A stretch of 60,433 bases of DNA from an uncultured Bacilli bacterium (GTDB lineage Bacteria > Bacillota_I > Bacilli_A > RF39 > UBA660), in assembly GCA_947623685.1 (NCBI GenBank), contig CANQHF010000005.1, positions 1 through 60,433 on the forward strand. Reading direction: 5' to 3'. The notes beneath the pieces are model-generated. The model was given only the letters and a program-made list of their open reading frames with translations. It had not been told where the DNA came from and made no database searches. This document shows, in pieces, positions 1-60,433 of the stretch; the stretch's first letter is position 1, and each line of letters starts with the position of its first letter. A program made the translations under genes and the position numbers.

Positions 1-36
1 TATTGTCTTTTTACCATTAGATGATTTTGTTTCCAT
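1..36 (-). CDS. 5' end of an unidentified CDS running off the left edge (METKSSNGKKTI...)
   Basis: ATG at 36..34 with GGAG (45..48 on +) 8-9 nt upstream; frame open to position 1; downstream of the promoter at 154..182. Confidence 0.35.
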   Translation of the reverse strand, partial: METKSSNGKKTI

Positions 37-153
37 TCTAATTACTCCTTTCTACTTTCTTTATATATTATGAATTACACTTTTGAAATATTATTTTTTA
101 AATTTTTTTCTCCTTTCAACGCATATTAAAGAACTATTTTTTTCTTCAAATTA

Positions 154-182
154 ATAATAACATACCCCCCCCTGGGTGTCAA
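154..182 (-). promoter_or_regulatory. sigma-A-type promoter TTGACA-N17-TATTAT with a G8 homopolymer inside the spacer
   Basis: Minus strand reads TTGACA(182..177) cccaGGGGGGGGtatgt TATTAT(159..154); C8 run at 165..172 on the + strand. Confidence 0.5.
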
Positions 183-271
183 GTGAATTTGTGGAAAAAT
201 GCTATAATTTTAAAGCAACACATTACAAAATAAAAAGCCAAAAATATTTTTGACTTTTTAAAATATATTTT

Positions 272-1246
272 TTAATTTTGCATTTTTATTTGTTGCTCTT
301 TAATTAAGTCATAGTTAATTAATTTACTATCGTTTAAATTCTCTTTATTCATATCAATGCCTGTTATTTGGCTATTTTCATATGTTGTATAGTAATATAT
401 ACCCTTATCTAAATTACAGCACGAACTATAAATAGTAATTTCGTATTTATCTTCACCCATATGAACGCATCCTCTTTGCTGATATACTGATGATAAAATA
501 TGAAAGAACTGACTAATACTTTCATTTTCTAAATCACCTGATAACGAATTCATTTTGGTAAATGCAGCTTTTACAAATCTAGATGCCGATGATAAATCAC
601 CAGGCAATCCTAAAGCTCCCATACCACGACTATAAGTTTTAAGATTTAATTTTTTAGAAAAATTATTATTAGGTTTCTCGATTGATAAATTCATGTAGTT
701 ATTTAAGTTAAACATATGTATATCAAAGGTTGGATTATTTGTTAAAACACCTACTTCATTATCATATATTTTTAATCCGTCTTTTACGCATTCAACGGTT
801 ATGGCTTTTTCTTTATCAGCGATTATCCAGTGTAATGGTGATACTGGTAGTTCATTACTAAAATTAATGTTTATTATATTTATTTTATTTAATAATGTCT
901 TTACTTCTTTTATGTTAGCACACTGTGATAAAATCCATGGAATAAACTCAAATGGCGCTACATTATTTTTATCTTTTTCTTCTTTCTTATAATCAGCATT
1001 ATCCGGAAAATTAAGTCCTGCCATACCTAACCCTTTTTCGTTTATTGCATCATAATAAAGAGGATAATCATTTGCTACATAAGCCATTCCAATAATAGCA
1101 TAATGATTATTAATTTCTTTTTCTTTTCTAAATTTAAAAGGATAATTTCTAGGAGTTATAGTAACCGTTTCTTTATATGAATACTCTAAATCTAGATTTC
1201 TTCCAAAATAATGATCTTTTGTGTTATATGTTATTGCCGTACACAT
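272..1246 (-). CDS. choloylglycine hydrolase family Ntn-hydrolase (bile salt hydrolase / penicillin V acylase type)
   Basis: N-terminus MCT (nucleophile Cys2), FGRNLD motif, about 324 aa, family-typical length and layout. Confidence 0.88.
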   Translation of the reverse strand: MCTAITYNTKDHYFGRNLDLEYSYKETVTITPRNYPFKFRKEKEINNHYAIIGMAYVANDYPLYYDAINEKGLGMAGLNFPDNADYKKEEKDKNNVAPFEFIPWILSQCANIKEVKTLLNKINIININFSNELPVSPLHWIIADKEKAITVECVKDGLKIYDNEVGVLTNNPTFDIHMFNLNNYMNLSIEKPNNNFSKKLNLKTYSRGMGALGLPGDLSSASRFVKAAFTKMNSLSGDLENESISQFFHILSSVYQQRGCVHMGEDKYEITIYSSCCNLDKGIYYYTTYENSQITGIDMNKENLNDSKLINYDLIKEQQIKMQN

Positions 1247-1384
1247 AATTATTATATTCCTTTCATTCTACTATTTATTTTATTTTATCATAAAACAAAG
1301 AAAACTACATAACATAATATAATAATTATATTTAATTTATTAATTTATAATATGCGGTAACCAAAAAGAAAGGCAAATTAAAAA

Positions 1385-2236
1385 ATGTTAAATAGAAAAA
1401 ATACTGTGATTAAGAAAAAAAAGAAACCCATTTTAAAAAAATGGATAAGAGTTACTCTTTTAATAATTTTTATTTCTTTGTTTGTTTTTTCTTGTATTAA
1501 GATTTATTTTTGGAAAAAAGATGGAAATAAAATAAATGAAATAAATGATAAAATAACTAAAGAAGTTAAAGTAGATGAAAAAAAGCCAAATACTAATGCT
1601 ACCCAGAACGTAAATCCCCCTAGCAATAAAGATAGTGATTACTGGAAATATATACAAATGAATATGTTAAACGTTAATTTTGATGAGCTGTTAAAAATAA
1701 ATAGTGATACTGTAGGTTGGATAAAAGTTAATGGAACAAATGTAAATTATCCGGTTGTACAAACTGATAATAATGATTATTATTTAAATCATTCTTATGA
1801 TAAAAGCGTTAATAAAGCTGGTTGGGTGTTTTTAGATTATCGAAATAATATCAATGATTTTGATAAAAATACGATTATATATGCCCACGGAAGAGTTGAT
1901 GAAACGATGTTTGGAAGCTTAAGAAAAGCGCTAAATAAGTCTTGGTATAATAATAAAACAAATCATATAATAAAGTTTTCAACTAAAACTCAAAATACGT
2001 TATGGCAGGTGTTTTCTGTTTATACTATAAAAGCTGAAAGTTATTATATAACAACTACGTTTTCAAGTGATGATGTTTTTAACGAGTTTGTAAACACGTT
2101 AAAAAATCGTAGTATTGTTTTGTTTGATACCAAGGTAAATAAAAACGATAAAATAATTACTCTTTCAACTTGTAAAGATAGTAAGGGAACTAGAATTGTA
2201 ATGCACGCAAAACTAATTAAGATTGAAAATAAATAG
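1385..2236 (+). CDS. srtB: class B sortase
   Basis: N-terminal TM anchor; SDTVGWIKVNGTNVNYPVVQTDNNDYYLNH, IIYAHG and TLSTC catalytic Cys motif typical of SrtB. Confidence 0.85.
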   Translation: MLNRKNTVIKKKKKPILKKWIRVTLLIIFISLFVFSCIKIYFWKKDGNKINEINDKITKEVKVDEKKPNTNATQNVNPPSNKDSDYWKYIQMNMLNVNFDELLKINSDTVGWIKVNGTNVNYPVVQTDNNDYYLNHSYDKSVNKAGWVFLDYRNNINDFDKNTIIYAHGRVDETMFGSLRKALNKSWYNNKTNHIIKFSTKTQNTLWQVFSVYTIKAESYYITTTFSSDDVFNEFVNTLKNRSIVLFDTKVNKNDKIITLSTCKDSKGTRIVMHAKLIKIENK

Positions 2237-2273
2237 GATTGTGAATAAGTTTTTAATGGATAGTTTAAAACAC

Positions 2274-2305
2274 AAAAAGGTGAAGATAAATCATCACCTT
2301 TTTAT
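2274..2305. terminator. bidirectional rho-independent terminator
   Basis: AAAGGTGA..TCACCTTT stem flanked by an A-run and a T-run, immediately after the sortase stop. Confidence 0.6.
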
Positions 2306-2313
2306 AATTTTTC

Positions 2314-2370
2314 TTATTTTGTATTAATAGCAGCTTGTATCACAATCTCATTTGGAATAATAGAATTGAT
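2314..2370 (-). pseudogene. degenerate remnant resembling the 3' coding end of ppdK (copy 2)
   Basis: Minus-strand translation INSIIPNEIVIQAAINTK* resembles the ppdK C-terminus ...[18 protein letters not shown] and the remnant at 6354..6443; shares ATTAATAGCnGCTTGTA at DNA level with that remnant. Confidence 0.5.
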
Positions 2371-2411
2371 ATAAAATATAAAACTTAAAAACCTATTACA
2401 AAAACATAAAT

Positions 2412-3017
2412 TTATCCTGAAATATAGAATAAAATTGATTTTGTTAAATCAGAACAATCACTAAAATTCTTTATTTTAAATTTGTTTAAAAGTGATAATA
2501 AAACAGTTTCATTTTCAATATTTATTTTATCAATATTTTGCCAAATAGGTAAATATTCTATTGTCATTTGAACATCATAACCAAAAAAACTAGATAAATT
2601 ACAATCTTTATATAACCACGTTTCTTCATAAAAACCTGAATCAAAGTTATAAAATTCATCGTTAATTAAAACCCCGTTGCAACTTCTACCATAATTTTCG
2701 TAATTATAAACGATTTTAAATTTATAATTATCAGACAGAATATTTTCAAAATTAGAAGAACTTGCTAAAGTGAAAAAAGAAGGTTTTAGCTGGGTTACTT
2801 TCTTAAATTCACTTAACGTTTCATAAATTTCTTTCTTCGAGATATTCTTCAAAAAAAAGATATCCCCACCATCTGTTTTTTTATGCTCATATAAATTCAA
2901 ACTAATATATTCGGATAACTTTTGGTGTAACTTTTTCAATTTTGATTTATCAAAATTTTCATTTTTACCATTGATGCAAATGTAAGCCGGTATTCCACCT
3001 GCCAAATATCTCCCCAT
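2412..3017 (-). CDS. hypothetical protein (201 aa), no recognisable motif
   Basis: Long ORF with AGGAG-type RBS (aaaggagtg) upstream of the ATG. Confidence 0.5.
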   Translation of the reverse strand: MGRYLAGGIPAYICINGKNENFDKSKLKKLHQKLSEYISLNLYEHKKTDGGDIFFLKNISKKEIYETLSEFKKVTQLKPSFFTLASSSNFENILSDNYKFKIVYNYENYGRSCNGVLINDEFYNFDSGFYEETWLYKDCNLSSFFGYDVQMTIEYLPIWQNIDKINIENETVLLSLLNKFKIKNFSDCSDLTKSILFYISG

Positions 3018-3666
3018 AAAAAATCACACTCCTTTACTTATAATTGGGAATAAAAATAACCTAAAACTTCAAAAGTTTTTCAAATATTACTCAAATTACA
3101 TATAGCATAACTAAAATATTATGTCAATAAACTTAAAACCCAATAATTAATAACTTTTAGATTTTCATTATTGTATTATCTATAGGCTTTTTATTCCTTT
3201 TTTAATAGCTAGTAATCAGTCTTTTCTTTAAATTTCAAAGTTAATCTTAGTTTATTAGATTATTTAAATATGATAAATATAAACTCTATATCAAATAATA
3301 TTTAATTTTTTAGTATATTATTATCTCATAAAATTTATCATAACAAATGAGATTTATATTATTTTTAAAATATGTTTTTAATTGATATTTTAAGCATTAA
3401 AAACCAACTATTATTATATTTTCAAATGAAAAAATAATAATTAGTTGGCCGCGTTTCTTATTACCCAGTATTTTAAAATTAAATATATTTTATTTTCAAA
3501 ATAAATTATTAATATATAAATTATAAGTATATAAATCATAAATATATGATAACTTGTAAACTGATTTAGATTTATCAAAAAGCCTAAATAGGATAACAAG
3601 AAATACTTGGGCTAAAAACTTTATTTTTTATTTAATCTACAAAATAACTTAGTAGAACCCCAAAAA

Positions 3667-4143
3667 TTAAATTTCAAACTCAATAGAGTTTAGTTTTGAT
3701 ATTTCAAAATCTGTTTTTTGTATTTTTTTGTCAATCTCATCAAGTCTTTGTCTTAATTTTTTAGGATCAAAGTTTAATGTTTTGCATTCAAAATAAGAAT
3801 TGTTTACTTCAGTAACCCTTTTCTTTGAACTCTTAAGTAATAGTAATTGTTCATATAATGATTTAAGTTTTCTTAAGTTAGAGTTATCTACTATTGCTTG
3901 TTGTATGCTTCTTTGGTCAGTTAATTTAAATTGGTTATTTTTCTCATATAAAGTTGTTTTTAGTTTTGATAATTTTTTAGCACTTTTTTCGATTTCATTT
4001 AAATCCAAATCAAAGGTTTCTTTATTATCCTCAACTACGTTAACCCTACCATCTAGCTCTTCAACTGATGTATTAGTTGCATATTCTTTAATAGTATAAC
4101 TTTTATTATCTAGATACCTTTCTTCTTCTGATATTAAACTCAT
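3667..4143 (-). CDS. hypothetical coiled-coil protein (158 aa)
   Basis: ORF rich in heptad-like K/E/L sequence. Its ATG has no SD of its own and directly follows a 7-codon mini-ORF that does have a strong SD. Confidence 0.45.
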   Translation of the reverse strand: MSLISEEERYLDNKSYTIKEYATNTSVEELDGRVNVVEDNKETFDLDLNEIEKSAKKLSKLKTTLYEKNNQFKLTDQRSIQQAIVDNSNLRKLKSLYEQLLLLKSSKKRVTEVNNSYFECKTLNFDPKKLRQRLDEIDKKIQKTDFEISKLNSIEFEI

Positions 4144-4214
4144 TTATGCTGATATATTTGTTTTCACTTTAATCACTCTCCTTTTAAGTGATTAAATTTT
4201 ACTATATTTAAAAA

Positions 4215-4243
4215 TAAAAAAGGTCGCAAAAAAAGCGACAAAA
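4215..4243 (-). terminator. rho-independent terminator after the HTH gene
   Basis: Minus strand GTCGC-ttttttt-GCGAC followed by a T-run. Confidence 0.55.
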
Positions 4244-4250
4244 AAAGCTG

Positions 4251-4619
4251 TTATAAAACAGCATTTGTATAAGTATAGAGATAATGATTTATAATATCGA
4301 TATCATAAATACTATTATCTAAACAGTATGTAATAATTAAATCAAATTTGCTTCTGCTTAAAGAATAACCAGCACTATTTAACAATACGTTAAATTTGCA
4401 CTTGTTTAAACTTAAAGCAAAACATAATTTAATAACCACGTTCCTTTTAGGAATATAGTAATTACTACATCTGATTTTAGAAAATAACTTTCTATCTATA
4501 CCTACTTTTTTGTAAATCTCTGAATCTTTAACGCCCTTTTCATCTATAAAAGAGAAAAGAATTTCGTTAAAACTCTTCGACTTATTGTGACTTAAATAGT
4601 CTTTGCAACTTTCTTTCAT
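4251..4619 (-). CDS. small helix-turn-helix domain protein (122 aa)
   Basis: FSFIDEKGVKDSEIYKKVGIDRKLFSKIR...SAGYSLSRSKFDLII pattern typical of a Firmicutes HTH-domain family; RBS taggaggt. Confidence 0.6.
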   Translation of the reverse strand: MKESCKDYLSHNKSKSFNEILFSFIDEKGVKDSEIYKKVGIDRKLFSKIRCSNYYIPKRNVVIKLCFALSLNKCKFNVLLNSAGYSLSRSKFDLIITYCLDNSIYDIDIINHYLYTYTNAVL

Positions 4620-4817
4620 ATGAAACCTCCTAATAACATTTTCTAATCGTAAATTAAATTACAATATAATCTTTGAATCATAAGACCAAAATTCTTACAA
4701 TTCTAACATAGGACCTTCTTTTTCATATAAAATATTTAAATCACAAAGTTGATTTCTCAACTCATTAACTAATTTAACATACTTTTATTTTATTTTCAAG
4801 ATAAAAACTAAAAAACC

Positions 4818-6102
4818 TAGGGCAATCGCAAGAAAAAAAGCAATAAAAGAAAAAGAAATATGTAAATTTTGTTGTAAAGAATATAGAAAGTAGTAAATAA
4901 AACATATATAATATATCTTATAAGAAAGGATATAATATATGAAAAAAGATTTACTAAACTATTTTGATGTAATTGAAGATCCTAGAAAAAACAAAGGAAA
5001 ATTACATAAATTAAACGACATAATTATTATGTGTATTTTTGCAATATTATCTAATTGTAAAGATGCTACTGAGATTGCTTATTTTTTAGAACTAAGAAAG
5101 GATTATTTTACCAACTTATTAGGTTTAAAATATGGTACTCCTTCCCATGATACTATTTCTTGGGTATTTAGAATTATTAATCCAAAAAAATTTATGGATG
5201 TTTTTATTGATTGGGTTAAACAAATCATTAGTATAAAATCTAATGATAAATATAAAATTATACCAATTGATGGAAAAGCTATTAAAAGTGCAACTGATAA
5301 AGTTAATAATGGTAATATACCTTATATCGTTTCTGCCTTTTCCCAAGAATTAGGCTTATCCATTGGGCAAGTTAAAGTGGATGATAAATCTAATGAAATA
5401 ACTGCTATTCCAGATTTACTTGATTTAATAGATATTAAAGATTGTATCGTAACAATTGATGCCATTGGTACTCAAAAAAATATAGTTAATAAAATTGTTA
5501 ATGAAAAAGAAGCTCATTATTGTTTTTCAGTTAAATCCAATCAAAAAAACTTGTTTTATGATATTGATGAATATTTTAAATTTGCCTTAAATGATAAACA
5601 TGAGCTTTCTAAATTAAGTTTCTATTCTTCTTCTAACAAAGAACATGGAAGAATCGAAAAGAGAGAATGCTATGTTTGTAATGATATTAATTTTATTAAT
5701 GATAAAGAACTTTGGACTAATTTAAAATCAATTATTTTAATTAGAAATTATCGTGAAGAATATGGTAATTTATCTATTGATGATAGATATTATATTTCTG
5801 ATTTGATACTTTCCGCGCAATCCTTTTGTGATATTGTTAGGAAACATTGGTCTATCGAGAACAATTTACATTGGATACTTGATGTTCATTTTAGAGAAGA
5901 TTTATCTTTGGCAAAGAAAAATAATGCTATTTCTAATTTTTCTATTGTTAGAAAGTTTTGCTATAACTTAACTAACTTGGATGACAATCTCAAACACTTA
6001 TCTATCAAAAAAAGATTAGCTAATTATCAATATAATATCTCTAACATTGAAAATCTTCTAATCTCCATTTTTAATAACTTTTAGTTTCTTGCGATTGCCC
6101 TA
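4818..6102 (+). mobile_element. ISAs1-family insertion sequence, apparently intact
   Basis: Perfect 18-bp terminal inverted repeats TAGGGCAATCGCAAGAAA (4818..4835) / TTTCTTGCGATTGCCCTA (6085..6102); 9-bp direct repeat TAAAAAACC at 4809..4817 and 6103..6111; single transposase ORF. Confidence 0.85.
4939..6084 (+). CDS. ISAs1-family (H-repeat-associated) DDE transposase
   Basis: N-terminal FDVIEDPRKNKGKLHKLNDIIIMCIFAILSNCKD... and C-terminal HWSIENNLHWILDVHFRED motifs typical of ISAs1 transposases. Confidence 0.85.
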   Translation: MKKDLLNYFDVIEDPRKNKGKLHKLNDIIIMCIFAILSNCKDATEIAYFLELRKDYFTNLLGLKYGTPSHDTISWVFRIINPKKFMDVFIDWVKQIISIKSNDKYKIIPIDGKAIKSATDKVNNGNIPYIVSAFSQELGLSIGQVKVDDKSNEITAIPDLLDLIDIKDCIVTIDAIGTQKNIVNKIVNEKEAHYCFSVKSNQKNLFYDIDEYFKFALNDKHELSKLSFYSSSNKEHGRIEKRECYVCNDINFINDKELWTNLKSIILIRNYREEYGNLSIDDRYYISDLILSAQSFCDIVRKHWSIENNLHWILDVHFREDLSLAKKNNAISNFSIVRKFCYNLTNLDDNLKHLSIKKRLANYQYNISNIENLLISIFNNF

Positions 6103-6103
6103 T

Positions 6104-6134
6104 AAAAAACCTAATTTCTTAAAAAGAAATCAGG
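6104..6134 (-). terminator. rho-independent terminator (T1) following hairpin H1
   Basis: Minus strand CCTGATTTCT-ttttaa-GAAATTAGG followed by TTTTTT; homologous to T3 at 6494..6530. Confidence 0.6.
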
Positions 6135-6140
6135 CAATTG

Positions 6141-6167
6141 ACCTAGGGCTTCTAAAGTTTCCTAGGC
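6141..6167 (-). repeat. conserved stem-loop motif copy H1
   Basis: Minus strand GCCTAGG-AAACTTTAGAAGC-CCTAGGT: 7-bp stem including one G.U pair, 13-nt conserved loop. Confidence 0.7.
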
Positions 6168-6180
6168 ACTACTTTATAAA

Positions 6181-6209
6181 GTGTATCATAATCTTGCATA
6201 TAAAGTCAA
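6181..6209 (-). promoter_or_regulatory. promoter P1 (TTGACT-N18-TGaTACACT), weaker copy of P2
   Basis: Minus strand TTGACT(6209..6204) ...TATGATACACT; same layout as P2. Confidence 0.4.
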
Positions 6210-6353
6210 TACATTTTAAAAAATTATTACTTTCGGCCATAATAACCTTTTATTTTTTAAAATTTATTATGCACATTATTATCGCAAGCTGTAATAAAAA
6301 AACAATCTTTTTGCAAACAAAAAAAGCTAAGTAAATCTTAGCCTTTAATTTTA

Positions 6354-6443
6354 TTATTTTCCTTGCTTTTCATTAATAGCTGCTTGTAACACAGCCAAGT
6401 TCGGAATGCAATTGATATTTAAGCATAAATCTTCTTTGAAGAC
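6354..6443 (-). pseudogene. degenerate remnant resembling the 3' coding end of ppdK (copy 1)
   Basis: Minus-strand translation VFKEDLCLNINCIPNLAVLQAAINEKQGK* versus ppdK ...[47 protein letters not shown] is identical to the real ppdK 3' end; followed by its own terminator GCTAAG-atttac-CTTAGC-T7 (6325..6350). Confidence 0.55.
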
Positions 6444-6493
6444 TTACTTCACCAATAACATACAAATTAATTATATCACAATCGCCAATTAAC

Positions 6494-6530
6494 AAAAATA
6501 CCTAATCTCTTAAAAGAAATTAGGTAGATT
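6494..6530 (-). terminator. rho-independent terminator (T3) after Abi_2 gene 1 and hairpin H3
   Basis: Minus strand CCTAATTTCT-tttaag-AGATTAGG then TATTTTT. Confidence 0.6.
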
Positions 6531-6531
6531 G

Positions 6532-6558
6532 ACTTAAGGCTTCGTAAGTTTCTTAAAT
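6532..6558 (-). repeat. conserved stem-loop motif copy H3
   Basis: Minus strand ATTTAAG-AAACTTACGAAGC-CTTAAGT: 7-bp stem with one U.G pair. Confidence 0.7.
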
Positions 6559-6594
6559 ACTAATCAATAATATTATATGAATTATCTGTATTAT

Positions 6595-7464
6595 TTATAC
6601 ATTAGGATATCCCATGATTTTCAAAATTATTCTAGCATCTATTGATTTAATAGACTCATTTAACTTATCAAACTCTTTATTAATCAAATTTATTAAGTCA
6701 TTGTAATCTTGTTCATTTAAGAATTTTTCCATACTTCTAATTAACATATATAAATTAGTTGAATTGTTATTTACTTTATATGTGTTATCTATTAAGCTAA
6801 AAGTCATAAAAAATTTACTATGAAAAGAAAATAATCTATCAGAATGAGCACAAATATTTCTTGCTAATGTCATATTAATAAGAATTTGCTTTAATAATTT
6901 TGGTGATACATTAAATTTTTTAGCTATTTCATTTCTATCTGATTGTTTTAATAATCCGTACCATCTACTTATTTGCCCAAAAGACAATATTTTAATTGCA
7001 ACAAATGGAGGTATAAAACCATAAGTTTGATCATAATGCGTAATAGCTGGATGCTTACCTTTATTTTTATCAATTTCTGTATTGATAGAATCAATTACAT
7101 CATTTATATCATCTTCATTTGCTAATTCATCAAAATTTGTTTTGTTAAGATAATCTTGAATTCCATAATTCTTAGCGATGATATTTCCCATAACACCTCT
7201 TATTTTTAATTCGAATTCTAAAGCATACTTTAAAAATATAACTCTTATATTTTTATCAAAATCATATAAAGAATATATTTCATCAAAATGAACATTTTCA
7301 AAATATGTATTATCATCTTTTTTAAATACATATTTATATGTGTTAATAACAGAATAATATGAATAATTATCTATAATATTTAAAGCTATATTCTCATCAT
7401 CAATTATTACATTTTTATTTTTTAAATGTTCTAATAATTCTTCATTATGTTTATATTCTTTCAT
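6595..7464 (-). CDS. Abi_2 (AbiD/AbiF-like) abortive-infection family protein with HEPN-type Rx4H motif
   Basis: LEHLKNKNVII..., NYSYYSVINTYKY, YDFDKNIR and ARNICAH (R-x4-H) motifs. I chose the ATG at 7464 (GGGGGAA SD 6 nt upstream) over the ORF-track start at 7542, which would read through hairpin H2. Confidence 0.8.
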   Translation of the reverse strand: MKEYKHNEELLEHLKNKNVIIDDENIALNIIDNYSYYSVINTYKYVFKKDDNTYFENVHFDEIYSLYDFDKNIRVIFLKYALEFELKIRGVMGNIIAKNYGIQDYLNKTNFDELANEDDINDVIDSINTEIDKNKGKHPAITHYDQTYGFIPPFVAIKILSFGQISRWYGLLKQSDRNEIAKKFNVSPKLLKQILINMTLARNICAHSDRLFSFHSKFFMTFSLIDNTYKVNNNSTNLYMLIRSMEKFLNEQDYNDLINLINKEFDKLNESIKSIDARIILKIMGYPNV

Positions 7465-7491
7465 ATAATATTCCCCCATAAATAAAAATTG

Positions 7492-7518
7492 ACTCAGGGC
7501 TTCATAAGTTTCCTGAGT
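7492..7518 (-). repeat. conserved stem-loop motif copy H2, in the 5' UTR of Abi_2 gene 1
   Basis: Minus strand ACTCAGG-AAACTTATGAAGC-CCTGAGT: perfect 7-bp stem. Confidence 0.7.
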
Positions 7519-7532
7519 ACCAATCAATATAG

Positions 7533-7562
7533 AATATATCATATGTTTACATATAAAGTCAA
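7533..7562 (-). promoter_or_regulatory. promoter P2 for Abi_2 gene 1 (TTGACT-N18 with extended -10 TGaTATATT)
   Basis: Minus strand TTGACT(7562..7557) ttatatgtaaacata TGA TATATT(7538..7533). Confidence 0.55.
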
Positions 7563-7703
7563 TATATTTTTTATAGTTTTAAAAAATTATTACTTTCAAC
7601 CGTAATAACTTTTTAATTTTTAAAATTTATTACACGCATTATTATCACAAGCTATAATAAAAAACAATCTTTTCGCAAACAAAAAAGACTAAGAATTTAT
7701 TGT

Positions 7704-7736
7704 AGAAAAATAGGGCTCTATCCTAAAATAGACCCC
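7704..7736 (-). terminator. rho-independent terminator ending the PHP-ATPase/101-aa/Abi_2 operon
   Basis: Minus strand GGGTCTAT-tttag-GATAGAGCCC followed by TATTTTT. Confidence 0.6.
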
Positions 7737-7803
7737 TTGCAAAAATGATTTAACATTTTTTCCTTGCATAGATAATATATCACAAAATTATATCTATGTC
7801 AAA

Positions 7804-8802
7804 CTACTCATCCAAAATTTCTTTATAATTTTTTTCAATTATTTTATCAAAATATTGATAAATGGATTTAAGTAGTTCATTATTAGTATAGTATTTTCTA
7901 TTAAGAATTATTCTTCCATAAAATAATTTACTAATATCATGGTTAACATTTCTTTTTATTCCATCGCTACTTACAATAACATTAAATAAATATAAAGTAT
8001 AAGTTATTTGTCTTATTCTTGAATTTTTTAGTTTATTATCTCGATTTTCTTTTCCTATACCACAATCTTTTAGGTAGTTAATAATTAAAATATCTGGTCT
8101 ATGGGTATTATCTTTTTTATCAAGGTCGGATAATACACAAGAATTATGAGCTACTGCATTTCTAAGTTTATTTACTTCTCTTAAAATAAATACATATTTT
8201 TTATCTTCTAAATTATAATGAGCAGTAAAAAATTCAAAAAAGTTTATCAATTCTCCAAAAGTTATTATTTCTAAAAACTCCCATATTGGAATATTTTCAA
8301 GTTTTTTATCTTTATCTAAATCATACTTTGAAAATATTTTTTTATAATATTCATTAGATACTTTCTTCATAATACTATCATGCACTCTTTTAGGAAACTG
8401 TTCATCATTATAATCTTTATCAAGATATAAATTTACAATATTGTATCCGTCTTCTTCATCTATTTCCTCAATACTATTTAATATTCTAATCTTTAAATAA
8501 TGTTCAATATCAATTATCATTTTAAATAGCACAATTCTAGTTCTATAATCTATAATTGATAAGTCTTTCAAGTAAGCAAAATCTAAATCAATATATTTAC
8601 CTGTTGATTCCCCACATTGATATTTAATAAAATTATTTTTATATGATGTTACATTAAAATAATTATTATTTTCTCTAAGATATTGTTCAGCATCTTGTTC
8701 TTTGCATTCTTCAAATTTAATATTTTTTTGTTTTAAATATGGAACCATTTCAGAAATTTTCATCATGGGTCTTAAAGTATTTGTATTAATATTTTCAATC
8801 AT
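7804..8802 (-). CDS. Abi_2 (AbiD/AbiF-like) abortive-infection family protein with HEPN-type Rx4H motif
   Basis: AEQYLRENNNYFNVTSYKNNF, IDYRTRIVLFKMIIDIEHYLK and LRNAVAH (R-x4-H); RBS gaaggtga. Confidence 0.8.
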   Translation of the reverse strand: MIENINTNTLRPMMKISEMVPYLKQKNIKFEECKEQDAEQYLRENNNYFNVTSYKNNFIKYQCGESTGKYIDLDFAYLKDLSIIDYRTRIVLFKMIIDIEHYLKIRILNSIEEIDEEDGYNIVNLYLDKDYNDEQFPKRVHDSIMKKVSNEYYKKIFSKYDLDKDKKLENIPIWEFLEIITFGELINFFEFFTAHYNLEDKKYVFILREVNKLRNAVAHNSCVLSDLDKKDNTHRPDILIINYLKDCGIGKENRDNKLKNSRIRQITYTLYLFNVIVSSDGIKRNVNHDISKLFYGRIILNRKYYTNNELLKSIYQYFDKIIEKNYKEILDE

Positions 8803-8867
8803 GATATCACCTTCTTTTAGTAGATATTATAATATTTTCAAAGCTTTATTGTATATTACTTTATATA

Positions 8868-9173
8868 TTATTCAGATGTTTTGTCATTTTCATTAGCTAA
8901 TTGTATTTTCATTGACTCATCTATTGATGAAAATAACTCACTTACCTTTTCATATATTGGATAACATATTTTGTCTTCTTTCTTATCATCAGCAGTAGTA
9001 CAATCAACAATCTCAAATGAATCGTTTATTGAATATTCATTGAAAAATTGTGTATAAAGTTCTAAACCATTAAGCATTTTTTCTTTCTCATCAATTACAA
9101 TTTTATTATCTTTATCTACTTCTTTAAAAATATATTTATTGTCTTTTTTTATAAAATTAATTATTCTTTTCAT
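8868..9173 (-). CDS. hypothetical 101-aa acidic protein, translationally coupled to the upstream PHP-ATPase gene
   Basis: Start overlaps the last 17 nt of 9157..11532; 65-nt gap to the Abi_2 gene; no recognisable motif. Confidence 0.55.
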   Translation of the reverse strand: MKRIINFIKKDNKYIFKEVDKDNKIVIDEKEKMLNGLELYTQFFNEYSINDSFEIVDCTTADDKKEDKICYPIYEKVSELFSSIDESMKIQLANENDKTSE

Positions 9174-11532
9174 ATTTTTTATACCTTTCTTTAAGTGAAT
9201 CTATTCCACCCTCTATATTATCAGCAATAATTTTTAGCATATCTATTTTATCATCTTTATATTCCAAAGCACCACTTTCTATACTAATTTTTTCAGTTTC
9301 TTCATCTTTTTTCATAAATATAACATTATCAACATCTAAATTAATAATAAATTGTGGATTGTGTGTTATTAGTATTACTTGCCTATGATCAGAAATTTTT
9401 TTAAAATCTTTTAAAAGTCTCTTTTTAATTGATGGCTGAGAAACATCATCTTCAGGTTGATCAATTATATATAATCCTGTATTTTTAATATCATTAGATA
9501 GTAATTCAAAATATATTTGAGCATTTGCACCAGATGATAGTTCTTTTGTTACATCCGAATCTTTAGCATTATTTATACAATTTCTTATTTTTAAATCTTT
9601 ATTTAATTTTTCAATTAATTTTAATTTATAATAATTCAAAATATCATCAGGCATATTCTCTCCAGTTTTAATATTTTCTTTAAACTCATCAGGGTCAACT
9701 AAAGATAAATTGATTATTCTTTTTTTATAATTAGCTTGTAATTGACTAACTAACAATTCAAATATATAGTTAGAGTCAATTTTAGTAACATCTGATTTAC
9801 ATATAAATCTATATTCCCCATTACTATTTATTTCTGGTTTTAGTTTAATTTCATCAAAATTTAAATTAAACTTTGTTTCATTTTCATTAAGTTTAATTAA
9901 ATTACATATTATTTTAGATAATTGAATGAACTTTAAATTATATGATTCTCTTTGTTTTTGTTCTTCAGTTTTTGTATTTTCCAACTCTGTATTAAAAACT
10001 GTTATTTTATTATTTATTATTGTTACTTTTTTCTCTTCTAATTTGATTTTTTCTACTAAATCTTGATATTTATCTTTTAATTTTTTCAAAAAGCATGAAT
10101 ATTGTTTGATTTTATTTAATTCTTTTTCATCTAACAACTTATTTTTTGATAACTCATCATTAAGTGTAATTAATTGAGAAATGTTTAAAACAAGATTTTT
10201 ATAGTTAGCTTCATTGGCCTTTAAGTCAATATCAATTGGAAGAACCTGCAACGATATTGAAATTTCTTCGTGCAATTCAAATGAAATATTTCCTAATTTA
10301 GCTTTTTCTGATTTTATTTTTTCCTTATTTTTTATAAAATTAATGAATTCATCTATCTTTTTTTCTACTTTTTGTTTTTCTAAAAAATAATTAGGTTCAA
10401 TAGGATAATATTCATTTATAAAATCCTTAGATTTTGTCTTATTATTTGTAAATATATCTCTTATACTTCCTTGTTTATCAAAATGCCTTATATTTTCTGG
10501 AGAAATTTTAGTAATAACATCAATTTTATTTTCTTTTAAGTAGTTATCATAAGCAGTTATCAATTTTTTATCAGAAGATATTTCTCTATAATCTGTCATT
10601 TTGTGCAAAAGTAAAGATTTTCCAATAGAATTATCTCCTATTATTGCATTAATTCCTCTTGACAATTCTATTTCATTTTTGCATCCATCTATAGTAATTT
10701 CTATTTTATCAATTGGAGAATTAGTAGAAAAAAAACTACTAACGCCAATTTTTATTCTACGTGAATCAGTAATTGCCATCATTACCCCTCTAAATGTTGG
10801 AAGACATTTAAAATAACTAAATTCAAAATCTCCATCATTTGTTTTTTCAGGATAATCATTCCAATTATGACAGTCACTTCCAGTAATAAATTGCATATTT
10901 TTCAATCTAGGTTTTTGATTTTCTATATAAGATTTATTAAATATTTCATTTCTTTTGTTTTTGAATTCATAAGCTTCAAAATAATCAATAAAAACAAAAT
11001 CTTCTAACGATTTAATTCCAATACTATTTACATCATGTTTTCTAACTTTAGAACTACTGAGACTCTCTTTTTGATGAGCAATCAAAATAACATCAAGGCC
11101 AATTTTTCTCAATATACTAATAAATTTTTCTTCTGAAAAAGCATTTTCTAAATCATACAATGGTTTGTTTATTTCCTTATTAAAAATATCAGATTGAATT
11201 GATTGTAAATTAGAATTACTATTATCATTAAATAATGCTATGATATGCAAAACTTCACTCTCAATTTTCACACTAAATTCAATACCAGGCAATACTTTTT
11301 TTATACAATTATCAATTAATTCTTGTTCTTTTAATTTTATATATAGATTATAATCAAAATTATCATGATCAGTAATTGAAACCATATTTACTTCGTTTTC
11401 AACTAATTTAGAAATTAAAATTGGAAGATTTTCTATTGTACCATCACTAACAATTTTTTTATCTTTATGATTAGAAGAAATCGAATGAATATGAAAATCA
11501 ACTTTTAAGGGTTTTTTTACAATTTTTTCCAT
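9157..11532 (-). CDS. PHP-domain phosphoesterase fused to an ABC/SMC-like (OLD/AAA_15-type) ATPase with a long coiled-coil insertion
   Basis: PHP motifs DFHIHS, ITDHDN, GIEFS, LHIIAL, IAHQ, GSDCH in the first roughly 230 aa; Walker A GDNSIGKS; about 300 aa K/E/L-rich coiled-coil; signature-like SSGANAQ; Walker B LYIIDQPEDD; H-loop ILITHNP. Confidence 0.8.
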   Translation of the reverse strand: MEKIVKKPLKVDFHIHSISSNHKDKKIVSDGTIENLPILISKLVENEVNMVSITDHDNFDYNLYIKLKEQELIDNCIKKVLPGIEFSVKIESEVLHIIALFNDNSNSNLQSIQSDIFNKEINKPLYDLENAFSEEKFISILRKIGLDVILIAHQKESLSSSKVRKHDVNSIGIKSLEDFVFIDYFEAYEFKNKRNEIFNKSYIENQKPRLKNMQFITGSDCHNWNDYPEKTNDGDFEFSYFKCLPTFRGVMMAITDSRRIKIGVSSFFSTNSPIDKIEITIDGCKNEIELSRGINAIIGDNSIGKSLLLHKMTDYREISSDKKLITAYDNYLKENKIDVITKISPENIRHFDKQGSIRDIFTNNKTKSKDFINEYYPIEPNYFLEKQKVEKKIDEFINFIKNKEKIKSEKAKLGNISFELHEEISISLQVLPIDIDLKANEANYKNLVLNISQLITLNDELSKNKLLDEKELNKIKQYSCFLKKLKDKYQDLVEKIKLEEKKVTIINNKITVFNTELENTKTEEQKQRESYNLKFIQLSKIICNLIKLNENETKFNLNFDEIKLKPEINSNGEYRFICKSDVTKIDSNYIFELLVSQLQANYKKRIINLSLVDPDEFKENIKTGENMPDDILNYYKLKLIEKLNKDLKIRNCINNAKDSDVTKELSSGANAQIYFELLSNDIKNTGLYIIDQPEDDVSQPSIKKRLLKDFKKISDHRQVILITHNPQFIINLDVDNVIFMKKDEETEKISIESGALEYKDDKIDMLKIIADNIEGGIDSLKERYKKYEKNN

Positions 11533-11585
11533 ATTATTCCAACTTTCTAATTTATTATTTTAACATATTTATTTATTAATTTTAA

Positions 11586-12457
11586 TCAATTTTTAAATTT
11601 TTTATTAATAAAATTTTTATAATAACTAATGGCATCAATAATATATTGCTCAATATACCTTTTATCTCTTTTCAATAATTCTTTTGGTAAGACCGATTCT
11701 ATTTTTTCTTTGTTAAACGAAATTTTGTCATTTTGGTTTCCTTTTTTCTCTAGCAATATATTTTCTACCATATCAAAAGTTAATTTTTTCTTTTCACTTA
11801 TTTTTCTAATTTTTAAGGCTTGAGCATAACTTGGTGTAACTTCTTCATAAGTAATTGTAAAATATACTAATTCTTGAGCATCTTTTGCTAGATAAGAAAG
11901 TTCAACAGCGGTAGTTATTCCTAAAGTTAAAATACTTCTCTTATCATAAATAACCGTATCATCAACAATTTTTAGTAGTTCGGGTATCAAATAAGTCAGT
12001 CTTATATACCTTCGTACTTGTTCTCGGGATTCTCCGCTAACTTTAGATATTAATTCAACTGATGTTAACTTCTGCACATCCTGTGTAGAAGTTTTTTCCC
12101 TTGATGTTTAATTGCCTCTAATTTCATTTTATAAGCAAATGCTTTTTCTGATGGTAAAATTTTATTTCGATAAATATTAGAATCTACCATGTAAATAGTA
12201 GCTTCATCATCATTTAATTCTTCAATATAACAATCAGCCTCATAAATTCCATTTATTTCTAATGCTAATTTTCTTCTATGGCCTGATATCATTTCAAATC
12301 TTCCGTTTTCTTTTCTTCTTACCACTAATGGATTTAACAATCCATTTTCTTTAATGCTATTTCTTAATTCATTTAATGCCTCATCTTTTTCTACTCTAAA
12401 AGGATGATTTTTAAAAGAATCTATCATTCTTAAATCTATTTTTATTATTTCTTTCAT
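11586..12457 (-). pseudogene. ParB/Srx-like nuclease-domain plus HTH protein split by a frameshift in an A6 run
   Basis: ORF 12065..12457 carries the ParB N-domain (LNPLVVRR, ISGHRRKLA) and ends ...KHQGKKLLHRMCRS*. ORF 11586..12077 continues in another frame with QKLTSVELISKVSGESREQVRRYIRL. One extra A in the run (T6 at 12092..12097 on +) would give KHQGKKTSTQDVQKLTS. Confidence 0.7.
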
Positions 12458-12885
12458 CTATTCTCCTTCTTTCAATTCATAGCTAAGTTTCCATTCAAGA
12501 TATTTTTCATAAGACAATTCTCTTGAATCTCTTAACTTTTTCATTTTTTCCCATTCTTCCATAAATTTTAAAATCAAATTATCTCTATCATTACGAAAGT
12601 ATTCTGAAATTGCAAAATCTATATTCATTTTAGGAAATAACTCTTCTAACCATAATAGAAAATAAATTATATCTTCAGATCTGTCAAAGTTATATTTTCG
12701 AATACAATTAATATTAACATTTAGTATATTAGCTATTTCTAAAAGTCTATCTTCTTTGGGAACTCTTTCACCACTTTCATATCTTGCCATTTCTCTTCTC
12801 TTATTTTCCTTTTTCATTCCTAACTTTTCCGCAACCTCTTCTTGTGTTAATCCTCTAATTCATGTCTAAAATATATTCTTCTCAT
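12458..12885 (-). pseudogene. XRE-family HTH regulator with a 1-nt frameshift near its 5' end
   Basis: ATG at 12885 gives MRRIYFRHELED*. The next frame continues (I)RGLTQEEVAEKLGMKKENKRREMARYESGERVPKEDRLLEIANILNV, a canonical HTH_3 pattern. The ORF-track ORF 12458..12817 starts at an internal Met and lacks helix 1-2. Confidence 0.65.
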
Positions 12886-13032
12886 TTATAATAATCTCCT
12901 CTCTTTTACATTAAATATTTTTTAAGACAAAAACTAAGACATCATTATCATAACTTATTTAGATTGAATTAAAAAATTATTTATCGCATTTTTTCACCTC
13001 CTTAAATTTGTCGCAAAAAGCACATTTTTTAA

Positions 13033-13067
13033 CAAAAAAAGACCAAGATTATTTAAAATCTCAGTCT
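13033..13067 (-). terminator. probable ppdK terminator
   Basis: Minus strand AGACTGAGATT-ttaaat-AATCTTGGTCT followed by T7. Confidence 0.5.
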
Positions 13068-13186
13068 AAATTGAATTTATATAATTATTTTTTTGAGTCA
13101 CTTAATTTTAACTCTAATCTCCATAAAATCTTATAACATCATTATTATAAGTAATTATTTGAATAAATGTAGAACGCCTTTACGGA

Positions 13187-15820
13187 CTATTTGTTCTCCT
13201 TTTCGCGTATAGCTGCTTGAGCTGCTGCAAGTCTTGCAATAGGTACTCTAAATGGAGAGCATGATACATAGTCTAAACCTATGTTATTACAGAATTCAAC
13301 TGATGAAGGATCTCCACCGTGTTCACCACAAATACCAATGTGTAAGTTTGGATTAACTGGCTTACCTAATTTAATTGCGGTTTCCATTAATTTACCTACA
13401 CCCGTTTGATCTAGTTTTGCAAATGGATCATTTTCAAAGATTTTAGTATCATAATAAGCATTTAAGAACTTACCTGCATCATCTCTTGAGAATCCATAAG
13501 TCATTTGTGTTAAATCGTTAGTACCAAAGCAGAAGAAATCAGCTTCTTTTGCGATTTCATCAGCGGTTAGTGCTGCTCTTGGTATTTCTATCATTGTACC
13601 TACTTCGTACTCTAAATTAATACCTGAAGAAGCTATTTCACTATCAGCTGTTTCAACAACGATTTTCTTAACGTATTTTAATTCTTTAACATCACATACA
13701 AGTGGAATCATTATTTCTGGTTTAACGTTCCAATCTGGATGTTTTTTCTTAGTGTTAATTGCTGCTCTTATAACAGCTTTAGTTTGCATTTTAGCAATTT
13801 CTGGATAAGTAACTGCAAGACGACATCCTCTATGTCCCATCATTGGATTAAATTCATGAAGTGAAGCAATAATTGCTTTTATTTGTTCAACTGATTTACC
13901 TTGAGCATCTGCTAATTTTTTAATATCAGCTTCTTCAGTTGGAACAAATTCATGTAATGGTGGATCAAGATATCTAATCGTTACAGGGAATCCTTCTAAA
14001 GCTTCATATAAAGCTTCGAAATCACCTTGTTGATAAGGTAAAATCTTATCTAATGCAGCTTCTCTTTCTTTGGCGGTATCAGCACAAATCATTTCTCTAA
14101 ACGCTGCAATTCTATCTTCTTCAAAGAACATGTGTTCAGTACGGCAAAGTCCAATACCTTCTGCTCCTAATTCACGAGCTTTTTTAGCATCAGTTGGAGT
14201 ATCAGCGTTAGTTCTAACCTTTAACGTTCTATACTTATCAGCCCAAGCCATAACACGACCAAATTCACCAGCAATGGTTGCATCAACGGTTGGAATCTTA
14301 CCGTCATAAATATTACCAGTTGAACCATCAATTGAGATATAATCCCCTTCATGATATACCTTACCTGCTAAAGTGAATTTTTTATTTTCTTCATCCATTA
14401 TGATATCGCCACAACCAGATACGCAGCAAGTTCCCATACCACGAGCAACAACAGCAGCGTGACTTGTCATACCACCACGTACGGTTAAAATACCTTGAGA
14501 TGCTTTCATACCAGTAATATCTTCTGGAGAAGTTTCAAGTCTTACTAATACTACTTTTTCACCCTTATCAGCCCAAGTAGTAGCATCTTCTGCAGTAAAT
14601 ACTATTCTACCACAAGCAGCACCTGGAGATGCACCAAGACCTTTACCAGCTGGAGTAGCTTCTTTTAAAGCTTTTGCATCAAATTGTGGGTGAAGTAATG
14701 TATCTAAGTTACGAGGGTCAATCATCGTAACAGCTTCTTCTTCACTACGCATACCTTCATCTACTAGATCGCAAGCTATTTTTAAAGCAGCTTGAGCGGT
14801 TCTTTTACCATTTCTTGTTTGAAGCATATATAATTTTCCGTGTTCAACGGTAAATTCCATATCTTGCATATCTCTATAATGTTCTTCTAGGGTTTTACAT
14901 ACTTCTTTGAATTGTTTAAATGCTTCTGGAAATTTTTCTTCCATTTCAGTAATATGCATTGGAGTTCTAACACCCGCAACAACATCTTCACCTTGAGCGT
15001 TAGTTAAGAATTCACCAAATAAGCCTTTTTCACCAGTTGCTGGGTCACGGGTAAATGCAACACCAGTTCCGCAATCATCACCCATATTACCAAATGCCAT
15101 AGCTTGTACGTTTACAGCAGTTCCCCATGAATATGGAATATCATTATCCCTTCTATAAACGTTAGCTCTTGGATTATCCCATGATCTAAATACCGCCTTA
15201 ACAGCGCCCATTAATTGTTCTTTTGGATCATCTGGGAAATCTTTACCTATTTTAGATTTATATTCAGCCTTAAATTGTCTTGCTAATTCTTTTAAATCAT
15301 CGGCATCTAATTCAACGTCTTGCTTAACACCTTTTTTAGCTTTCATTTCATCGATAAGTTGTTCAAAATATTTTTTACCAACTTCCATAACTACGTCTGA
15401 ATACATTTGAATAAATCTTCTATAACAATCCCAAGCCCATCTTGGATTATTAGACTTTTCAGCAATAACGTTTACAACATCTTCATTAAGTCCTAAATTA
15501 AGAATAGTATCCATCATACCAGGCATAGATGCTCTAGCTCCTGATCTTACAGAAACTAAAAGTGGATTTTCTTTATCTCCAAATTTCTTTCCGGTTATTT
15601 CTTCCATTTTTTCTATGTACTCATCAATTTGAGATCTTATTTCATCATTAATTTCTCTTCCATCTTCATAATACTGAGTACAAGCTTCAGTTGTGATAGT
15701 GAAACCTTGAGGTACAGGAAGACCAATATTAGTCATTTCCGCTAAATTAGCACCTTTACCACCAAGAAGGTTTCTCATATTTGCGTTTCCTTCTTTAAAA
15801 AGGTAAACCCATTTTGTCAT
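13187..15820 (-). CDS. ppdK: pyruvate, phosphate dikinase
   Basis: MTKWVYLFKEG..GGKGANLAEM, GGMTSHAAVVARG phospho-His motif, CGEHGGDP C-terminal domain; ATG at 15820 with AGGAGG SD preferred over the upstream Met at 15877. Confidence 0.95.
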   Translation of the reverse strand: MTKWVYLFKEGNANMRNLLGGKGANLAEMTNIGLPVPQGFTITTEACTQYYEDGREINDEIRSQIDEYIEKMEEITGKKFGDKENPLLVSVRSGARASMPGMMDTILNLGLNEDVVNVIAEKSNNPRWAWDCYRRFIQMYSDVVMEVGKKYFEQLIDEMKAKKGVKQDVELDADDLKELARQFKAEYKSKIGKDFPDDPKEQLMGAVKAVFRSWDNPRANVYRRDNDIPYSWGTAVNVQAMAFGNMGDDCGTGVAFTRDPATGEKGLFGEFLTNAQGEDVVAGVRTPMHITEMEEKFPEAFKQFKEVCKTLEEHYRDMQDMEFTVEHGKLYMLQTRNGKRTAQAALKIACDLVDEGMRSEEEAVTMIDPRNLDTLLHPQFDAKALKEATPAGKGLGASPGAACGRIVFTAEDATTWADKGEKVVLVRLETSPEDITGMKASQGILTVRGGMTSHAAVVARGMGTCCVSGCGDIIMDEENKKFTLAGKVYHEGDYISIDGSTGNIYDGKIPTVDATIAGEFGRVMAWADKYRTLKVRTNADTPTDAKKARELGAEGIGLCRTEHMFFEEDRIAAFREMICADTAKEREAALDKILPYQQGDFEALYEALEGFPVTIRYLDPPLHEFVPTEEADIKKLADAQGKSVEQIKAIIASLHEFNPMMGHRGCRLAVTYPEIAKMQTKAVIRAAINTKKKHPDWNVKPEIMIPLVCDVKELKYVKKIVVETADSEIASSGINLEYEVGTMIEIPRAALTADEIAKEADFFCFGTNDLTQMTYGFSRDDAGKFLNAYYDTKIFENDPFAKLDQTGVGKLMETAIKLGKPVNPNLHIGICGEHGGDPSSVEFCNNIGLDYVSCSPFRVPIARLAAAQAAIREKENK

Positions 15821-15921
15821 TAATATTCCTCCTTTTGTTGTCAATATAAGTTTATTATAGCACAAAAAAAATAGCACTTACAACAATAAATGCTATCATT
15901 TTAAAAGATTTTACAACTATG

Positions 15922-16896
15922 TTAAATTTTACCAGATGATTTAATTTTATTTATTATTTCAAAATCCAAACCTGTTATTTCAGAAATCGTTTTATCATCG
16001 AATCCTTTAGACATCATATTTTTTATTATTAATATCTGATTTTGTTTTTTTCCTTCTTCAAGACCTTGCTTTTTACCTTCTTTTATTCCTTCTTCAAGAC
16101 CTTCTTTTATCCCTTCTTTTTTACCTTCTTTTTTACCTTCTTTTATACCCTTTTTCATCCCTTTATTCCATCCGTTTTCTAATGCCGTTCTTATCTGTGT
16201 GTTCCTTACTTTCCTTTTGTGTTCTTCTTCATCATATAACCCCATTAACTCTTCATCTTTACTTATCTCTACTAACTTTTCTCCTACCGGTCTTAATTCT
16301 TGATTCTTTCTTATTAATTCTTCTAACTCTTTACAATTATCTGCCATCATTATCACCAACTTCCCTACTAATTTGTCCTTACTTCTTTCATTATAATACT
16401 TTTCTTTTACATTTGGAAGTATGATGTGATAACTTTCCATATTTACCCCTTCTTTTATTTTTCCTTCTTTATCCATCATCTCAAATTTTATTACTACCCT
16501 TTTATCTGGCTTATATTTATTATAATCATCAAAGTTTATTTGTATTACTTTTTTTATTTCTTTATAATCTTCTTTTTCCTTTAGCATTTGGTTTCTTATC
16601 TTTAACATATAATCATGGTTCCTATCTATTAATCCTTCATAATAATCTTTATTCATCTCTAAATTTATTACTCCTTCCTTTATTTCTACTACCATATCAC
16701 TTATCTTTTTTCTCTCACTTATAGAATTTACCTCATACTCTGGATCTTTTATTCTTATATCCTTTCTTATCCTTTCCTTTGGTAATCCTGTTATTTCTCC
16801 TATTATATCTATTAGATACTCTCTTGCTTCCTTGCTTTTTAACACACTTTTAAACATTTTATCGTATGTCATTGGTATTATTTGTTCTGTTATCAT
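15922..16896 (-). CDS. Rpn-family recombination-promoting nuclease / PD-(D/E)XK putative transposase
   Basis: N-terminal YDKMFKSVL..., D-x-VVEI...INLEMN PD-(D/E)XK-like core, C-terminal (K/I)EG(K/L)(K/E)EG repeat tail typical of this family. Confidence 0.7.
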   Translation of the reverse strand: MITEQIIPMTYDKMFKSVLKSKEAREYLIDIIGEITGLPKERIRKDIRIKDPEYEVNSISERKKISDMVVEIKEGVINLEMNKDYYEGLIDRNHDYMLKIRNQMLKEKEDYKEIKKVIQINFDDYNKYKPDKRVVIKFEMMDKEGKIKEGVNMESYHIILPNVKEKYYNERSKDKLVGKLVIMMADNCKELEELIRKNQELRPVGEKLVEISKDEELMGLYDEEEHKRKVRNTQIRTALENGWNKGMKKGIKEGKKEGKKEGIKEGLEEGIKEGKKQGLEEGKKQNQILIIKNMMSKGFDDKTISEITGLDFEIINKIKSSGKI

Positions 16897-17070
16897 TATA
16901 TTTTCCTCCTTACTTCGAATATTATCACTTTATTTTTCTTATTACAAATTACTAAATCCGTTTTTTTATTACCTTTATTTATACAAAAAAAGACTTTTTG
17001 CTTAGCAAATTGTCTTTTTTTGTTCCTTATTTTTTATTAATTTTTAATTTCTGTTAAATTTTACTTTTTT

Positions 17071-17967
17071 TCATTTTTTATTTAAAGGATGACATTTTAA
17101 GTAAACAGCTCTTAATCTTTCGTTAGATACGTGAGTATAAATCTGGGTTGATTCTAAAGATTCATGTCCTAACAATTCTTGAACGGTTCTTATATCACAT
17201 CCTTCATTTAACATATGAGTTGCAAAAGAATGCCTTAACATATGTGGTGATATATGTTTTTTTAAGGCTGCTTTTTTTACTATATCATCAATTATTTTTT
17301 CAACTCCGCGAGTTGTTATTTTATTACCTTTTTCATTAATAATTAAATATTGACAAGACGTATGGTGCTTTTGCAAGATTCTTTTTCTGCCATCATTTAA
17401 AAACAAATTTATAGCATCCAAGCAGTAATCTCCAAAAGGATCTATTCTTTGTTTACTTCCCTTACCCATTACCTTTATTTCCTTTTTATAAAAATCAATG
17501 TCATTTAATTTTATATTAACAAGCTCACTTACCCTTATTCCGGTTGCGTATAAAACTTCTAATATTAATTTATCCCTTTGTCCTAAAGGCGTATTTAAAT
17601 TAGGTATATTAAAAATTACTTCTAATTCTTCTACTCCCAAATATTTAGGTAATCTTTTTTCCTTTTTAGGTGTAGATACATACTTAAAAGGATTAGTGTT
17701 TATAAGATCATTATTAAATAAAAACTTATAAAAACTTCTTAAAGATGATAGCTTTCTTGCCACTGAATTTCTTGATAAATTTCTATTATAAAGCTCCATT
17801 AAATAACCCTTTATAAAATCATAATCCACTTTTAAATAATTCATATTTTCTTTTTTAAGATAATCTTTAAACTCATTTATATCAATTTTATAATTTTTAG
17901 ATGTGTATAAAGAATAATTTTTCTCGATTTTTAAATAATCCAAAAACTCATTTATTTTATTTTCCAT
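17071..17967 (-). CDS. tyrosine recombinase, XerC/XerD family
   Basis: ATGIRVSEL, HMLRHSFATHML, LLGHESLESTQIYTHV catalytic motifs; about 298 aa. Confidence 0.88.
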   Translation of the reverse strand: MENKINEFLDYLKIEKNYSLYTSKNYKIDINEFKDYLKKENMNYLKVDYDFIKGYLMELYNRNLSRNSVARKLSSLRSFYKFLFNNDLINTNPFKYVSTPKKEKRLPKYLGVEELEVIFNIPNLNTPLGQRDKLILEVLYATGIRVSELVNIKLNDIDFYKKEIKVMGKGSKQRIDPFGDYCLDAINLFLNDGRKRILQKHHTSCQYLIINEKGNKITTRGVEKIIDDIVKKAALKKHISPHMLRHSFATHMLNEGCDIRTVQELLGHESLESTQIYTHVSNERLRAVYLKCHPLNKK

Positions 17968-17969
17968 AA

Positions 17970-19007
17970 TTAATTAATACTCCAGTATCTTGGATCGTTA
18001 GGTCTTCGTGGCCCTAAAAAATCATCATATTCTTCATCCGCATATAAAAAATCATCAGATGGTAAAACTTTATCTTCATTAACTTTATCATTAAGGTACT
18101 TAATAAAATCTGGATTATCATATAGCGATGGTTTTTTATTTTCTTCATCAGCTACTTTTTTAACTTCTTGTTTTTCTTTATCATCTAAAAAACTAAAATT
18201 ATTTAAAATCTGGCTTGAAACAATAAACAAAATATTACTTTCATCATATTTTTTTTTATGTTTTGAATATAACGAAAAGTTAAGTTCTTTTCTTCTTAAA
18301 TCAGCTAAAGAAATAAACTGATTTTTTCCATATTTATCTTGGTTTAACATCACTTTATAATCCGTTTTAAATAATTTATTTTTTGTCACATCTTTTAAAT
18401 AAAGTCCTAATTCTTGAAATTTTCTATAATTTTTATATATGTTATTTACAAAAATATCAATGTTTTTCTTAAATAAAAACAAATCTTGCCAAGGATATGA
18501 TACCTTTTCATAATCTTTATCATAATAATATTCATTTAATCTTTCTTTTCTTCGATTTTCAATCATATATGAATCCGTAGGAAAAAATGATTTAAAATTT
18601 TCGCTTATATATTTAATTACTTTCATTTTTTCTTCTGGAATATTATTTTTTATTATATCATCAATTGTTATCATATAATTATATAAAATTGTCTTTAAAT
18701 CTTTTTCTTTTGCTAACACCACGTCTTCATCATCTTTTAACAAAACTTTTATGTTTGTTTTTCTATTATTAATCGTTCTTATTGATAAACAATTAGAAGT
18801 CATATTTCTTTTAATAAACGCGCAAATTCTTTGAATTTTTTCATTATTTTTATTTAATTTTGCGACCGAATTAATCAAATGATTACAATCATTACAATAA
18901 GACGTATATAATTGAAGTGATTTTAAATCAAGCGTTACCAAAGGGTATGTTTTTATTCCTTCTTCTAAATCTAAATCAACGCATAAAATATATTCATCAT
19001 TTTTCAT
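17970..19007 (-). CDS. hypothetical protein; N-terminal domain paralogous to 19102..19848
   Basis: ATG at 19007 with AGGTGA SD; YPLVTLDLKSLQLYTSYCND resembles YPIISLSLKDMDLYTSCYKD of the neighbouring gene; stop is 2 nt from the xer start. Confidence 0.55.
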   Translation of the reverse strand: MKNDEYILCVDLDLEEGIKTYPLVTLDLKSLQLYTSYCNDCNHLINSVAKLNKNNEKIQRICAFIKRNMTSNCLSIRTINNRKTNIKVLLKDDEDVVLAKEKDLKTILYNYMITIDDIIKNNIPEEKMKVIKYISENFKSFFPTDSYMIENRRKERLNEYYYDKDYEKVSYPWQDLFLFKKNIDIFVNNIYKNYRKFQELGLYLKDVTKNKLFKTDYKVMLNQDKYGKNQFISLADLRRKELNFSLYSKHKKKYDESNILFIVSSQILNNFSFLDDKEKQEVKKVADEENKKPSLYDNPDFIKYLNDKVNEDKVLPSDDFLYADEEYDDFLGPRRPNDPRYWSIN

Positions 19008-19101
19008 AAAATCACCTACTACAATATTAATGGTATCATTTAATATTACTTTAGTCAATTTTAAAAGAAAAAATACCATCACTTTGATGATACATTCTTC
19101 T

Positions 19102-19848
19102 TTATTTATAATTTGACATATAATTTTTTAATGATTCTTTACAACCTAAGTTAATCAAATTTAATGAAATTTCATTTTTTCTTGAATTTATTTTTTCATT
19201 TGAAATTAATTTTTCTTTAAATGCTTTTTTATATTCCATAGCAAGCATTCTTCTTTTTTCTGATGTTTGAAATAACTTTTTACTTAACATAAGTAAATTA
19301 TCTTTATCAGTTGCAATTGCTGCGGTTAAAACATCATCTTTTTTATAATTAACAATCCTTCTTTTAATGTCATAATCATCAATCATACACTCAATTTTAT
19401 TATTTTTAACAAACTTATTATATAAACGAGCAAAAAAATCAAGCTTTTGCTTTAATTCTAAAGACACGTTTGTTTTAAGTAGTGATTTTTGATATTCATC
19501 AAAGGTCATTAGTTTATTTAAAATGGCATCTTCTAACTCTTCTTCATTAGCATACAAAGCATCTATATCATAATTAAAAATAATATCTATTACCGTTTTA
19601 TTTTCTTCATCCATTATGTAAAGTCTGTCATTTAACGAAGACGCTTTATCCAAATTAATTTCATAACTTAATTCTTGCGTTATAAAATCTTTTACTTCAG
19701 AAGGTAAATTATTAAAAAAATCCATAGAATCTTTATAACAACTAGTGTATAAATCCATATCTTTTAAACTTAATGATATTATTGGATAATCAAATTCTTT
19801 TTTTTCTTTATTTTTACCCTTAAAATAAAGAGTATATTTCTTTGTCAT
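19102..19848 (-). CDS. hypothetical protein; paralogous N-terminal domain
   Basis: ORF with aaaggtaggt SD and a TTGACT-N18-TATTAT (TG-extended) promoter upstream. Confidence 0.55.
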   Translation of the reverse strand: MTKKYTLYFKGKNKEKKEFDYPIISLSLKDMDLYTSCYKDSMDFFNNLPSEVKDFITQELSYEINLDKASSLNDRLYIMDEENKTVIDIIFNYDIDALYANEEELEDAILNKLMTFDEYQKSLLKTNVSLELKQKLDFFARLYNKFVKNNKIECMIDDYDIKRRIVNYKKDDVLTAAIATDKDNLLMLSKKLFQTSEKRRMLAMEYKKAFKEKLISNEKINSRKNEISLNLINLGCKESLKNYMSNYK

Positions 19849-19914
19849 ATATACCTACCTTTACTTTACGATAATAACACTTTTTATATTATAAAGTCAA
19901 ATTAAAAAAGGCCC

Positions 19915-20388
19915 TTATAAGAGCTTATTTTTCTTAAAAACAAACAATTTATTAGTAATGTAATTATACATAAACATAATAAAAGAAGCTAATACTTTAG
20001 CGGTCATATTACCAATTTTAAACTCTTTTATTAAAAAAGATAAAACTAAAGAATCAAGTGGAAAACCAATTACTCTTATTATGACAAAAGAAAGGATTTG
20101 AAATAATTTTTTTCTTTTACTTTTAGGATTTGATTTAAATATTTTTTGATCTAAAATAAATAAAACCGTAAAAGATATGGTATATGAAACAAAGTTTGCC
20201 AATAAATAATTTCCATTTGTAATCAAATCAACGATAAAAAATAATACGTATAAAATTATGGTACAAAAAAAAGATACTAAGCAATATTTAATAAACTCTT
20301 CGTTTTTTATGTAAAATTTCTCTAACTTTGTTTTTTTTCTAAATATATTACCAAATATATTTTTTTTCTTATTTTTAAACAACTTCAT
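19915..20388 (-). CDS. GtrA-family membrane protein
   Basis: Four predicted TM helices, size about 157 aa, C-terminal YNYITNKLFVFKK typical of GtrA-like proteins; ATG at 20388 with AAGGA SD. Confidence 0.6.
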   Translation of the reverse strand: MKLFKNKKKNIFGNIFRKKTKLEKFYIKNEEFIKYCLVSFFCTIILYVLFFIVDLITNGNYLLANFVSYTISFTVLFILDQKIFKSNPKSKRKKLFQILSFVIIRVIGFPLDSLVLSFLIKEFKIGNMTAKVLASFIMFMYNYITNKLFVFKKNKLL

Positions 20389-20456
20389 GATAAATCCTTT
20401 CAAAAGCAAATAAATTATATCATAAAAAACAAATACATACAAATTAAAAGAAGCAA

Positions 20457-20717
20457 TTACCTTGCTTCTACGATTAACTTAATAGCGGTTCTTTCTTCCC
20501 CTTCAATTACTATGTCAGTAAAAGCTGGGATGCAAACTAAATTTTTACCTGATGGAGCAACAAAACCCCTAGCAATCGCGATGGCTTTTATCGCTTGGTT
20601 TAACGCTCCCGCTCCAATTGCCTGAATTTCTACTGAACCTTTTTCTCTAAATACGTTTGCAAGTGCTCCTGCAACACTACTTGGGTTTGACTTTGATGAA
20701 ACTTTAAGTGTTTCCAT
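20457..20717 (-). CDS. spoVS: stage V sporulation protein S
   Basis: METLKVSSKSNPSSVAGALA...IQAIGAGALNQAIKAIAIARGF: near-canonical SpoVS sequence, 86 aa. Confidence 0.92.
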   Translation of the reverse strand: METLKVSSKSNPSSVAGALANVFREKGSVEIQAIGAGALNQAIKAIAIARGFVAPSGKNLVCIPAFTDIVIEGEERTAIKLIVEAR

Positions 20718-20825
20718 GTTTATTTCCTCCTTAATATTTTAGTCATTATAAATATATGAAAAAAATAAACAAAAATAACTATTTTAATTTTTAAGTTATG
20801 TATAAAAAAAGTAAAGATACTATCT

Positions 20826-21326
20826 TTACTGATTAAACAAATCAATTACTTCTGATAAATGAGTTATCTCTGGTAAGTCTTTGTTTTCTAATTCTTTTAC
20901 AAACTTAATTCCAATACCAAGTTTTTTTTGCCACTGTTTAATATTACCAGAATAATCATCTATTAAAATGGCACCTGATGCGTTTACCACGTCTGTTTTA
21001 GGAATTTCTTTTGGAACTGAAACAACGGTTACCTGTGGTAATTTTTTATGTAAATATTTTATTTTTTCTATCATCTCATTAATTGAATTAACATGAGTTA
21101 GGATGTATACGTTAAATTTTTTAGATGCACAAATTTTCTTTATTTCGTTTATGCTATCATTAATTTCTTCAGTTTCTTCTATTAATTTTTTCCAATCAAC
21201 GTTACAATAATAATCCATTACCTTTTTTTCATCTTTTATATCAATTCCTAATTTATCCATTTCTTCATAAGTTTTTGAAATGGTATCTAAAATTACCCCA
21301 TCAAAGTCTATGTATAACTGTTTCAT
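20826..21326 (-). CDS. HAD-superfamily hydrolase (5'(3')-nucleotidase-like)
   Basis: DFDGVILDT motif I at the N-terminus, LIDD motif near the C-terminus. Confidence 0.55.
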   Translation of the reverse strand: MKQLYIDFDGVILDTISKTYEEMDKLGIDIKDEKKVMDYYCNVDWKKLIEETEEINDSINEIKKICASKKFNVYILTHVNSINEMIEKIKYLHKKLPQVTVVSVPKEIPKTDVVNASGAILIDDYSGNIKQWQKKLGIGIKFVKELENKDLPEITHLSEVIDLFNQ

Positions 21327-21993
21327 TTTCTAACTCCTTCCATCTTGGTAATAATTTAAACTCTAACCTTTCATTTGTTATTGGATGATTAAATGATAAT
21401 TTATATGCGAAAAGTCTTATTTGTTCTTTATTTTTAATACCGTATAACTGATCACCATATAAAGGATAACCAATGTTTTTAAACTGCAACCTTATTTGGT
21501 GATGACGCCCTGTTATAAGATTAATCTTAACTATCGTTTTATCATCAAAATATCCAACTACTTCATAAGTTAATTTAGATAACTTAGAATTTGGATAATT
21601 TTCATCTACTATCATACTTGTTTTCGTCTTTTCATCCTTATATAAATAATTTACAAGCTCACCACTATCTTTATTTAACACTTTATCTAACACCGCAAGA
21701 TAACTTTTTTTAAACTCATGATTTTTAATTTGCTCATTTAGCCTTTTGGCAGCTTTAGAAGTTCTTGCAAAAACCATAATACCACCAACTGGTCTATCAA
21801 GTCTATGAACAAGACCAATATACACGTTACCAGGCTTATTATATTTTTCTTTTATGTAACTTTTTACCATGGTTAGTAAATCAAGATCTCTCGTTATATC
21901 ACCTTGAGACAAAATATTTGGCTTTTTTTCAACCACGATAATGTGATTATCTTCGTATAAAACGTTAAGTTTATTCATCTTCCCAAAGCCCAT
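21301..21993 (-). CDS. RluA-family pseudouridine synthase
   Basis: LVHRLDRPVGGIMVFARTSKAA and GRHHQIRLQF motifs; the start may be the internal Met at 21978. Confidence 0.85.
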   Translation of the reverse strand: MGFGKMNKLNVLYEDNHIIVVEKKPNILSQGDITRDLDLLTMVKSYIKEKYNKPGNVYIGLVHRLDRPVGGIMVFARTSKAAKRLNEQIKNHEFKKSYLAVLDKVLNKDSGELVNYLYKDEKTKTSMIVDENYPNSKLSKLTYEVVGYFDDKTIVKINLITGRHHQIRLQFKNIGYPLYGDQLYGIKNKEQIRLFAYKLSFNHPITNERLEFKLLPRWKELENETVIHRL

Positions 21994-22837
21994 ATATACC
22001 GCAAGGTAAAACTAAATTACTATCCGTCATAGGAAGCCCTATCTCACCTGATGATACCTTCCCTTTGCATTTTTTATTTATCGTTATATTTAAAATATTT
22101 TCTAAAACCTTTGATGACATACCAGTTGTATATGAGTTAATTAAAAAAAATAGCGGATTATCACTTAAAACTTCTTCACATAACTTAATTAGCGGAAACA
22201 AACTTTCTTCAATGTTCCATATCTCACCATTTGCACCTTTTCCATATGATGGTGGATCCATTATGATTGCATCATATTTATTACCACGTCTTATTTCTCT
22301 TTTAACAAACTTTATGCAATCATCTACTATAAACCTAACGTATTTATCTTGTAAGTTAGATGATATTATGTTTTCTTTAGCCCATGATACCATTCCTTTG
22401 GATGAATCAACGTGAACAACATCTGCTCCAGCGTAAGCACAGGCAAGAGTTGCACCACCAGTATACGCAAATAAATTAAGTACTTTTATTTTTCGATTAC
22501 TTAATTTTATTTTATTAATCATATAATCCCAGTTAACTGCTTGTTCAGGAAATAATCCAGTATGTTTAAAACCCATTTGCTTTATGTTAAAAGTTAAATC
22601 TTTATACCTTATTTGCCATGAAGCTGGGACATTACTTATGTTTTTCCAGTTGCCCCCACCTTTATTACTTCTAATATATTTAGCATCAGCTTTATTCCAT
22701 TTTTTATCAAAGCTTTTTTCTTTCCAGATAATTTGAGGATCTGGTCTATCTAAAATATACTCGCCCCAGCGTTCTAGTTTTTTACCATCTGCCATATCAA
22801 GGATTTCATAATCTTTCCAATCATTAGCTATTTTCAA
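21971..22837 (-). CDS. class I SAM-dependent (rRNA large-subunit type) methyltransferase
   Basis: LNLFAYTGGATLA and IIMDPPSYGKG motifs; probable TTG start at 22837 (GAAGGTGG SD) giving LKIANDWKDYEILD..., rather than the ORF-track Met at 22945. Confidence 0.7.
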   Translation of the reverse strand: MKIANDWKDYEILDMADGKKLERWGEYILDRPDPQIIWKEKSFDKKWNKADAKYIRSNKGGGNWKNISNVPASWQIRYKDLTFNIKQMGFKHTGLFPEQAVNWDYMINKIKLSNRKIKVLNLFAYTGGATLACAYAGADVVHVDSSKGMVSWAKENIISSNLQDKYVRFIVDDCIKFVKREIRRGNKYDAIIMDPPSYGKGANGEIWNIEESLFPLIKLCEEVLSDNPLFFLINSYTTGMSSKVLENILNITINKKCKGKVSSGEIGLPMTDSNLVLPCGIYGLWEDE

Positions 22838-22951
22838 AAATACCACCTTCTTTAAATATTTTATCATTAATAAAACTTTTTTTAAAGAAATATGTAATTT
22901 TTTATATCTGGTTTTAAAAAAAATAATGACGCCAGAAGCCATCATTACTTT

Positions 22952-23677
22952 TTAAAACATCTTATCTACTATTAAATTATCACAATAATTAATAGCTTTT
23001 TCATAATCTTTTTTACTTTTTACGGTCCAACCTAATATTAATTTTCTTTTTCTTTTATTTTTTACATAACTATTTGGCAAAGCATTTATATCATAACTTA
23101 TAAAATCAGTTTTTAATAAAATATCTAATATAAGTGTTTTAGCTATGTTCTTTTTTAATGAATTAATATCTTTTCTTTTTTTAAAATCACTAGATAGTAG
23201 TCCCCTTATGTAATCTTTTCTATTTTTTTTAAACCATAAAATAGAAAAAATATTAAAACTTTGAATGGCAAAACTACCATTATAATTATCCAATAATTTA
23301 GATAATTCTTCTTCTAATTTACCATTATGCTTAATAACTTTAGTTTCTATTAACAAACCTACTTTACCATCTACTAACTTAAGCACTTCTGATAATAGTG
23401 GTATTTTATACTTGGTATTAAGTAAATTATAATTTAATAACTCTTTATAAGTACATTCTTCAATTACTTTTTTTACTCCACACACCCTTTTTAAGTTATT
23501 ATCATGGAACACAACTATTTTATTATCCTTGGTTAAATGAACATCTAATTCAATCGTATAGTTATTATTAATTGCTTTTTTAAATGCCAAAATACTATTT
23601 TCAGGAACATTTTTATCATTGTCGTGAAATCCGCGGTGTGCGATTAATGCTTTTTTTAAAAAATCTAAATCTTTCAT
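22952..23677 (-). CDS. glycerophosphodiester phosphodiesterase family protein
   Basis: IAHRGF..ENS..AF, IELDVHLTKDNKIVVFHD motifs; ATG at 23677 with GGAGA SD. Confidence 0.8.
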   Translation of the reverse strand: MKDLDFLKKALIAHRGFHDNDKNVPENSILAFKKAINNNYTIELDVHLTKDNKIVVFHDNNLKRVCGVKKVIEECTYKELLNYNLLNTKYKIPLLSEVLKLVDGKVGLLIETKVIKHNGKLEEELSKLLDNYNGSFAIQSFNIFSILWFKKNRKDYIRGLLSSDFKKRKDINSLKKNIAKTLILDILLKTDFISYDINALPNSYVKNKRKRKLILGWTVKSKKDYEKAINYCDNLIVDKMF

Positions 23678-23703
23678 AAATATCTCCATTATTATTTTAT
23701 TTA

Positions 23704-24369
23704 CTACTTAAAAAATAATTCAAAACATCTTGGAATATTACTTATGAACTCCATTTTTTTATTTGTTTTCGGATTTAATACCACTAATTTATTTGCATGA
23801 AGCATAAGTCTTTTTACTCCTTTATTACTAATACCATATTTAAAATCTCCTACGATTGGATGATTAATATCTTTCATATGAACTCTTATTTGATTTTTTC
23901 TTCCAGTTTCAATTGCAATATCTAACATAGAATAATTACTATTTTCTTTTATTACTTTATAGTTTGTAATAGCTAATTTCCCATTTTTTCTATCGTTTGA
24001 TGAATAAACAAATAAAGCTTTGTTTTCCTTTAAATAAGATTTTATCACATCATTTTTATTTTCTAAAACCCCGTTTACCACCGCTACATAACGTCTTTGT
24101 AAAACTATATTATTCCAATTATTTTGATACATATATTTTACGTTTTCATTTTTTGCAAACATAACAATGCCTGAAGTATCTTTATCCAGTCTATTAATTA
24201 TAAATACCTTTGCTTTCGGATTACTTTTTTTAACGTAATCTGATACTTCGTGAAACAAGGTTTTTTCTTTTTCTTTTATGGTTGATACGGTTAAAATCCC
24301 ACTAGGTTTATTAATTACTAAAATTTCTTTATCTTCATATATGATATCTAATTTCTTTTTCTTTTTCAT
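23704..24369 (-). CDS. RluA-family pseudouridine synthase
   Basis: INRLDKDTSGIVMFAKN and GRKNQIRVHM motifs. Confidence 0.85.
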   Translation of the reverse strand: MKKKKKLDIIYEDKEILVINKPSGILTVSTIKEKEKTLFHEVSDYVKKSNPKAKVFIINRLDKDTSGIVMFAKNENVKYMYQNNWNNIVLQRRYVAVVNGVLENKNDVIKSYLKENKALFVYSSNDRKNGKLAITNYKVIKENSNYSMLDIAIETGRKNQIRVHMKDINHPIVGDFKYGISNKGVKRLMLHANKLVVLNPKTNKKMEFISNIPRCFELFFK

Positions 24370-25565
24370 TATTTACCTTCACCGCGCTTTAATCTAATTA
24401 AAAGTAATGAGTAATAAACTATTATAATTGTTACTATTACTAGCAAAAATTTAAATACGAATATATTGTTAAATAAACTTACAACAAATAATATTAAGTA
24501 TCCTATTATTCTAGAAATATTTAAAAATAATTGCCAGGTAACTTGATGTTCCACTACGTAACCTTCTGATATTTTTTTATCTTCATTAATAATTTCATAA
24601 CCTTTAGTTTCCGCGGTATTCATAAGAAGTACTAAAAATACCGCATTACATAAATTATATATTATAATTGAAGTTTTATTTATGCTAATTAAAAGAATTA
24701 TAACACTAGTTACCATAGCAATGGAACTTACACATAAAATCTTCCAATTACTTTTTAATTTATATTGAAATATATATACTGAAATAATGGAACATATTGA
24801 TGCAATAGTGGTAATAATTCCTAAACTTATTGACGTTTTAAAAGTCATTACAATAAGTATCGTAATTAATGTTTCTAAAAGGTAATGCACTATTCCATCG
24901 CAACAACTTATTTTATAAATATCTTTAAATTTGGGTTTATCTTTTATAAATTTTAAGTATTCAATTAGATTATATTTTTTAGTTTTTCTATTGCCCATAT
25001 CTTTTATAAATAATGAAAAAATAAATTGAATTATTGATAATATTACTATTATTTTTGCAATATATGAAAATGATGTAATTTCAATTGTTGTTCCAAAAAT
25101 AATAGGGAAAAATATTTTCAAAGTCTTTCCTATCATAGACTTAAAAGATGTAAATCTATTTACGTTTTGTTTTGTATGATAATTAACAAGCACATGCCCT
25201 GCTGCCCAGAAAAGTCCTTGAACAATACCGTAAGTAAATCCAAGTATCATATAATAATCAATTATACGTTCTTTTAATAATGCGAGTGATAATATATATA
25301 AACAATACAAAATAATGCCACTTCTAAATATAATTATTTGGTTTTTATTCTTTACTACTTTTGCAAATGATAAAAATATAATTAAGATTCCTATAAACGA
25401 TAAAACATAGTATATAGATATGTGTTTATAATTATAATTTGTTAAAGTTATAAAATATGCAACCATAAACGTATTTAAAAACATATATAATATGTCATTA
25501 ATTAATAGTGATCCCATTAACCCTATTTCGCTTTTACTAAAGTTTTTATTTAATTCTCTTTTCAT
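24369..25565 (-). CDS. polytopic membrane protein, MFS-like transporter
   Basis: About 11-12 hydrophobic segments across 398 aa; no diagnostic motif read. Confidence 0.4.
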   Translation of the reverse strand: MKRELNKNFSKSEIGLMGSLLINDILYMFLNTFMVAYFITLTNYNYKHISIYYVLSFIGILIIFLSFAKVVKNKNQIIIFRSGIILYCLYILSLALLKERIIDYYMILGFTYGIVQGLFWAAGHVLVNYHTKQNVNRFTSFKSMIGKTLKIFFPIIFGTTIEITSFSYIAKIIVILSIIQFIFSLFIKDMGNRKTKKYNLIEYLKFIKDKPKFKDIYKISCCDGIVHYLLETLITILIVMTFKTSISLGIITTIASICSIISVYIFQYKLKSNWKILCVSSIAMVTSVIILLISINKTSIIIYNLCNAVFLVLLMNTAETKGYEIINEDKKISEGYVVEHQVTWQLFLNISRIIGYLILFVVSLFNNIFVFKFLLVIVTIIIVYYSLLLIRLKRGEGK

Positions 25566-25629
25566 ACTTAACCTCTTAGAAAGATTATATCACAAAATAA
25601 AAACAACACAAAAGTGTTGCTTTATTTCA

Positions 25630-26169
25630 TTAGTAATTTTCTTTTTTTTGTTCAAAATAACTTTGCGGATGAGCACATACTGGGCATACTTTTGGCGCTT
25701 GGTTACCAACGTATACATAACCACAATTACGGCAAATCCATACTGTTTCATTACCTTTTTTGAACACTAAATCATCATTTACGTTACCAAGTAACTTCAT
25801 ATATCTTTCTTCGTGTTCTTTTTCTATTTTTGCAACTTCTTCAAAAAGAAATGCAATTTTATCAAAACCTTCTTCTTTAGCGGTTTGGGCAAATTCTTTG
25901 TACATGCTTGTCCATTCACCATTTTCACCTTCCGCTGCTGATTTTAAATTTTCTTTTGTTGATGGAACATCACCACCATTTAATAATTTAAACCAAATTT
26001 TAGCATGTTCTTTTTCATTGTTTGCTGTTTCTGTGAAAATTTCAGAAATTTGTTCATATCCTTCTTTTTTTGCTTTACTAGCAAAATAAGTATACTTATT
26101 TCTAGCTTGACTTTCGCCTGCAAAAGCAGTCATTAAATTCTTTTCTGTTTGAGATCCTTTTAATTCCAT
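25630..26169 (-). CDS. rbr: rubrerythrin
   Basis: [30 protein letters not shown] diiron motifs, C-terminal rubredoxin CRNCG...CPVC; ATG at 26169. Confidence 0.92.
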
Positions 26170-26257
26170 AATTAAACTTCCTTTCTTAATTCGATTAGTA
26201 TGTATCATATTAATGATTACTCTTTTAGTATAATTTATGATTTTTATAATGTCAATA

Positions 26258-27373
26258 TTATTTACTTTGTTTAACTTCTGTTTTATCTTTTACCCACTCT
26301 TTTAAAATGGTGTATAAAACGGATGATATTGGAATGCTTACAACAACCCCGATAATTCCTAGCATACTACCGCCGATTAAGGCTGCAATCAAGGTCCATA
26401 AAGCTGGCAGACCAACTGATTTTCCAACGATTTTTGGTACTAAGATATTTTCATCTATTTGTTGTAATACAAAGAACATTACAACGTACCAAAATGCTTT
26501 AATAGGATTTGTTACCGCAATTAAAATGGCACCAACAACAAGCGTTATAAAAGCTCCTATGTAAGGAATTAACGCCGTTACCGCTAACAATACCGAAATA
26601 ATAAGGGCATATGGCATCTTTAAAATCGTCATCGTTATAAAAAATATTATACCAAGTACTATTGCATCCAAACACTGGCCAGTTAAAAAACTTGTAAACG
26701 TTACGTTGGTAAGTTTTACTATGTTTCTTATTTTTTCTACGGTTTTTTCAGGTAAAAACGCACTTAATAACATCTTCATTTGTCTTGCTAAATTTTCTTT
26801 GTCAAGTAATATGTATATTGCCAAAATAAAGCCTATGAAAAACATTAATAATTTAGATAGTAAATTAGATATGAAAGAAACTATAATAGATACCATATTA
26901 CTAGTTGTACCAAGCATTATCTCAATTATTTTCTTTACATCAACTTCCTTAATGTAATTACTAAAAGAAGGATATAAATCAGTTATCTTTTTATTTAAAT
27001 TATTTAACCAATCAATGTTAGATGGAATTATTTTTCCAATTGAGTTTATCGCCTCAATAAATTCAGGTACCACCAAAAACATCAAAAGTCCAATAATTCC
27101 AAAAATTAATATAATTGATAAAGTCAAGGATATAACGCGAATAAGTTTTCTATGCTTTCTTTTATCAATTTTAAATATCTTCTTTTCAATTTGTTTCATT
27201 GGTACGTTTATTATAAAGGCTATTGCAATACCAACGATAACTGGCATAACAAGTTTAATAATAAAACTTAATAAATCAAAGAATAATTTATAATTAAACA
27301 CAATCCATAAAATTATTCCTGCAAAAATAATTAAACTCATTATCTGTTTTTTTGTTTTTTTATTAATATTCAT
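26258..27373 (-). CDS. AI-2E family transporter (PerM/UPF0118)
   Basis: Eight-TM-type profile with PYIGAF and [11 protein letters not shown] motifs; ATG at 27373 with AGAGGTGA SD. Confidence 0.8.
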
Positions 27374-27394
27374 ACCGATCACCTCTACTAATAA

Positions 27395-28339
27395 TTATAA
27401 CATGTTTTTTTTCTTTAATATAATAGCAATTATAATTGATAAAACAAAGGAAAAAATAATTATTAAAATAAAGCTTATGTTTGAAGTGGCCATTTTTCCT
27501 AATGGTACGTTCATACCAATAAAAGATGCCACCATGGTAGGAATTGAAAAGACAATCGTAATTCCCGCTAAAAACTTCATTACATCATTTAAGTTATTAG
27601 AAATAATAGTTGCGTAAGTATCAGTCATACTAGTTAAAATTTCACGATATATATTAGACATTTCTATTGCTTGTTTATTTTCAATCATAGCATCTTCCAT
27701 TAAATCCATATCATCTTCATATAACTTTAATACGTTACCTTTAGAAAGTTTTTCTAAAACAACGTCATTAGCCTTAAGGGATGTTGAAAAATAAACCAAA
27801 GTCTTTTCGATGTTAAGTAAATCAATTAACTCTTTATTATCAGTTGATTTATAAAGTGTTTTTTCTTTTTTATTAATATAATTATTAATTGACGTTAACT
27901 CCTTTTGATATATTCCAGCAACCCGAAGAAGGATTTGAATAACAAATTTAGTTCTTTTTTTAATATCAAAGTTCTTAATTCTCTCATTTTTAAAATCCCC
28001 AAGTAAAGCTTGTTTTTTTAATGATATGGTAATAAAATAGCCATCATTATTTATTATTATACCTAAAGGATCCGTATTATATTTATGTTTGTATCTTGTA
28101 TCGGTTATATAAGGTGTATCAACAACTATTAATATTGCATTATCACCTTCTTCAATTCTAGGCAATTCTTCATCATCCAAAAGTTTAGTTAATAAATCTA
28201 AATCAGTATTAGTCTTTTTAGATATATCTTCTAGTTCTTCATAATTTGGATTAACTATATCTATCCAGCATCCTTTTTGTAAATTTTTTAATTCCTTAAA
28301 TTTACCTTTTTCATCCGTTGTATATATATTTATCATCAT
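27395..28339 (-). CDS. corA: CorA-family magnesium/cobalt transporter
   Basis: C-terminal two TM helices with the GMN motif (FIGMNVP). Confidence 0.88.
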   Translation of the reverse strand: MMINIYTTDEKGKFKELKNLQKGCWIDIVNPNYEELEDISKKTNTDLDLLTKLLDDEELPRIEEGDNAILIVVDTPYITDTRYKHKYNTDPLGIIINNDGYFITISLKKQALLGDFKNERIKNFDIKKRTKFVIQILLRVAGIYQKELTSINNYINKKEKTLYKSTDNKELIDLLNIEKTLVYFSTSLKANDVVLEKLSKGNVLKLYEDDMDLMEDAMIENKQAIEMSNIYREILTSMTDTYATIISNNLNDVMKFLAGITIVFSIPTMVASFIGMNVPLGKMATSNISFILIIIFSFVLSIIIAIILKKKNML

Positions 28340-28440
28340 AGCACTTCCTTTTACTTATTATCCTACGATATCAATTTTATTATAACTCAAAGAAAATATT
28401 TTTACTAGAAAAAACAAATAACACGTAAACACGAAAAATA

Positions 28441-28465
28441 AAAAGTGGAATTATCTTCCACTTTT
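28441..28465. terminator. bidirectional rho-independent terminator
   Basis: AAAA-GTGGAA-ttatc-TTCCAC-TTTT just after the stop of 28470..30386. Confidence 0.65.
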
Positions 28466-28469
28466 CTAA

Positions 28470-30386
28470 TTATGCTCCTACTATTTCAAAGTTATCATCA
28501 GTAAATTCTTTTCTAACATATCTATTATAATTATCTATAACTGTAAAACCCATACTTTTCAAAAACGCTTTAGTTTTTTCATCTTTAACTATTATTTTAA
28601 TTGTAGCAGAAACGAGATACGAAGGGATATTTCCTCTATCAAACATAAAGTCATTTAAAGTATCATTTATTTTATCAAATGTGGCATTTCGTAAATCTAA
28701 ATTTATTAGTGAGCTACAACCAGAAAACATATCTCTCACAGTGGTTACATTTGATGTATCAAATGATGATAAATCCAAAGTTTCTAATGAATAACAGGTA
28801 TAAAACATACTTTCCATGTTAGTTACATTTGATGTATCAAATGATGATAAATCTATACTTTGCAATCTATCACATTCATAAAACATATAACTCATATTCT
28901 CGGCGTTTCTTGTGTTAAAACTAGTTAAATCTAAAGTTTTTAAACCTGTACATAAATAGAACATCGCAGTCATATCTTTTACTTTTGCAAAGTTTTCTTT
29001 TTCTGAAAAAATAATACTTTCAATGGAAGGGCTCCCAGAAAACATTCCACGTTCTTGATACTCCCCATTAACACGAGAACGTCCACCAACAGTTATTACA
29101 TTTGACGTATCAAAACTTGATAAATCTAAAGTTTTTAAATTTTCACAATTTGAAAACATTGAAGACATATCTGTTACTTTGGAAGTGTCAAAGTTTTTTA
29201 AATTTAGATTTGTTACATAAACCCCACTAAACATATCCATCATATTTGTCACGTTTTTAGTATTAAAACTTGATACATTTAAATTTTTTGATTGACATCC
29301 TGAAAACATTAAAGACATATCTGTTACTTTTTCCGTGTTAAATTTTGTTAAATCTAATTCTTGTATTGCACTAGCAGCAAACATACCAGTCATATTAGTT
29401 ACGTTTTTAGTATCAAATTTTGTTAAATCCAAGTTTTGTATTCCAGAATCAGTTCCCATTCCAACGTAAAAAAACATAAATGACATATCATCTACTTGTG
29501 ATGTATCAACATAACTAAAATCTATACTTTTTAGCTGTGTAAAGTAAAAAAACATATTGTAACTTTTTTTGGGAAATATTACGCTTCCATTACCACCTAT
29601 AGTAAGCTCATATAAACCATTATTATCAGTATCTGTATACCATGCTATAACGGAATTATCATGTTTTTCAGATGCATCCCAACTATTTATAGCACCATTT
29701 CCAACTTCTGTTGTTGGAGCAAATTTTATTGATTCTATTTGCATTCTATTTACATTACCATTAAAGCAATTAAAATCTATACTTTCAAAATCTGAATTTT
29801 CATCAAATATATTAACATATTGTGGCGTTGCCAAAATAGAGTTTGGTTTTATAAACTTAAATAATAATTTTATATCTAGATTAGTTTTTTCTGGTAATGC
29901 TGTTAATCCTTCTTTATATTTAAACGTTATAGTAAATTCTTTTTTTGTAGCAGGTTCTATAGCTTCTTTTAAGCTAATATTTTGTAATTCATATTCTATA
30001 TACTCGTTATTTTTTAATTCTTCTTTTATGGCATCAATTATCATGGATACGTTTCCAGTATTTGCAACTGTTACTTTATATGTTACCATTGAATCTATTT
30101 GTTTTAAATCAATTCCTATTTTAATTGTGTCTTTGGAGTATTTGCTAGAATAACTTTCTATACCATTATTTGTTGTTTCCTGTAGCTCTAAATTTGTTAT
30201 TCTTATGTCTTTTTCTACTCTAAAGACCGCTTCACTACTAATACTTAAATCTTGAGATAAAGCACCGTATCCAACAGTTAGAGTTATTGTTAGTACTAAC
30301 AATAACAGCAATATTATATTGCTGTTATGAGTGTTATTGGTTTTTTGACTTTTTTCTTTTCCTAGTTTTATTTTTTTAAATTTCAT
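28470..30386 (-). CDS. secreted/anchored surface protein with BspA-type (DUF285-like) leucine-rich repeats
   Basis: N-terminal TM/signal plus LTVGYGALSQDLSI leader; about 10 repeats of LDLSSFDTSNVTxMxxMF..C..L; N-terminal roughly 150-aa domain (VEKDIRITN...VTVANTGNV) shared with 46659..48398. Confidence 0.8.
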   Translation of the reverse strand: MKFKKIKLGKEKSQKTNNTHNSNIILLLLLVLTITLTVGYGALSQDLSISSEAVFRVEKDIRITNLELQETTNNGIESYSSKYSKDTIKIGIDLKQIDSMVTYKVTVANTGNVSMIIDAIKEELKNNEYIEYELQNISLKEAIEPATKKEFTITFKYKEGLTALPEKTNLDIKLLFKFIKPNSILATPQYVNIFDENSDFESIDFNCFNGNVNRMQIESIKFAPTTEVGNGAINSWDASEKHDNSVIAWYTDTDNNGLYELTIGGNGSVIFPKKSYNMFFYFTQLKSIDFSYVDTSQVDDMSFMFFYVGMGTDSGIQNLDLTKFDTKNVTNMTGMFAASAIQELDLTKFNTEKVTDMSLMFSGCQSKNLNVSSFNTKNVTNMMDMFSGVYVTNLNLKNFDTSKVTDMSSMFSNCENLKTLDLSSFDTSNVITVGGRSRVNGEYQERGMFSGSPSIESIIFSEKENFAKVKDMTAMFYLCTGLKTLDLTSFNTRNAENMSYMFYECDRLQSIDLSSFDTSNVTNMESMFYTCYSLETLDLSSFDTSNVTTVRDMFSGCSSLINLDLRNATFDKINDTLNDFMFDRGNIPSYLVSATIKIIVKDEKTKAFLKSMGFTVIDNYNRYVRKEFTDDNFEIVGA

Positions 30387-30494
30387 TTTATCAACCTACT
30401 TTTATTGGTTATTATATCTGTTAAAATAATAACATATTATCTATTTAAATGCAATTAAAAGTATTAAGAAAAAAAAGATGGTAGTAATACCATC

Positions 30495-32861
30495 TTAATT
30501 TTTAAACTGTGAGTTATAAAGTTCTGCATAAAAACCATTTTTCTTCATTAATTCTTTATGATTTCCTTGTTCTATTATGTTACCTTCATTCATAACTAGA
30601 ATTTTATCGGCGTTTTTTATCGTGGATAATCTATGTGCAATTATAAATGATGTTCTTCCTTTCGTTAGTTTATCCATTGCCTTTTGAACTAACTCTTCGG
30701 TTCTTGTATCAACACTTGATGTTGCTTCATCCAAAATCAAGAACGGTGCATCTTTAATCATACCACGAGCAATGGTTAAAAGTTGTTTTTGTCCCGCTGA
30801 TATAGAATCATTATCTTTTACCTTATAATCTAAAACCCCCGGTAATGATTTTACAAAATGATCCACTCCAACGGTTTTTAATGCTTCCATTATTTTTTCA
30901 TCACTTATTTTTGTTTTATTATATCGTACGTTTTCTCTAATCGTTCCATCAAAAAGCCAAGTATCTTGAAGAACCATGATGAATAAATCATGAACGTTTT
31001 TCCTTGTCAATTCTTTTGTTGATACACCATCAATTAATATTTCACCTTCCGTTAGGTCGTAAAATTTCATAAGCAAATTAACCATCGTTGTTTTACCTGC
31101 CCCGGTAGGCCCTACTATAGCAACTTTTTCTCCAGGGTTAACCTTACAATTAAAATCCTTAATTATTACTTTATCATCATCGTAACCAAATTTAACGTGT
31201 TTAAATTCTATTTGTCCCTTAACATTTTTTGGATCAAGTTTTTTGGTTATTTTACTCTCATCTGTCATTTCTTCTTCCTCAATGAATTCAAAAACTCTTT
31301 CCGCTGCAGCAGCAGTAGACTGGATGCTGGTCATTCCTTGAGCAATTTGCGAAAGTGGTGATGTAAATAGTCTTACGTAAATCATAAAGGCAACGATAAC
31401 ACCAAAAGTAATGTAATTATTAATTACAAGACTTGCTCCAACAACACAAACACAAACGTACCCAAAGTTACCAATGAAGTTCATCATCGATGGCATAAGT
31501 CCAGATAAAAACTGACTTTTTTGATTACATAAAAACACGTTATCATTTAATTCATCAAAGGTTTTTGATGAATCATAATTACCATTATAGGCCTTAACAA
31601 CGTTATGATTAGTATATATTTCTTCTATGTGTCCATTTAGTTTACCTAGTTCAACTTGTCTTGCTAAAAAGTATTTTTGTGACTTTCCAAGCACTAATGA
31701 CATAAATACAAAACCAAATAATGATGATATAATTGCCGTTATTGCCATTGTCCAGTTAGTTACAAACATCATTATTACACACCCTATAAATAATGCTGTG
31801 GCACTAACTAATGAACCTAAACTTTGGGATAAATTAACTCCTATGGTATCAACGTCGTTAGTAACCCTTGATAATATATCACCGGTTGAATGCGTATCAA
31901 AATATTTTAAAGCTAAATTATTTATCTTAACTGATATTTTAGTTCTTAAGGTTTTAGCAAACTTATTAGACATAATCGCCATTAAAAAACTTTGAAGAAA
32001 GTTAAATAAAGCACTTATTAAATATAAAGTAATTAAAAATACAATAATCGTTTTTATCTTTTTAATATCTAATTTTGGTTTAACTTGCTTTTTTACGTTT
32101 TTAGGTAGTTTATCTACTTTTTTATATAATGCGTTAACATTTGTATTTTTAGTATCATTACCCATTAAACTCAAAAGCTTAAGTTTATCACTAGTTGTTA
32201 TTAAGGTTCCATTAACCTTGCTATCAGGAAGTAATATTTTTTGAATTGAACTTGGAAATAAAGATAATTTTGTCATTAACATATTATTATCTTTTGAATT
32301 TAAATCACTAATTATCTTAATAAAAGATACTTTATCACTTGATGATACTAAAACATTATCAATTACGCTTTCTTTTAAAATAATTTTATTAATACTATCT
32401 GGTAAATTTGATATATTAACCAAAAGTTCATCATTAGATAAATTACTTGCGTTTTTCAAAAATTCATTAAATTTAACTTTATCATCTAAAGTTATATCAT
32501 TAGATGAGTTTATTTTAACTATCGTATTATTTGATAAATCAAAGTTTAAAACGTTTTTGCTTACGCTCGTAAACTTTTCTTCATTTAACGTTTTTGTAAC
32601 ATCTTTAATTATATTATTTAAACCATCTTTATTTATAACTAATCCTTTTGATAACTCGTCGGTTAAATCACTTAATTTATTAGGTCCTATAATTGAAAGA
32701 ACACTTGATAAGGCCGCTAATAAAAGGGCAATTACTAAAACTGATATAAAAGGCTTTAAGTACTTAAACATCTTTTTTAACGTAAGTGACAAATTCTTTG
32801 GTTTTTCAAAGTTTCTACCCCTCATTCTTGGAGCTACGGTTTTATTTTTTCCATTATTCAT
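30495..32861 (-). CDS. ABC exporter permease/ATPase subunit with a large extracytoplasmic insertion between TM1 and TM2
   Basis: Walker A GPTGAGKTT, signature SAGQKQ, Walker B FLILDEATS; six-TM domain interrupted by about 200 extra residues. Confidence 0.88.
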   Translation of the reverse strand: MNNGKNKTVAPRMRGRNFEKPKNLSLTLKKMFKYLKPFISVLVIALLLAALSSVLSIIGPNKLSDLTDELSKGLVINKDGLNNIIKDVTKTLNEEKFTSVSKNVLNFDLSNNTIVKINSSNDITLDDKVKFNEFLKNASNLSNDELLVNISNLPDSINKIILKESVIDNVLVSSSDKVSFIKIISDLNSKDNNMLMTKLSLFPSSIQKILLPDSKVNGTLITTSDKLKLLSLMGNDTKNTNVNALYKKVDKLPKNVKKQVKPKLDIKKIKTIIVFLITLYLISALFNFLQSFLMAIMSNKFAKTLRTKISVKINNLALKYFDTHSTGDILSRVTNDVDTIGVNLSQSLGSLVSATALFIGCVIMMFVTNWTMAITAIISSLFGFVFMSLVLGKSQKYFLARQVELGKLNGHIEEIYTNHNVVKAYNGNYDSSKTFDELNDNVFLCNQKSQFLSGLMPSMMNFIGNFGYVCVCVVGASLVINNYITFGVIVAFMIYVRLFTSPLSQIAQGMTSIQSTAAAAERVFEFIEEEEMTDESKITKKLDPKNVKGQIEFKHVKFGYDDDKVIIKDFNCKVNPGEKVAIVGPTGAGKTTMVNLLMKFYDLTEGEILIDGVSTKELTRKNVHDLFIMVLQDTWLFDGTIRENVRYNKTKISDEKIMEALKTVGVDHFVKSLPGVLDYKVKDNDSISAGQKQLLTIARGMIKDAPFLILDEATSSVDTRTEELVQKAMDKLTKGRTSFIIAHRLSTIKNADKILVMNEGNIIEQGNHKELMKKNGFYAELYNSQFKN

Positions 32862-34606
32862 TTTAAAAGCTCCTTTCTTGTTACTTGCGATAAAGCAATT
32901 TCTTCATACACCTTACAGTTTTTAAGTAAGTTTTTATGTTTTCCTATTCCAACTACCCTTCCTTTATCTAATACAACTATATTATCAGCATTCATTATGG
33001 TACCTACCCTTTGAGCTACGATGATATTAGTTGCATTTTTTAAGTTTTCTTTTAATTCTTTTCTTAACTTATAATCCGTTTTATAATCTAGGGCACTAAA
33101 CGAATCATCAAACACAAATATTTCTGGATTTTTATAAATTGCACGAGCAATAGCAAGTCTTTGTTTTTGACCACCAGAAATATTAGTACCACCCGATGCA
33201 ACGTTTGAGTCATACTCATCTGGCATTTTTTTAATAAATTCACTTGCTTGAGCAATTTTAGATGCCTTTTTTATTTGATCTTCCTTGATTTCGTTTTTAC
33301 CATAAGCAATGTTATAATTAACGGAACCATCAAACATAACGGCACGTTGCGGTATATAACCTAATTTTTCATACAATGCTTCTAGCTTATAATCTTTTAT
33401 GTTTACACCATCAATTAAGATTTCACCTTCCGTTACGTCATAAAATCTCATAATTAAGTTTACAATCGTTGATTTACCAGATCCAGTAGAACCAATTATC
33501 GCTAAAGTATCACCTTTGTTTGCCTTAAATGATATATCTTTTAAAACATATTCATCAGCATCGGGATACTTAAATGATACATTTTTAAATTCTATTTGAC
33601 CAGTTATTGTTTCATCACCGATAAAATCACCATCTTTTATCGGCTCAACGGTATCTAATACTTCGGTTATACGATTTGCAGAAACACTTGCTCTTGGATA
33701 CATTATAAACACCATTGCAAGCATTAAAAATGACATTAAAACTTGCATTGCATAACTAGAAAAGACAACCATGTTACTAAATATTGTTAACCTATCATAC
33801 ATTCCTGCACCATTTATTAAAAACGCCCCTATCGCATATATAGAAAGAGTTAAAAAGTTCATAATTAAATACATTGAAGGCGACATAATAGACATTACTT
33901 TTTGGTTAAAAGTCTGGGTCTTCGTTAAAGTATCATTTGCATCCTCAAACTTTTTTTCTTGATATTTTTCTGAATTAAAGGCCCTTATTACCCTAATGCC
34001 ATTTAAATTTTCGCGAGCTACTTGGTTTATATTATCAATTAGCTTTTGAACAATTTTAAACCTTGGTAAAACGGTTATCATAAGAATTACTATAATAATA
34101 AGTAAAATCAAAACCGCAATAAGGGTTGCTAAGCTCCATTGCCAACCTTTATTAAAAATTTTAATTATAGCCCATACGGCGGTAATTGGTGCTTTAATAA
34201 GCATTTGAAGCCCCATTGATATAAACATTTGAATGTTTGTTATATCATTAGTTGTCCTAGTTATTAAGCTACTTGTTCTAAACTTTTTCATCATTTCCAT
34301 ACTAAAAGATTGTACTTTCTCAAATAAAGTTTTTCTTGTTCTTTTAGAAAAAGTTGCCGAAACATAAGAAACTAAATATCCAACTAAAAACGCTGATATA
34401 AGAGATGCAAAAGCACAAGAAAGCATATAAGCACCTTGCGTTAAAACCTCGCTTATCTTTGTTCCTTCGGTTTGAACTAACTTAGTTATTTCACTCATAT
34501 AATCAGGCAATTTTAAATCAAGCCAAACTTGAAACACAATTAAAAAAATGCAAATTAAAATTAACGCAAAATCTTTTTTTCTAAATTCTTTTATTAACTT
34601 TAACAT
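32858..34606 (-). CDS. ABC exporter permease/ATPase subunit (heterodimer partner)
   Basis: Walker A GSTGSGKST, signature SGGQKQR, Walker B FVFDDSFSALD; ATGA overlap with the downstream gene. Confidence 0.9.
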   Translation of the reverse strand: MLKLIKEFRKKDFALILICIFLIVFQVWLDLKLPDYMSEITKLVQTEGTKISEVLTQGAYMLSCAFASLISAFLVGYLVSYVSATFSKRTRKTLFEKVQSFSMEMMKKFRTSSLITRTTNDITNIQMFISMGLQMLIKAPITAVWAIIKIFNKGWQWSLATLIAVLILLIIIVILMITVLPRFKIVQKLIDNINQVARENLNGIRVIRAFNSEKYQEKKFEDANDTLTKTQTFNQKVMSIMSPSMYLIMNFLTLSIYAIGAFLINGAGMYDRLTIFSNMVVFSSYAMQVLMSFLMLAMVFIMYPRASVSANRITEVLDTVEPIKDGDFIGDETITGQIEFKNVSFKYPDADEYVLKDISFKANKGDTLAIIGSTGSGKSTIVNLIMRFYDVTEGEILIDGVNIKDYKLEALYEKLGYIPQRAVMFDGSVNYNIAYGKNEIKEDQIKKASKIAQASEFIKKMPDEYDSNVASGGTNISGGQKQRLAIARAIYKNPEIFVFDDSFSALDYKTDYKLRKELKENLKNATNIIVAQRVGTIMNADNIVVLDKGRVVGIGKHKNLLKNCKVYEEIALSQVTRKELLK

Positions 34607-34618
34607 AATAAATCTCCT

Positions 34619-35050
34619 TTATTTTAAATTTTCCTTTATTTTATCAATTATTTTAATAAAATTACTTTTTTCTTCATCCGTAATCTTATTTAATAAAACC
34701 TTTTCAAAATTCGCCATTTTATTTTCTATCTCTTTATGTTTATTCAAACTATTGGAAGTTAATGCAATTTTCTTTTTTCTTGCATCAACTTCTGAATCAA
34801 GTCTTTTTATTAAATTATTCTTCTCCATCGTATTTAAAATACCAGATATAGTAGAACGCCTTAATAACATTTCTTTTTCAATATCGCTTTGATGAATAAC
34901 TTTATCTTTATTATCAAATAAATACTTTAATATTCTTACTTGCGTATTGGTTAACTTCCTTTTGTTAACCCCTTTAAATAATTTTCTTTCAATCATATTA
35001 TCTAACATTTTAATTTCAAATGATATTTTTCTTTCCTTCATAAACATCAT
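34619..35050 (-). CDS. MarR-family transcriptional regulator
   Basis: About 140-aa winged-helix layout (LTNTQVRILKYL...RRSTISGILNTMEKNNLIKR), first gene of the ABC operon. Confidence 0.8.
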   Translation of the reverse strand: MMFMKERKISFEIKMLDNMIERKLFKGVNKRKLTNTQVRILKYLFDNKDKVIHQSDIEKEMLLRRSTISGILNTMEKNNLIKRLDSEVDARKKKIALTSNSLNKHKEIENKMANFEKVLLNKITDEEKSNFIKIIDKIKENLK

Positions 35051-35153
35051 CCTTCCTTATTGTAAGGTAGCTAACAAAAATAATTCTATCATAATATATT
35101 AATGTGGTCAACTTCTAATTAAATAAAAAAACTAGAAATAAAATTCTAGCTTT

Positions 35154-35942
35154 CTAAACACCCATCGTTAACGTTTCCGGTAAGGTTGATGCTCCATCTA
35201 TTACAATTCCTTGACCAGTTATATAACTTGATTCATCACTTGCTAAAAACGCTGCTAACTCTCCTACTTCTAAAATATCGCCTAACCTTTTCATTGGAAT
35301 AGCACCTGCTATACCATCTATTACTTCTTGTGGGTTTTCTTTGTTAGATACCACCGCCATTTTTTCTACCATTGGAGTTAATATGTATCCAGGTAGTATT
35401 GCATTAACCCTTATGTTGTCATTTACTAATTCAATGGCAAGTGATTTAGTAAAGCCTAAAATAGCGGCTTTAGTCGTTGCATAGGCAACTTCACCAACGT
35501 CCGCAACCGAAATGCCAGTTACACTAGATAAATTAATAATTGATGCCTTTTTGGCTTTTTTCATAAGCGGCAAAATATACTTAGTAACATTCCACGTTCC
35601 TTTTATATTAATGTCAAAATGTTTATCCCTTAATTCAAATGACATATCTTCAAACTTTTCTAACATACATATACCCGCGTTATTAACAAGAATATCTATC
35701 TTACCAAACTTACCTTCAATTGATTTAGCAACCGCTTCAACCATTTTACTATCTTTTATGTCCACTTTATAACCAGTTACATCATATCCTTGGTTTTTTA
35801 AATCTTTAATTGTATTAACGATTTCATCTGCGTAATCAAGAATTATAACCTTTGCTTTATACTTTAAAAATACCTTTACAATCCCAAGCCCATTACCCAT
35901 TGCACCACCGGTTATAACGGCTATTTTACCTTCTAATTTCAT
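35154..35942 (-). CDS. SDR-family oxidoreductase
   Basis: TGGAMGNGLG, NNAG, YATTKAA (YxxxK) motifs. Confidence 0.88.
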   Translation of the reverse strand: MKLEGKIAVITGGAMGNGLGIVKVFLKYKAKVIILDYADEIVNTIKDLKNQGYDVTGYKVDIKDSKMVEAVAKSIEGKFGKIDILVNNAGICMLEKFEDMSFELRDKHFDINIKGTWNVTKYILPLMKKAKKASIINLSSVTGISVADVGEVAYATTKAAILGFTKSLAIELVNDNIRVNAILPGYILTPMVEKMAVVSNKENPQEVIDGIAGAIPMKRLGDILEVGELAAFLASDESSYITGQGIVIDGASTLPETLTMGV

Positions 35943-35982
35943 TTTTATTCTCCTTTTATTAATATTAATATTTATATGTAAT

Positions 35983-37242
35983 TTATTTTAGTTTAAGAAA
36001 ACTTATACATTCAACGTGGCTTGTATTAGGAAACATATCAACTGGAATAATTTTTTTTATAGTATATAAATCAGTTAGATAAGATAAATCCCTTGCCATA
36101 GTAACTGGATTACATGATATATAAACTATTTTTTTTGGAAGGATTCTCTTCATTATTGCAATAGTTTTTCGATCAATTCCCTTTCTTGGTGGGTCAACAA
36201 ATATTACGTCTATTTTATCTTTTATCTTAATTATTTCTTTTAAAACATCCCCGCAAATAAAAGTTACGTTATTAATGTTATTTATTTTAGCGTTTACTTT
36301 TGCGTCTAAAACCGCATCCTTTACTATTTCTATACCAATTACTTTTTTTACGTGATTTGCTACTATACAAGTTATCGTTCCTGTTCCAGAATACAAATCT
36401 AGTACTACATCTTCCTTACTTAAATTGCAAACTTTAATTGCTGCATCATATAATTTTTCACATGCGCTGCTATTTACTTGAAAAAACGATTTTGAAGAAC
36501 AATTAAACATCAAACCATTGGATATTTGGCTTATGTAACCATTACCATACACTATTTTATCATTAAAAATTACGGTTTTTAAATTACTAATGTTAGTTGT
36601 AATATAATTTAAAATTTTTACGTCATTATCATCTAAAGAATAAATATCAATTAAGATTTCATCAAGGGCATTGCCATGTTTTATCGTAATTGTTTTTATT
36701 TTATTTTCATTATCTAAAATATATTTTCTTATAACCCTTAAAGCATCATTTATACTTTTTTCTGCCAAAAGACAGTTATCTATATCAGTTAATTGATACG
36801 TTCCAAGGCCATAAAAACCTATTCTATTATTTTCTAGTTTAAAACTTACTTTGTTACGATAGTTATCATCTTTTAAAGAAGGAATAACATCTTCTGGTTC
36901 TTTATCTATCTTACCAATTCTTTTTAGAGCCGTTGTTATTTTTTCCTTTTTAAATTTTAGATTTTCATCCGTACTTTGATGTCTTAAATTACATCCACCA
37001 CATTCACCATAATACGGGCATTTAGATTGTAATCTTTTTTGTGAAGGTTTTATTATTTCAACTATTTTGCCGATTGCAAAATTCTTTTTTATTTCGGTTA
37101 TTCTTATTTTTACTATCTCATCTTTTAAAGCCTTTGGAACAAATACTACCATTTTGTTTATTTTACATACACCTTTAGCATCATTTTCTAAAGCTGTTAT
37201 ATTTACTTCGTATATTTCATCTATTTTAACGGTTCCAACCAT
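35983..37242 (-). CDS. 23S rRNA (uracil-C5)-methyltransferase, RumA/RlmCD family
   Basis: N-terminal TRAM domain, CPYYGECGGCNLRH Fe-S motif, DLYSGTGT SAM motif, VDPPRKG, YISCNP. Confidence 0.88.
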   Translation of the reverse strand: MVGTVKIDEIYEVNITALENDAKGVCKINKMVVFVPKALKDEIVKIRITEIKKNFAIGKIVEIIKPSQKRLQSKCPYYGECGGCNLRHQSTDENLKFKKEKITTALKRIGKIDKEPEDVIPSLKDDNYRNKVSFKLENNRIGFYGLGTYQLTDIDNCLLAEKSINDALRVIRKYILDNENKIKTITIKHGNALDEILIDIYSLDDNDVKILNYITTNISNLKTVIFNDKIVYGNGYISQISNGLMFNCSSKSFFQVNSSACEKLYDAAIKVCNLSKEDVVLDLYSGTGTITCIVANHVKKVIGIEIVKDAVLDAKVNAKINNINNVTFICGDVLKEIIKIKDKIDVIFVDPPRKGIDRKTIAIMKRILPKKIVYISCNPVTMARDLSYLTDLYTIKKIIPVDMFPNTSHVECISFLKLK

Positions 37243-37302
37243 TTATATCACCTACACTAATTATATATTACTATGTTTTTTACCAAAAAATTAAAATGAT
37301 AG

Positions 37303-40300
37303 TTACTCTTTTTGAGATAAACTTTTGTAATACTCAAATCTTTTTTTAGCAGTTTGTTTATTAATTTCAAAAAGTTCACTTGCTCTTTTTTCATTAACTA
37401 ATTTAGTCATAGCGTATCTATTTTCTTTATTTAAAAACTCTTCATATTTATCAAAGTCTGGGTTTTTATAATCCAAGGTTAATTTTTCTTTTTCTGGGTC
37501 ATATCTAAACAATGTCCAGTAACCACTTTCAACCGCTAGGCGCTCTTGGAAAACGCTATCTTGCATTCCGTTTTTTATACCGTGGGTAATGCAAGGTGCA
37601 TAAGCGATTATAATTGATGGCCCATTATGATTTTGAGCTTCCTTTATCGCGTTAATTGCTTGCTGCATATTAGCACCCAAACTAATTTGAGCAACATAAA
37701 CATCATCATAGTTAAGTGCCATTCTTGCTAAATCCTTTTTCTTACCACTTTTTCCAGTGGAAGCAAATTTAGCGGTTGCTCCGCTTCTCGTGGATTTAGA
37801 TTGCTGTCCACCAGTATTAGAATATACTTCAGTATCTAAAACTAATATATTAACGTTTTGCCCACTTGCCAAAACGTGATCTACTCCATCATAACCAATA
37901 TCATAAGCCCAACCATCACCACCTATTATCCAAACTGATTTAGGCATTATGTATTTTTTAAGTCGTTCAGCCTTAATAGACTCGCTAAAATCAAAGTTAT
38001 GAAGCATATTAATTGATTTTTCGGTTGAATCTTCATCATCTAACCACTGTCTTGCAATTGATTCATTTTCTTCTGATAAATTACTATTTTCTAAAATACT
38101 TTTTATTCTTTGCTTTTGAATTAAATCTCCCATTTTAATACCAAGTCCAAACTCAGCGTTATCTTCAAAAAGAGAGTTAGCCCAAGATACGTTATAAGGC
38201 ATTGAAGGTAATGATGCACCATATATTGAAGAACAACCAGTTGCGTTTGCAATAACTAATTTATCACCAATTATTTGGGTTAATAACTTTATGTAAGGTG
38301 TTTGCCCGCATCCAGCACAAGCACCAGAAAACTCAAATAAAGGTTTTTCAAATTGAGAACCTTTAATGGTATCCTTTGAAAATAAATTTTTGTTTAAATC
38401 ATCTTCAAACATAACCGATACGTTTTTTTTGTATGCGTTATTTTTATCTTTCATAACAATGGCCTTTTCTTTAGCTGGACAAATGCTTTGACATACTCCG
38501 CAGCCAGTACAATCCTTCCAAGAAATACCCATGTAAAAATATAAGTCATCTTTTCCTATAACTTTAGCTACTTTATCTTCAACGTCATATTTTAAAACTT
38601 CATCATGCGTTAGGATAAAAGGTCTTATTACTCCATGCGGACACGCTAAAGCGCACATATTACACTGGATGCACTTATCTTTATCCCAGCACGGAAGCAT
38701 ATTTGCAATGTCTCTTTTTTCTAGTTTACTAGTTGATGGCAAAAAACTTCCGTCCATGTGTTTTTCAAAATCACTAACTAAAAGTTTATTACCTTCTAAA
38801 CTAGATATATACTTCATTACTTTATCATCCATTAAATTATTTTGATTAGCTTTATCATCAGATAACATTGTCATATTAATATCAACTTTAGTTAAAGCAT
38901 CAACGGCTTCATCAATGGCGGATAAGTTACTATTAACTATATCACTACCTTTTTTGCTAAACTTCTTTTTTACCTGTTGTTTTATTTTATCAATTATTAA
39001 ATCATAATTAACTAAATTTCCAACCTTAAACATAGCCGTTTCCATAATCATACTTACCTTGTTTATGATGTTATGTCTTTTAGCAATATCAAAGGCATCA
39101 ATGGTGTAAAAACAAACATTTTTATCAATTATTTCTTGCTTTACTTTATTTGGCAAAAAATCTATTAAATCACTACCCTTTTTATCAGTTACTAAAATAA
39201 AGGTTCCATTGTTTTTAATTTTATCTAAAATATCATATCTTAATAAATATGTATCTTTGGTGCAAACAAGTAAATTTGCTTTTTCAACGTAATATGGTCT
39301 ATTAATTTCTTCTCTTGCAATTCTAAGGTGAGACCTTGTTACGCCACCTGATTTTTTTGAGTCATACTCAAAATATCCTTGTACAAAAGCATCGGTATAA
39401 TTTCCCATAATGGTAATTACATCTTTTGATGCGGTAACCATACCATCAGAACCATATCCATATACTAATATTTCCCTAGTTCCCTTATGTTTAATTTTAT
39501 AATCAGGTATCTTTATGCTTCTGTTTGTTAAATCATCTTCTATTCCAACCGTAAATGAAGTAAAACAATTTGGATCATCCAAAAAGTCAAACACCGCCTT
39601 TATGCAAGCTGCTGAAGTGTTTTTACTTGATAAACCATATCTTCCGCCAATAATTAAAGGACGAACATCTTTATCTTGATATAAAGCACAAACGTCTAAA
39701 TATAATGGTTCTCCAATTGAACCTGGTTCTTTAGTTCTATCTAATACCGCAATCTTCTTAACGGTTTTAGGAATAACATCAAAAAAGTATTTTTTACTAA
39801 AAGGTCTATATAAATGTACTTCTACTAACCCTAAACCTTTTTCGTTTTGAACAACTTCCTTTATGGTATCGCAAACTGATCCCATTGCAACGATAACCTT
39901 ACTTGCATCTTTATCACCATAATAATTAAATGGTTTATAATCCTTACCAGTTATCTCGTTTATTTTTTGCATATAATCATTAACAACATCAGGCATTTTA
40001 TCATATTTTACGTTTCTTGCTTCCGTGTTTTGAAAATAAACATCATCATTTTGATTAGTTCCGCGTATTACTTTTTTAGCAATCAAACTTCTATCCTTAA
40101 AATCATCTAAAGCTTTTTTATTTAACATATAAAGTAAATCATTACCATCCAAAACTTCTATTTTTTTAAGTTCGTGAGATGTTCTAAAACCATCAAAGAA
40201 GTTTAAAACCGGCATACTATTATCAATTGCTGATAAGTAAGATACCGCCGTTAGGTTCATAACGTCTTGAACGTTTGATGATGCAATCATTGAAAAACCA

Positions 40301-40704
40301 GTTTGTCTTACTGCATATATATCTTGATGATCTCCTAATATACTAAGGGCATGAGTTGCTAAGCTTCTTGCGGCAACGTTTATAACGCAAGGCAAGCACT
40401 CACCTGCTATTTTATACATACTAGGAATCATAAGTAAAAGGCCTTGAGAAGCCGTGTAAGTAGTTGCTAGGCATCCAGCTTGTAACATTCCATGAACTAA
40501 TCCAATCGCTCCTTTTTCACTTTGCATCTCAACTACCTTCAAAGGAAAACCATACAAATTATTAAATCCTTTACCAGACAATTCATCTACTTTTTCAGCC
40601 ATGGTAGATGCTGGTGTTATTGGATATATTCCAGCAGCTTCACTAAAAAGATAAGAAATATAACTGCAAGCTTCATTTCCATCCATTACTTTATATCGTT
40701 TCAT
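37303..40704 (-). CDS. nifJ: pyruvate:ferredoxin (flavodoxin) oxidoreductase
   Basis: 1133 aa, two 4Fe-4S ferredoxin motifs (CIQCNMCALACPH, CTGCGVCQSICP), GDGW TPP-binding motif. Confidence 0.95.
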   Translation of the reverse strand: MKRYKVMDGNEACSYISYLFSEAAGIYPITPASTMAEKVDELSGKGFNNLYGFPLKVVEMQSEKGAIGLVHGMLQAGCLATTYTASQGLLLMIPSMYKIAGECLPCVINVAARSLATHALSILGDHQDIYAVRQTGFSMIASSNVQDVMNLTAVSYLSAIDNSMPVLNFFDGFRTSHELKKIEVLDGNDLLYMLNKKALDDFKDRSLIAKKVIRGTNQNDDVYFQNTEARNVKYDKMPDVVNDYMQKINEITGKDYKPFNYYGDKDASKVIVAMGSVCDTIKEVVQNEKGLGLVEVHLYRPFSKKYFFDVIPKTVKKIAVLDRTKEPGSIGEPLYLDVCALYQDKDVRPLIIGGRYGLSSKNTSAACIKAVFDFLDDPNCFTSFTVGIEDDLTNRSIKIPDYKIKHKGTREILVYGYGSDGMVTASKDVITIMGNYTDAFVQGYFEYDSKKSGGVTRSHLRIAREEINRPYYVEKANLLVCTKDTYLLRYDILDKIKNNGTFILVTDKKGSDLIDFLPNKVKQEIIDKNVCFYTIDAFDIAKRHNIINKVSMIMETAMFKVGNLVNYDLIIDKIKQQVKKKFSKKGSDIVNSNLSAIDEAVDALTKVDINMTMLSDDKANQNNLMDDKVMKYISSLEGNKLLVSDFEKHMDGSFLPSTSKLEKRDIANMLPCWDKDKCIQCNMCALACPHGVIRPFILTHDEVLKYDVEDKVAKVIGKDDLYFYMGISWKDCTGCGVCQSICPAKEKAIVMKDKNNAYKKNVSVMFEDDLNKNLFSKDTIKGSQFEKPLFEFSGACAGCGQTPYIKLLTQIIGDKLVIANATGCSSIYGASLPSMPYNVSWANSLFEDNAEFGLGIKMGDLIQKQRIKSILENSNLSEENESIARQWLDDEDSTEKSINMLHNFDFSESIKAERLKKYIMPKSVWIIGGDGWAYDIGYDGVDHVLASGQNVNILVLDTEVYSNTGGQQSKSTRSGATAKFASTGKSGKKKDLARMALNYDDVYVAQISLGANMQQAINAIKEAQNHNGPSIIIAYAPCITHGIKNGMQDSVFQERLAVESGYWTLFRYDPEKEKLTLDYKNPDFDKYEEFLNKENRYAMTKLVNEKRASELFEINKQTAKKRFEYYKSLSQKE

Positions 40705-40827
40705 AACTTACACCCTCTAACATAATAATTATATCATTATTAATTATATTTTAAAAGATAATAATATTTGTTTAGTTTGCCATATTTACTTATTTGTGAT
40801 ATAGTATAGCCTTAAAAAGGAGGCAAT

Positions 40828-41970
40828 ATGGCAAAAATTCGTCTTCCACTAGAAATGGAAAATAGAAAAATGTTTTTAGATGAAGAAAAAATAGATTTTA
40901 ATAAAAAGAAGCTAGAAAAGTTTTTGGAAAACGAACCCCAAATGAAAAACGCTTCTTTTGCTAAAAAAGTTTTATTATCTAATGAAGTTCAGTCTAATAA
41001 CAGCGTTGAAGGATACTATGATGATATTAAAAAAATTAAAGAAGTTGTTTTATCTTCTAAAAAATCTAAAAATAGAAAAGAAATAGATAAGTTAAGAATC
41101 ATTAATTTATATAAAGGCTATAAGTATATTCTTGATGAAAAGGATATAAATAAACACACTTTAAAGAAGCTATATAGTATTTTAAGTGATGGTTTAATAG
41201 AAAAATATGATTTAAAAAACATGGGAGAATTTTATAGATTAAAGCCAGTTTACATACACAACTCTAACAATTTATCTAAAATGCCAGCCGAAGGAATTGA
41301 TGCAAGTAAAATTGATTATTATATGAATGAATTATTTTCATTTATAAATAATAATTTTAATTCTAAATGTTTAACTGATGAATACATAAAATCACAAATA
41401 ATTCATTTTTATTTCGTATATATTCATCCATATTTTGATATAAACGGAAGATGTGCAAGAACCATTGCAATGTGGCATTTATTAAATAATAAAGCATTTC
41501 CTTACGTAATATTTAACAGGGGCATTGAATTTAACAAACAGGAATATTATAAAGTTATAATGGACGTAAGCAAGTTCGCCAACATATCATTTTTTGTTGA
41601 TTATATGATGAAAACGGTATTAATAGAACTACAAAAAGAGCACGTAATTCAAAACGTAGCAAGTGATAATAAAGATTTAACCGGAACGGATTATCAAACA
41701 CTACATTACCTACTTTCAATGAATGGTCTTTTAACACTATGCGATTTTGCAAACACATATAATAGATTTAATGATAAAAAGACAATACAAGAAATTTATA
41801 ATGAAATGATAGAACCTTTACTTGATAAAGGAATTATAATAGAACAAAGACAAACTAATAAAAAAATCAATAATGATGATCATAATTTCATATTTAAATT
41901 TAATAATAAATTCATTGATGATGACGCAATTAAAGTTGAAGAATTAAAGGTATTTAAAAATGGCTTATAA
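40828..41970 (+). CDS. Fic/DOC-family protein
   Basis: Fic motif variant HPYFDINGRCAR (canonical HxFx[D/E]GNGRxxR); upstream NNSVEG resembles the inhibitory (S/T)xxxE(G/N) helix. Confidence 0.8.
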   Translation: MAKIRLPLEMENRKMFLDEEKIDFNKKKLEKFLENEPQMKNASFAKKVLLSNEVQSNNSVEGYYDDIKKIKEVVLSSKKSKNRKEIDKLRIINLYKGYKYILDEKDINKHTLKKLYSILSDGLIEKYDLKNMGEFYRLKPVYIHNSNNLSKMPAEGIDASKIDYYMNELFSFINNNFNSKCLTDEYIKSQIIHFYFVYIHPYFDINGRCARTIAMWHLLNNKAFPYVIFNRGIEFNKQEYYKVIMDVSKFANISFFVDYMMKTVLIELQKEHVIQNVASDNKDLTGTDYQTLHYLLSMNGLLTLCDFANTYNRFNDKKTIQEIYNEMIEPLLDKGIIIEQRQTNKKINNDDHNFIFKFNNKFIDDDAIKVEELKVFKNGL

Positions 41971-41972
41971 AG

Positions 41973-43787
41973 TTAGCCATTTTTTCTTGCGTCAAATTTC
42001 TTTCTTTCTTCAGTATTTAATATTTTCTTTCTCATTCTAAAGTTTAAAGGAGTTATCTCAACTAATTCATCAGAATTAATATAATCTAAACATACTTCAA
42101 GCGATAATTTTCTAGGTCTTTTTAAAACCACGGTATGATCTTTACCAGCGCTTCTTGTATTAGTTTGTTGTTTTTGCTTTACAACGTTTACCGCTAAATC
42201 ATTTTCACGGTTATTTTCACCAACAATCATTCCTTCATACACTTCAAAACCTGGTTCTATAAACATAACACCACGATCTTCTAATTGCCCAAGACCATAA
42301 GCTGATGCTTTACCATTTTCCATTGAAACCAAAACGCCTAATTTTCTTTCACCTACAATGCTATCTGCCATTGGTAGGTACTCTTTAAAGGTGTGATTAA
42401 TTATTCCATAACCTTTAGTCATTGTCATAAAATCAGTCATAAAACCAATTAATCCACGAGATGGAATGGTATAATTAAGCCTTACTTGATTTTGATTATT
42501 AGTCATATTAATCATCGTTCCACCACGAATTCCCAAAGCTTCTATTACTGGACCTACCGTATCTTCTGGCACTTCAAGTTGTAAATCTTCATATGGTTCA
42601 CATAAAGCGCCGTCTATTTCTTTTACGATTACTTCTGGTTTTGAAACTTGCATTTCATAACCTTCTCTTCTCATATTTTCAATAAGAATTGAAAGATGTA
42701 ATTCTCCTCTACCAGATACTATCCAACTTTCAGTGTCATTAGGTTTTACTTTTAAAGACACGTCTTTTTGCGTTTCTTTAATTAATCTTTCTTCTAGTTT
42801 TCTTGCCGTTACAAACTTACCTTCACGCCCTGCAAAAGGAGAATTATTAACGCTAAAAGTCATTTGAAGAGTTGGTTCATCAATCCTAAGAATAGGAAGA
42901 GCCTTTTCTTTTCCAACCGTACAAATAGTTTCCCCAACTGATATATCAGGAAGACCTGCTATAGCAACTATTTCACCGGCATGAGCTTCTTTTATTTCAA
43001 TTCTTTTAAGTCCAAAGAAGCCAAATAATTTTTGAATTCTAAATTGTTTTATCGTACCATCTAACCTAACACATGATACGTTTTCGTTTTCCTTAATTGT
43101 TCCTTTTGCAATTCTTCCAATACCAATTCTTCCAACATAATCATTATAGTCTAATAAAGCTGGTTGAAATTGAAGTGGAGAATTAACGTCAGTTGATGGA
43201 GCTGGAATGTTATTTATTATCATATCAAGCACTGGATCCATGGTGTGTTTTTGTGTTGTTACGTCCTTATTTAAACTAGATGTTCCATTTATTGCAGATA
43301 CGTAAACAACTGGAAAATCAAGCTGCTCATCATCCGCACCAAGTTCTATGAATAACTCTAATACTTCATCTAATACCTCATCTATTCTAGTAGATGGTTT
43401 ATCAACTTTATTTATAACAACAATTGGTTTAACCCCAGCTTCTAAAGCCTTTTTTAAAACAAACCTTGTTTGTGGCATCGTTCCTTCATAAGCATCAACA
43501 ACCAATAACACCCCGTCAACCATATGCATTATTCTTTCTACTTCACCGCCAAAATCAGCGTGTCCTGGAGTATCTAATATATTTATACGGTAACCTTTAT
43601 AATTAATTGCCGTTGTTTTAGCTAGTATGGTTATTCCTCTTTCTTTTTCAATGTCATTAGAGTCCATTAATCTTTCATTTAATTCTTCATTGTCTCTAAA
43701 CGTTCCAGATTGTTTTAATAATTCATCAACAAGCGTTGTTTTACCATGGTCAACATGGGCAATAATAGCAACGTTTCTTATTTCCAT
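41973..43787 (-). CDS. typA: translational GTPase TypA/BipA
   Basis: [34 protein letters not shown]; ATG at 43787 with GAAGGTG SD. Confidence 0.95.
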
Positions 43788-43871
43788 AATTTGCACCTTC
43801 TTTTTTACTAACTTGTTAATTATAACATAAAAAAGACAATTTCAAACAAAAAAGTAAGCTTTTTGCTTACT

Positions 43872-44678
43872 TTATGCAAGTGATTTTTCACTATATGCGT
43901 AAAACACCATATTACTATTACCATCAGCGTATTTTTTAAACTCACCAACAAGCGAATTATTTTCCCCTAATAACTCAACTGCTTCGTCAACGCTAATTAT
44001 TTTAGCACCTTTTTCATTTACTAACCTATCTGCGTTTTCTTTAGTTGTTCTTCCTACTATAACATCACCTATAGCAATAAAAGAATTTATATCCATTCCT
44101 AAATTACTAGCTTCCATTTGCCTTTGAGCACCAGAGATCGCTAAATAACTATAGCCTATATCAAGAAGTCCATAATCATCTTGTAATTCATTTAATGTAT
44201 CATTTTCCTTAACTTCATAACTTACGCACACGTTACTATTTTTATTATCTTCTATTTTTTTACTAATGCTATTTGCAGCTCCTAAACCTATAGCAGTAAT
44301 AACACCAGCTAAAATAGCCGTTTTTATAATCTTAAAGACTTTTTTTCTTTTAGTTTCTTTTTCTTTCAGTTTCTCATCCTTACTTCTTTCATCAATAACA
44401 CCAAAATCCTTATGTGGTAATGGATGTTTATTATTTACCATGTTAAATAATTCATCATTTTGTCTATTAAATGATACATAATCATCATACTCTTTTAACC
44501 CTATAGAAAATAATTTTTCTATTTCAAAAGTTAAATTACTTATCTTATTACTATCTTTATTTTTTTCTAAATAATCCTTTAATATATCTGATAATTTCGT
44601 TCCATCACAAACACTCTTGTTATCATCTTTTTCAATATCTTTTCTTTCAATATCTAATATTTCATATAAACTTTCCAT
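43872..44678 (-). CDS. hypothetical single-pass membrane protein with a LysM-like C-terminal segment
   Basis: TM AILAGVITAIGLGAA; YEVKENDTLNELQDDYG LysM-like; ATG at 44678 with AGGAGG SD. Confidence 0.5.
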   Translation of the reverse strand: MESLYEILDIERKDIEKDDNKSVCDGTKLSDILKDYLEKNKDSNKISNLTFEIEKLFSIGLKEYDDYVSFNRQNDELFNMVNNKHPLPHKDFGVIDERSKDEKLKEKETKRKKVFKIIKTAILAGVITAIGLGAANSISKKIEDNKNSNVCVSYEVKENDTLNELQDDYGLLDIGYSYLAISGAQRQMEASNLGMDINSFIAIGDVIVGRTTKENADRLVNEKGAKIISVDEAVELLGENNSLVGEFKKYADGNSNMVFYAYSEKSLA

Positions 44679-44770
44679 GATAAACCTCCTATCATATCTA
44701 TTATTAATAATAGCAAAGTTATATAAAAAATGCAAATTTAATCCCTTTAGTATGTAAAAAGAAGTATGTT

Positions 44771-46417
44771 TTATACTTCTTGAACCACGGTAATAATCAT
44801 TGGCCTACATTCTGTTTCATCATATAAATACGTACTTAGGCGCTCTCTAATACTTACTTTAATTTTATTATATTCAACGTAATTATCAGATGTGTTTTCT
44901 TTAATTACTTCTAATGATATTCTCTTTATTTCTTCAATTAAAGAAGAATTTTCTTTTACATAAATAAATCCCCTTGTTAATACTTCTGGGTACGCTAGTA
45001 TTTCTTTAGTACGTTTATCAAGTGTAGCACAAATAATTACTATTCCATTATCAGATAATAACTCCCTATCTTTTAAAACTAACTCTCCGATATCTTCTGA
45101 TGAATTACCATCAATTAATATGTCATCAACTTTTATTCTTTCTTTTTCATCCTTTAGCTTACCATTAACTATTGTTACAACATCACCATTTTGTTTTAAT
45201 AAAATGTTTTCTTTTTTCATTCCAATGTGACTTGCAGCGTTAGCGTTTGCAACCATATGACGATACTCCCCAATAACTGGCATATAGTATTTAGGATTCA
45301 TCAAATCAAGCATTAACATTATATCCTCGCTTGATGCGTGATGTAATAAATGCTCCTTTCTTGACATCGTAACAACCGTCGCTCCAATTTTTGACACATC
45401 ATCAATTACTTTTATCGCTGATTTTTCATTATAATCATTAATTGGTTCCATAAATAAAATGGTATCAGTTGGTTTTATGCTAACATATCTATCATAACCA
45501 TTTATTATTCTATTTAAATTCATAAATGGTTTTTCTCTTTCATTTGATATTAAAATCACCGAATCCTTATCATTTATGTTACTTAAATCACCAATTCTAC
45601 TTCGATCAAATTTCACGTAATTATTATTTAAAATATCATTAATAATTCCTTGTAATTTATGACCCATTACAACAACTCTTCTAGTTGTTTTAGATATCTC
45701 ATTAAATAATTCTTCAATCCTTGATACATGCGCGGTAAATACGTTTACTATAACCCTATTTTCAGTTTTGCTAAGCGTATCTTTAATAAGCTTATCTACC
45801 CTATTTTTAGGAGATGTATATCCCACTTTATCAGCGTACATCGATTCCCCCATCAATAATAAAACTCCTTGTTTACCAATGTATGCAAGTTTTCCTATAT
45901 CAGCTTTATATGGTCCTAACATAGTTGCATCAAAAACATAATTACCGGTATAAAAAATCGTTCCATCCTTGGTATTTAAAGCATAACCAACGTTATCTGG
46001 AATAGAATGAGTAAGTCTTACTGGAAAAATACTATTTTTACCAAAATTTATTTTTTTATGTGGGTCTATTTCAATAATATTTTTAAATCTTATGTTATCA
46101 TTTTCTAATTCTTTTCTTAAAATATCCGCTGTAAATTTAGTAGCATAAACCTTTAAACTAGGAATTACCTTAACTATATCACATACCGCACCCATATTCT
46201 TTTCGTGGCCATGAGTTATAAATAAACCTTTAATGTTTTTTAAATTATCTTTTATATAATCAAAATTTGGTATAACATAATCAACTCCTAAAAGTTTATC
46301 ATCAGCATATTTTAAACCCGCATCAAAAATAAATATATCGGCATCAACTTTAACAACGTACATGTTTTTGCCTTCTTCATTAAGACCACCTAAACTAAAT
46401 ATCTTAATTTTACTCAC
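44771..46417 (-). CDS. RNase J-family protein (metallo-beta-lactamase/beta-CASP) with substituted catalytic motifs (J2-like)
   Basis: IKIFSLGGLNEEGKNMYVV start and overall RNase J layout, but the motifs read THGHEKNMG, YTGNYVFD, HHASSED, PVIGEYRH. Probable GTG start at 46417 (GAAAGGAG SD 7 nt upstream). Confidence 0.8.
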   Translation of the reverse strand: MSKIKIFSLGGLNEEGKNMYVVKVDADIFIFDAGLKYADDKLLGVDYVIPNFDYIKDNLKNIKGLFITHGHEKNMGAVCDIVKVIPSLKVYATKFTADILRKELENDNIRFKNIIEIDPHKKINFGKNSIFPVRLTHSIPDNVGYALNTKDGTIFYTGNYVFDATMLGPYKADIGKLAYIGKQGVLLLMGESMYADKVGYTSPKNRVDKLIKDTLSKTENRVIVNVFTAHVSRIEELFNEISKTTRRVVVMGHKLQGIINDILNNNYVKFDRSRIGDLSNINDKDSVILISNEREKPFMNLNRIINGYDRYVSIKPTDTILFMEPINDYNEKSAIKVIDDVSKIGATVVTMSRKEHLLHHASSEDIMLMLDLMNPKYYMPVIGEYRHMVANANAASHIGMKKENILLKQNGDVVTIVNGKLKDEKERIKVDDILIDGNSSEDIGELVLKDRELLSDNGIVIICATLDKRTKEILAYPEVLTRGFIYVKENSSLIEEIKRISLEVIKENTSDNYVEYNKIKVSIRERLSTYLYDETECRPMIITVVQEV

Positions 46418-46558
46418 TTTTTTTCTCCTTTCTTTTTTTATCAAGTGATATAATTATAGCATGTTTCAAAAAAAATTACTATATTGAATTAAGTAATGAA
46501 GCCTTATGATTTAATAAATAGAAATTTGTTTACATAGATTTTTATTATTGTATAATTA

Positions 46559-46587
46559 GAAAAAACCACTGGATAGTGGCTTTTTTT
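46559..46587. terminator. bidirectional rho-independent terminator
   Basis: A5-CCACT-ggat-AGTGG-C-T7. Confidence 0.65.
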
Positions 46588-46658
46588 ATATTATTTTATT
46601 TATCTAAATTAGTTATTTTTTATTATTTTTAATTATATAATTTCTTATATTAATAATC

Positions 46659-48398
46659 CTAATCATAATAAATTTCATAAGGCGCTGATGTTGATCCAGT
46701 TCCATTAACATACTTAACACTATTCTTTAAGGATATACTTGGTAGAATCGCTAAACTCCAATCATTTAAAGGACTATTACTAAATCCTTTTACATTAGTA
46801 ATATCACCTTTAGGATCAGTATCATACATCGTGATATCAGTTAATAACCACATAGTATAATCATAAGAACTAATATACGGAATCAAACTCTGACTAGAAT
46901 AACCAGCTCCTGCAAGCATTGCTTCATCAACATTTATTAATCCAATGGGATTATTAATAATTAAATCGCATATATCTTCTCGCATACAACTGTAATATCC
47001 TCGACTCGCATCTTTCCTGCCTACAGTATAACCATCAATTATAGGCATTCCATTTTTAATTCTAGTATCTTGTCTATTCTCATCAGATGTATCAGTATCT
47101 CTTACCTTTTGAAACCAAAGGGTATCTTCTACATAGTCTGAATATTTATGAGTTGTACCACTAACACTCTGTTTTATAGCATCTTCATACCAAAAATCTA
47201 GAAACTGGGCCATAGTGCTCCTATCCCCTTGTAAATTAGAGGTATAACCACCTTCAAGACCATAAAAATATTTATAATGAAACTGATTTTGAGAATTCAT
47301 ATCCCAAGGAGTTCCACCAATAGGATCTTTTTTCTCACTGCAAGCACCATTAGTTGATTCACCATTATAAATCATCTTTATTCCACCAGTACTTGTTGTT
47401 CTTACTATTCTCCAGCAAAGGTTTGCAAATAATACATTATTCTTTAGTGAGACACCTCCCCTATAGTAATATACTGGATAAGTATTTTTACTTGTTGATG
47501 AGAATATATACTTTCCATCACCATTTCCACCAATTAATGATACTGATTTTTTAAAATCTATGCCTGTATCTGATGATACATTAGCACTTTTGATATTATC
47601 CATTACCGCACCATTTTTGATAGTAGCATAAAGACTTATAGGCCTTGTACCATCAATTACTAAATCACCAGTTACATTTTTGATGGTAAGTTGACCATTT
47701 TGATATGTATATTGACTATCTGTTAGCTTAACTCCACCTTGCGTTATATTAAATGATATATAACCAGTACCTATATCTGCAATTAAAATATCAGTATCTA
47801 ATATTTCTGTTTTTAAACCAGTTGCTGTTATGTTTTTATAAGTTATCTTATGCACCTGTTTAAATGTAAATCCTAGATTAAAAGTAAAGTCTTTCGATGC
47901 CGTAGTAGAGTTATATTTACCACCATTATATTTTATTACTATTTCAATTGTTCTTTTTGCTCCCAATGTACATTTAGTTGCAGTAGTATTATCGCATATT
48001 TTAGTTCCATATGGATAAGATGTTGCAGCCATTAATTCTTCTGGTAAATTGGTATTTACAATATTTAAAAGACCCATCTCAACATTTCCTATATTAGTTA
48101 TTTCTACCATATATCTTACTGCTGAGTTTGCATTTGGAAGTCTTACGCTTCCACTTATGCTAGATACGTTATAATCTTCCCAGTTAGATACACCACCATC
48201 GGTTCCACTTAAAACAGATATATTTGTTACCCTAATATCTTTTTCTACTCTTACTACAGCTTTAATGTCTTTTACGTTTAGTTTAGTATTAAATGCTGAA
48301 TAACCCACGGATATTAGTAAAGTCATTATTACCATTACGCTTGCTATTATACTTGGCACTTGCAATTTTTTTTGTTTTTTCAACAGAATCATCTCCAC
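46659..48398 (-). CDS. secreted/anchored surface protein (579 aa), paralogue of the edge gene 59964..60433
   Basis: N-terminal TM plus ISVGYSAFNTKLNV leader; VEKDIRVTN...VEITNIGNV domain shared with 28470..30386; C-terminal NPIGLINVDEAMLAGAG...LPSISLKNSVKYVNGTGSTSAPYEI shared with 59964..60433. The exact start is uncertain (GTG/ATG/TTG within the first 6 codons). Confidence 0.75.
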   Translation of the reverse strand: MEMILLKKQKKLQVPSIIASVMVIMTLLISVGYSAFNTKLNVKDIKAVVRVEKDIRVTNISVLSGTDGGVSNWEDYNVSSISGSVRLPNANSAVRYMVEITNIGNVEMGLLNIVNTNLPEELMAATSYPYGTKICDNTTATKCTLGAKRTIEIVIKYNGGKYNSTTASKDFTFNLGFTFKQVHKITYKNITATGLKTEILDTDILIADIGTGYISFNITQGGVKLTDSQYTYQNGQLTIKNVTGDLVIDGTRPISLYATIKNGAVMDNIKSANVSSDTGIDFKKSVSLIGGNGDGKYIFSSTSKNTYPVYYYRGGVSLKNNVLFANLCWRIVRTTSTGGIKMIYNGESTNGACSEKKDPIGGTPWDMNSQNQFHYKYFYGLEGGYTSNLQGDRSTMAQFLDFWYEDAIKQSVSGTTHKYSDYVEDTLWFQKVRDTDTSDENRQDTRIKNGMPIIDGYTVGRKDASRGYYSCMREDICDLIINNPIGLINVDEAMLAGAGYSSQSLIPYISSYDYTMWLLTDITMYDTDPKGDITNVKGFSNSPLNDWSLAILPSISLKNSVKYVNGTGSTSAPYEIYYD

Positions 48399-48420
48399 AA
48401 TTTTTCAATTTCCTATGTTA

Positions 48421-48448
48421 ATAATATCATAGACCCCCCCCCGGTCAA
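48421..48448 (-). promoter_or_regulatory. sigma-A-type promoter TTGACC-N16-TATTAT with a G9 homopolymer in the spacer
   Basis: Minus strand TTGACC(48448..48443) GGGGGGGGGtctatga TATTAT(48426..48421); C9 run at 48434..48442 on +. Confidence 0.55.
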
Positions 48449-48485
48449 GTTTTTGAATTGATTGTGGAAAACAAATGAAAAGCTG

Positions 48486-48514
48486 TTTACATATATTTTT
48501 TATTATTGTATAAT
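48486..48514 (+). promoter_or_regulatory. strong plus-strand promoter TTTACA-N17-TATAAT
   Basis: TTTACA 48486..48491, TATAAT 48509..48514, TG immediately upstream of the -10. Confidence 0.55.
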
Positions 48515-48520
48515 TTATTT

Positions 48521-48610
48521 AGTGAGAGCAACCTACTAGGTTAGTTTGCTTTCCAAAAACATTTGGAAAGATACACTTACCCATTTGGGTAAGTGTATCT
48601 TTTATTTTTT
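48521..48610 (+). ncRNA. candidate about 90-nt small RNA (putative type I antitoxin), convergent with the small peptide gene
   Basis: Starts about 7 nt after the TATAAT. Contains a perfect 9-bp hairpin CTTTCCAAA-aaca-TTTGGAAAG. Ends in a 14-bp hairpin GATACACTTACCCA/TGGGTAAGTGTATC followed by TTTTATTTTTT. Confidence 0.4.
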
Positions 48611-48682
48611 ACATATTAGTAATACCAAGATGCAAAAAAGTAAAATGATTATTACTTTAAGAAATGTTATTTCTTTTTTCAT
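48602..48682 (-). CDS. 26-aa hydrophobic peptide MKKEITFLKVIIILLFCILVLLICKK (type I toxin-like)
   Basis: GGGGTGG SD 8 nt upstream of the ATG at 48682; single TM with a Lys-rich tail; the SD can pair with upstream CCACTTTTCC. The rest of the 71-aa ORF-track ORF has no SD. Confidence 0.4.
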   Translation of the reverse strand: MKKEITFLKVIIILLFCILVLLICKK

Positions 48683-48802
48683 AAGCATCACCACCCCTCT
48701 TTTTAAAGGAAAAGTGGAAAGATAAACCAACCCAATATAAGTTGCCCTCATATTAATATTTAGACATAACTTTTTAAATTCCCCTAAAAGTTTTGAAAAA
48801 AA

Positions 48803-48829
48803 TAAAAAAATATGCAAAAAGCATATTCT
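48803..48829 (-). terminator. rho-independent terminator after 48833..49504
   Basis: Minus strand AATATGC-ttttt-GCATATT followed by a T-run. Confidence 0.65.
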
Positions 48830-48832
48830 TAT

Positions 48833-49504
48833 TTACGAATCAGTTGTACTATATGTTAAAGTTAAATCTCCAAAAGATACATCAAAATCTCCATCTGCAA
48901 CAGGAACATTGTTTGCATTATATCCGTATCCTATCCATACACGAATCTTTTCTGATGCTCCTTTTGCTAACGGATGGTCATTAACAGATTTCGTCGCTGA
49001 TACACCATATAAAGGATTAGTCTTTGTATTATCATTACCAAAAGTGATGGTCAAAAAAATCAATTTGCATGCTGCATCAACTAATTCTTTTGACGTACCT
49101 GATTTAGCAGTACATTTTTTAGTTCCAAAATTAATACTTTTTAAATATGCAACATAATTTCCTTCATTTCTTACCCATAAAGTATAATCAGCATAAGTAT
49201 AAGGTTTTTTAAACGTTACGTTTAATCCGGTTAAACTTGGTGATGAAGGATTAGAATTATCAATCTTTGCAGCAGTAGCAGATACATCAGTATTATAAGT
49301 TCTTGCAGTTATATTATTAGTAGCTAAAATGGTCTCTGAGCTTGAAAATAACACCTTAAAGTCTGATGAACTAGGCGTTACTGTCGCACCTTGTTTTATT
49401 ATTAGATTATTAGAAAATACTGAAAATCCTATTGATAAACTTACTACTACTGCAAGTAAGCATAGTATTATTATAACTTTGTTATTATTATTTCTCTTGT
49501 GCAT
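48833..49504 (-). CDS. secreted protein (223 aa) with the same N-terminal leader type as the large surface proteins
   Basis: MHKRNNNNKVIIILCLLAVVVSLSIGFSVFSNNLII leader; beta-rich S/T/N-rich mature part. Confidence 0.65.
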   Translation of the reverse strand: MHKRNNNNKVIIILCLLAVVVSLSIGFSVFSNNLIIKQGATVTPSSSDFKVLFSSSETILATNNITARTYNTDVSATAAKIDNSNPSSPSLTGLNVTFKKPYTYADYTLWVRNEGNYVAYLKSINFGTKKCTAKSGTSKELVDAACKLIFLTITFGNDNTKTNPLYGVSATKSVNDHPLAKGASEKIRVWIGYGYNANNVPVADGDFDVSFGDLTLTYSTTDS

Positions 49505-49625
49505 AATATCATCTTTCTTTCATTTACTACGTTTATAATATCCCCCCAATACCGGTAGTTTTTTAGATAGTTGTAGAAAGCAAATTGAAAAGCTGTTTAC
49601 AGATAAATTATTTTTATATTAATAA

Positions 49626-49659
49626 TAAAAATAAAAAGAAGATTATTCAAAACCTTCTT
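49626..49659 (-). terminator. rho-independent terminator of the rpsP-KH operon
   Basis: Minus strand AAGAAG-gttttgaataat-CTTCTT followed by TTTTATTTTT. Confidence 0.6.
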
Positions 49660-49906
49660 AATATGAATCTATGTTAATATTTACTCTCTTATTTTCGTTT
49701 ACATAAGAACTTGCTTGAACAATCGTCCTAAGTGATTTAGCTAATTTACCTTGCTTTCCGATTACTCTTCCCATTTGATCTTCTGGTACCATAACTTGAA
49801 TAGTTATTGTGTTTTCATCTTCACTAGGAAACTCTTTAACGGTTACGCTATCCTTATCCGTAACTAATTCTTTTACGATTGCTTGGGTTAACTCTACTAA
49901 TTTCAT
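49658..49906 (-). CDS. KH-domain RNA-binding protein (YlqC family)
   Basis: GRVIGKQGKLAKSLRTIV KH motif, 82 aa, directly downstream of rpsP. Confidence 0.88.
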   Translation of the reverse strand: MKLVELTQAIVKELVTDKDSVTVKEFPSEDENTITIQVMVPEDQMGRVIGKQGKLAKSLRTIVQASSYVNENKRVNINIDSY

Positions 49907-49908
49907 AA

Positions 49909-50181
49909 TTACTTACCTTGCTTTTCTTTAGCAAATTTAGCCATAATACCATTTTTAGATAAAATATTTCTAACGGTATCAGTTGGAGTTGCTCCAGTTT
50001 TTAACCATTTCATTGCTAAATTTTCGTCTATTTTTACTTCAGCTGGAGTTACTAAAGGATTATATGTTCCTATAACCTCAATAAAACGTCCATCCCTTGG
50101 ACTTCTTGAATCAGCTGCTACTATACGATAAAAAGGTTTCTTTTTAGCACCCATTCTTTTTAATCTTATTTTTACTGCCAT
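49909..50181 (-). CDS. rpsP: 30S ribosomal protein S16
   Basis: [35 protein letters not shown]; ATG at 50181 with AAGGAG SD. Confidence 0.95.
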
Positions 50182-50284
50182 TTTTTTGCTCCTTTCTTCA
50201 TCCATATATTAATCTTATCATATATGTTTTTTGCTGTCAACTATTTTTGTTGACAGCATTTTTTATTTTATTTAAAAAGGATTC

Positions 50285-50803
50285 TTATATAAAATCCTCT
50301 TTAACTTCTTCATCAATTTTCTTTTCTACTTCTTCTTCATCATCATCAATGGTTTCCCATGGTTCTTCATCTTCTTCTATTGCTATTTTAACTTTGGTAT
50401 CATTTACGACTTCTATTCCTAATTCTTTTTCTATATCAAATTCTATTACATCATTTTTAGTTGTAACGTTACTACAAGTTGGTTGTTTTAATGCTCTTAC
50501 GATAATATCACTGCCATCTAAATTAGTACCAAGTTTTGTTTTAACATTAACCGTTTCTGAATATTCAATATTTTTAGTTGCTACCGCGGTTTTTTGATCA
50601 TCATCATATGAATACCATATATTTATATCAAAATTACCATCTATAACAACTTTATCGCCAACAACGGATCCTTTAAACTTATGATTTATAACCCAACAAC
50701 CAAGAATGGTATTTGCATTATGCTCGGCAAGAAGATTATAATTATTTTTAAAATATTTTTTCCCCTTACCAATTACTGCTTTAGTAACTATTTCTTTAAA
50801 CAT
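50285..50803 (-). CDS. cotE: outer spore coat morphogenetic protein CotE-like
   Basis: FKEIVTKAVIGKGKKY, ILGCWVINHKF, DINIWYSYDDD and the acidic C-terminal tail match my recollection of B. subtilis CotE. Confidence 0.72.
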   Translation of the reverse strand: MFKEIVTKAVIGKGKKYFKNNYNLLAEHNANTILGCWVINHKFKGSVVGDKVVIDGNFDINIWYSYDDDQKTAVATKNIEYSETVNVKTKLGTNLDGSDIIVRALKQPTCSNVTTKNDVIEFDIEKELGIEVVNDTKVKIAIEEDEEPWETIDDDEEEVEKKIDEEVKEDFI

Positions 50804-50868
50804 TAGAATCTCCTCCTCGTTTTAATCTATGCTAATAAATTAAAAAAAGTGCCTAAAAATAGCACTTT

Positions 50869-51273
50869 TTATTTAGATTCTAATTTTTCTAAAACTTTTT
50901 CAGTTACTTCAATTGCTTTTTGCCTTAATGATTCAGCTGCTTTAGTTGCAACCGGAGTTGCTTTTTTCTTAGTATATTCAACTAATTCTTCTGCTTGTTT
51001 TTTTAATTCATTGGCTTTTTTCTTAGCAATTTTTAAAACTTTTTCTTTATCTAAGTCTTTTATTTCATCAACTATCGTAGCAACTTTACTTTCTATTTCT
51101 TCTCTTACTTCTTTTACGTCTATTTCTTTTGCCTTTTCTAATAGTTCATTAGCTTTTTTCTTTAATGCCGTCCTTGTTTCCTTACCAGACTTTGGTGCAA
51201 ATAAAACACCTAAACCAGCTCCTACCAAAGCTCCTAAAACAAACTTTCCAGCTTTATTCTTCTTCTTCATCAT
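50869..51273 (-). CDS. YtxH-domain protein
   Basis: GALVGAGLGVLFAPKSGKETR motif followed by a K/E-rich helix. Confidence 0.75.
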   Translation of the reverse strand: MMKKKNKAGKFVLGALVGAGLGVLFAPKSGKETRTALKKKANELLEKAKEIDVKEVREEIESKVATIVDEIKDLDKEKVLKIAKKKANELKKQAEELVEYTKKKATPVATKAAESLRQKAIEVTEKVLEKLESK

Positions 51274-51577
51274 TTTCGTCCTCCTCTACGCTTTTTTCTT
51301 CTATTTTTTTCTTTTTCTTTTTAAATAACCCCTTAATAAAAAGGATAATTGAATCAGAAATAACTTCTGTTAGTGCAGATATCTTATCCGTTACGGTATC
51401 AACAATGCTAAAGACTCCGTTTAAAGATCTAACCTTCTCATCTACGTCATCAACAATTTTTTCAACCCTATTCATGGTTTTAATAACCTTAACAGATATT
51501 ACGATTAATAAAACTATTAAGATACATAATAATATATATATTAAAATCGGTAAATATGAATCTAAAAATGCTTCCAT
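51254..51577 (-). CDS. DUF948-like membrane-anchored coiled-coil protein
   Basis: N-terminal TM then a VEKIVDDVDEKV...-type helix; usual neighbour of YtxH genes. Confidence 0.55.
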   Translation of the reverse strand: MEAFLDSYLPILIYILLCILIVLLIVISVKVIKTMNRVEKIVDDVDEKVRSLNGVFSIVDTVTDKISALTEVISDSIILFIKGLFKKKKKKIEEKSVEEDENDEEEE

Positions 51578-52443
51578 TAATCTTCTTCCTCCTTATTTTG
51601 ATACATCGTATCAATTAAGTTAAATAAATCTTGTTCTTTTGTGTCTTCATCATCATCTTCATCGTTTGATTTATCTTCTTCAATTTTTTTAATGCCATCT
51701 TTTTCATCTACGTCTATTTCTTTAAAATTAACGTTTGGCAATATCATATCATCATCTTCATCGTCATCATCTGGCATTTTAGATACCTTAACTTCTTTTA
51801 TTTCCTTTACCTCTTCATTTTTCTTTTGCCTTGAAAGTTCTTTTTCTTCTTCATATTCTTTTTCGGCTTCTTCAATTGTTTTTTTACTTAATTCTTTAGT
51901 ATCCGTCTTATCATCTATTTGACCATATACTTTTTTTCTTATTTCATCTAAAGTATCATTATAGTTTGATTTTTTTTCTAAAATAGTTTCTTCCTTAATG
52001 CTGTTTCCTTCACTATCTAATAGTCCATATACCGGTGATATAATTGGGCTTGGTTTAAACTTTTTCGTCTCTTCTTTTCTTTTGCTTCCTTGATATAAAT
52101 TCTTAGATGATAAGTTACTTACCGTGTCTACAATAAGTGATTCTGGTTTTTTATTTACAACGGCAAAATCATCATCATCAAACTCTGGAAAATTAAATTG
52201 CTTTTCATTTTTCTCCAAGCGGGAATTAATGGTTACTTGATTTTCTTTTTCTTCTTTATCATCATCAAATGATAATTCTTCAATGCTCTCTTTTTCTTCT
52301 TGTTTGTAAGTATCATCAATTTTTATTTCCTTGGTTTCTTCAAAATTTTTATTTTTTTTAGATGATTTTTTAGTCTCTTTTGTATCATCTTCTTCATCAA
52401 ATAAAAAGTTTTTCATTTTATTTAACTTATTCATAAGTCCCAT
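51577..52443 (-). CDS. highly acidic low-complexity (D/E/K-rich) protein, function unknown
   Basis: 288-aa ORF in an operon-like arrangement; N-terminal MGLMNKLNKMKNFLF amphipathic segment. Confidence 0.5.
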   Translation of the reverse strand: MGLMNKLNKMKNFLFDEEDDTKETKKSSKKNKNFEETKEIKIDDTYKQEEKESIEELSFDDDKEEKENQVTINSRLEKNEKQFNFPEFDDDDFAVVNKKPESLIVDTVSNLSSKNLYQGSKRKEETKKFKPSPIISPVYGLLDSEGNSIKEETILEKKSNYNDTLDEIRKKVYGQIDDKTDTKELSKKTIEEAEKEYEEEKELSRQKKNEEVKEIKEVKVSKMPDDDDEDDDMILPNVNFKEIDVDEKDGIKKIEEDKSNDEDDDEDTKEQDLFNLIDTMYQNKEEED

Positions 52444-52461
52444 ACTAATTCACACCTTTCT

Positions 52462-53148
52462 TTATTTATCCTTCGTGGTTGATGTTGTATCTTTTACCTT
52501 TATTTCTTCTTCTTGAGCAACCGGAGTTTGATCATCACCATCATATTTATCATATTCTTTTACGTACTCTAAAAAGTTTCCGTTTTTTTCTTTATTATCA
52601 AATAATTTATAAACTTCTTCTTTCGAACCAAAAGCACCCTGCTCTTGCATCTTTTTTAACAAAGAATCATTAAAGTTAACACTTGATAAAATATAACTTA
52701 TATCTTCTAGCGCTAATTTAAGATCTTTCTTTTTTACATACGTCTCTATTTTAGCATAATTATACACCATTTGAACATATAATTTATCATTCTTTGTTTC
52801 AATATTTACATAGCCTTTTTTGTTATTATAATTTAGTTTTTCAAAATAATAAGCGTTTTTAGATTTTTTATAATCATAATCAACCTTATAATAATAACTT
52901 ACCACGTCAACGTATAAATAATAAGTAATGTCATTTCTTTTTAAAACATCATTATAATCTTTAGCTTCCGTTCTAACTACTCCCTTTGGGGCATAATACT
53001 TATAACCTTTACCCACCTTATTATAAAGGCTTATATCAAAGGATAAAATATCATCAATTATTTCTTTGTTAGTTTTAGAATCCATATTAGTTATCGTACA
53101 CCCTGCTAACAAAACAAGGGTAAGAAGTAGTAATAAGCATTTTTTCAA
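52462..53148 (-). CDS. lipoprotein, function unknown
   Basis: Signal peptide with lipobox LLAGC. Confidence 0.7.
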   Translation of the reverse strand: MKKCLLLLLTLVLLAGCTITNMDSKTNKEIIDDILSFDISLYNKVGKGYKYYAPKGVVRTEAKDYNDVLKRNDITYYLYVDVVSYYYKVDYDYKKSKNAYYFEKLNYNNKKGYVNIETKNDKLYVQMVYNYAKIETYVKKKDLKLALEDISYILSSVNFNDSLLKKMQEQGAFGSKEEVYKLFDNKEKNGNFLEYVKEYDKYDGDDQTPVAQEEEIKVKDTTSTTKDK

Positions 53149-53204
53149 TTATTCTCACCTACTTTAAAATAATTATAACAAATATTTAGAAAAAATAAAA
53201 CCTT

Positions 53205-53849
53205 TTAATTATTTTTATAAGCTTCTAATCTGCAAATTTTAACATTTTTATCATGAAACTTACGTTCATACTCACTAGCAACGTTACCTTCTATCATGTT
53301 GTTATATAAATCCAAAGTAACGTTTTTTAAAGTATAACCATAAGTGCTTAATGACTCAATTGAATAAGCAAACAAGTTAATATTATCCGTTTTTTGTATG
53401 ATCTTTTTTTCATTTTTAAATAAATTATCATATTTTTTTAAGAAAAAACTTGAAGTAAGTCTTCTTTTTTCATGTCTTTTTTTAGGCCACGGATCAGAAA
53501 AATTAAGGTATATTTTATCAATTTCCTTATTAAATATCTTATCTATTTTATTAGCATCTATTTTAATTAATTTTAGGTTATCTAATTTTTCTTCTTCTAA
53601 TTTTTGAACGGCCCTTACGATAACGCTATCATACATTTCAATTCCAACATAATTAACGTCTTTATTTTGTTTTGCCATTTGAATTATAAAATCTCCCTTG
53701 CCCATTCCTATTTCAACTTCAATTTTATTTTTATTATTAAAAACACTATTCCATTTACCATAATAATCAAAGGGATTAAAGATGATATAATTCGTTCTAG
53801 TTATTATCTCATCTTTATTTTTTACGTTTTTTAATCTCAAAATAATCAC
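53205..53849 (-). CDS. trmB: tRNA (guanine-N7)-methyltransferase
   Basis: EIGMGKGDF, FSDPWPKKRHEKRRL motifs. Confidence 0.9.
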   Translation of the reverse strand: MIILRLKNVKNKDEIITRTNYIIFNPFDYYGKWNSVFNNKNKIEVEIGMGKGDFIIQMAKQNKDVNYVGIEMYDSVIVRAVQKLEEEKLDNLKLIKIDANKIDKIFNKEIDKIYLNFSDPWPKKRHEKRRLTSSFFLKKYDNLFKNEKKIIQKTDNINLFAYSIESLSTYGYTLKNVTLDLYNNMIEGNVASEYERKFHDKNVKICRLEAYKNN

Positions 53850-53922
53850 CAGTATAATTATACACCAAAAGGCAAAATAATCATATAATTAAATGAAAGC
53901 TTTTATTAGGAGGATTAAAAAA

Positions 53923-54231
53923 ATGAAAAACCAAAGAAATAACTTTATGCCACAAAACATGCCATTTCCAATGGGTGCAAACGTACCTTTTAATATGATG
54001 ATGTTTCCTAACTACATGAATGATAATTATAATAATTTAGACAACCGTTTAAGTTCACTAGAAAAAAAGGTAAATGTTTTAGAAAACAGAATATCAAGAA
54101 TAGAAAACCCATATCAAAGTACTAATACCCAAAGTTATCAAAACACGGTTACCAATACCCAAACACAAACAAGTCCATATCAAACAACTCAAAACAACAC
54201 CGGTTATAATGGTGAAATGTACATGATGTAA
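53923..54231 (+). CDS. small Q/N/T-rich protein, function unknown
   Basis: ATG at 53923 with AGGAGG SD; central LSSLEKKVNVLENRISRIE coiled segment. Confidence 0.45.
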   Translation: MKNQRNNFMPQNMPFPMGANVPFNMMMFPNYMNDNYNNLDNRLSSLEKKVNVLENRISRIENPYQSTNTQSYQNTVTNTQTQTSPYQTTQNNTGYNGEMYMM

Positions 54232-54313
54232 AAAATCTACTAAAAAAGTAGATTTTTTTATTTACTTTTAAAATAAAAAATGATAGTATATTAAGACATA
54301 AGAGGTGATTAAC

Positions 54314-54703
54314 ATGACTTATGAAGAAAGAAAAAACAATTATGAAAGACAAAATTCTAAATACGAATCAAAAACATTACAAGAAGCACTAAAAAAAGAT
54401 TTAGATTGCTATCCTTTAAAAGATAGCTACGCAAGAGATGTTTTCTTAAGAATGCTATTAATTGATGCAATCGAGGGAAATTACCGTGGTGAAACTTACA
54501 CTCATAAATATGTTGAAAAGAAAAAAGTTGTTAAAGATGAAATATTAAAATTAATTGATGGTAACGTAAATGAAAACGATGATAATTATACCATTGCAAA
54601 CAAAACTTCTAATAAATTTTTGATATTATATCTAGAAAACGAAAAAGAAACCGAATCTTCATATAGTGATAATGCAATAGAAAATACTGTTAAAAAAATA
54701 TAA
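54314..54703 (+). CDS. hypothetical protein sharing a domain with the N-terminus of 54730..55557
   Basis: ATG at 54314 with AGAGGTGA SD; VFLRMLLIDAIEGNYRGETYTHKYVEKKKVVKDEI resembles FYVRWLLGEAYMHKDGDCKTHLYIKTKTPDYVRNEI. Confidence 0.5.
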   Translation: MTYEERKNNYERQNSKYESKTLQEALKKDLDCYPLKDSYARDVFLRMLLIDAIEGNYRGETYTHKYVEKKKVVKDEILKLIDGNVNENDDNYTIANKTSNKFLILYLENEKETESSYSDNAIENTVKKI

Positions 54704-54729
54704 AAAAGTTCTAAAAATTAGAACTTTTT

Positions 54730-55557
54730 TTAAATATGATAATTATCACTTTCTTGTTTATTAAATAAGTTTTTATAACTATTTAATAAATCTTTGCTTA
54801 TAAAACGCTCTAAAGAATCAAATTGACAAGATGAAAGTTCCCCTTTTAAATACGCTTTTAAATTATTATTAACATTTAAATTATCTATTTCTTTTTCTAT
54901 TTTTATCCTTAGATCATCCATCGTTAAATTAGTATTATCTGATGTTTGCATCTTTTCTTTAATAAAATCATCAGCTACTTTTTTCGCATAATTTTCTATT
55001 AATTCATCTTTATTTTTAGCAAATCCTATCCTACTAATTATCTCGGATTCTATTTGATTTTGGCTTTTACTACTTACATAATTTCTAGTGCCATTTTTAG
55101 CGCTAAAAACTTTGATATTATTTTTATTAAAATAATTATCAAGAATTAATTTAGCTAATTCATATTCATCTGAATAATCATAACCATTCTTATTAAGGTA
55201 ATACTCAATTGTTTTATTCATTACATCATCAAATGATGTAACCATATTCCCATAAGATGTAATCATATTCCGATAAGATGATACAAAAGCATTAGCAATT
55301 TTTGTTAATAATTCATCAATATTAAGAATTAAACCGCCCTTATATATATTTTTACTTTCACTTGCGTAATTTCGTATTTCATTTCTTACATAATCAGGTG
55401 TTTTTGTTTTTATATAAAGATGAGTTTTACAATCGCCATCCTTATGCATATAAGCTTCACCTAAAAGCCATCTTACGTAAAATTTTTGTTCGTCTTCGTT
55501 TTTTAACTCAAAGTTATCTAAATCCATTTTTATTGCACCAAATAAATCATTAGGCAT
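54730..55557 (-). CDS. hypothetical protein (275 aa)
   Basis: Long ORF; contains a 21-bp tandem duplication (SYRNMIT/SYGNMVT). Confidence 0.5.
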   Translation of the reverse strand: MPNDLFGAIKMDLDNFELKNEDEQKFYVRWLLGEAYMHKDGDCKTHLYIKTKTPDYVRNEIRNYASESKNIYKGGLILNIDELLTKIANAFVSSYRNMITSYGNMVTSFDDVMNKTIEYYLNKNGYDYSDEYELAKLILDNYFNKNNIKVFSAKNGTRNYVSSKSQNQIESEIISRIGFAKNKDELIENYAKKVADDFIKEKMQTSDNTNLTMDDLRIKIEKEIDNLNVNNNLKAYLKGELSSCQFDSLERFISKDLLNSYKNLFNKQESDNYHI

Positions 55558-55647
55558 AATATCACTTCCCTATATAAATATTATCATAATTTATAAATAA
55601 CTAAAAACATATATCACAAATACGTAAATAAAAAAGTAAAGAGTCTT

Positions 55648-57273
55648 TTACTTTACTTTCTTAAAAATCTTAAATATTTTATTTCCAAATATTTCACTAA
55701 ATATACCATTTTTAATCGTTAATCCAAAATAAATTAGTGCACCAATAACACCATAAATAACAATTGATATTAATGAATTAAATCTATTAATTGCGTTAAT
55801 TATTACAAATTTCTTTAAAATAAATAAGATAATAAACATTATTACAAGTGGATAAATAAACTTAAACATACTCTTAAAATACTTTTTAAAGTCTAATTTA
55901 ACGGTCTTATTTATTACCACCAAATTAGTTATAACAGAAACGCAAAGTCCTAAAATAGTAGCCAAAGTAGATCCATAAAAAGGATATAAACCAATATAAT
56001 CAAATAAATACATTAAAGGAATTTGTAAGATTAGTTTAACTATAATTCCTAAAACAATACTTAAAAACACGTTTTTAAACTTATTTAAAGATTGTGCAAT
56101 TGAAATAGACGTTGTAAATAAACACCTAAATAAAGCGATGAAAATCGTAAAGCAAAATACCTTTGGTCCCCATTTACTTACCCCATAAAACAAAGTAAAC
56201 ACTGGTTTTGACAATAGGGAAAGCCCAATTGCCATTGGAAGGGTAACATAAAGAAGTAGTAAAAATGCTTGGTTAACTTTTTTTCTTACATCTTGATAGT
56301 CTTTTTTAACAAAACTTGATGTTATATTTGGAACAAGACTAGTCATTAAACCAGTTGAAATAGCTAAAACAACGCTGTTTAACTTATTACCAGTAGTGTT
56401 TATTACACCTATTATGCTTTCCGCATCAACCGTTTTAAAACCTAATTTAGTTAACACGTTAATGATTGTTGTCATATCAATGTAATCGTAAATTGATAAA
56501 GCAAGTCCAAAAGAAATAAAAGGAACTGAATAAATTAATAATTTTTTTATTATCTTTTTATTGGTTATCTTTTTTTCTTCTTCTTTTAAAACGGATGTTT
56601 TTATTATGGCTTTTTTATTTTTCTTTATTTTAATAAGTAAATAAATTAAAGCAACTAAAGCACCGATGGTTGCCCCAAAAACAGCAACTCCTATCGCGTT
56701 TGTAACTCCAGTTTTAAAGACTCTCATACATAAATAACTACCTATTAAAATAACCGCTATCCTAACAATTTGCTCTAGAACCTGGCTAATAGATGATGGA
56801 AGCATAAACTTATGTCCTTGTAAATAGCCCTTGGTAACACTTAAGTAAGGCACTACCAAAATAGCCGTTGAAATAATCCTAATTACAAAGGTAATGCTTT
56901 CTTTAGAATTGCCACCAGTATTATTACCCATTATTTGATTTGCAATAAAAGGCGCTAGGGAAAACATAATTATAAACAAAATAATTCCTAAAATAATTAA
57001 TAATATCTTACCTAATTTATAAGCTCTTTCTTTGGTATTATAATACTCTAAAGTATTATACTCACTAATTAACTTACTCATTGCCGGTGGTATGCCAACC
57101 GTTGATAAAGATAAAAATAAATTATAAATGGTATAAGCATACCCATATAAAGCTATGTTAGACTCTCCTATTATCTCATAAAAAGGTATTACGTATACTA
57201 TTCCTAAAAACTTAGTTACAACAATTCCAATCGTTGCGATTAAAGCCCCATTAATAAAACTATTCTTCTTCAT
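55648..57273 (-). CDS. MOP-superfamily flippase (SpoVB/MurJ-like polysaccharide biosynthesis protein)
   Basis: 541 aa, about 14 TM segments, N-terminal FINGALIATIGIVVTKFLGIVYVIPF typical of this family. Confidence 0.72.
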   Translation of the reverse strand: MKKNSFINGALIATIGIVVTKFLGIVYVIPFYEIIGESNIALYGYAYTIYNLFLSLSTVGIPPAMSKLISEYNTLEYYNTKERAYKLGKILLIILGIILFIIMFSLAPFIANQIMGNNTGGNSKESITFVIRIISTAILVVPYLSVTKGYLQGHKFMLPSSISQVLEQIVRIAVILIGSYLCMRVFKTGVTNAIGVAVFGATIGALVALIYLLIKIKKNKKAIIKTSVLKEEEKKITNKKIIKKLLIYSVPFISFGLALSIYDYIDMTTIINVLTKLGFKTVDAESIIGVINTTGNKLNSVVLAISTGLMTSLVPNITSSFVKKDYQDVRKKVNQAFLLLLYVTLPMAIGLSLLSKPVFTLFYGVSKWGPKVFCFTIFIALFRCLFTTSISIAQSLNKFKNVFLSIVLGIIVKLILQIPLMYLFDYIGLYPFYGSTLATILGLCVSVITNLVVINKTVKLDFKKYFKSMFKFIYPLVIMFIILFILKKFVIINAINRFNSLISIVIYGVIGALIYFGLTIKNGIFSEIFGNKIFKIFKKVK

Positions 57274-57278
57274 TTACC

Positions 57279-57452
57279 TCATCCTTTATCTATGTATATT
57301 ATCATTGCTGAAAAACAATATAACTGTTCTTCACCACAAGTTGCAATTGATACTTGATACTTAATGTCCATAACTTCTTTATTTAAAATAAACTCGTTAA
57401 CACATTCTTCTAAATCTTTTTCATGATCACAATCAAATACCTTTACTTTCAT
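57279..57452 (-). CDS. Cse60 (YteV)-like small sporulation protein
   Basis: MKVKVFDCDHEKDLEECVNEFI...DIKYQVS pattern, about 57 aa; ATG at 57452. Confidence 0.5.
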   Translation of the reverse strand: MKVKVFDCDHEKDLEECVNEFILNKEVMDIKYQVSIATCGEEQLYCFSAMIIYIDKG

Positions 57453-57625
57453 ATTATCACCCAAAACAATAATACAAAAATAAAATTAATTAAATTGTCT
57501 TCTTATAGTATTATATCAAAAAAAATAGATTTTTCTAAATTTTTAGCTCCTAAATATTTTATTTTCTAAACTATTAATTCCAACTTCGAATGTTAATACT
57601 TTTGTCATTTATATCCCCTTCATAA

Positions 57626-58453
57626 TTATTTAGATTCTATTTTTTGTAATTCTTCTTTTTCAAGTTCCTTTATAGATTTTTTAGGTGTAGGTAAAGTTTC
57701 AGGCATATTACCACCAAGTTCTTCAATTGCTTTTCTTACCGTTTTTCCTACGTTGTAATGAGTTATACAAGCATCATTCTCATTATCTATATTATCCTTT
57801 TTTAATTTAGCTTCTGTTTGAGTAATACGGAATAAATTTGCACCTAATTCTTCACTACCCATATAATCAAGAATGTCTTCGTTTTCTTTTATATTTTTAC
57901 GTTTTGCTATTTGTTTTGCTGTCTCACCATTATAAAGCCCTTTGTATCCATAATTATTAAATTTGCCAAAATTTTCTACTCTCGCTTCTTTTGCAGTTTT
58001 AAATAAATATTTATTTTTATTATTAACTAAAATTCTAGTGTATAATCTTTTTTCATCTTCTGATAAATTACTATATTCCAATTCAGTAATTTCTTGTTTT
58101 CTTGTTTGAATAGCAAAATAGGTTTGTCCTAACGCTACTGATTTCTTTTTAGGATTTGCATTTTGAACTATCAAATAACATGCATACCTTGATAACTTGT
58201 AATCAATTACTGTCTTTGACGCACCTTTAGGCATTGCTATCGTTTTCCTGAGTTCAGGAAAATGATCATTAATATTATTATTGCTAGTTTCACAAGCAAT
58301 CATTGCACGTTTAATTACTTTATGAAAATTCTCCCATTTACTATACTCTAGTAAAGGCATTAATTCTCTTGCTTCCCAATATTCATTTTCAAATTCATCA
58401 ATGTGTTTAATATCATTAAAAGTCTTTTCGGTATATTTTTCTATATTTTTCAT
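57626..58453 (-). CDS. dinD: DNA-damage-inducible protein D (DinD)-like
   Basis: FNDIKHIDEFENEYWEARELMPLLEYSKWENFHKVIKRAMIACETS matches the DinD family N-terminus as I recall it. Confidence 0.7.
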   Translation of the reverse strand: MKNIEKYTEKTFNDIKHIDEFENEYWEARELMPLLEYSKWENFHKVIKRAMIACETSNNNINDHFPELRKTIAMPKGASKTVIDYKLSRYACYLIVQNANPKKKSVALGQTYFAIQTRKQEITELEYSNLSEDEKRLYTRILVNNKNKYLFKTAKEARVENFGKFNNYGYKGLYNGETAKQIAKRKNIKENEDILDYMGSEELGANLFRITQTEAKLKKDNIDNENDACITHYNVGKTVRKAIEELGGNMPETLPTPKKSIKELEKEELQKIESK

Positions 58454-58673
58454 CCATTGGCTCCCTTGTTATATATTATATCAAACATTTGTTCATATTT
58501 CAACATTATTTATTAATAAAGTAATAAAAATAAAGAAAAGAACAAGAAAGACGATTGAAACCATTCTTTTTTTGAACCTGTTAATAATATACAATTTTTT
58601 CTATTTAAGTCAATTATTTTTTGCCATTTAATCACCGACTTTAAATGTTAATATTTTCGTTACTATAACACAA

Positions 58674-59030
58674 TTATTTAATTTTTTTAGATACTCCTTT
58701 AACTAATTTAATAACTTTTTTAAAAGATACATCATCCATTCTTTTATAAAAACTATAAACAAAATCTTCATCTAAAGAAGATGCTACGTAAAACTCATTT
58801 CTATTCCTTATTCCAGTTACATCATAAACTTCATCATCTATTAAAGCTGCACAATGATATTTTTCCTTTTCAATTACCATTATTGCATTAGGATATACAC
58901 TTTTTAAAATCTCATAATAATCAAGACAATAACTATCTTTAAATAAAAAGACAGCATCTTCATAAAATAACTTTCTTAATATATTATTTATCTCTATTAT
59001 ACTTAAAACAACATACAAAAAAACCACCAT
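58674..59030 (-). CDS. hypothetical protein (118 aa)
   Basis: ORF 6 nt downstream of 59037..59894, likely co-transcribed. Confidence 0.4.
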   Translation of the reverse strand: MVVFLYVVLSIIEINNILRKLFYEDAVFLFKDSYCLDYYEILKSVYPNAIMVIEKEKYHCAALIDDEVYDVTGIRNRNEFYVASSLDEDFVYSFYKRMDDVSFKKVIKLVKGVSKKIK

Positions 59031-59036
59031 TACATT

Positions 59037-59894
59037 TTATGGCAATTTTTTCATTTTCTTTACATAACCTTTATTATTATCAATATCAAATATACATTTT
59101 AAATCATTATCATTTAAAAACATCAACGTACCTTTAATCAACCTATTAAATAAACCTTCTTGAACTTTATCTAGTAAATTCTTTTCTTCATTAATAAAAT
59201 CATAATATCTATCATCATACTCATCTATTATCTTTTTATATTCATTACTTACTAATGATAAATTTTTATCATCAAATTTATAACCTACACCAATATTAGC
59301 AGATTCATCACCATCATATCTAATTATTGTTTCAATATAATTAGATTTTTTATCATAACTAATAAGCACTTTTTTACCATCTACTTTATGACTTAATTTA
59401 TGAGTAGATAAAGAAACATATTCATCACTTAATATATTTAATATATATACTCTATTCTTAATCGAATAAAACCTTATATATCCTATTTCTTTACCATCAC
59501 AATTAATGGTAAAGAAATTCTTAGTAGTTAATTTATTTCTTAAATACTTCTTACTTCGCTCATCATTTATATTAGAAATATAATTACCAGAAATATCAAT
59601 ATTATTAGTGGTATTTTTAACCTTATAAGTCATTTTTAAAACATCACGTCCATCATCCTTTATAATTGATGCCATACCAACTATTTGTAAATCATCAAAA
59701 GATGCGTTTACAACATAATAATCATTCTCTTTTTTAACACTACCTACTACATTATTATTAAGATCATATATTAAATACTTACCATCATTTCTTAAAACAT
59801 CACAAACATAATTAGAAGTAAAAACCCCTTTACTAATATTAAAAACCTTTAAAAAATGATTAATTAATATAACAACAATCTTATACATATCCAT
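59037..59894 (-). CDS. hypothetical protein (285 aa)
   Basis: ORF with GGAGTG SD; no recognisable motif. Confidence 0.45.
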   Translation of the reverse strand: MDMYKIVVILINHFLKVFNISKGVFTSNYVCDVLRNDGKYLIYDLNNNVVGSVKKENDYYVVNASFDDLQIVGMASIIKDDGRDVLKMTYKVKNTTNNIDISGNYISNINDERSKKYLRNKLTTKNFFTINCDGKEIGYIRFYSIKNRVYILNILSDEYVSLSTHKLSHKVDGKKVLISYDKKSNYIETIIRYDGDESANIGVGYKFDDKNLSLVSNEYKKIIDEYDDRYYDFINEEKNLLDKVQEGLFNRLIKGTLMFLNDNDLKCIFDIDNNKGYVKKMKKLP

Positions 59895-59924
59895 AATTTC
59901 ACTCCAAACTTAACTATATTATAA

Positions 59925-59955
59925 TTAAAAAATATAAAAAAGCAAGAAATTCTTG
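59925..59955 (-). terminator. rho-independent terminator after the edge surface-protein gene
   Basis: Minus strand GGCAAGAA-ttt-CTTGC(TT) followed by a T-run. Confidence 0.6.
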
Positions 59956-59963
59956 CCTTTTTA

Positions 59964-60433
59964 CTAGCCATTAATAATTTCATAAGGTTTTGATGCCGAT
60001 CCGTCTCCATTAACATACGTAACACTATTCTTTAAGGATATACTTGGTAGAACATAAACGGGGGTGTAATTGGATTGCACTGAATTAAACATATTACCGT
60101 ACTGAATAACATCAATATTATAAAACCCACTAACGAAGTTATTTAAATCTGTTAATAATAAATAAGTATAATCTGAATATGGATATAAGTATGTTTGAGC
60201 GAAATCTACACTCGCCCCTGCAAGCATTGCCTCATCTACACTTATTAACCCAATAGGATTATCAATATGATAGCACATAACTGAATGATCTGTAGGACAA
60301 CTAACGTAGGAAGGAAATCCAATAGGAACATTCGGTGATGCTAAAACAGCAGCTTTATCGTCCCTTATATCTGGCTTTCCGTTTGCAACTCTTTCGGCAT
60401 TTCCAGGTGCATTATAATTATGCTGATACCAAA
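59964..60433 (-). CDS. 3' part of a surface-protein paralogue (extends beyond the right edge)
   Basis: The frame stays open upstream of the ORF-track Met to position 60433 (WYQHNYNAPGNAERV...). The C-terminus NPIGLISVDEAMLAGAS...LPSISLKNSVTYVNGDGSASKPYEI parallels 46659..48398. Confidence 0.75.
   Translation of the reverse strand, partial: WYQHNYNAPGNAERVANGKPDIRDDKAAVLASPNVPIGFPSYVSCPTDHSVMCYHIDNPIGLISVDEAMLAGASVDFAQTYLYPYSDYTYLLLTDLNNFVSGFYNIDVIQYGNMFNSVQSNYTPVYVLPSISLKNSVTYVNGDGSASKPYEIING

Follow-up and report, generated by a model that had tools for sequence, protein, structure and literature searches.

Classical type III toxin-antitoxin systems (ToxIN/AbiQ, CptIN and TenpIN) combine an RNase toxin with a structured antitoxin RNA encoded in cis, and have a role in abortive infection. 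Their antitoxin is made of tandem repeats of 34-36 nt upstream of the toxin gene, which the toxin itself cuts into units. Proteins of the AbiF/AbiD-F group have been described as type III-like toxins, inactive in the presence of a hairpin RNA that is also encoded in cis and that AbiF processes. The same works reported that this upstream non-coding RNA neutralises AbiF through direct binding, that the AbiF dimer takes up either two hairpins or one RNA with two motifs, and that mutations breaking the stem abolish neutralisation, whereas compensatory ones do not (PMC12373285, PMC12737573, PMC13064643). Moreover, AbiF processes its own non-coding RNA and has been proposed as the ancestor of Cas13 (PMC12737573). 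The neutralising hairpin RNA goes under the names of Rfam RF03085, RCd22 and AbiFr, and it consists of a 6-bp stem and an AGC/GCU helix, with 1 nt bulged out on the 5' side and CAAAU on the 3' side. In the PbAbiF-AbiFr pair of Prevotellaceae (PDB 8VZ6; Zilberzwige-Tal et al., Cell 2025, as related in PMC12737573, PMC12373285 and PMC13064643), the RNA shows the RF03085 motif as CCCGCC-A-AGC-11 nt-GCU-CAAAUGU-GCGGG. In RCd22-AbiFCd of the Clostridioides difficile phages phi027/phiC2, both RF03085 motifs stand in tandem upstream of the gene within one sRNA of ~100 nt, followed by a strong terminator before the gene (PMC12373285). As for earlier literature, the main text of the 2017 Weinberg paper does not mention abiF.

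The DNA analysed here, hereafter the window, is a stretch of 60,433 nt from an uncultured Bacilli bacterium, which contains an abiF-like gene flanked by short hairpins. The encoded protein matches Pfam Abi_2 (PF07751, E 3.4e-43), PADLOC AbiD (E 1.2e-52) and, with phmmer, PbAbiF of PDB 8VZ6 (E 1.5e-14), and is an Abi_2/HEPN protein with the R-phi-xxx-H motif found in these toxins; residues R202, N203, A206 and H207 are invariant in an alignment of 15 homologues. A tblastn search with this protein of the GenBank phages and the PLSDB plasmids returned only relatives below 33% identity, useless for the motif. As in PbAbiF-AbiFr, an Abi_2/HEPN toxin is accompanied by a short hairpin on the gene strand, in which a 3-bp upper helix follows an asymmetric internal loop, and the order of promoter, hairpin, U-run and start codon is also that of the PbAbiF loci, where the hairpin of the family is followed by UCGUUUUAUUUUU. 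The large bulge, however, is on the 3' strand in the PbAbiF RNA and on the 5' strand (AAA versus C) in the window hairpin, the apical loop has 11 nt in the former and 3 nt in the latter, and the PbAbiF-family loci keep a single upstream copy with no 3' copy, whereas the window locus has hairpins on both sides of the gene. The likeness to RCd22-AbiFCd (PMC12373285) lies in the two hairpin motifs per gene, which match the two RNA sites of the homodimer, in a single promoter for RNA and gene (the window transcript being predicted), and in stems that matter as structure and not as sequence. In contrast to the tandem of RCd22, the window has one copy 5' and one copy 3' of the coding sequence.

In this line, RF03085 membership was rejected. 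The Rfam model had no match in 8 kb with E up to 1, none in 1.75 kb with E up to 10, and none at the gathering score (37 bits) in the window and 15 related loci, while the positive controls worked (37.6 bits for the phiC2 RCd22, 55.7-58.5 bits for the PbAbiF family); the window hairpin also departs from RF03085 in architecture and sequence. Homology of the window RNA to the characterised AbiF antitoxins gets no support from this model. Scanning against Rfam, at three stringencies, placed no described family on the hairpins, and the weak matches (FHbp thermometer, snoRNAs) are due to chance. The possibility of an anticodon-stem-loop mimic (C-UUNNGAA-G) was dropped because a continuing 5-bp stem is lacking. 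With the classical type III systems the locus shares an RNase-family toxin next to a structured RNA encoded in cis, to which we attribute a comparable role by inference; the classical toxin folds are unrelated to the HEPN protein of the window, which is not ToxN-like, and a repeat search of the window detected no tandem antitoxin array of the ToxIN type.

Hairpins in the window

On the minus strand, the loop AAACTTNNGAAGC occurs exactly three times (6148-6160, 6539-6551 and 7499-7511), in hairpins referred to as H1, H3 and H2, respectively (Table 1). Their 7-bp stems, GCCTAGG/CCTAGGT in H1, ATTTAAG/CTTAAGT in H3 and ACTCAGG/CCTGAGT in H2, are all different and all fully complementary. The earlier note on this DNA had described these shared 13-nt loops and differing but complementary stems, the covariation of stem positions 3, 4 and 6, and two non-Watson-Crick pairs that are G.U in the fold of the minus strand alone, and all of it holds. 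RNAfold predicts for the motif a 7-bp stem, an AAA/C internal loop (3-nt 5' bulge AAA, 1-nt 3' bulge C), a 3-bp CUU/AAG helix and an NNG triloop. A covariance-model search, which had been proposed in the same note, was carried out with the model R1, built from relatives; it scored the three copies at 55-70 bits (E 1e-14 to 1e-18) and also found a fourth, degenerate copy, H0.

Table 1. Coordinates of the hairpins, genes and predicted transcription signals in the window
Feature	Positions	Strand	Description	Basis
Promoter P2	7533..7562	-	TTGACT, 18-nt spacer, TGnTATATT	consensus match, 10/12 + TG extension
H2, 5' hairpin	7486..7530	-	outer helix AUUG/CAAU, GU bulge, stem ACUCAGG/CCUGAGU, AAA/C internal loop, CUU/AAG helix, AUG triloop	sequence, fold, model R1 69.6 bits, E 1.3e-18
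U-run and SD	7472..7488	-	U-run 7488-7478, SD GGGGGA 7477-7472, ATG at 7464	sequence
abiF-like gene	6595..7464	-	289 aa, Abi_2/HEPN, motif R202-N-I-C-A-H207	Pfam, PADLOC, PDB matches
TATAAT box	6572..6577	-	2 nt before H3	sequence
H3, 3' hairpin	6526..6570	-	stem AUUUAAG/CUUAAGU as RNA, ACG in loop	sequence, fold, model R1 62.4 bits, E 2.4e-16
Terminator T3	6499..6526	-	intrinsic, 12-bp stem + U-run	terminator scan, fold
Promoter P1	6180..6209	-	TTGACT, 18-nt spacer, TGnTACACT	9/12 with TG
H1, stand-alone hairpin	6135..6179	-	no gene; stem GCCUAGG/CCUAGGU	sequence, fold, model R1 55.3 bits
Terminator T1	6109..6135	-	intrinsic, after H1	fold, terminator scan
H0, degenerate fourth copy	3053..3097	-	loop AAACUUUUGAAGU; stem AUUUGAA/UUUAGGU, three G.U pairs	model R1 36.9 bits, E 2e-08
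Second, divergent Abi_2/HEPN gene	7804..8802	-	332 aa, immediately upstream	Pfam Abi_2 3.9e-23; PADLOC AbiD 6.5e-18
Different small-RNA gene	7705..7802	-	promoter, AAAAAAUG/CAUUUUU hairpin between GCAAGG repeats, terminator	fold, promoter/terminator scan

The positions given before for the two hairpins of the gene were also confirmed: H2 stands between promoter P2 and the SD, and H3 comes ~25 nt past the stop codon, ahead of terminator T3. Judging by its consensus match alone, P2 is predicted to start transcription at about 7525-7528, at the base of H2, and 83 distinct 5' copies share a -35/-10 consensus at that distance. A T-run follows every 5'-type copy and no 3'-type copy among the related loci, and the U-run after H2 may act as a leaky terminator or attenuator. 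A strong terminator is absent between H2 and the abiF-like gene, so that, unlike in RCd22, it is not obvious that antitoxin would exceed toxin. The TATAAT box next to H3 may be the -10 element of a separate promoter for the 3' hairpin: among 71 distinct 3' copies the consensus ATAtAATA (at least 80%) lies at the same -10 distance as in the 5' copies, with a weak -35.

H1, which lies outside the segment treated in the earlier note, has its own promoter and its own terminator. P1 falls inside a ~200-nt duplicate of the region upstream of H2. H0 is preceded by a promoter TTGACA (3127-3122) and belongs to the leader of a 201-aa non-Abi ORF (3017..2412), which lacks a HEPN motif and any significant match to a Pfam or PADLOC family. 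Whether the element was a mere part of a longer duplicated segment undergoing drift had been raised as a point against it, and this applies only in part: the duplication exists (6136-6331 versus 7487-7693, 81-91% identity) and partly contains the element, but within it both sides of the stem have changed while the loop is invariant. The hairpins of the window are dispersed, 391 and 960 nt apart according to the repeat search.

Regarding the neighbouring genes, the second Abi_2/HEPN gene has no relatives within the 80 related loci and no upstream hairpin. The different small-RNA gene directly downstream of it is kept in five homologous loci, with a compensatory change in one of them (L427) and upstream regions that are unconserved. 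An IS4-type transposase and a XerC/D-like recombinase (17071-17967, ~10 kb off) were also found.

Covariation and distribution of the motif

The hairpin is real and strongly conserved. Among 107 distinct copies, 95.6% of the alignment cells are paired, and changes on both sides, the compensatory changes on which the earlier note had made its proposal depend, occur in six of the seven lower-stem pairs. None of 500 shuffles reached the observed covariation score, and pairing collapses to 19-50% in slid registers. All seven stem pairs are kept in 156 of 157 exact-loop matches, and every one of the 162 model matches is on the gene strand. Moreover, G.U pairs are common and limited to that strand, which together with the strand bias indicates selection on RNA.

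In 76 of 80 related loci, whose proteins are 51-98% identical, the hairpin is found on both sides of the gene, the upstream copy just before the start codon and the second ~45 nt past the stop; three of the remaining four loci are cut by contig ends. The spacing between 5' and 3' copies is fixed at 951-970 nt, with the 870-nt gene between them, and of 43 distinct pairs of copies, each from a single locus, 42 show 2-9 differing stem positions. A conserved structured RNA thus lies beside the gene on the same strand, as in the class of AbiF/AbiD-F proteins with a non-coding RNA encoded in cis. Taken together, covariation, strand bias and the fixed positions with respect to promoter, start, stop and terminator support a structure that acts in the sense strand and belongs to the transcript of the HEPN protein itself. 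Among the readings of the earlier note, the link to this transcript is thus supported and the attC-like one is not.

In a metagenome sample that was collected starting from the hairpin, an intact Abi_2 ORF abuts 61 of 102 hairpins, several others precede coding sequence for an AbiF-like N-terminus (MKEYK-type), which is sometimes truncated, and most assessable hairpins flank Abi_2 genes or their remnants. Units of promoter, hairpin and terminator like that of H1 are also present at L017:2599 and in several metagenome contigs (L310-type). Other hairpins precede non-Abi ORFs (H0 and L009:2044), and several such copies, which keep AbiF start codons (MKEYK/MQEYK), look like decayed or replaced abiF cassettes. 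Repeated C-terminal gene remnants were observed downstream of the cassettes. The motif is widespread in AT-rich gut Bacillota, in MAGs labelled Bacilli, Tenericutes and Clostridia.

Copies of the motif also occur in phages. As a loose DNA pattern gave mostly chance matches in viral contigs (7 of 80 loci were real), a tighter IUPAC pattern was used, and R1 matches of 27-66 bits were obtained in ten IMG/VR contigs and their relatives. Genes beside these hairpins are annotated as phage genes by PHROGs, and no Abi_2 ORF was found in 154 kb of hairpin-bearing phage contigs (at least 20 contigs), which therefore carry the antitoxin-type RNA motif in the absence of the toxin. The phage copies are single, keep the invariant loop, have stems with compensatory changes, and are located beside tRNA genes (some directly abutting them) or after a tail-protein gene; in one phage group the hairpin stands where relatives have an ordinary GC-rich terminator. 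These hairpins may be decoys against AbiF. Phage PhiTE reportedly encodes a pseudo-antitoxin RNA, pseudo-ToxI, and the situation is similar here, with an antitoxin-type hairpin in a phage devoid of the toxin, inhibition of AbiF by these phages being a candidate activity only. The cos hairpin of phage sk1 inhibits AbiF, reportedly with no resemblance to the AbiF non-coding RNA (PMC13064643), in contrast to the phage copies described here, which are near-exact to the window motif. The hairpins at non-Abi ORFs and in phages without AbiF suggest that the RNA may have a partner or a role beyond AbiF.

Alternative readings of the hairpins

The positions of the hairpins would in principle suit purely cis-acting elements of the mRNA, H2 being a 5' stabiliser or attenuator at the predicted 5' end, with the U-run and the SD next to it, and H3 a stabiliser of the 3' end before the terminator, with autoregulation by AbiF possible and no antitoxin role. 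The phage group whose hairpin takes the place of a GC-rich terminator fits with such a function. We consider it rather unlikely, since a stabiliser or terminator needs no 13-nt loop that is invariant across 51-98% protein identity and in unrelated phages, and the gene-less units (H1, L017:2599, L310-type) have nothing in cis to regulate. The motif could otherwise be the site of another host or phage factor (RNase, RNA chaperone), used independently by AbiF loci, phages and other genes, to which the copies upstream of non-Abi ORFs, the toxin-less phage contigs and the copies abutting tRNA genes would point. Little probability is given to this factor in view of the majority of assessable copies at Abi_2 genes or remnants, of the several non-Abi cases with MKEYK/MQEYK starts that appear to derive from abiF cassettes, and of the family precedent of direct binding between AbiF and RNA.

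Integron attC sites have R''/L''-L'/R' boxes with a GTTRRRY core, occur once per cassette, and are recombined by IntI as bottom-strand DNA, with no promoter before them. The window hairpins, as proposed in the earlier note, recall them as structure-conserved, sequence-variable hairpins at single-gene units. Recombination sites of this or another type, or terminal repeats of a mobile gene cassette, would also explain a single gene between direct repeats, the "empty" units (H1, L017:2599), the unit with a replaced gene (L009) and the C-terminal remnants downstream. However, neither the boxes nor the attC core are present in the sequence, each gene has two sites, and the search for an integron integrase gave nothing, the sole recombinase found being the distant XerC/D-like one. 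The strand signals point to an RNA, each copy has a -10 box at a fixed distance, placed to transcribe it, and the stem differences between paired copies disfavour recombination between them, all of which makes this origin very improbable. Equally hard to credit is a primitive repeat-"spacer"-repeat processed by AbiF into guide-like RNAs, closer to a Cas13 crRNA than to an antitoxin. It would agree with the proposed ancestry of Cas13, and AAA..YGAAG is common to the hairpin loop and the Cas13a repeat loop CCCC-AAAAAYGAA-GGGG, although this apparent resemblance is short. The "spacer" would be the 870-nt gene itself at a fixed spacing, the repeat search found in the window neither arrays with variable short spacers nor a type VI CRISPR array, and the protein is a single-HEPN protein of 289 aa.

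Proposed function and implications

Among all these possibilities, the hairpin is most likely an AbiF-binding antitoxin or autoregulatory RNA. We find it likely that the hairpins supply the RNA half of a defence module of the type III-like toxin-antitoxin kind, in which the Abi_2/HEPN protein would be a toxic RNase that binds the conserved hairpin. The cis-regulatory or processing sites suggested by the earlier note would in this way keep their link with the HEPN protein's own mRNA and become more specific, as an AbiF hairpin RNA of the kind described in PMC12373285, PMC12737573 and PMC13064643. From the observed structure, conservation, strand, positions and protein family, we infer the transcription boundaries, binding, neutralisation and trigger of the module as follows. 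Transcription from P2 would begin at the base of H2, and part of the transcripts would end at the U-run past it to give an RNA of ~45-55 nt, while read-through would produce the abiF mRNA, ending in H3 and terminator T3; H3 could possibly be transcribed also from its own -10 box, and H1, as a stand-alone promoter-hairpin-terminator gene, would supply extra hairpin RNA in trans. The AbiF homodimer would bind two hairpins, recognising their invariant internal and apical loop (AAA, CUU-NNG-AAG, C). The stem is presumably a mere scaffold and would covary freely for that reason. Such binding would block the HEPN site and, at H2, which is ~15 nt from the SD, would probably repress translation as well. 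Phage infection would then cut the supply of hairpin, and free AbiF would degrade RNA and abort the infection.

A bolder proposal, which we hold only tentatively and rate as rather doubtful, is that AbiF antitoxin RNAs include a second class of distinct structure, one that brackets the toxin gene (one mRNA, two hairpins per dimer), that exists also as orphan small-RNA genes and that has been captured by phages as an anti-AbiF decoy. If true, two hairpins on one mRNA could couple translation of the toxin to its own neutralisation; phages of ~100 kb would express a decoy from the end of a tRNA cluster, and in another phage lineage the decoy would replace the terminator after the major tail protein gene. 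A relation of its loop (AAA..YGAAG) with the Cas13a repeat loop may also belong to this proposal.

In practical terms, the covariance model allows annotation of these RNAs and flags their orphan and phage copies. A compact hairpin of ~33 nt with clear covariation is also suited to binding and structural work, and with the phage-borne copies, possible RNA mimicry against a HEPN defence system can be put to a direct test. In the published accounts considered here, pairs of AbiF and non-coding RNA, the proposed Cas13 ancestors, were characterised only in 2025 and have so far been defined by one RNA motif, RF03085, upstream of the gene. A second motif, absent from Rfam, with a different geometry of the internal loop and a gene-flanking layout, would broaden the range of AbiF antitoxins.

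An AbiF-like unit with a hairpin on each side

The 289-aa protein encoded between the hairpins is an Abi_2 protein (Pfam E 3.4e-43), which also matches AbiD of PADLOC (1.2e-52) and the solved PbAbiF structure 8VZ6 (1.5e-14), and its HEPN motif, R202-N-I-C-A-H207, is invariant across 15 homologues. Its gene is flanked by hairpins H2 (5') and H3 (3'), whereas the unit of H1 lacks a gene. The exact loop AAACTTNNGAAGC occurs three times in the window, always on the minus strand, and RNAfold gives H1, H2 and H3 one fold, in which a 7-bp stem leads through an AAA/C internal loop to a CUU/AAG helix capped by an NNG triloop. In every detail that could be checked, the description of these hairpins in the earlier note (copies, loop, stems, strand and flanking parts) was correct.

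Features of the AbiF-like unit and its surroundings in the window
Feature	Position	Strand	Details
Promoter P2	7562-7533	minus	TTGACT, 18-nt spacer, TGnTATATT
Hairpin H2	7530-7486	minus	stem ACTCAGG/CCTGAGT
U-run, then SD	between H2 and gene	minus	SD GGGGGA
Abi_2 gene	7464..6595	minus	289 aa
Hairpin H3	6570-6526	minus	~25 nt past stop; stem ATTTAAG/CTTAAGT
Intrinsic terminator T3	6526-6499	minus	
Promoter P1, gene-less unit	6209-6180	minus	unit ~350 nt beyond abiF-like unit
Hairpin H1, gene-less unit	6179-6135	minus	stem GCCTAGG/CCTAGGT
Terminator T1, gene-less unit	6135-6109	minus	
Degenerate hairpin H0	3097-3053	minus	with promoter, 3053-3127
ORF behind H0	2412-3017	minus	201 aa
Second Abi_2 gene	8802..7804	minus	very divergent
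Small-RNA gene	7705-7802	minus	directly downstream of second Abi_2 gene
PHP/ATPase gene	9157-11532	minus	791 aa
AT-rich hairpins	7575-7625; 6212-6262	minus	upstream of P2; upstream of P1
C-terminal coding remnants	~6346-6430; ~2300-2360	minus	each then terminator

The ~200 nt upstream of H1 (6136-6331) duplicate those upstream of H2 (7487-7693) with 81-91% identity, which makes H1 paralogous to the 5' end of the abiF-like unit. Random drift within a longer duplication had been considered as an alternative to a conserved structure; the duplication exists, yet inside it three stem pairs are altered, each on both sides, with the loop unaltered. Both copies of this segment also hold an AT-rich hairpin that resembles a terminator, UUAUUAY-GGNNGAAA-GUAAUAA, flanked by A- and U-runs. 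It lies just upstream of P2 and of P1, respectively, and may be a bidirectional insulator.

R1, a covariance model built from the hairpins of relatives, retrieves H1, H2 and H3 in the window together with a degenerate fourth copy, H0 (36.9 bits), which carries three G.U pairs and has U, not C, as the last base of its loop. H0 has a good promoter of its own and lies in the leader of an ORF that belongs to no recognisable family and lacks a HEPN motif; the arrangement is that of a replaced abiF cassette or of another gene put under the hairpin. Short coding remnants (..IPNxxVxQAAINxK-stop) are seen downstream of both the abiF and the H0 unit, and may be target-gene ends duplicated by successive insertions.

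Just upstream of the abiF-like unit lies the second Abi_2 gene, preceded by a gene whose product has a PHP-like motif at the N-terminus and an ATPase region at the C-terminus and weakly matches the PADLOC models PDC-M49A, Ppl, GajA and PtuA. An IS4-type transposase is found just downstream of H1 and, farther off, ordinary chromosomal genes (pyruvate phosphate dikinase, XerC/D-like recombinase, DUF285 protein). The two Abi_2 genes and the 791-aa protein give this part of the AT-rich Bacillota chromosome the look of a small defence island. A small-RNA gene of another kind accompanies the second Abi_2 gene. Its promoter (TTGACA, 17-nt spacer, TGnTATATT) is followed by a hairpin, AAAAAAUG/CAUUUUU, between GCAAGG/GYAAGG repeats, and by a terminator. 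This small-RNA gene is kept in five homologous loci, with a compensatory change in one (L427), and the regions upstream of the second Abi_2 gene are without conservation in those loci; its RNA may represent a third class of partner RNAs for AbiD/F, encoded 3' of the Abi_2 gene.

Conservation and covariation of the hairpin

The conservation of the element was analysed in 80 loci that encode relatives of the 289-aa protein with 51-98% identity; the gut MAGs they come from are labelled Bacilli, Tenericutes, Mycoplasma and Clostridia. The hairpin is found on both sides of the gene in 76 of them, ~20-30 nt before the start codon and ~45 nt past the stop, with a loop-to-loop distance of 951-970 nt; of the remaining four, three are truncated at contig ends and the last has no 3' copy. 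Exact matches to the loop in these loci go with complete pairing of the stem (7/7 pairs) in 156 of 157 cases and with 6/7 pairs in the other, so that requiring a paired stem brought in no selection bias. A search with a covariance model, as the earlier note had proposed, gave 162 matches to R1 in the 80 loci, every one on the gene strand and above 52 bits, with no matches between this value and the reporting threshold.

In an alignment of 107 distinct 45-nt copies, 95.6% of cells are paired. None of 500 shuffles reached the covariation score observed, and sliding the 3' partner by 1-3 columns lowered pairing to 19-50%. The compensatory changes claimed from three copies hold in this larger set: six of the seven pairs of the lower stem change on both sides (e.g., UA 62 vs CG 43, GC 66 vs AU 41), with just one unpaired cell in the whole 7-bp stem. 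G.U pairing is common, with 25 cases at the basal pair and 17 at the one after it, consistent with an RNA of the gene strand, as had been deduced for the window. The outer helix of four pairs (AUUG/CAAU type) is weaker, 10-23% of its cells being unpaired, and the CUU/AAG helix, because it is invariant, is neither supported nor contradicted by covariation. Altogether, these data confirm the observation far beyond chance and show an RNA hairpin of the gene strand, under strong constraint in structure and loop sequence, with a fixed place at either end of a gene of the AbiF family.

The two copies of a locus differ in their surroundings. Every 5' copy runs straight into a T-run, with the SD after it, whereas different sequence and a separate terminator lie downstream of every 3' copy. 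Comparison of the stems within a locus gives differences at 2-9 of 14 positions for 42 of 43 distinct pairs, both stems staying fully paired. Upstream of the 5' copies there is a promoter consensus (TTGA.A / TG.TA.A.T) whose -10 box ends just before the 45-nt element, ~13 nt upstream of the 7-bp stem. At the same distance, the 3' copies of the 80 loci are preceded by a strongly conserved TATAAT (6572-6577, minus strand, in the window) with a weak -35, suggesting that the 3' hairpin may also be transcribed alone and, with its terminator, may constitute an independent small-RNA gene.

Copies with and without AbiF, including those of phages

A hairpin-first scan of metagenome contigs, using a tightened pattern and confirmation by R1, yielded 102 hairpins. 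An intact Abi_2 ORF adjoins 61 of them (33 on its 5' side, 28 on its 3' side), 23 are too near a contig end for judgement and 18 lack an intact AbiF although the contig extends far enough on both sides; the association is thus strong, not exclusive. Among copies without a detected Abi_2 ORF, some of them near contig ends, several precede an AbiF-like N-terminal coding sequence, in cases truncated, and others are stand-alone promoter-hairpin-T-run units recurring across contigs (L310, L332, L338, L377 and others). The protein-first set also contains an H1-like promoter-hairpin-terminator unit (L017:2599). L004:4531 and L060:3000 still have the promoter, the hairpin and the SD and break off after the initial MKEYK or MKEKK codons, and L009:2044 retains MQEYKI-stop ahead of an unrelated 114-aa ORF. 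Many exceptions have the appearance of cassettes that decayed or were replaced, and some that of true orphan genes for small RNAs. One metagenome contig (L372) carries two promoter-hairpin-U-run units 2.2 kb apart (333-377 and 2569-2613), both preceding the same non-Abi sequence, which suggests reuse of the hairpin leader before another gene family.

In IMG/VR, ten contigs have one R1 hairpin each (41-66 bits). In a first group the hairpin, ACCCCGG-loop-CCGGGGT and then a T-run, lies between the gene of the major tail protein (phrog_2645) and the next gene, and is present only in the six closest (L209-L213, L288) of 80 related phages; the rest (L214-L287) have an ordinary GC-rich terminator at that spot. 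In a second group of phage contigs (L289-L299 and L120, ~60-120 kb) it is found at the 3' end of a tRNA cluster, with an exonuclease gene (phrog_284) just downstream, and begins at the end of tRNA-Thr in L294 and ~48 nt past tRNA-Met in L289, L290, L292 and L299. Ten of 11 relatives have it, with five different fully complementary stems, and L297 has the tRNAs and lacks the hairpin. Further single copies come after an endolysin gene (L115) or lie elsewhere between genes. No Abi_2 ORF was detectable in 154 kb of these phage loci with a profile that finds both Abi_2 genes of the window. The exact loop, compensatory stems, absence of the toxin and sporadic distribution would fit the hypothesis of an anti-defence decoy. 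Phage PhiTE carries a pseudo-ToxI RNA, a phage-encoded pseudo-antitoxin. As decoys, the phage hairpins would resemble this RNA or the cos hairpin of sk1. The latter has been reported as an AbiF inhibitor (PMC13064643).

Relation to known AbiF RNAs and a proposed mechanism

AbiF/AbiD-F systems are now described as type III-like toxin-antitoxins in which an upstream hairpin ncRNA binds and blocks the HEPN dimer (PMC12373285, PMC12737573, PMC13064643). In Clostridioides difficile, RCd22 contains two motifs of the Rfam family RF03085 upstream of abiF and neutralises the toxin in cis and in trans, an activity lost with stem-breaking mutations and not with compensatory ones (PMC12373285). For PbAbiF, two reports describe by cryo-EM one ncRNA per monomer, with a single-stranded bulge in the active site, and processing by AbiF of its own RNA (PMC12737573, PMC13064643). 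RF03085 reported no match at the window hairpins at any stringency, and scored 37.6 bits at the phiC2 RCd22 motif and 55.7-58.5 bits at PbAbiF-family loci as controls. Its consensus (CCCGCC-A-AGC-(11 nt)-GCU-CAAAUGU-GCGGG) and the window hairpin (stem7-AAA-CUU-(NNG)-AAG-C-stem7) agree in having a stem and an asymmetric internal loop beneath a capped 3-bp helix. They differ in the strand that bears the large bulge, and their sequences are unrelated. PbAbiF loci and the 5' copy share the layout promoter, hairpin, U-run and ATG; however, PbAbiF loci have one hairpin and RCd22 two in tandem, all upstream, against one on each side of the gene here. The hairpin is thus not a member of RF03085, the one described RNA family, and by analogy it would belong functionally with the AbiF ncRNA antitoxins. 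The loop AAACUUWHGAAGC (e.g., 7499-7511) also shares AAA..YGAAG with the Cas13a repeat loop CCCC-AAAAAYGAA-GGGG, whose sequences were confirmed in the literature, a short resemblance.

From family precedent and the anatomy of the unit, we think it probable that the hairpin is an RNA that holds the AbiF RNase off. Transcription would start at the base of H2, whose U-run would end a fraction of transcripts and release free hairpin RNA, the read-through mRNA bearing H2 and H3. A dimer of AbiF would bind two hairpins through the invariant loop nucleotides, blocking the HEPN site, and binding to H2 would probably occlude the nearby SD. Units of the H1 type would supply extra hairpin in trans, and loss of the hairpin supply in infection would free the RNase.

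A purely cis-acting stabiliser or attenuator is an unlikely alternative, at odds with the invariant loop and the gene-less units, and a site for some other factor is less likely still. The earlier note left two options, of which an RNA element for the HEPN protein stood and attC-like recombination sites did not: with no core, no integrase, pairing of the RNA type and stems that diverge within one locus, such sites are very improbable, and we give a guide-like repeat unit equally little credence. With the hairpin as a putative antitoxin RNA of AbiF, the main points of interest are its gene-flanking architecture and the copies borne by phages.

Follow-up and report, generated by a model that had tools for sequence, protein, structure and literature searches.

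A probable two-gene PHP-ATPase relative of Ppl and TrlF, set beside independent Abi_2 cassettes in an uncultured Bacilli bacterium

The window, by which is meant the whole 60,433-nucleotide stretch of DNA that was analysed, contains a gene for a 791-aa fusion protein whose stop is overlapped by 17 nt by the start of a 101-aa open reading frame, and this is followed after a 65-nt gap, in the same orientation, by a gene for an Abi_2/AbiD-like protein (Table 1). An earlier note, made from the letters of the sequence, had described these three open reading frames together with the overlap and the gap, and all of them were recovered at exactly the coordinates it gave. It had also placed the genes in a defence island, and Pfam searches of the neighbourhood bear this out, as they found a second Abi_2 gene, an IS (DDE_Tnp_1), and decayed pieces in the form of a ParB_N fragment and an HTH fragment.

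Table 1. Features of the locus, with positions in the window
Feature	Position	Strand	Basis
Second Abi_2/AbiD gene, separate cassette	6595..7542	-	Pfam; PADLOC
Promoter-like box (TTGACA-17-TATATT with TG) and three-helix RNA element	7700..7802	-	Conserved in Abi_2 cassette
First Abi_2/AbiD-like HEPN protein, 332 aa	7804..8802	-	Pfam; PADLOC; own -10 box
Extended -10 box of first Abi_2	8826..8831		Conserved among Abi_2 relatives
Junction between pair cassette and Abi_2 cassette	8842..8866	.	DNA similarity breaks
101-aa acidic partner, second gene of module	8868..9173	-	ORF list; homologues in 82 loci
791-aa fusion protein, first gene of module	9157..11532	-	ORF list; motifs; AF2; Foldseek; NCBIfam partial matches
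ABC ATPase motif set of 791-aa protein	9355..10638	-	Motif positions; alignment
PHP active-site set (HxH 14-16, DH 55-56, E85, H96, H153, DxH 220-222)	10867..11493	-	
PHP domain of 791-aa protein, N-terminal	about aa 1-260		

The 791-aa protein begins with a PHP domain. Every residue of the complete PHP motif set claimed in the earlier note is present, and none of them varies across 42 homologues (alignments A1 and A3). The Pfam model suggested as a check on this domain (PF02811) gave no match to the protein at E ≤ 0.01, but the fold itself is backed by the motif set and by a Foldseek match to the PHP domain of RNase AM (probability 1.0). Weak NCBIfam matches to RNase RNM and to nucleoside bisphosphate phosphatase were also obtained. 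The AF2 model has a pLDDT of 81 overall, with a PHP stretch at residues 150 to 230 that is poorly modelled (pLDDT 36-60).

The remainder of the protein is an ABC ATPase with a Walker A motif (GDNSIGKS, residues 299-306), a Q-loop (Q354), a signature (LSSGAN, 665-670), a Walker B motif (YIIDQPEDD, 688-696), and an H-loop (722-726, including H724). These five motifs and a coiled-coil insert place it in the SMC/Rad50-like ABC ATPase superfamily, with the one exception of Gln692, which lies just after a strand at 687-691 in the AF2 model and stands where the catalytic Glu of Walker B is usual. This substitution suggests a binding switch and not a fast motor. Foldseek likens the head to those of SMC, Rad50, RecN, JetC, and AriA (probability 0.9-1.0), so that motifs and modelled fold agree with the SMC/OLD-like Walker A/B ATPase read from the sequence before. 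The coiled coil that splits the head between its N and C lobes is shorter than the roughly 300 aa first estimated. It is made up of about 170 aa of helix (helices 383-550, AF2), and the rest of the interval between Walker A and the signature is β-structure of the head.

The product of the second gene is acidic, with a pI of 4.7 in the window and a family median of 4.76. Its AF2 model has a pLDDT of 90 and a pTM of 0.78, and the fold is unrecognised, with no match at E below 0.3 in a search of PDB structures and none in Pfam, PADLOC, or NCBIfam. Homologues of this partner make up at least 205 clusters in a 50% representative library. At 12 loci from nine lineages, all within one ATPase clade, the C-terminal half of the partner is a LexA-like Peptidase_S24 domain, matched at E values of 1e-18 to 1e-23. 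About 19 among the 150 partner representatives listed have the length of such a fusion (218-246 aa), and six of the seven tested were Peptidase_S24. The fused partners retain the residues aligned to A84, G85, S119, and K156 of E. coli LexA; by this alignment, the S24 domain of the fused clade keeps the Ala-Gly cleavage site and the Ser/Lys dyad and is predicted to be catalytically intact. The domain is absent from most members of the partner family, and a domain search found none in the 101-aa partner of the window itself. The likeness to LexA, lambda CI, and UmuD is to the C-terminal domain of one clade's partners, whose N-terminus is a novel acidic domain in place of a DNA-binding HTH.

All 82 full-length loci, which represent 48 lineages at 80% ATPase identity, contain a partner homologue that overlaps the ATPase stop. 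The module occurs in Bacillota, Coriobacteriia, Mollicutes, and Negativicutes, and at least 1385 ATPase homologues were found among 8000 candidates scored, mostly from gut and rumen anaerobes. No match to the family was found on IMG/VR viral contigs, nor a full-length match on PLSDB plasmids. DNA similarity among pair-bearing relatives does not extend past the two genes, and no flanking family is present in more than 7 of the 48 lineages. Downstream of the pair elsewhere are AbiD, GmrSD/SspE-like genes, JetA, methylases, ToxN, PLD, HEC and PDC candidates, integrases, and a transposase. By these comparisons the strictly conserved unit is the two genes at 8868..11532 on the reverse strand. They represent a large family that has so far gone unannotated and that widens the Ppl/TrlF group of PHP-ATPase proteins.

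Ppl was reportedly described by Gao et al. in 2020 as a single-gene anti-phage protein of E. coli with a PHP and an ATPase domain. The 791-aa protein likewise has a PHP phosphoesterase and a P-loop ATPase in one polypeptide and a defence-island setting. The kinship with Ppl suggested in the earlier note holds for this domain logic and for partial model matches over the C-terminal ATPase lobe, with scores that stay below the full-length cut-off (NCBIfam NF042955, 36.8 bits against 1000, residues 688-786 only; PADLOC PDLC02208, 27.2 bits, residues 685-786 only). PADLOC returned partial matches to GajA and PtuA as well. Ppl acts alone, whereas the 791-aa family is always accompanied by the small overlapping partner; the protein is also about 90 aa shorter than Ppl and comes from different phyla (gut Bacillota and Coriobacteriia). 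Biochemically, Ppl is reported in a review (PMC12904381) to sense 3'-OH ends and to act as an NTP-inhibited 3'-5' ssDNA exonuclease.

The best-scoring curated family is TrlF (NCBIfam NF045780), which matches in two stretches across residues 10-659 with 144.8 bits against a cut-off of 350. An N-terminal PHP domain, the DQPEDD Walker B, and a GALEY...GG C-terminus are common to Klebsiella TrlF and the 791-aa protein, and both families are accessory and horizontally spread, TrlF often on plasmids. TrlF is larger, at about 890-945 aa, and in the TrlF loci looked at, from Klebsiella and Lactococcus, there was neither an overlapping partner nor a partner homologue. The temperature-restriction locus of Photorhabdus is made up of trlR-trlF-trlG, in which TrlR is a small regulator and TrlG is an AlbA_2 plus HATPase_c_4 protein; a TrlG-like gene adjoins the pair, divergently, in 1 of the 48 lineages, and there is none in the window. 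The Spaf_1101 model (NCBIfam NF045781; 60.5 bits, with the cut-off at 475) aligns over nearly the entire protein, residues 38-789 to model positions 96-834, and the Spaf_1101 locus on a C. botulinum plasmid has no partner gene. The unusual DQPEDD Walker B is found in Ppl, TrlF, and Spaf_1101 as in the 791-aa protein, but since the scores are far below the cut-offs of all three families, function can be transferred at the superfamily level only. SbcCD/Mre11-Rad50 and OLD/GajA/PARIS AriA resemble the protein in that a metal-dependent nuclease is governed by an ABC head that is SMC-like and bears a coiled coil. In those systems the nuclease is an Mre11 phosphoesterase or a TOPRIM domain, and here it is an N-terminally fused PHP domain. 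The coiled coil is also short, no zinc-hook was identified, and Gln takes the place of the catalytic Glu. Judged on sequence, the module appears to be an uncharacterised two-gene relative of the Ppl/TrlF anti-phage kind.

The two downstream genes are both genuine members of Abi_2 (PF07751; 83.1 bits for the first and 148.2 for the second, with a cut-off of 25.6) and share the Rx4H motif with AbiD, AbiD1, and AbiF. The first, in which Rx4H is RNAVAH at residues 214-219 (R214 to H219), matches Pfam at E 3.9e-23 and the PADLOC AbiD model at 6.5e-18, as expected from its earlier description as an Abi_2 protein with a HEPN motif; in the second the motif is RNICAH at 228-233. The earlier note put the three genes forward as a candidate composite anti-phage system with a HEPN effector; in such a system the first Abi_2 protein would be the effector, and sensing of infection would fall to the PHP-ATPase and the small protein. 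The three genes are indeed co-oriented and closely spaced with a terminator-free partner-Abi_2 interval, and three independent lineages have an Abi_2 gene of like orientation directly behind the pair: that of the window, L001, and L006; six Collinsella loci; and L063. However, none follows it in the other 45 of the 48, and the pair was found within 5 kb of the gene in none of 80 genomes that have 60-98% homologues of the first Abi_2. Even where the two adjoin, in L006 and Collinsella, the Abi_2 protein resembles the second Abi of the window and not the first, so that different Abi_2 subfamilies are involved.

The DNA itself also parts the genes. In pair-bearing relatives, similarity to the window ends at 8867-8952, and in Abi_2-bearing relatives it begins at 8831-8841. 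The cassettes occur in several combinations. The window has the pair with both Abi_2 genes, L006 has the pair directly followed by the second, L086 has an OLD-like gene with the first, and in L090 and L158 the first adjoins the PPDK gene. In a sibling genome, the exact slot that the pair has in the window, with the ParB fragment on one side and the Abi_2 cassette on the other, is occupied by an OLD-like AAA_15 plus TOPRIM gene. The first Abi_2 gene comes with a -10 box and a 3' element of its own, and AbiD-type genes are single-gene systems by PADLOC definition. The hairpin at 7704..7736, taken earlier for the terminator of a three-gene unit, does exist, but it belongs to the Abi_2 cassette and does not close such a unit. 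A composite system is therefore very unlikely, and comparative genomics has largely refuted it: across genomes the two genes of the pair always occur together, and the third essentially does not go with them. The trio is better read as a juxtaposition inside a defence island, with Abi_2 as a putatively autonomous neighbouring cassette and not a component of the module. Each of the Abi_2 genes makes up a single-gene defence cassette of its own, of AbiD type (HEPN), and the two are stacked in the same hotspot downstream of the PPDK gene. Because there is no terminator between the partner and the first Abi_2 gene in the window, read-through may take place, and such co-transcription would be incidental here. 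Some loose functional synergy is conceivable, given this interval and the recurrence of Abi_2 downstream in three lineages. That a plausible-looking "operon" resolves into separately mobile defence cassettes is a warning against composite calls from one genome.

The reading we favour, and hold to be probable, is that the unit is a two-gene PHP-ATPase with a regulatory partner, related to Ppl and TrlF, beside Abi_2 genes that are independent cassettes. By analogy with Ppl, Rad50-Mre11/SbcCD, and OLD/GajA, the ATPase head may be a nucleotide- and DNA-end-sensing switch that would license the PHP domain to degrade invader DNA or RNA. The partner, whose gene is translationally coupled to gene 1, is most likely a regulatory subunit bound to the ATPase-nuclease and would keep the enzyme inactive. 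Since the fold of the partner is unrecognised, this inhibitory role is argued from the S24 fusion, the acidity, and the gene coupling; the fusion of one clade's partner to an intact LexA-like domain suggests that the partner is a safety catch that can be taken off the nuclease. In that clade, phage replication or DNA damage would lead to RecA-ssDNA filaments, and these would cause the partner to cleave itself and so release the nuclease. A RecA trigger is not directly applicable in the window, as the partner there lacks the S24 domain, and the short 101-aa form would have to be triggered differently, for instance by displacement or turnover.

S24 fusions usually mark DNA-binding repressors, and on that ground the partner might be a transcription factor, a LexA/CI-like repressor of the module with a novel DNA-binding domain, and not an inhibitor of the enzyme. 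The fusion architecture is identical to that of LexA, CI, and other S24 proteins, whose N-terminal DNA-binding domain is released by cleavage, and TrlF loci have a small regulator in TrlR. We consider this rather unlikely, as the partner is acidic, has no HTH, known DNA-binding fold, or Pfam match, and in most of the family is without the S24 dimerisation domain; its gene also lies downstream of and overlaps the enzyme gene, an arrangement typical of stoichiometric partners and not of autoregulators. Still less probable is that the pair serves DNA repair, in SbcCD/Rad50-Mre11- or RecN-like end processing, with a LexA-like partner that would reflect SOS regulation. Such a role would fit the resemblance to Rad50, RecN, and SMC heads, the SbcCD logic of a nuclease joined to an SMC-like ATPase, and the standing of S24/LexA-type domains as hallmarks of the DNA-damage response. 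The distribution speaks against this role: the module is patchy across phyla, with few genomes per genus, in variable islands that hold R-M, GmrSD, Wadjet, ToxN, Abi, and integrase genes, and the sibling genome lacks it, with an OLD-type nuclease at that position. The nearest characterised relatives are Ppl, which is a defence protein, and TrlF, from an accessory growth-restriction locus.

It can be proposed tentatively that the module is an undescribed two-component immune nuclease with a safety-catch partner and, in one clade, a LexA-like sensor cleavable by RecA*, and that, separately, the Abi_2 clade is perhaps under a three-helix 3' RNA that acts as antitoxin or regulator. Answers to how Ppl-like proteins are silenced and triggered have only recently begun to appear, and the LexA-type fusion offers a concrete hypothesis on both points.

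Another lead of comparable size is the structured RNA that goes with a HEPN Abi_2 clade. The cassette of the first Abi_2 reaches to 7677 and differs from AbiD, AbiD1, and AbiF in carrying this conserved 3' element, which was not found described for them. Helix 3 of the element is the hairpin at 7704..7736, with eight of nine pairs and a T-run (a U-run in RNA); it was read from the sequence and was missed by a simple terminator scan. The element is present at 71 of 80 Abi_2 loci, with 97.5% of cells paired as compared with 37-56% in slid controls, and compensatory changes are seen in 12 of its 26 pairs.

The ATPase gene and the small gene overlapping its end are strictly paired. The earlier note had read three minus-strand ORFs as one unit, and the ORFs lie where it placed them, with the overlap and the gap it described both borne out by their positions (see table). 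Among 84 related loci taken from species-representative genomes, partner homologues were sought by an iterated profile search starting from the small protein. At every locus with a full ATPase gene (82/82), the start of a partner homologue overlaps the ATPase stop; grouped at 80 % ATPase identity, these loci make up 48 lineages found in Bacilli, Clostridia, Mollicutes-like MAGs, Negativicutes (Sporomusa, Phascolarctobacterium), and Coriobacteriia (Collinsella, Olsenella, Adlercreutzia, Gordonibacter). In three relatives (63-65 %), DNA similarity to the window starts no more than ~90 nt 5' of the ATPase start and ends at or before the partner stop codon, with a maximum extent of 11619..8867. 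The most frequent flanking gene family occurs in at most 7 of the 48 lineages. Genes directly 3' of the pair include those for AbiD, GmrSD/SspE-like proteins, JetA, type II methylases, ToxN, PLD nuclease, and AAA_15/21, as well as HEC and PDC candidates, integrases, and a transposase, a mixture typical of defence islands. No relative of the pair was found in viral contigs, phage records gave two weak partial matches and nothing else, and plasmids gave only TrlF and Spaf_1101 relatives covering at most 20 % of the query. The locus lies in very AT-rich DNA (21-26 % GC), and a contig from an uncultured rabbit-gut Bacilli MAG is 98.9 % identical to window positions 8710..11846.

Features of the locus and of the 791-aa protein (nucleotide positions refer to the window)
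Feature	Position	Strand	Remarks
791-aa PHP-ATPase ORF	9157..11532	minus	first of three ORFs
101-aa partner ORF	8868..9173	minus	17-nt overlap with ATPase ORF
Abi1 ORF (Abi_2 protein)	7804..8802	minus	332 aa; 65-nt gap after partner gene
3' element	7700..7802	minus	~100 nt after Abi1 stop codon; compare L086-L165, just downstream of Abi_2 homologue
XRE/ParB fragments	11586..12817	minus	XRE-like HTH fragment, 119 aa; ParB_N, 130 aa; ParB-C-like ORF, 163 aa, 13-nt overlap with ParB_N
Segment with second Abi_2 gene	2425..7676		Abi2, 6595..7542; IS (DDE_Tnp_1 + DDE_Tnp_1_assoc), 4939..6084; DUF6847 protein, 3667..4143; 122-aa ORF; 201-aa ORF
PHP motif set, 791-aa protein	H14, H16, D55/H56, E85, H96, H153, D220/H222		complete
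ABC-ATPase motifs, 791-aa protein	Walker A 299-306, Q354, signature 665-670, Walker B 688-696, H724
Walker B YIIDQPEDD	aa 688-696; window 9445..9471		Gln692 directly after Walker B strand

The 791-aa protein carries the full set of PHP and Walker A/B motifs originally ascribed to it, and both these and the remaining ABC-ATPase motifs are without variation in 42 homologues of 44-81 % identity. Its AlphaFold2 model (pLDDT 81) matches the heads, with coiled coil, of SMC, cohesin, Rad50, RecN, JetC, and AriA, and at its N-terminus it resembles the RNase AM PHP domain. The coiled coil of roughly 300 aa that had been proposed shrinks in this model to a helical insert of ~170 aa (383-550). The invariant Gln692 replaces the catalytic Glu normally found in ABC ATPases, and the Walker B motif is a natural 'EQ' state. 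In SMC and Rad50 proteins, the 'EQ' state traps ATP-engaged heads.

No curated model in Pfam, PADLOC v2, or NCBIfam claims the pair. The HMM checks proposed at the outset gave a clear match for Abi_2; the 791-aa protein has no Pfam match and falls below the NCBIfam cut-offs for TrlF (144.8 bits against 350), Spaf_1101 (60.5 against 475), and Ppl (36.8 against 1000). PADLOC v2 gave partial, weak matches, to PDC-M49A on the PHP end and, in the final 100 aa, to Ppl, GajA, and PtuA, and a PDB sequence search returned only noise. When the family profile was compared with one TrlF sequence by hhalign, the C-terminal lobe alone aligned. TrlF shares the DQPEDD Walker B and a C-terminal GALEY...GG with the 791-aa protein, and the Gln of its FDQPEDD likewise sits at the catalytic-Glu site. 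In trlR-trlF-trlG, the temperature-restriction locus of Photorhabdus, trlF is the large gene, described as "histidinol-phosphatase-like" (bioRxiv 10.1101/2020.06.02.129163). Plasmids, among them enterobacterial and lactococcal ones, commonly carry members of the TrlF family. Unlike the pair, the examined TrlF loci of Klebsiella and Lactococcus and a Spaf_1101 locus of C. botulinum have neither an overlapping partner nor any homologue of it, so an obligate small partner sets the pair family apart. The same holds against Ppl, a validated single-gene system. A 2026 review describes Ppl as an ssDNA 3′-5′ exonuclease that is inhibited when NTPs are bound to the PHP and NTPase domains and becomes active at 3′-OH ends (PMC12904381); an earlier screen, which called Ppl uncharacterised, found a phage counter-defence gene (PMC11482910). 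Judged by sequence, the pair is a two-gene relative of Ppl/TrlF-type PHP-ATPase proteins, widespread in gut anaerobes and unannotated, and our literature search found no description of it.

Two kinds of gene upstream of the pair deserve mention. A TrlG-like neighbour was considered as a conserved third gene and rejected, as it occurs in only 1 of 48 lineages: in Ca. Onthousia excrementipullorum (L008:3128-4480, minus strand; L008 is the same locus as L002), it lies upstream at a distance of 153 nt from the ATPase gene, divergently oriented, and has the SLFN_AlbA_2, HATPase_c_4, and wHTH architecture of Photorhabdus TrlG. In five lineages (L009, L018, L019, L029, L037), an AAA_21/AAA_15 ATPase of ~390-420 aa is encoded directly upstream, followed in L009 (6033-7980, plus strand) by an RloB-like protein; these genes probably represent a further defence pair nearby.

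With a pI of 4.7 (family median 4.76), the partner is acidic; its confident model (pLDDT 90, pTM 0.78) shows β-β-β-α-β-α and then a long helix at the C-terminus. It has no family match in Pfam, PADLOC, or NCBIfam, and Foldseek found nothing in the PDB with E <0.3. Word-indexed homology searches retrieved 8 proteins with the partner alone and 13 with a profile; an exhaustive profile search was required to recover the family beyond these, and with clustering at 50 % identity it gave at least 205 clusters. One match, P0233, carries FG-GAP repeats and was discarded as spurious. At 12 loci in 9 lineages, all within a single ATPase clade, the partner is longer (213-239 aa), with a Peptidase_S24 domain (E 1e-18 to 1e-20) as the C-terminal half. 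An S24-fused homologue is found, for instance, at L048 in Sporomusa aerivorans DSM 13326. Among the listed partner representatives, ~19 of 150 have a length matching the S24 form, and the domain was confirmed in 6 of 7 tested. Aligned with E. coli LexA, with its cleavage site Ala84-Gly85 and its Ser119 and Lys156, the fused partners keep the cleavage site (as C-A-G), the serine (SGxSMEP), and the lysine (CK[RK]). The S24 dyad is intact in one partner clade. The architecture is that of LexA and CI, except that the partner domain stands where those proteins have a DNA-binding domain, which implies that the partner's function is switched by self-cleavage. S24 self-cleavage is classically stimulated by RecA-ssDNA filaments. 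Separately, on a 2441-nt metagenome contig, the predicted 215-aa protein P0131 joins the first ~113 aa of a ParB-C-terminal-like ORF straight to a partner copy of 73 % identity (window counterparts at 11586..12077 and 8868..9173). Either that strain has seemingly lost the entire ATPase gene by deletion, or the contig is chimeric.

The Abi_2 genes belong to separate cassettes. Both downstream Abi genes, Abi1 next to the pair and Abi2 farther on, encode clear Abi_2/AbiD members with Rx4H. Only three of the 48 lineages have an Abi_2 gene after the pair: that of the window, L001, and L006; six close Collinsella loci; and one Mycoplasma-like MAG, where the Abi_2 match is weak. In L006 and Collinsella, the protein matches Abi2, not the pair-adjacent Abi1. 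Conversely, Abi1 homologues at 60-98 % identity were found in 80 genomes, and in none (0/80) does an ATPase or partner gene lie within 5 kb. In these loci, the stretch with DNA similarity to the window extends from 8831-8841 to 7677, and pair-side similarity ends by 8867, which places the junction of the two cassettes in 8842..8866. An extended −10 box, ATGATATAATAT, is conserved ~30 nt before the RBS of Abi1 homologues, and the sequence 5' of it is unrelated. The window holds pair, Abi1, and Abi2, and L006 (81 % ATPase identity) holds pair and Abi2; in L090 and L158, Abi1 lies near the gene for PPDK (pyruvate phosphate dikinase). The sibling rabbit-gut Bacilli genome at L086 shares synteny with the window between the PPDK gene and the XRE/ParB fragments, both included, and in the pair's slot (window 8868..11600), between the ParB fragment and the Abi1 cassette, it has a 434-aa OLD-type AAA_15 + TOPRIM gene (L086:3648-4952, plus strand). 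This is a clean case of defence genes being swapped at a single hotspot, which lies 3' of the PPDK gene, and, with AbiD, GmrSD, JetA, and ToxN among the pair's neighbours elsewhere, bears out the defence-island setting suggested earlier. The split XRE/ParB_N/ParB-C arrangement is kept in L006 and L086 (~80 % DNA identity); these fragments are resident genes of the locus, not debris carried in by the pair. Relative to L086, L087, and L158, window 2425..7676 is extra DNA inserted between the Abi1 cassette and the region near 2424. The window has no tRNA genes.

By analogy with Rad50-Mre11 and OLD/GajA, the PHP-SMC enzyme would be a nuclease gated, as in Ppl, by nucleotide and DNA end, and a slow-hydrolysing switch would fit the Gln at the catalytic position of Walker B. 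The translationally coupled partner would bind the enzyme and most likely restrain it. In the S24 clade, this restraint could be lifted by DNA damage or phage replication intermediates, and the short form in the window would have to answer another signal. Nuclease activity, complex formation, the partner's inhibitory role, and the pair's defence function are all inferred. Alternatively, the partner could be a LexA-like repressor, as the S24 fusions might suggest; the domain that replaces the DNA-binding one makes us regard this as unlikely. The pair could also be a repair machine, with Rad50 and RecN among its structural matches, and given its defence-island neighbours we hold this to be quite improbable. 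That pair and Abi1 form a true functional unit, the composite anti-phage system proposed in the earlier note, is very improbable. Read-through transcription into Abi1 is possible in the window, since no terminator intervenes, but the independent assortment of the cassettes makes the trio a juxtaposition in the hotspot; the pair is independent of Abi_2. The pair, its S24-fused partners, and the RNA linked to Abi_2 merit specialist attention as candidates identified from sequence.

That RNA is a structured 3' element found in 71 of the 80 loci with an Abi1 homologue and more strongly conserved than the Abi_2 protein. No Rfam family matched it, either above the gathering cut-off or with E <= 5. 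Its start is promoter-like, an invariant TTGACA plus a TATATT box extended by TG; three helices with many compensatory changes follow. Paired cells amount to 97.5 % vs 37-56 % in slid controls, double changes occur in 12 of 26 pairs (99 cells), and none of 500 shuffles reached the observed values. The hairpin at 7704..7736, once taken as a terminator closing the whole unit, does exist, but as helix 3 of this Abi1-linked element. The element could be a structured 3′UTR, an sRNA of ~65 nt transcribed on its own, or both, and one possibility is that it acts as an RNA regulator or antitoxin of the HEPN Abi_2 protein.
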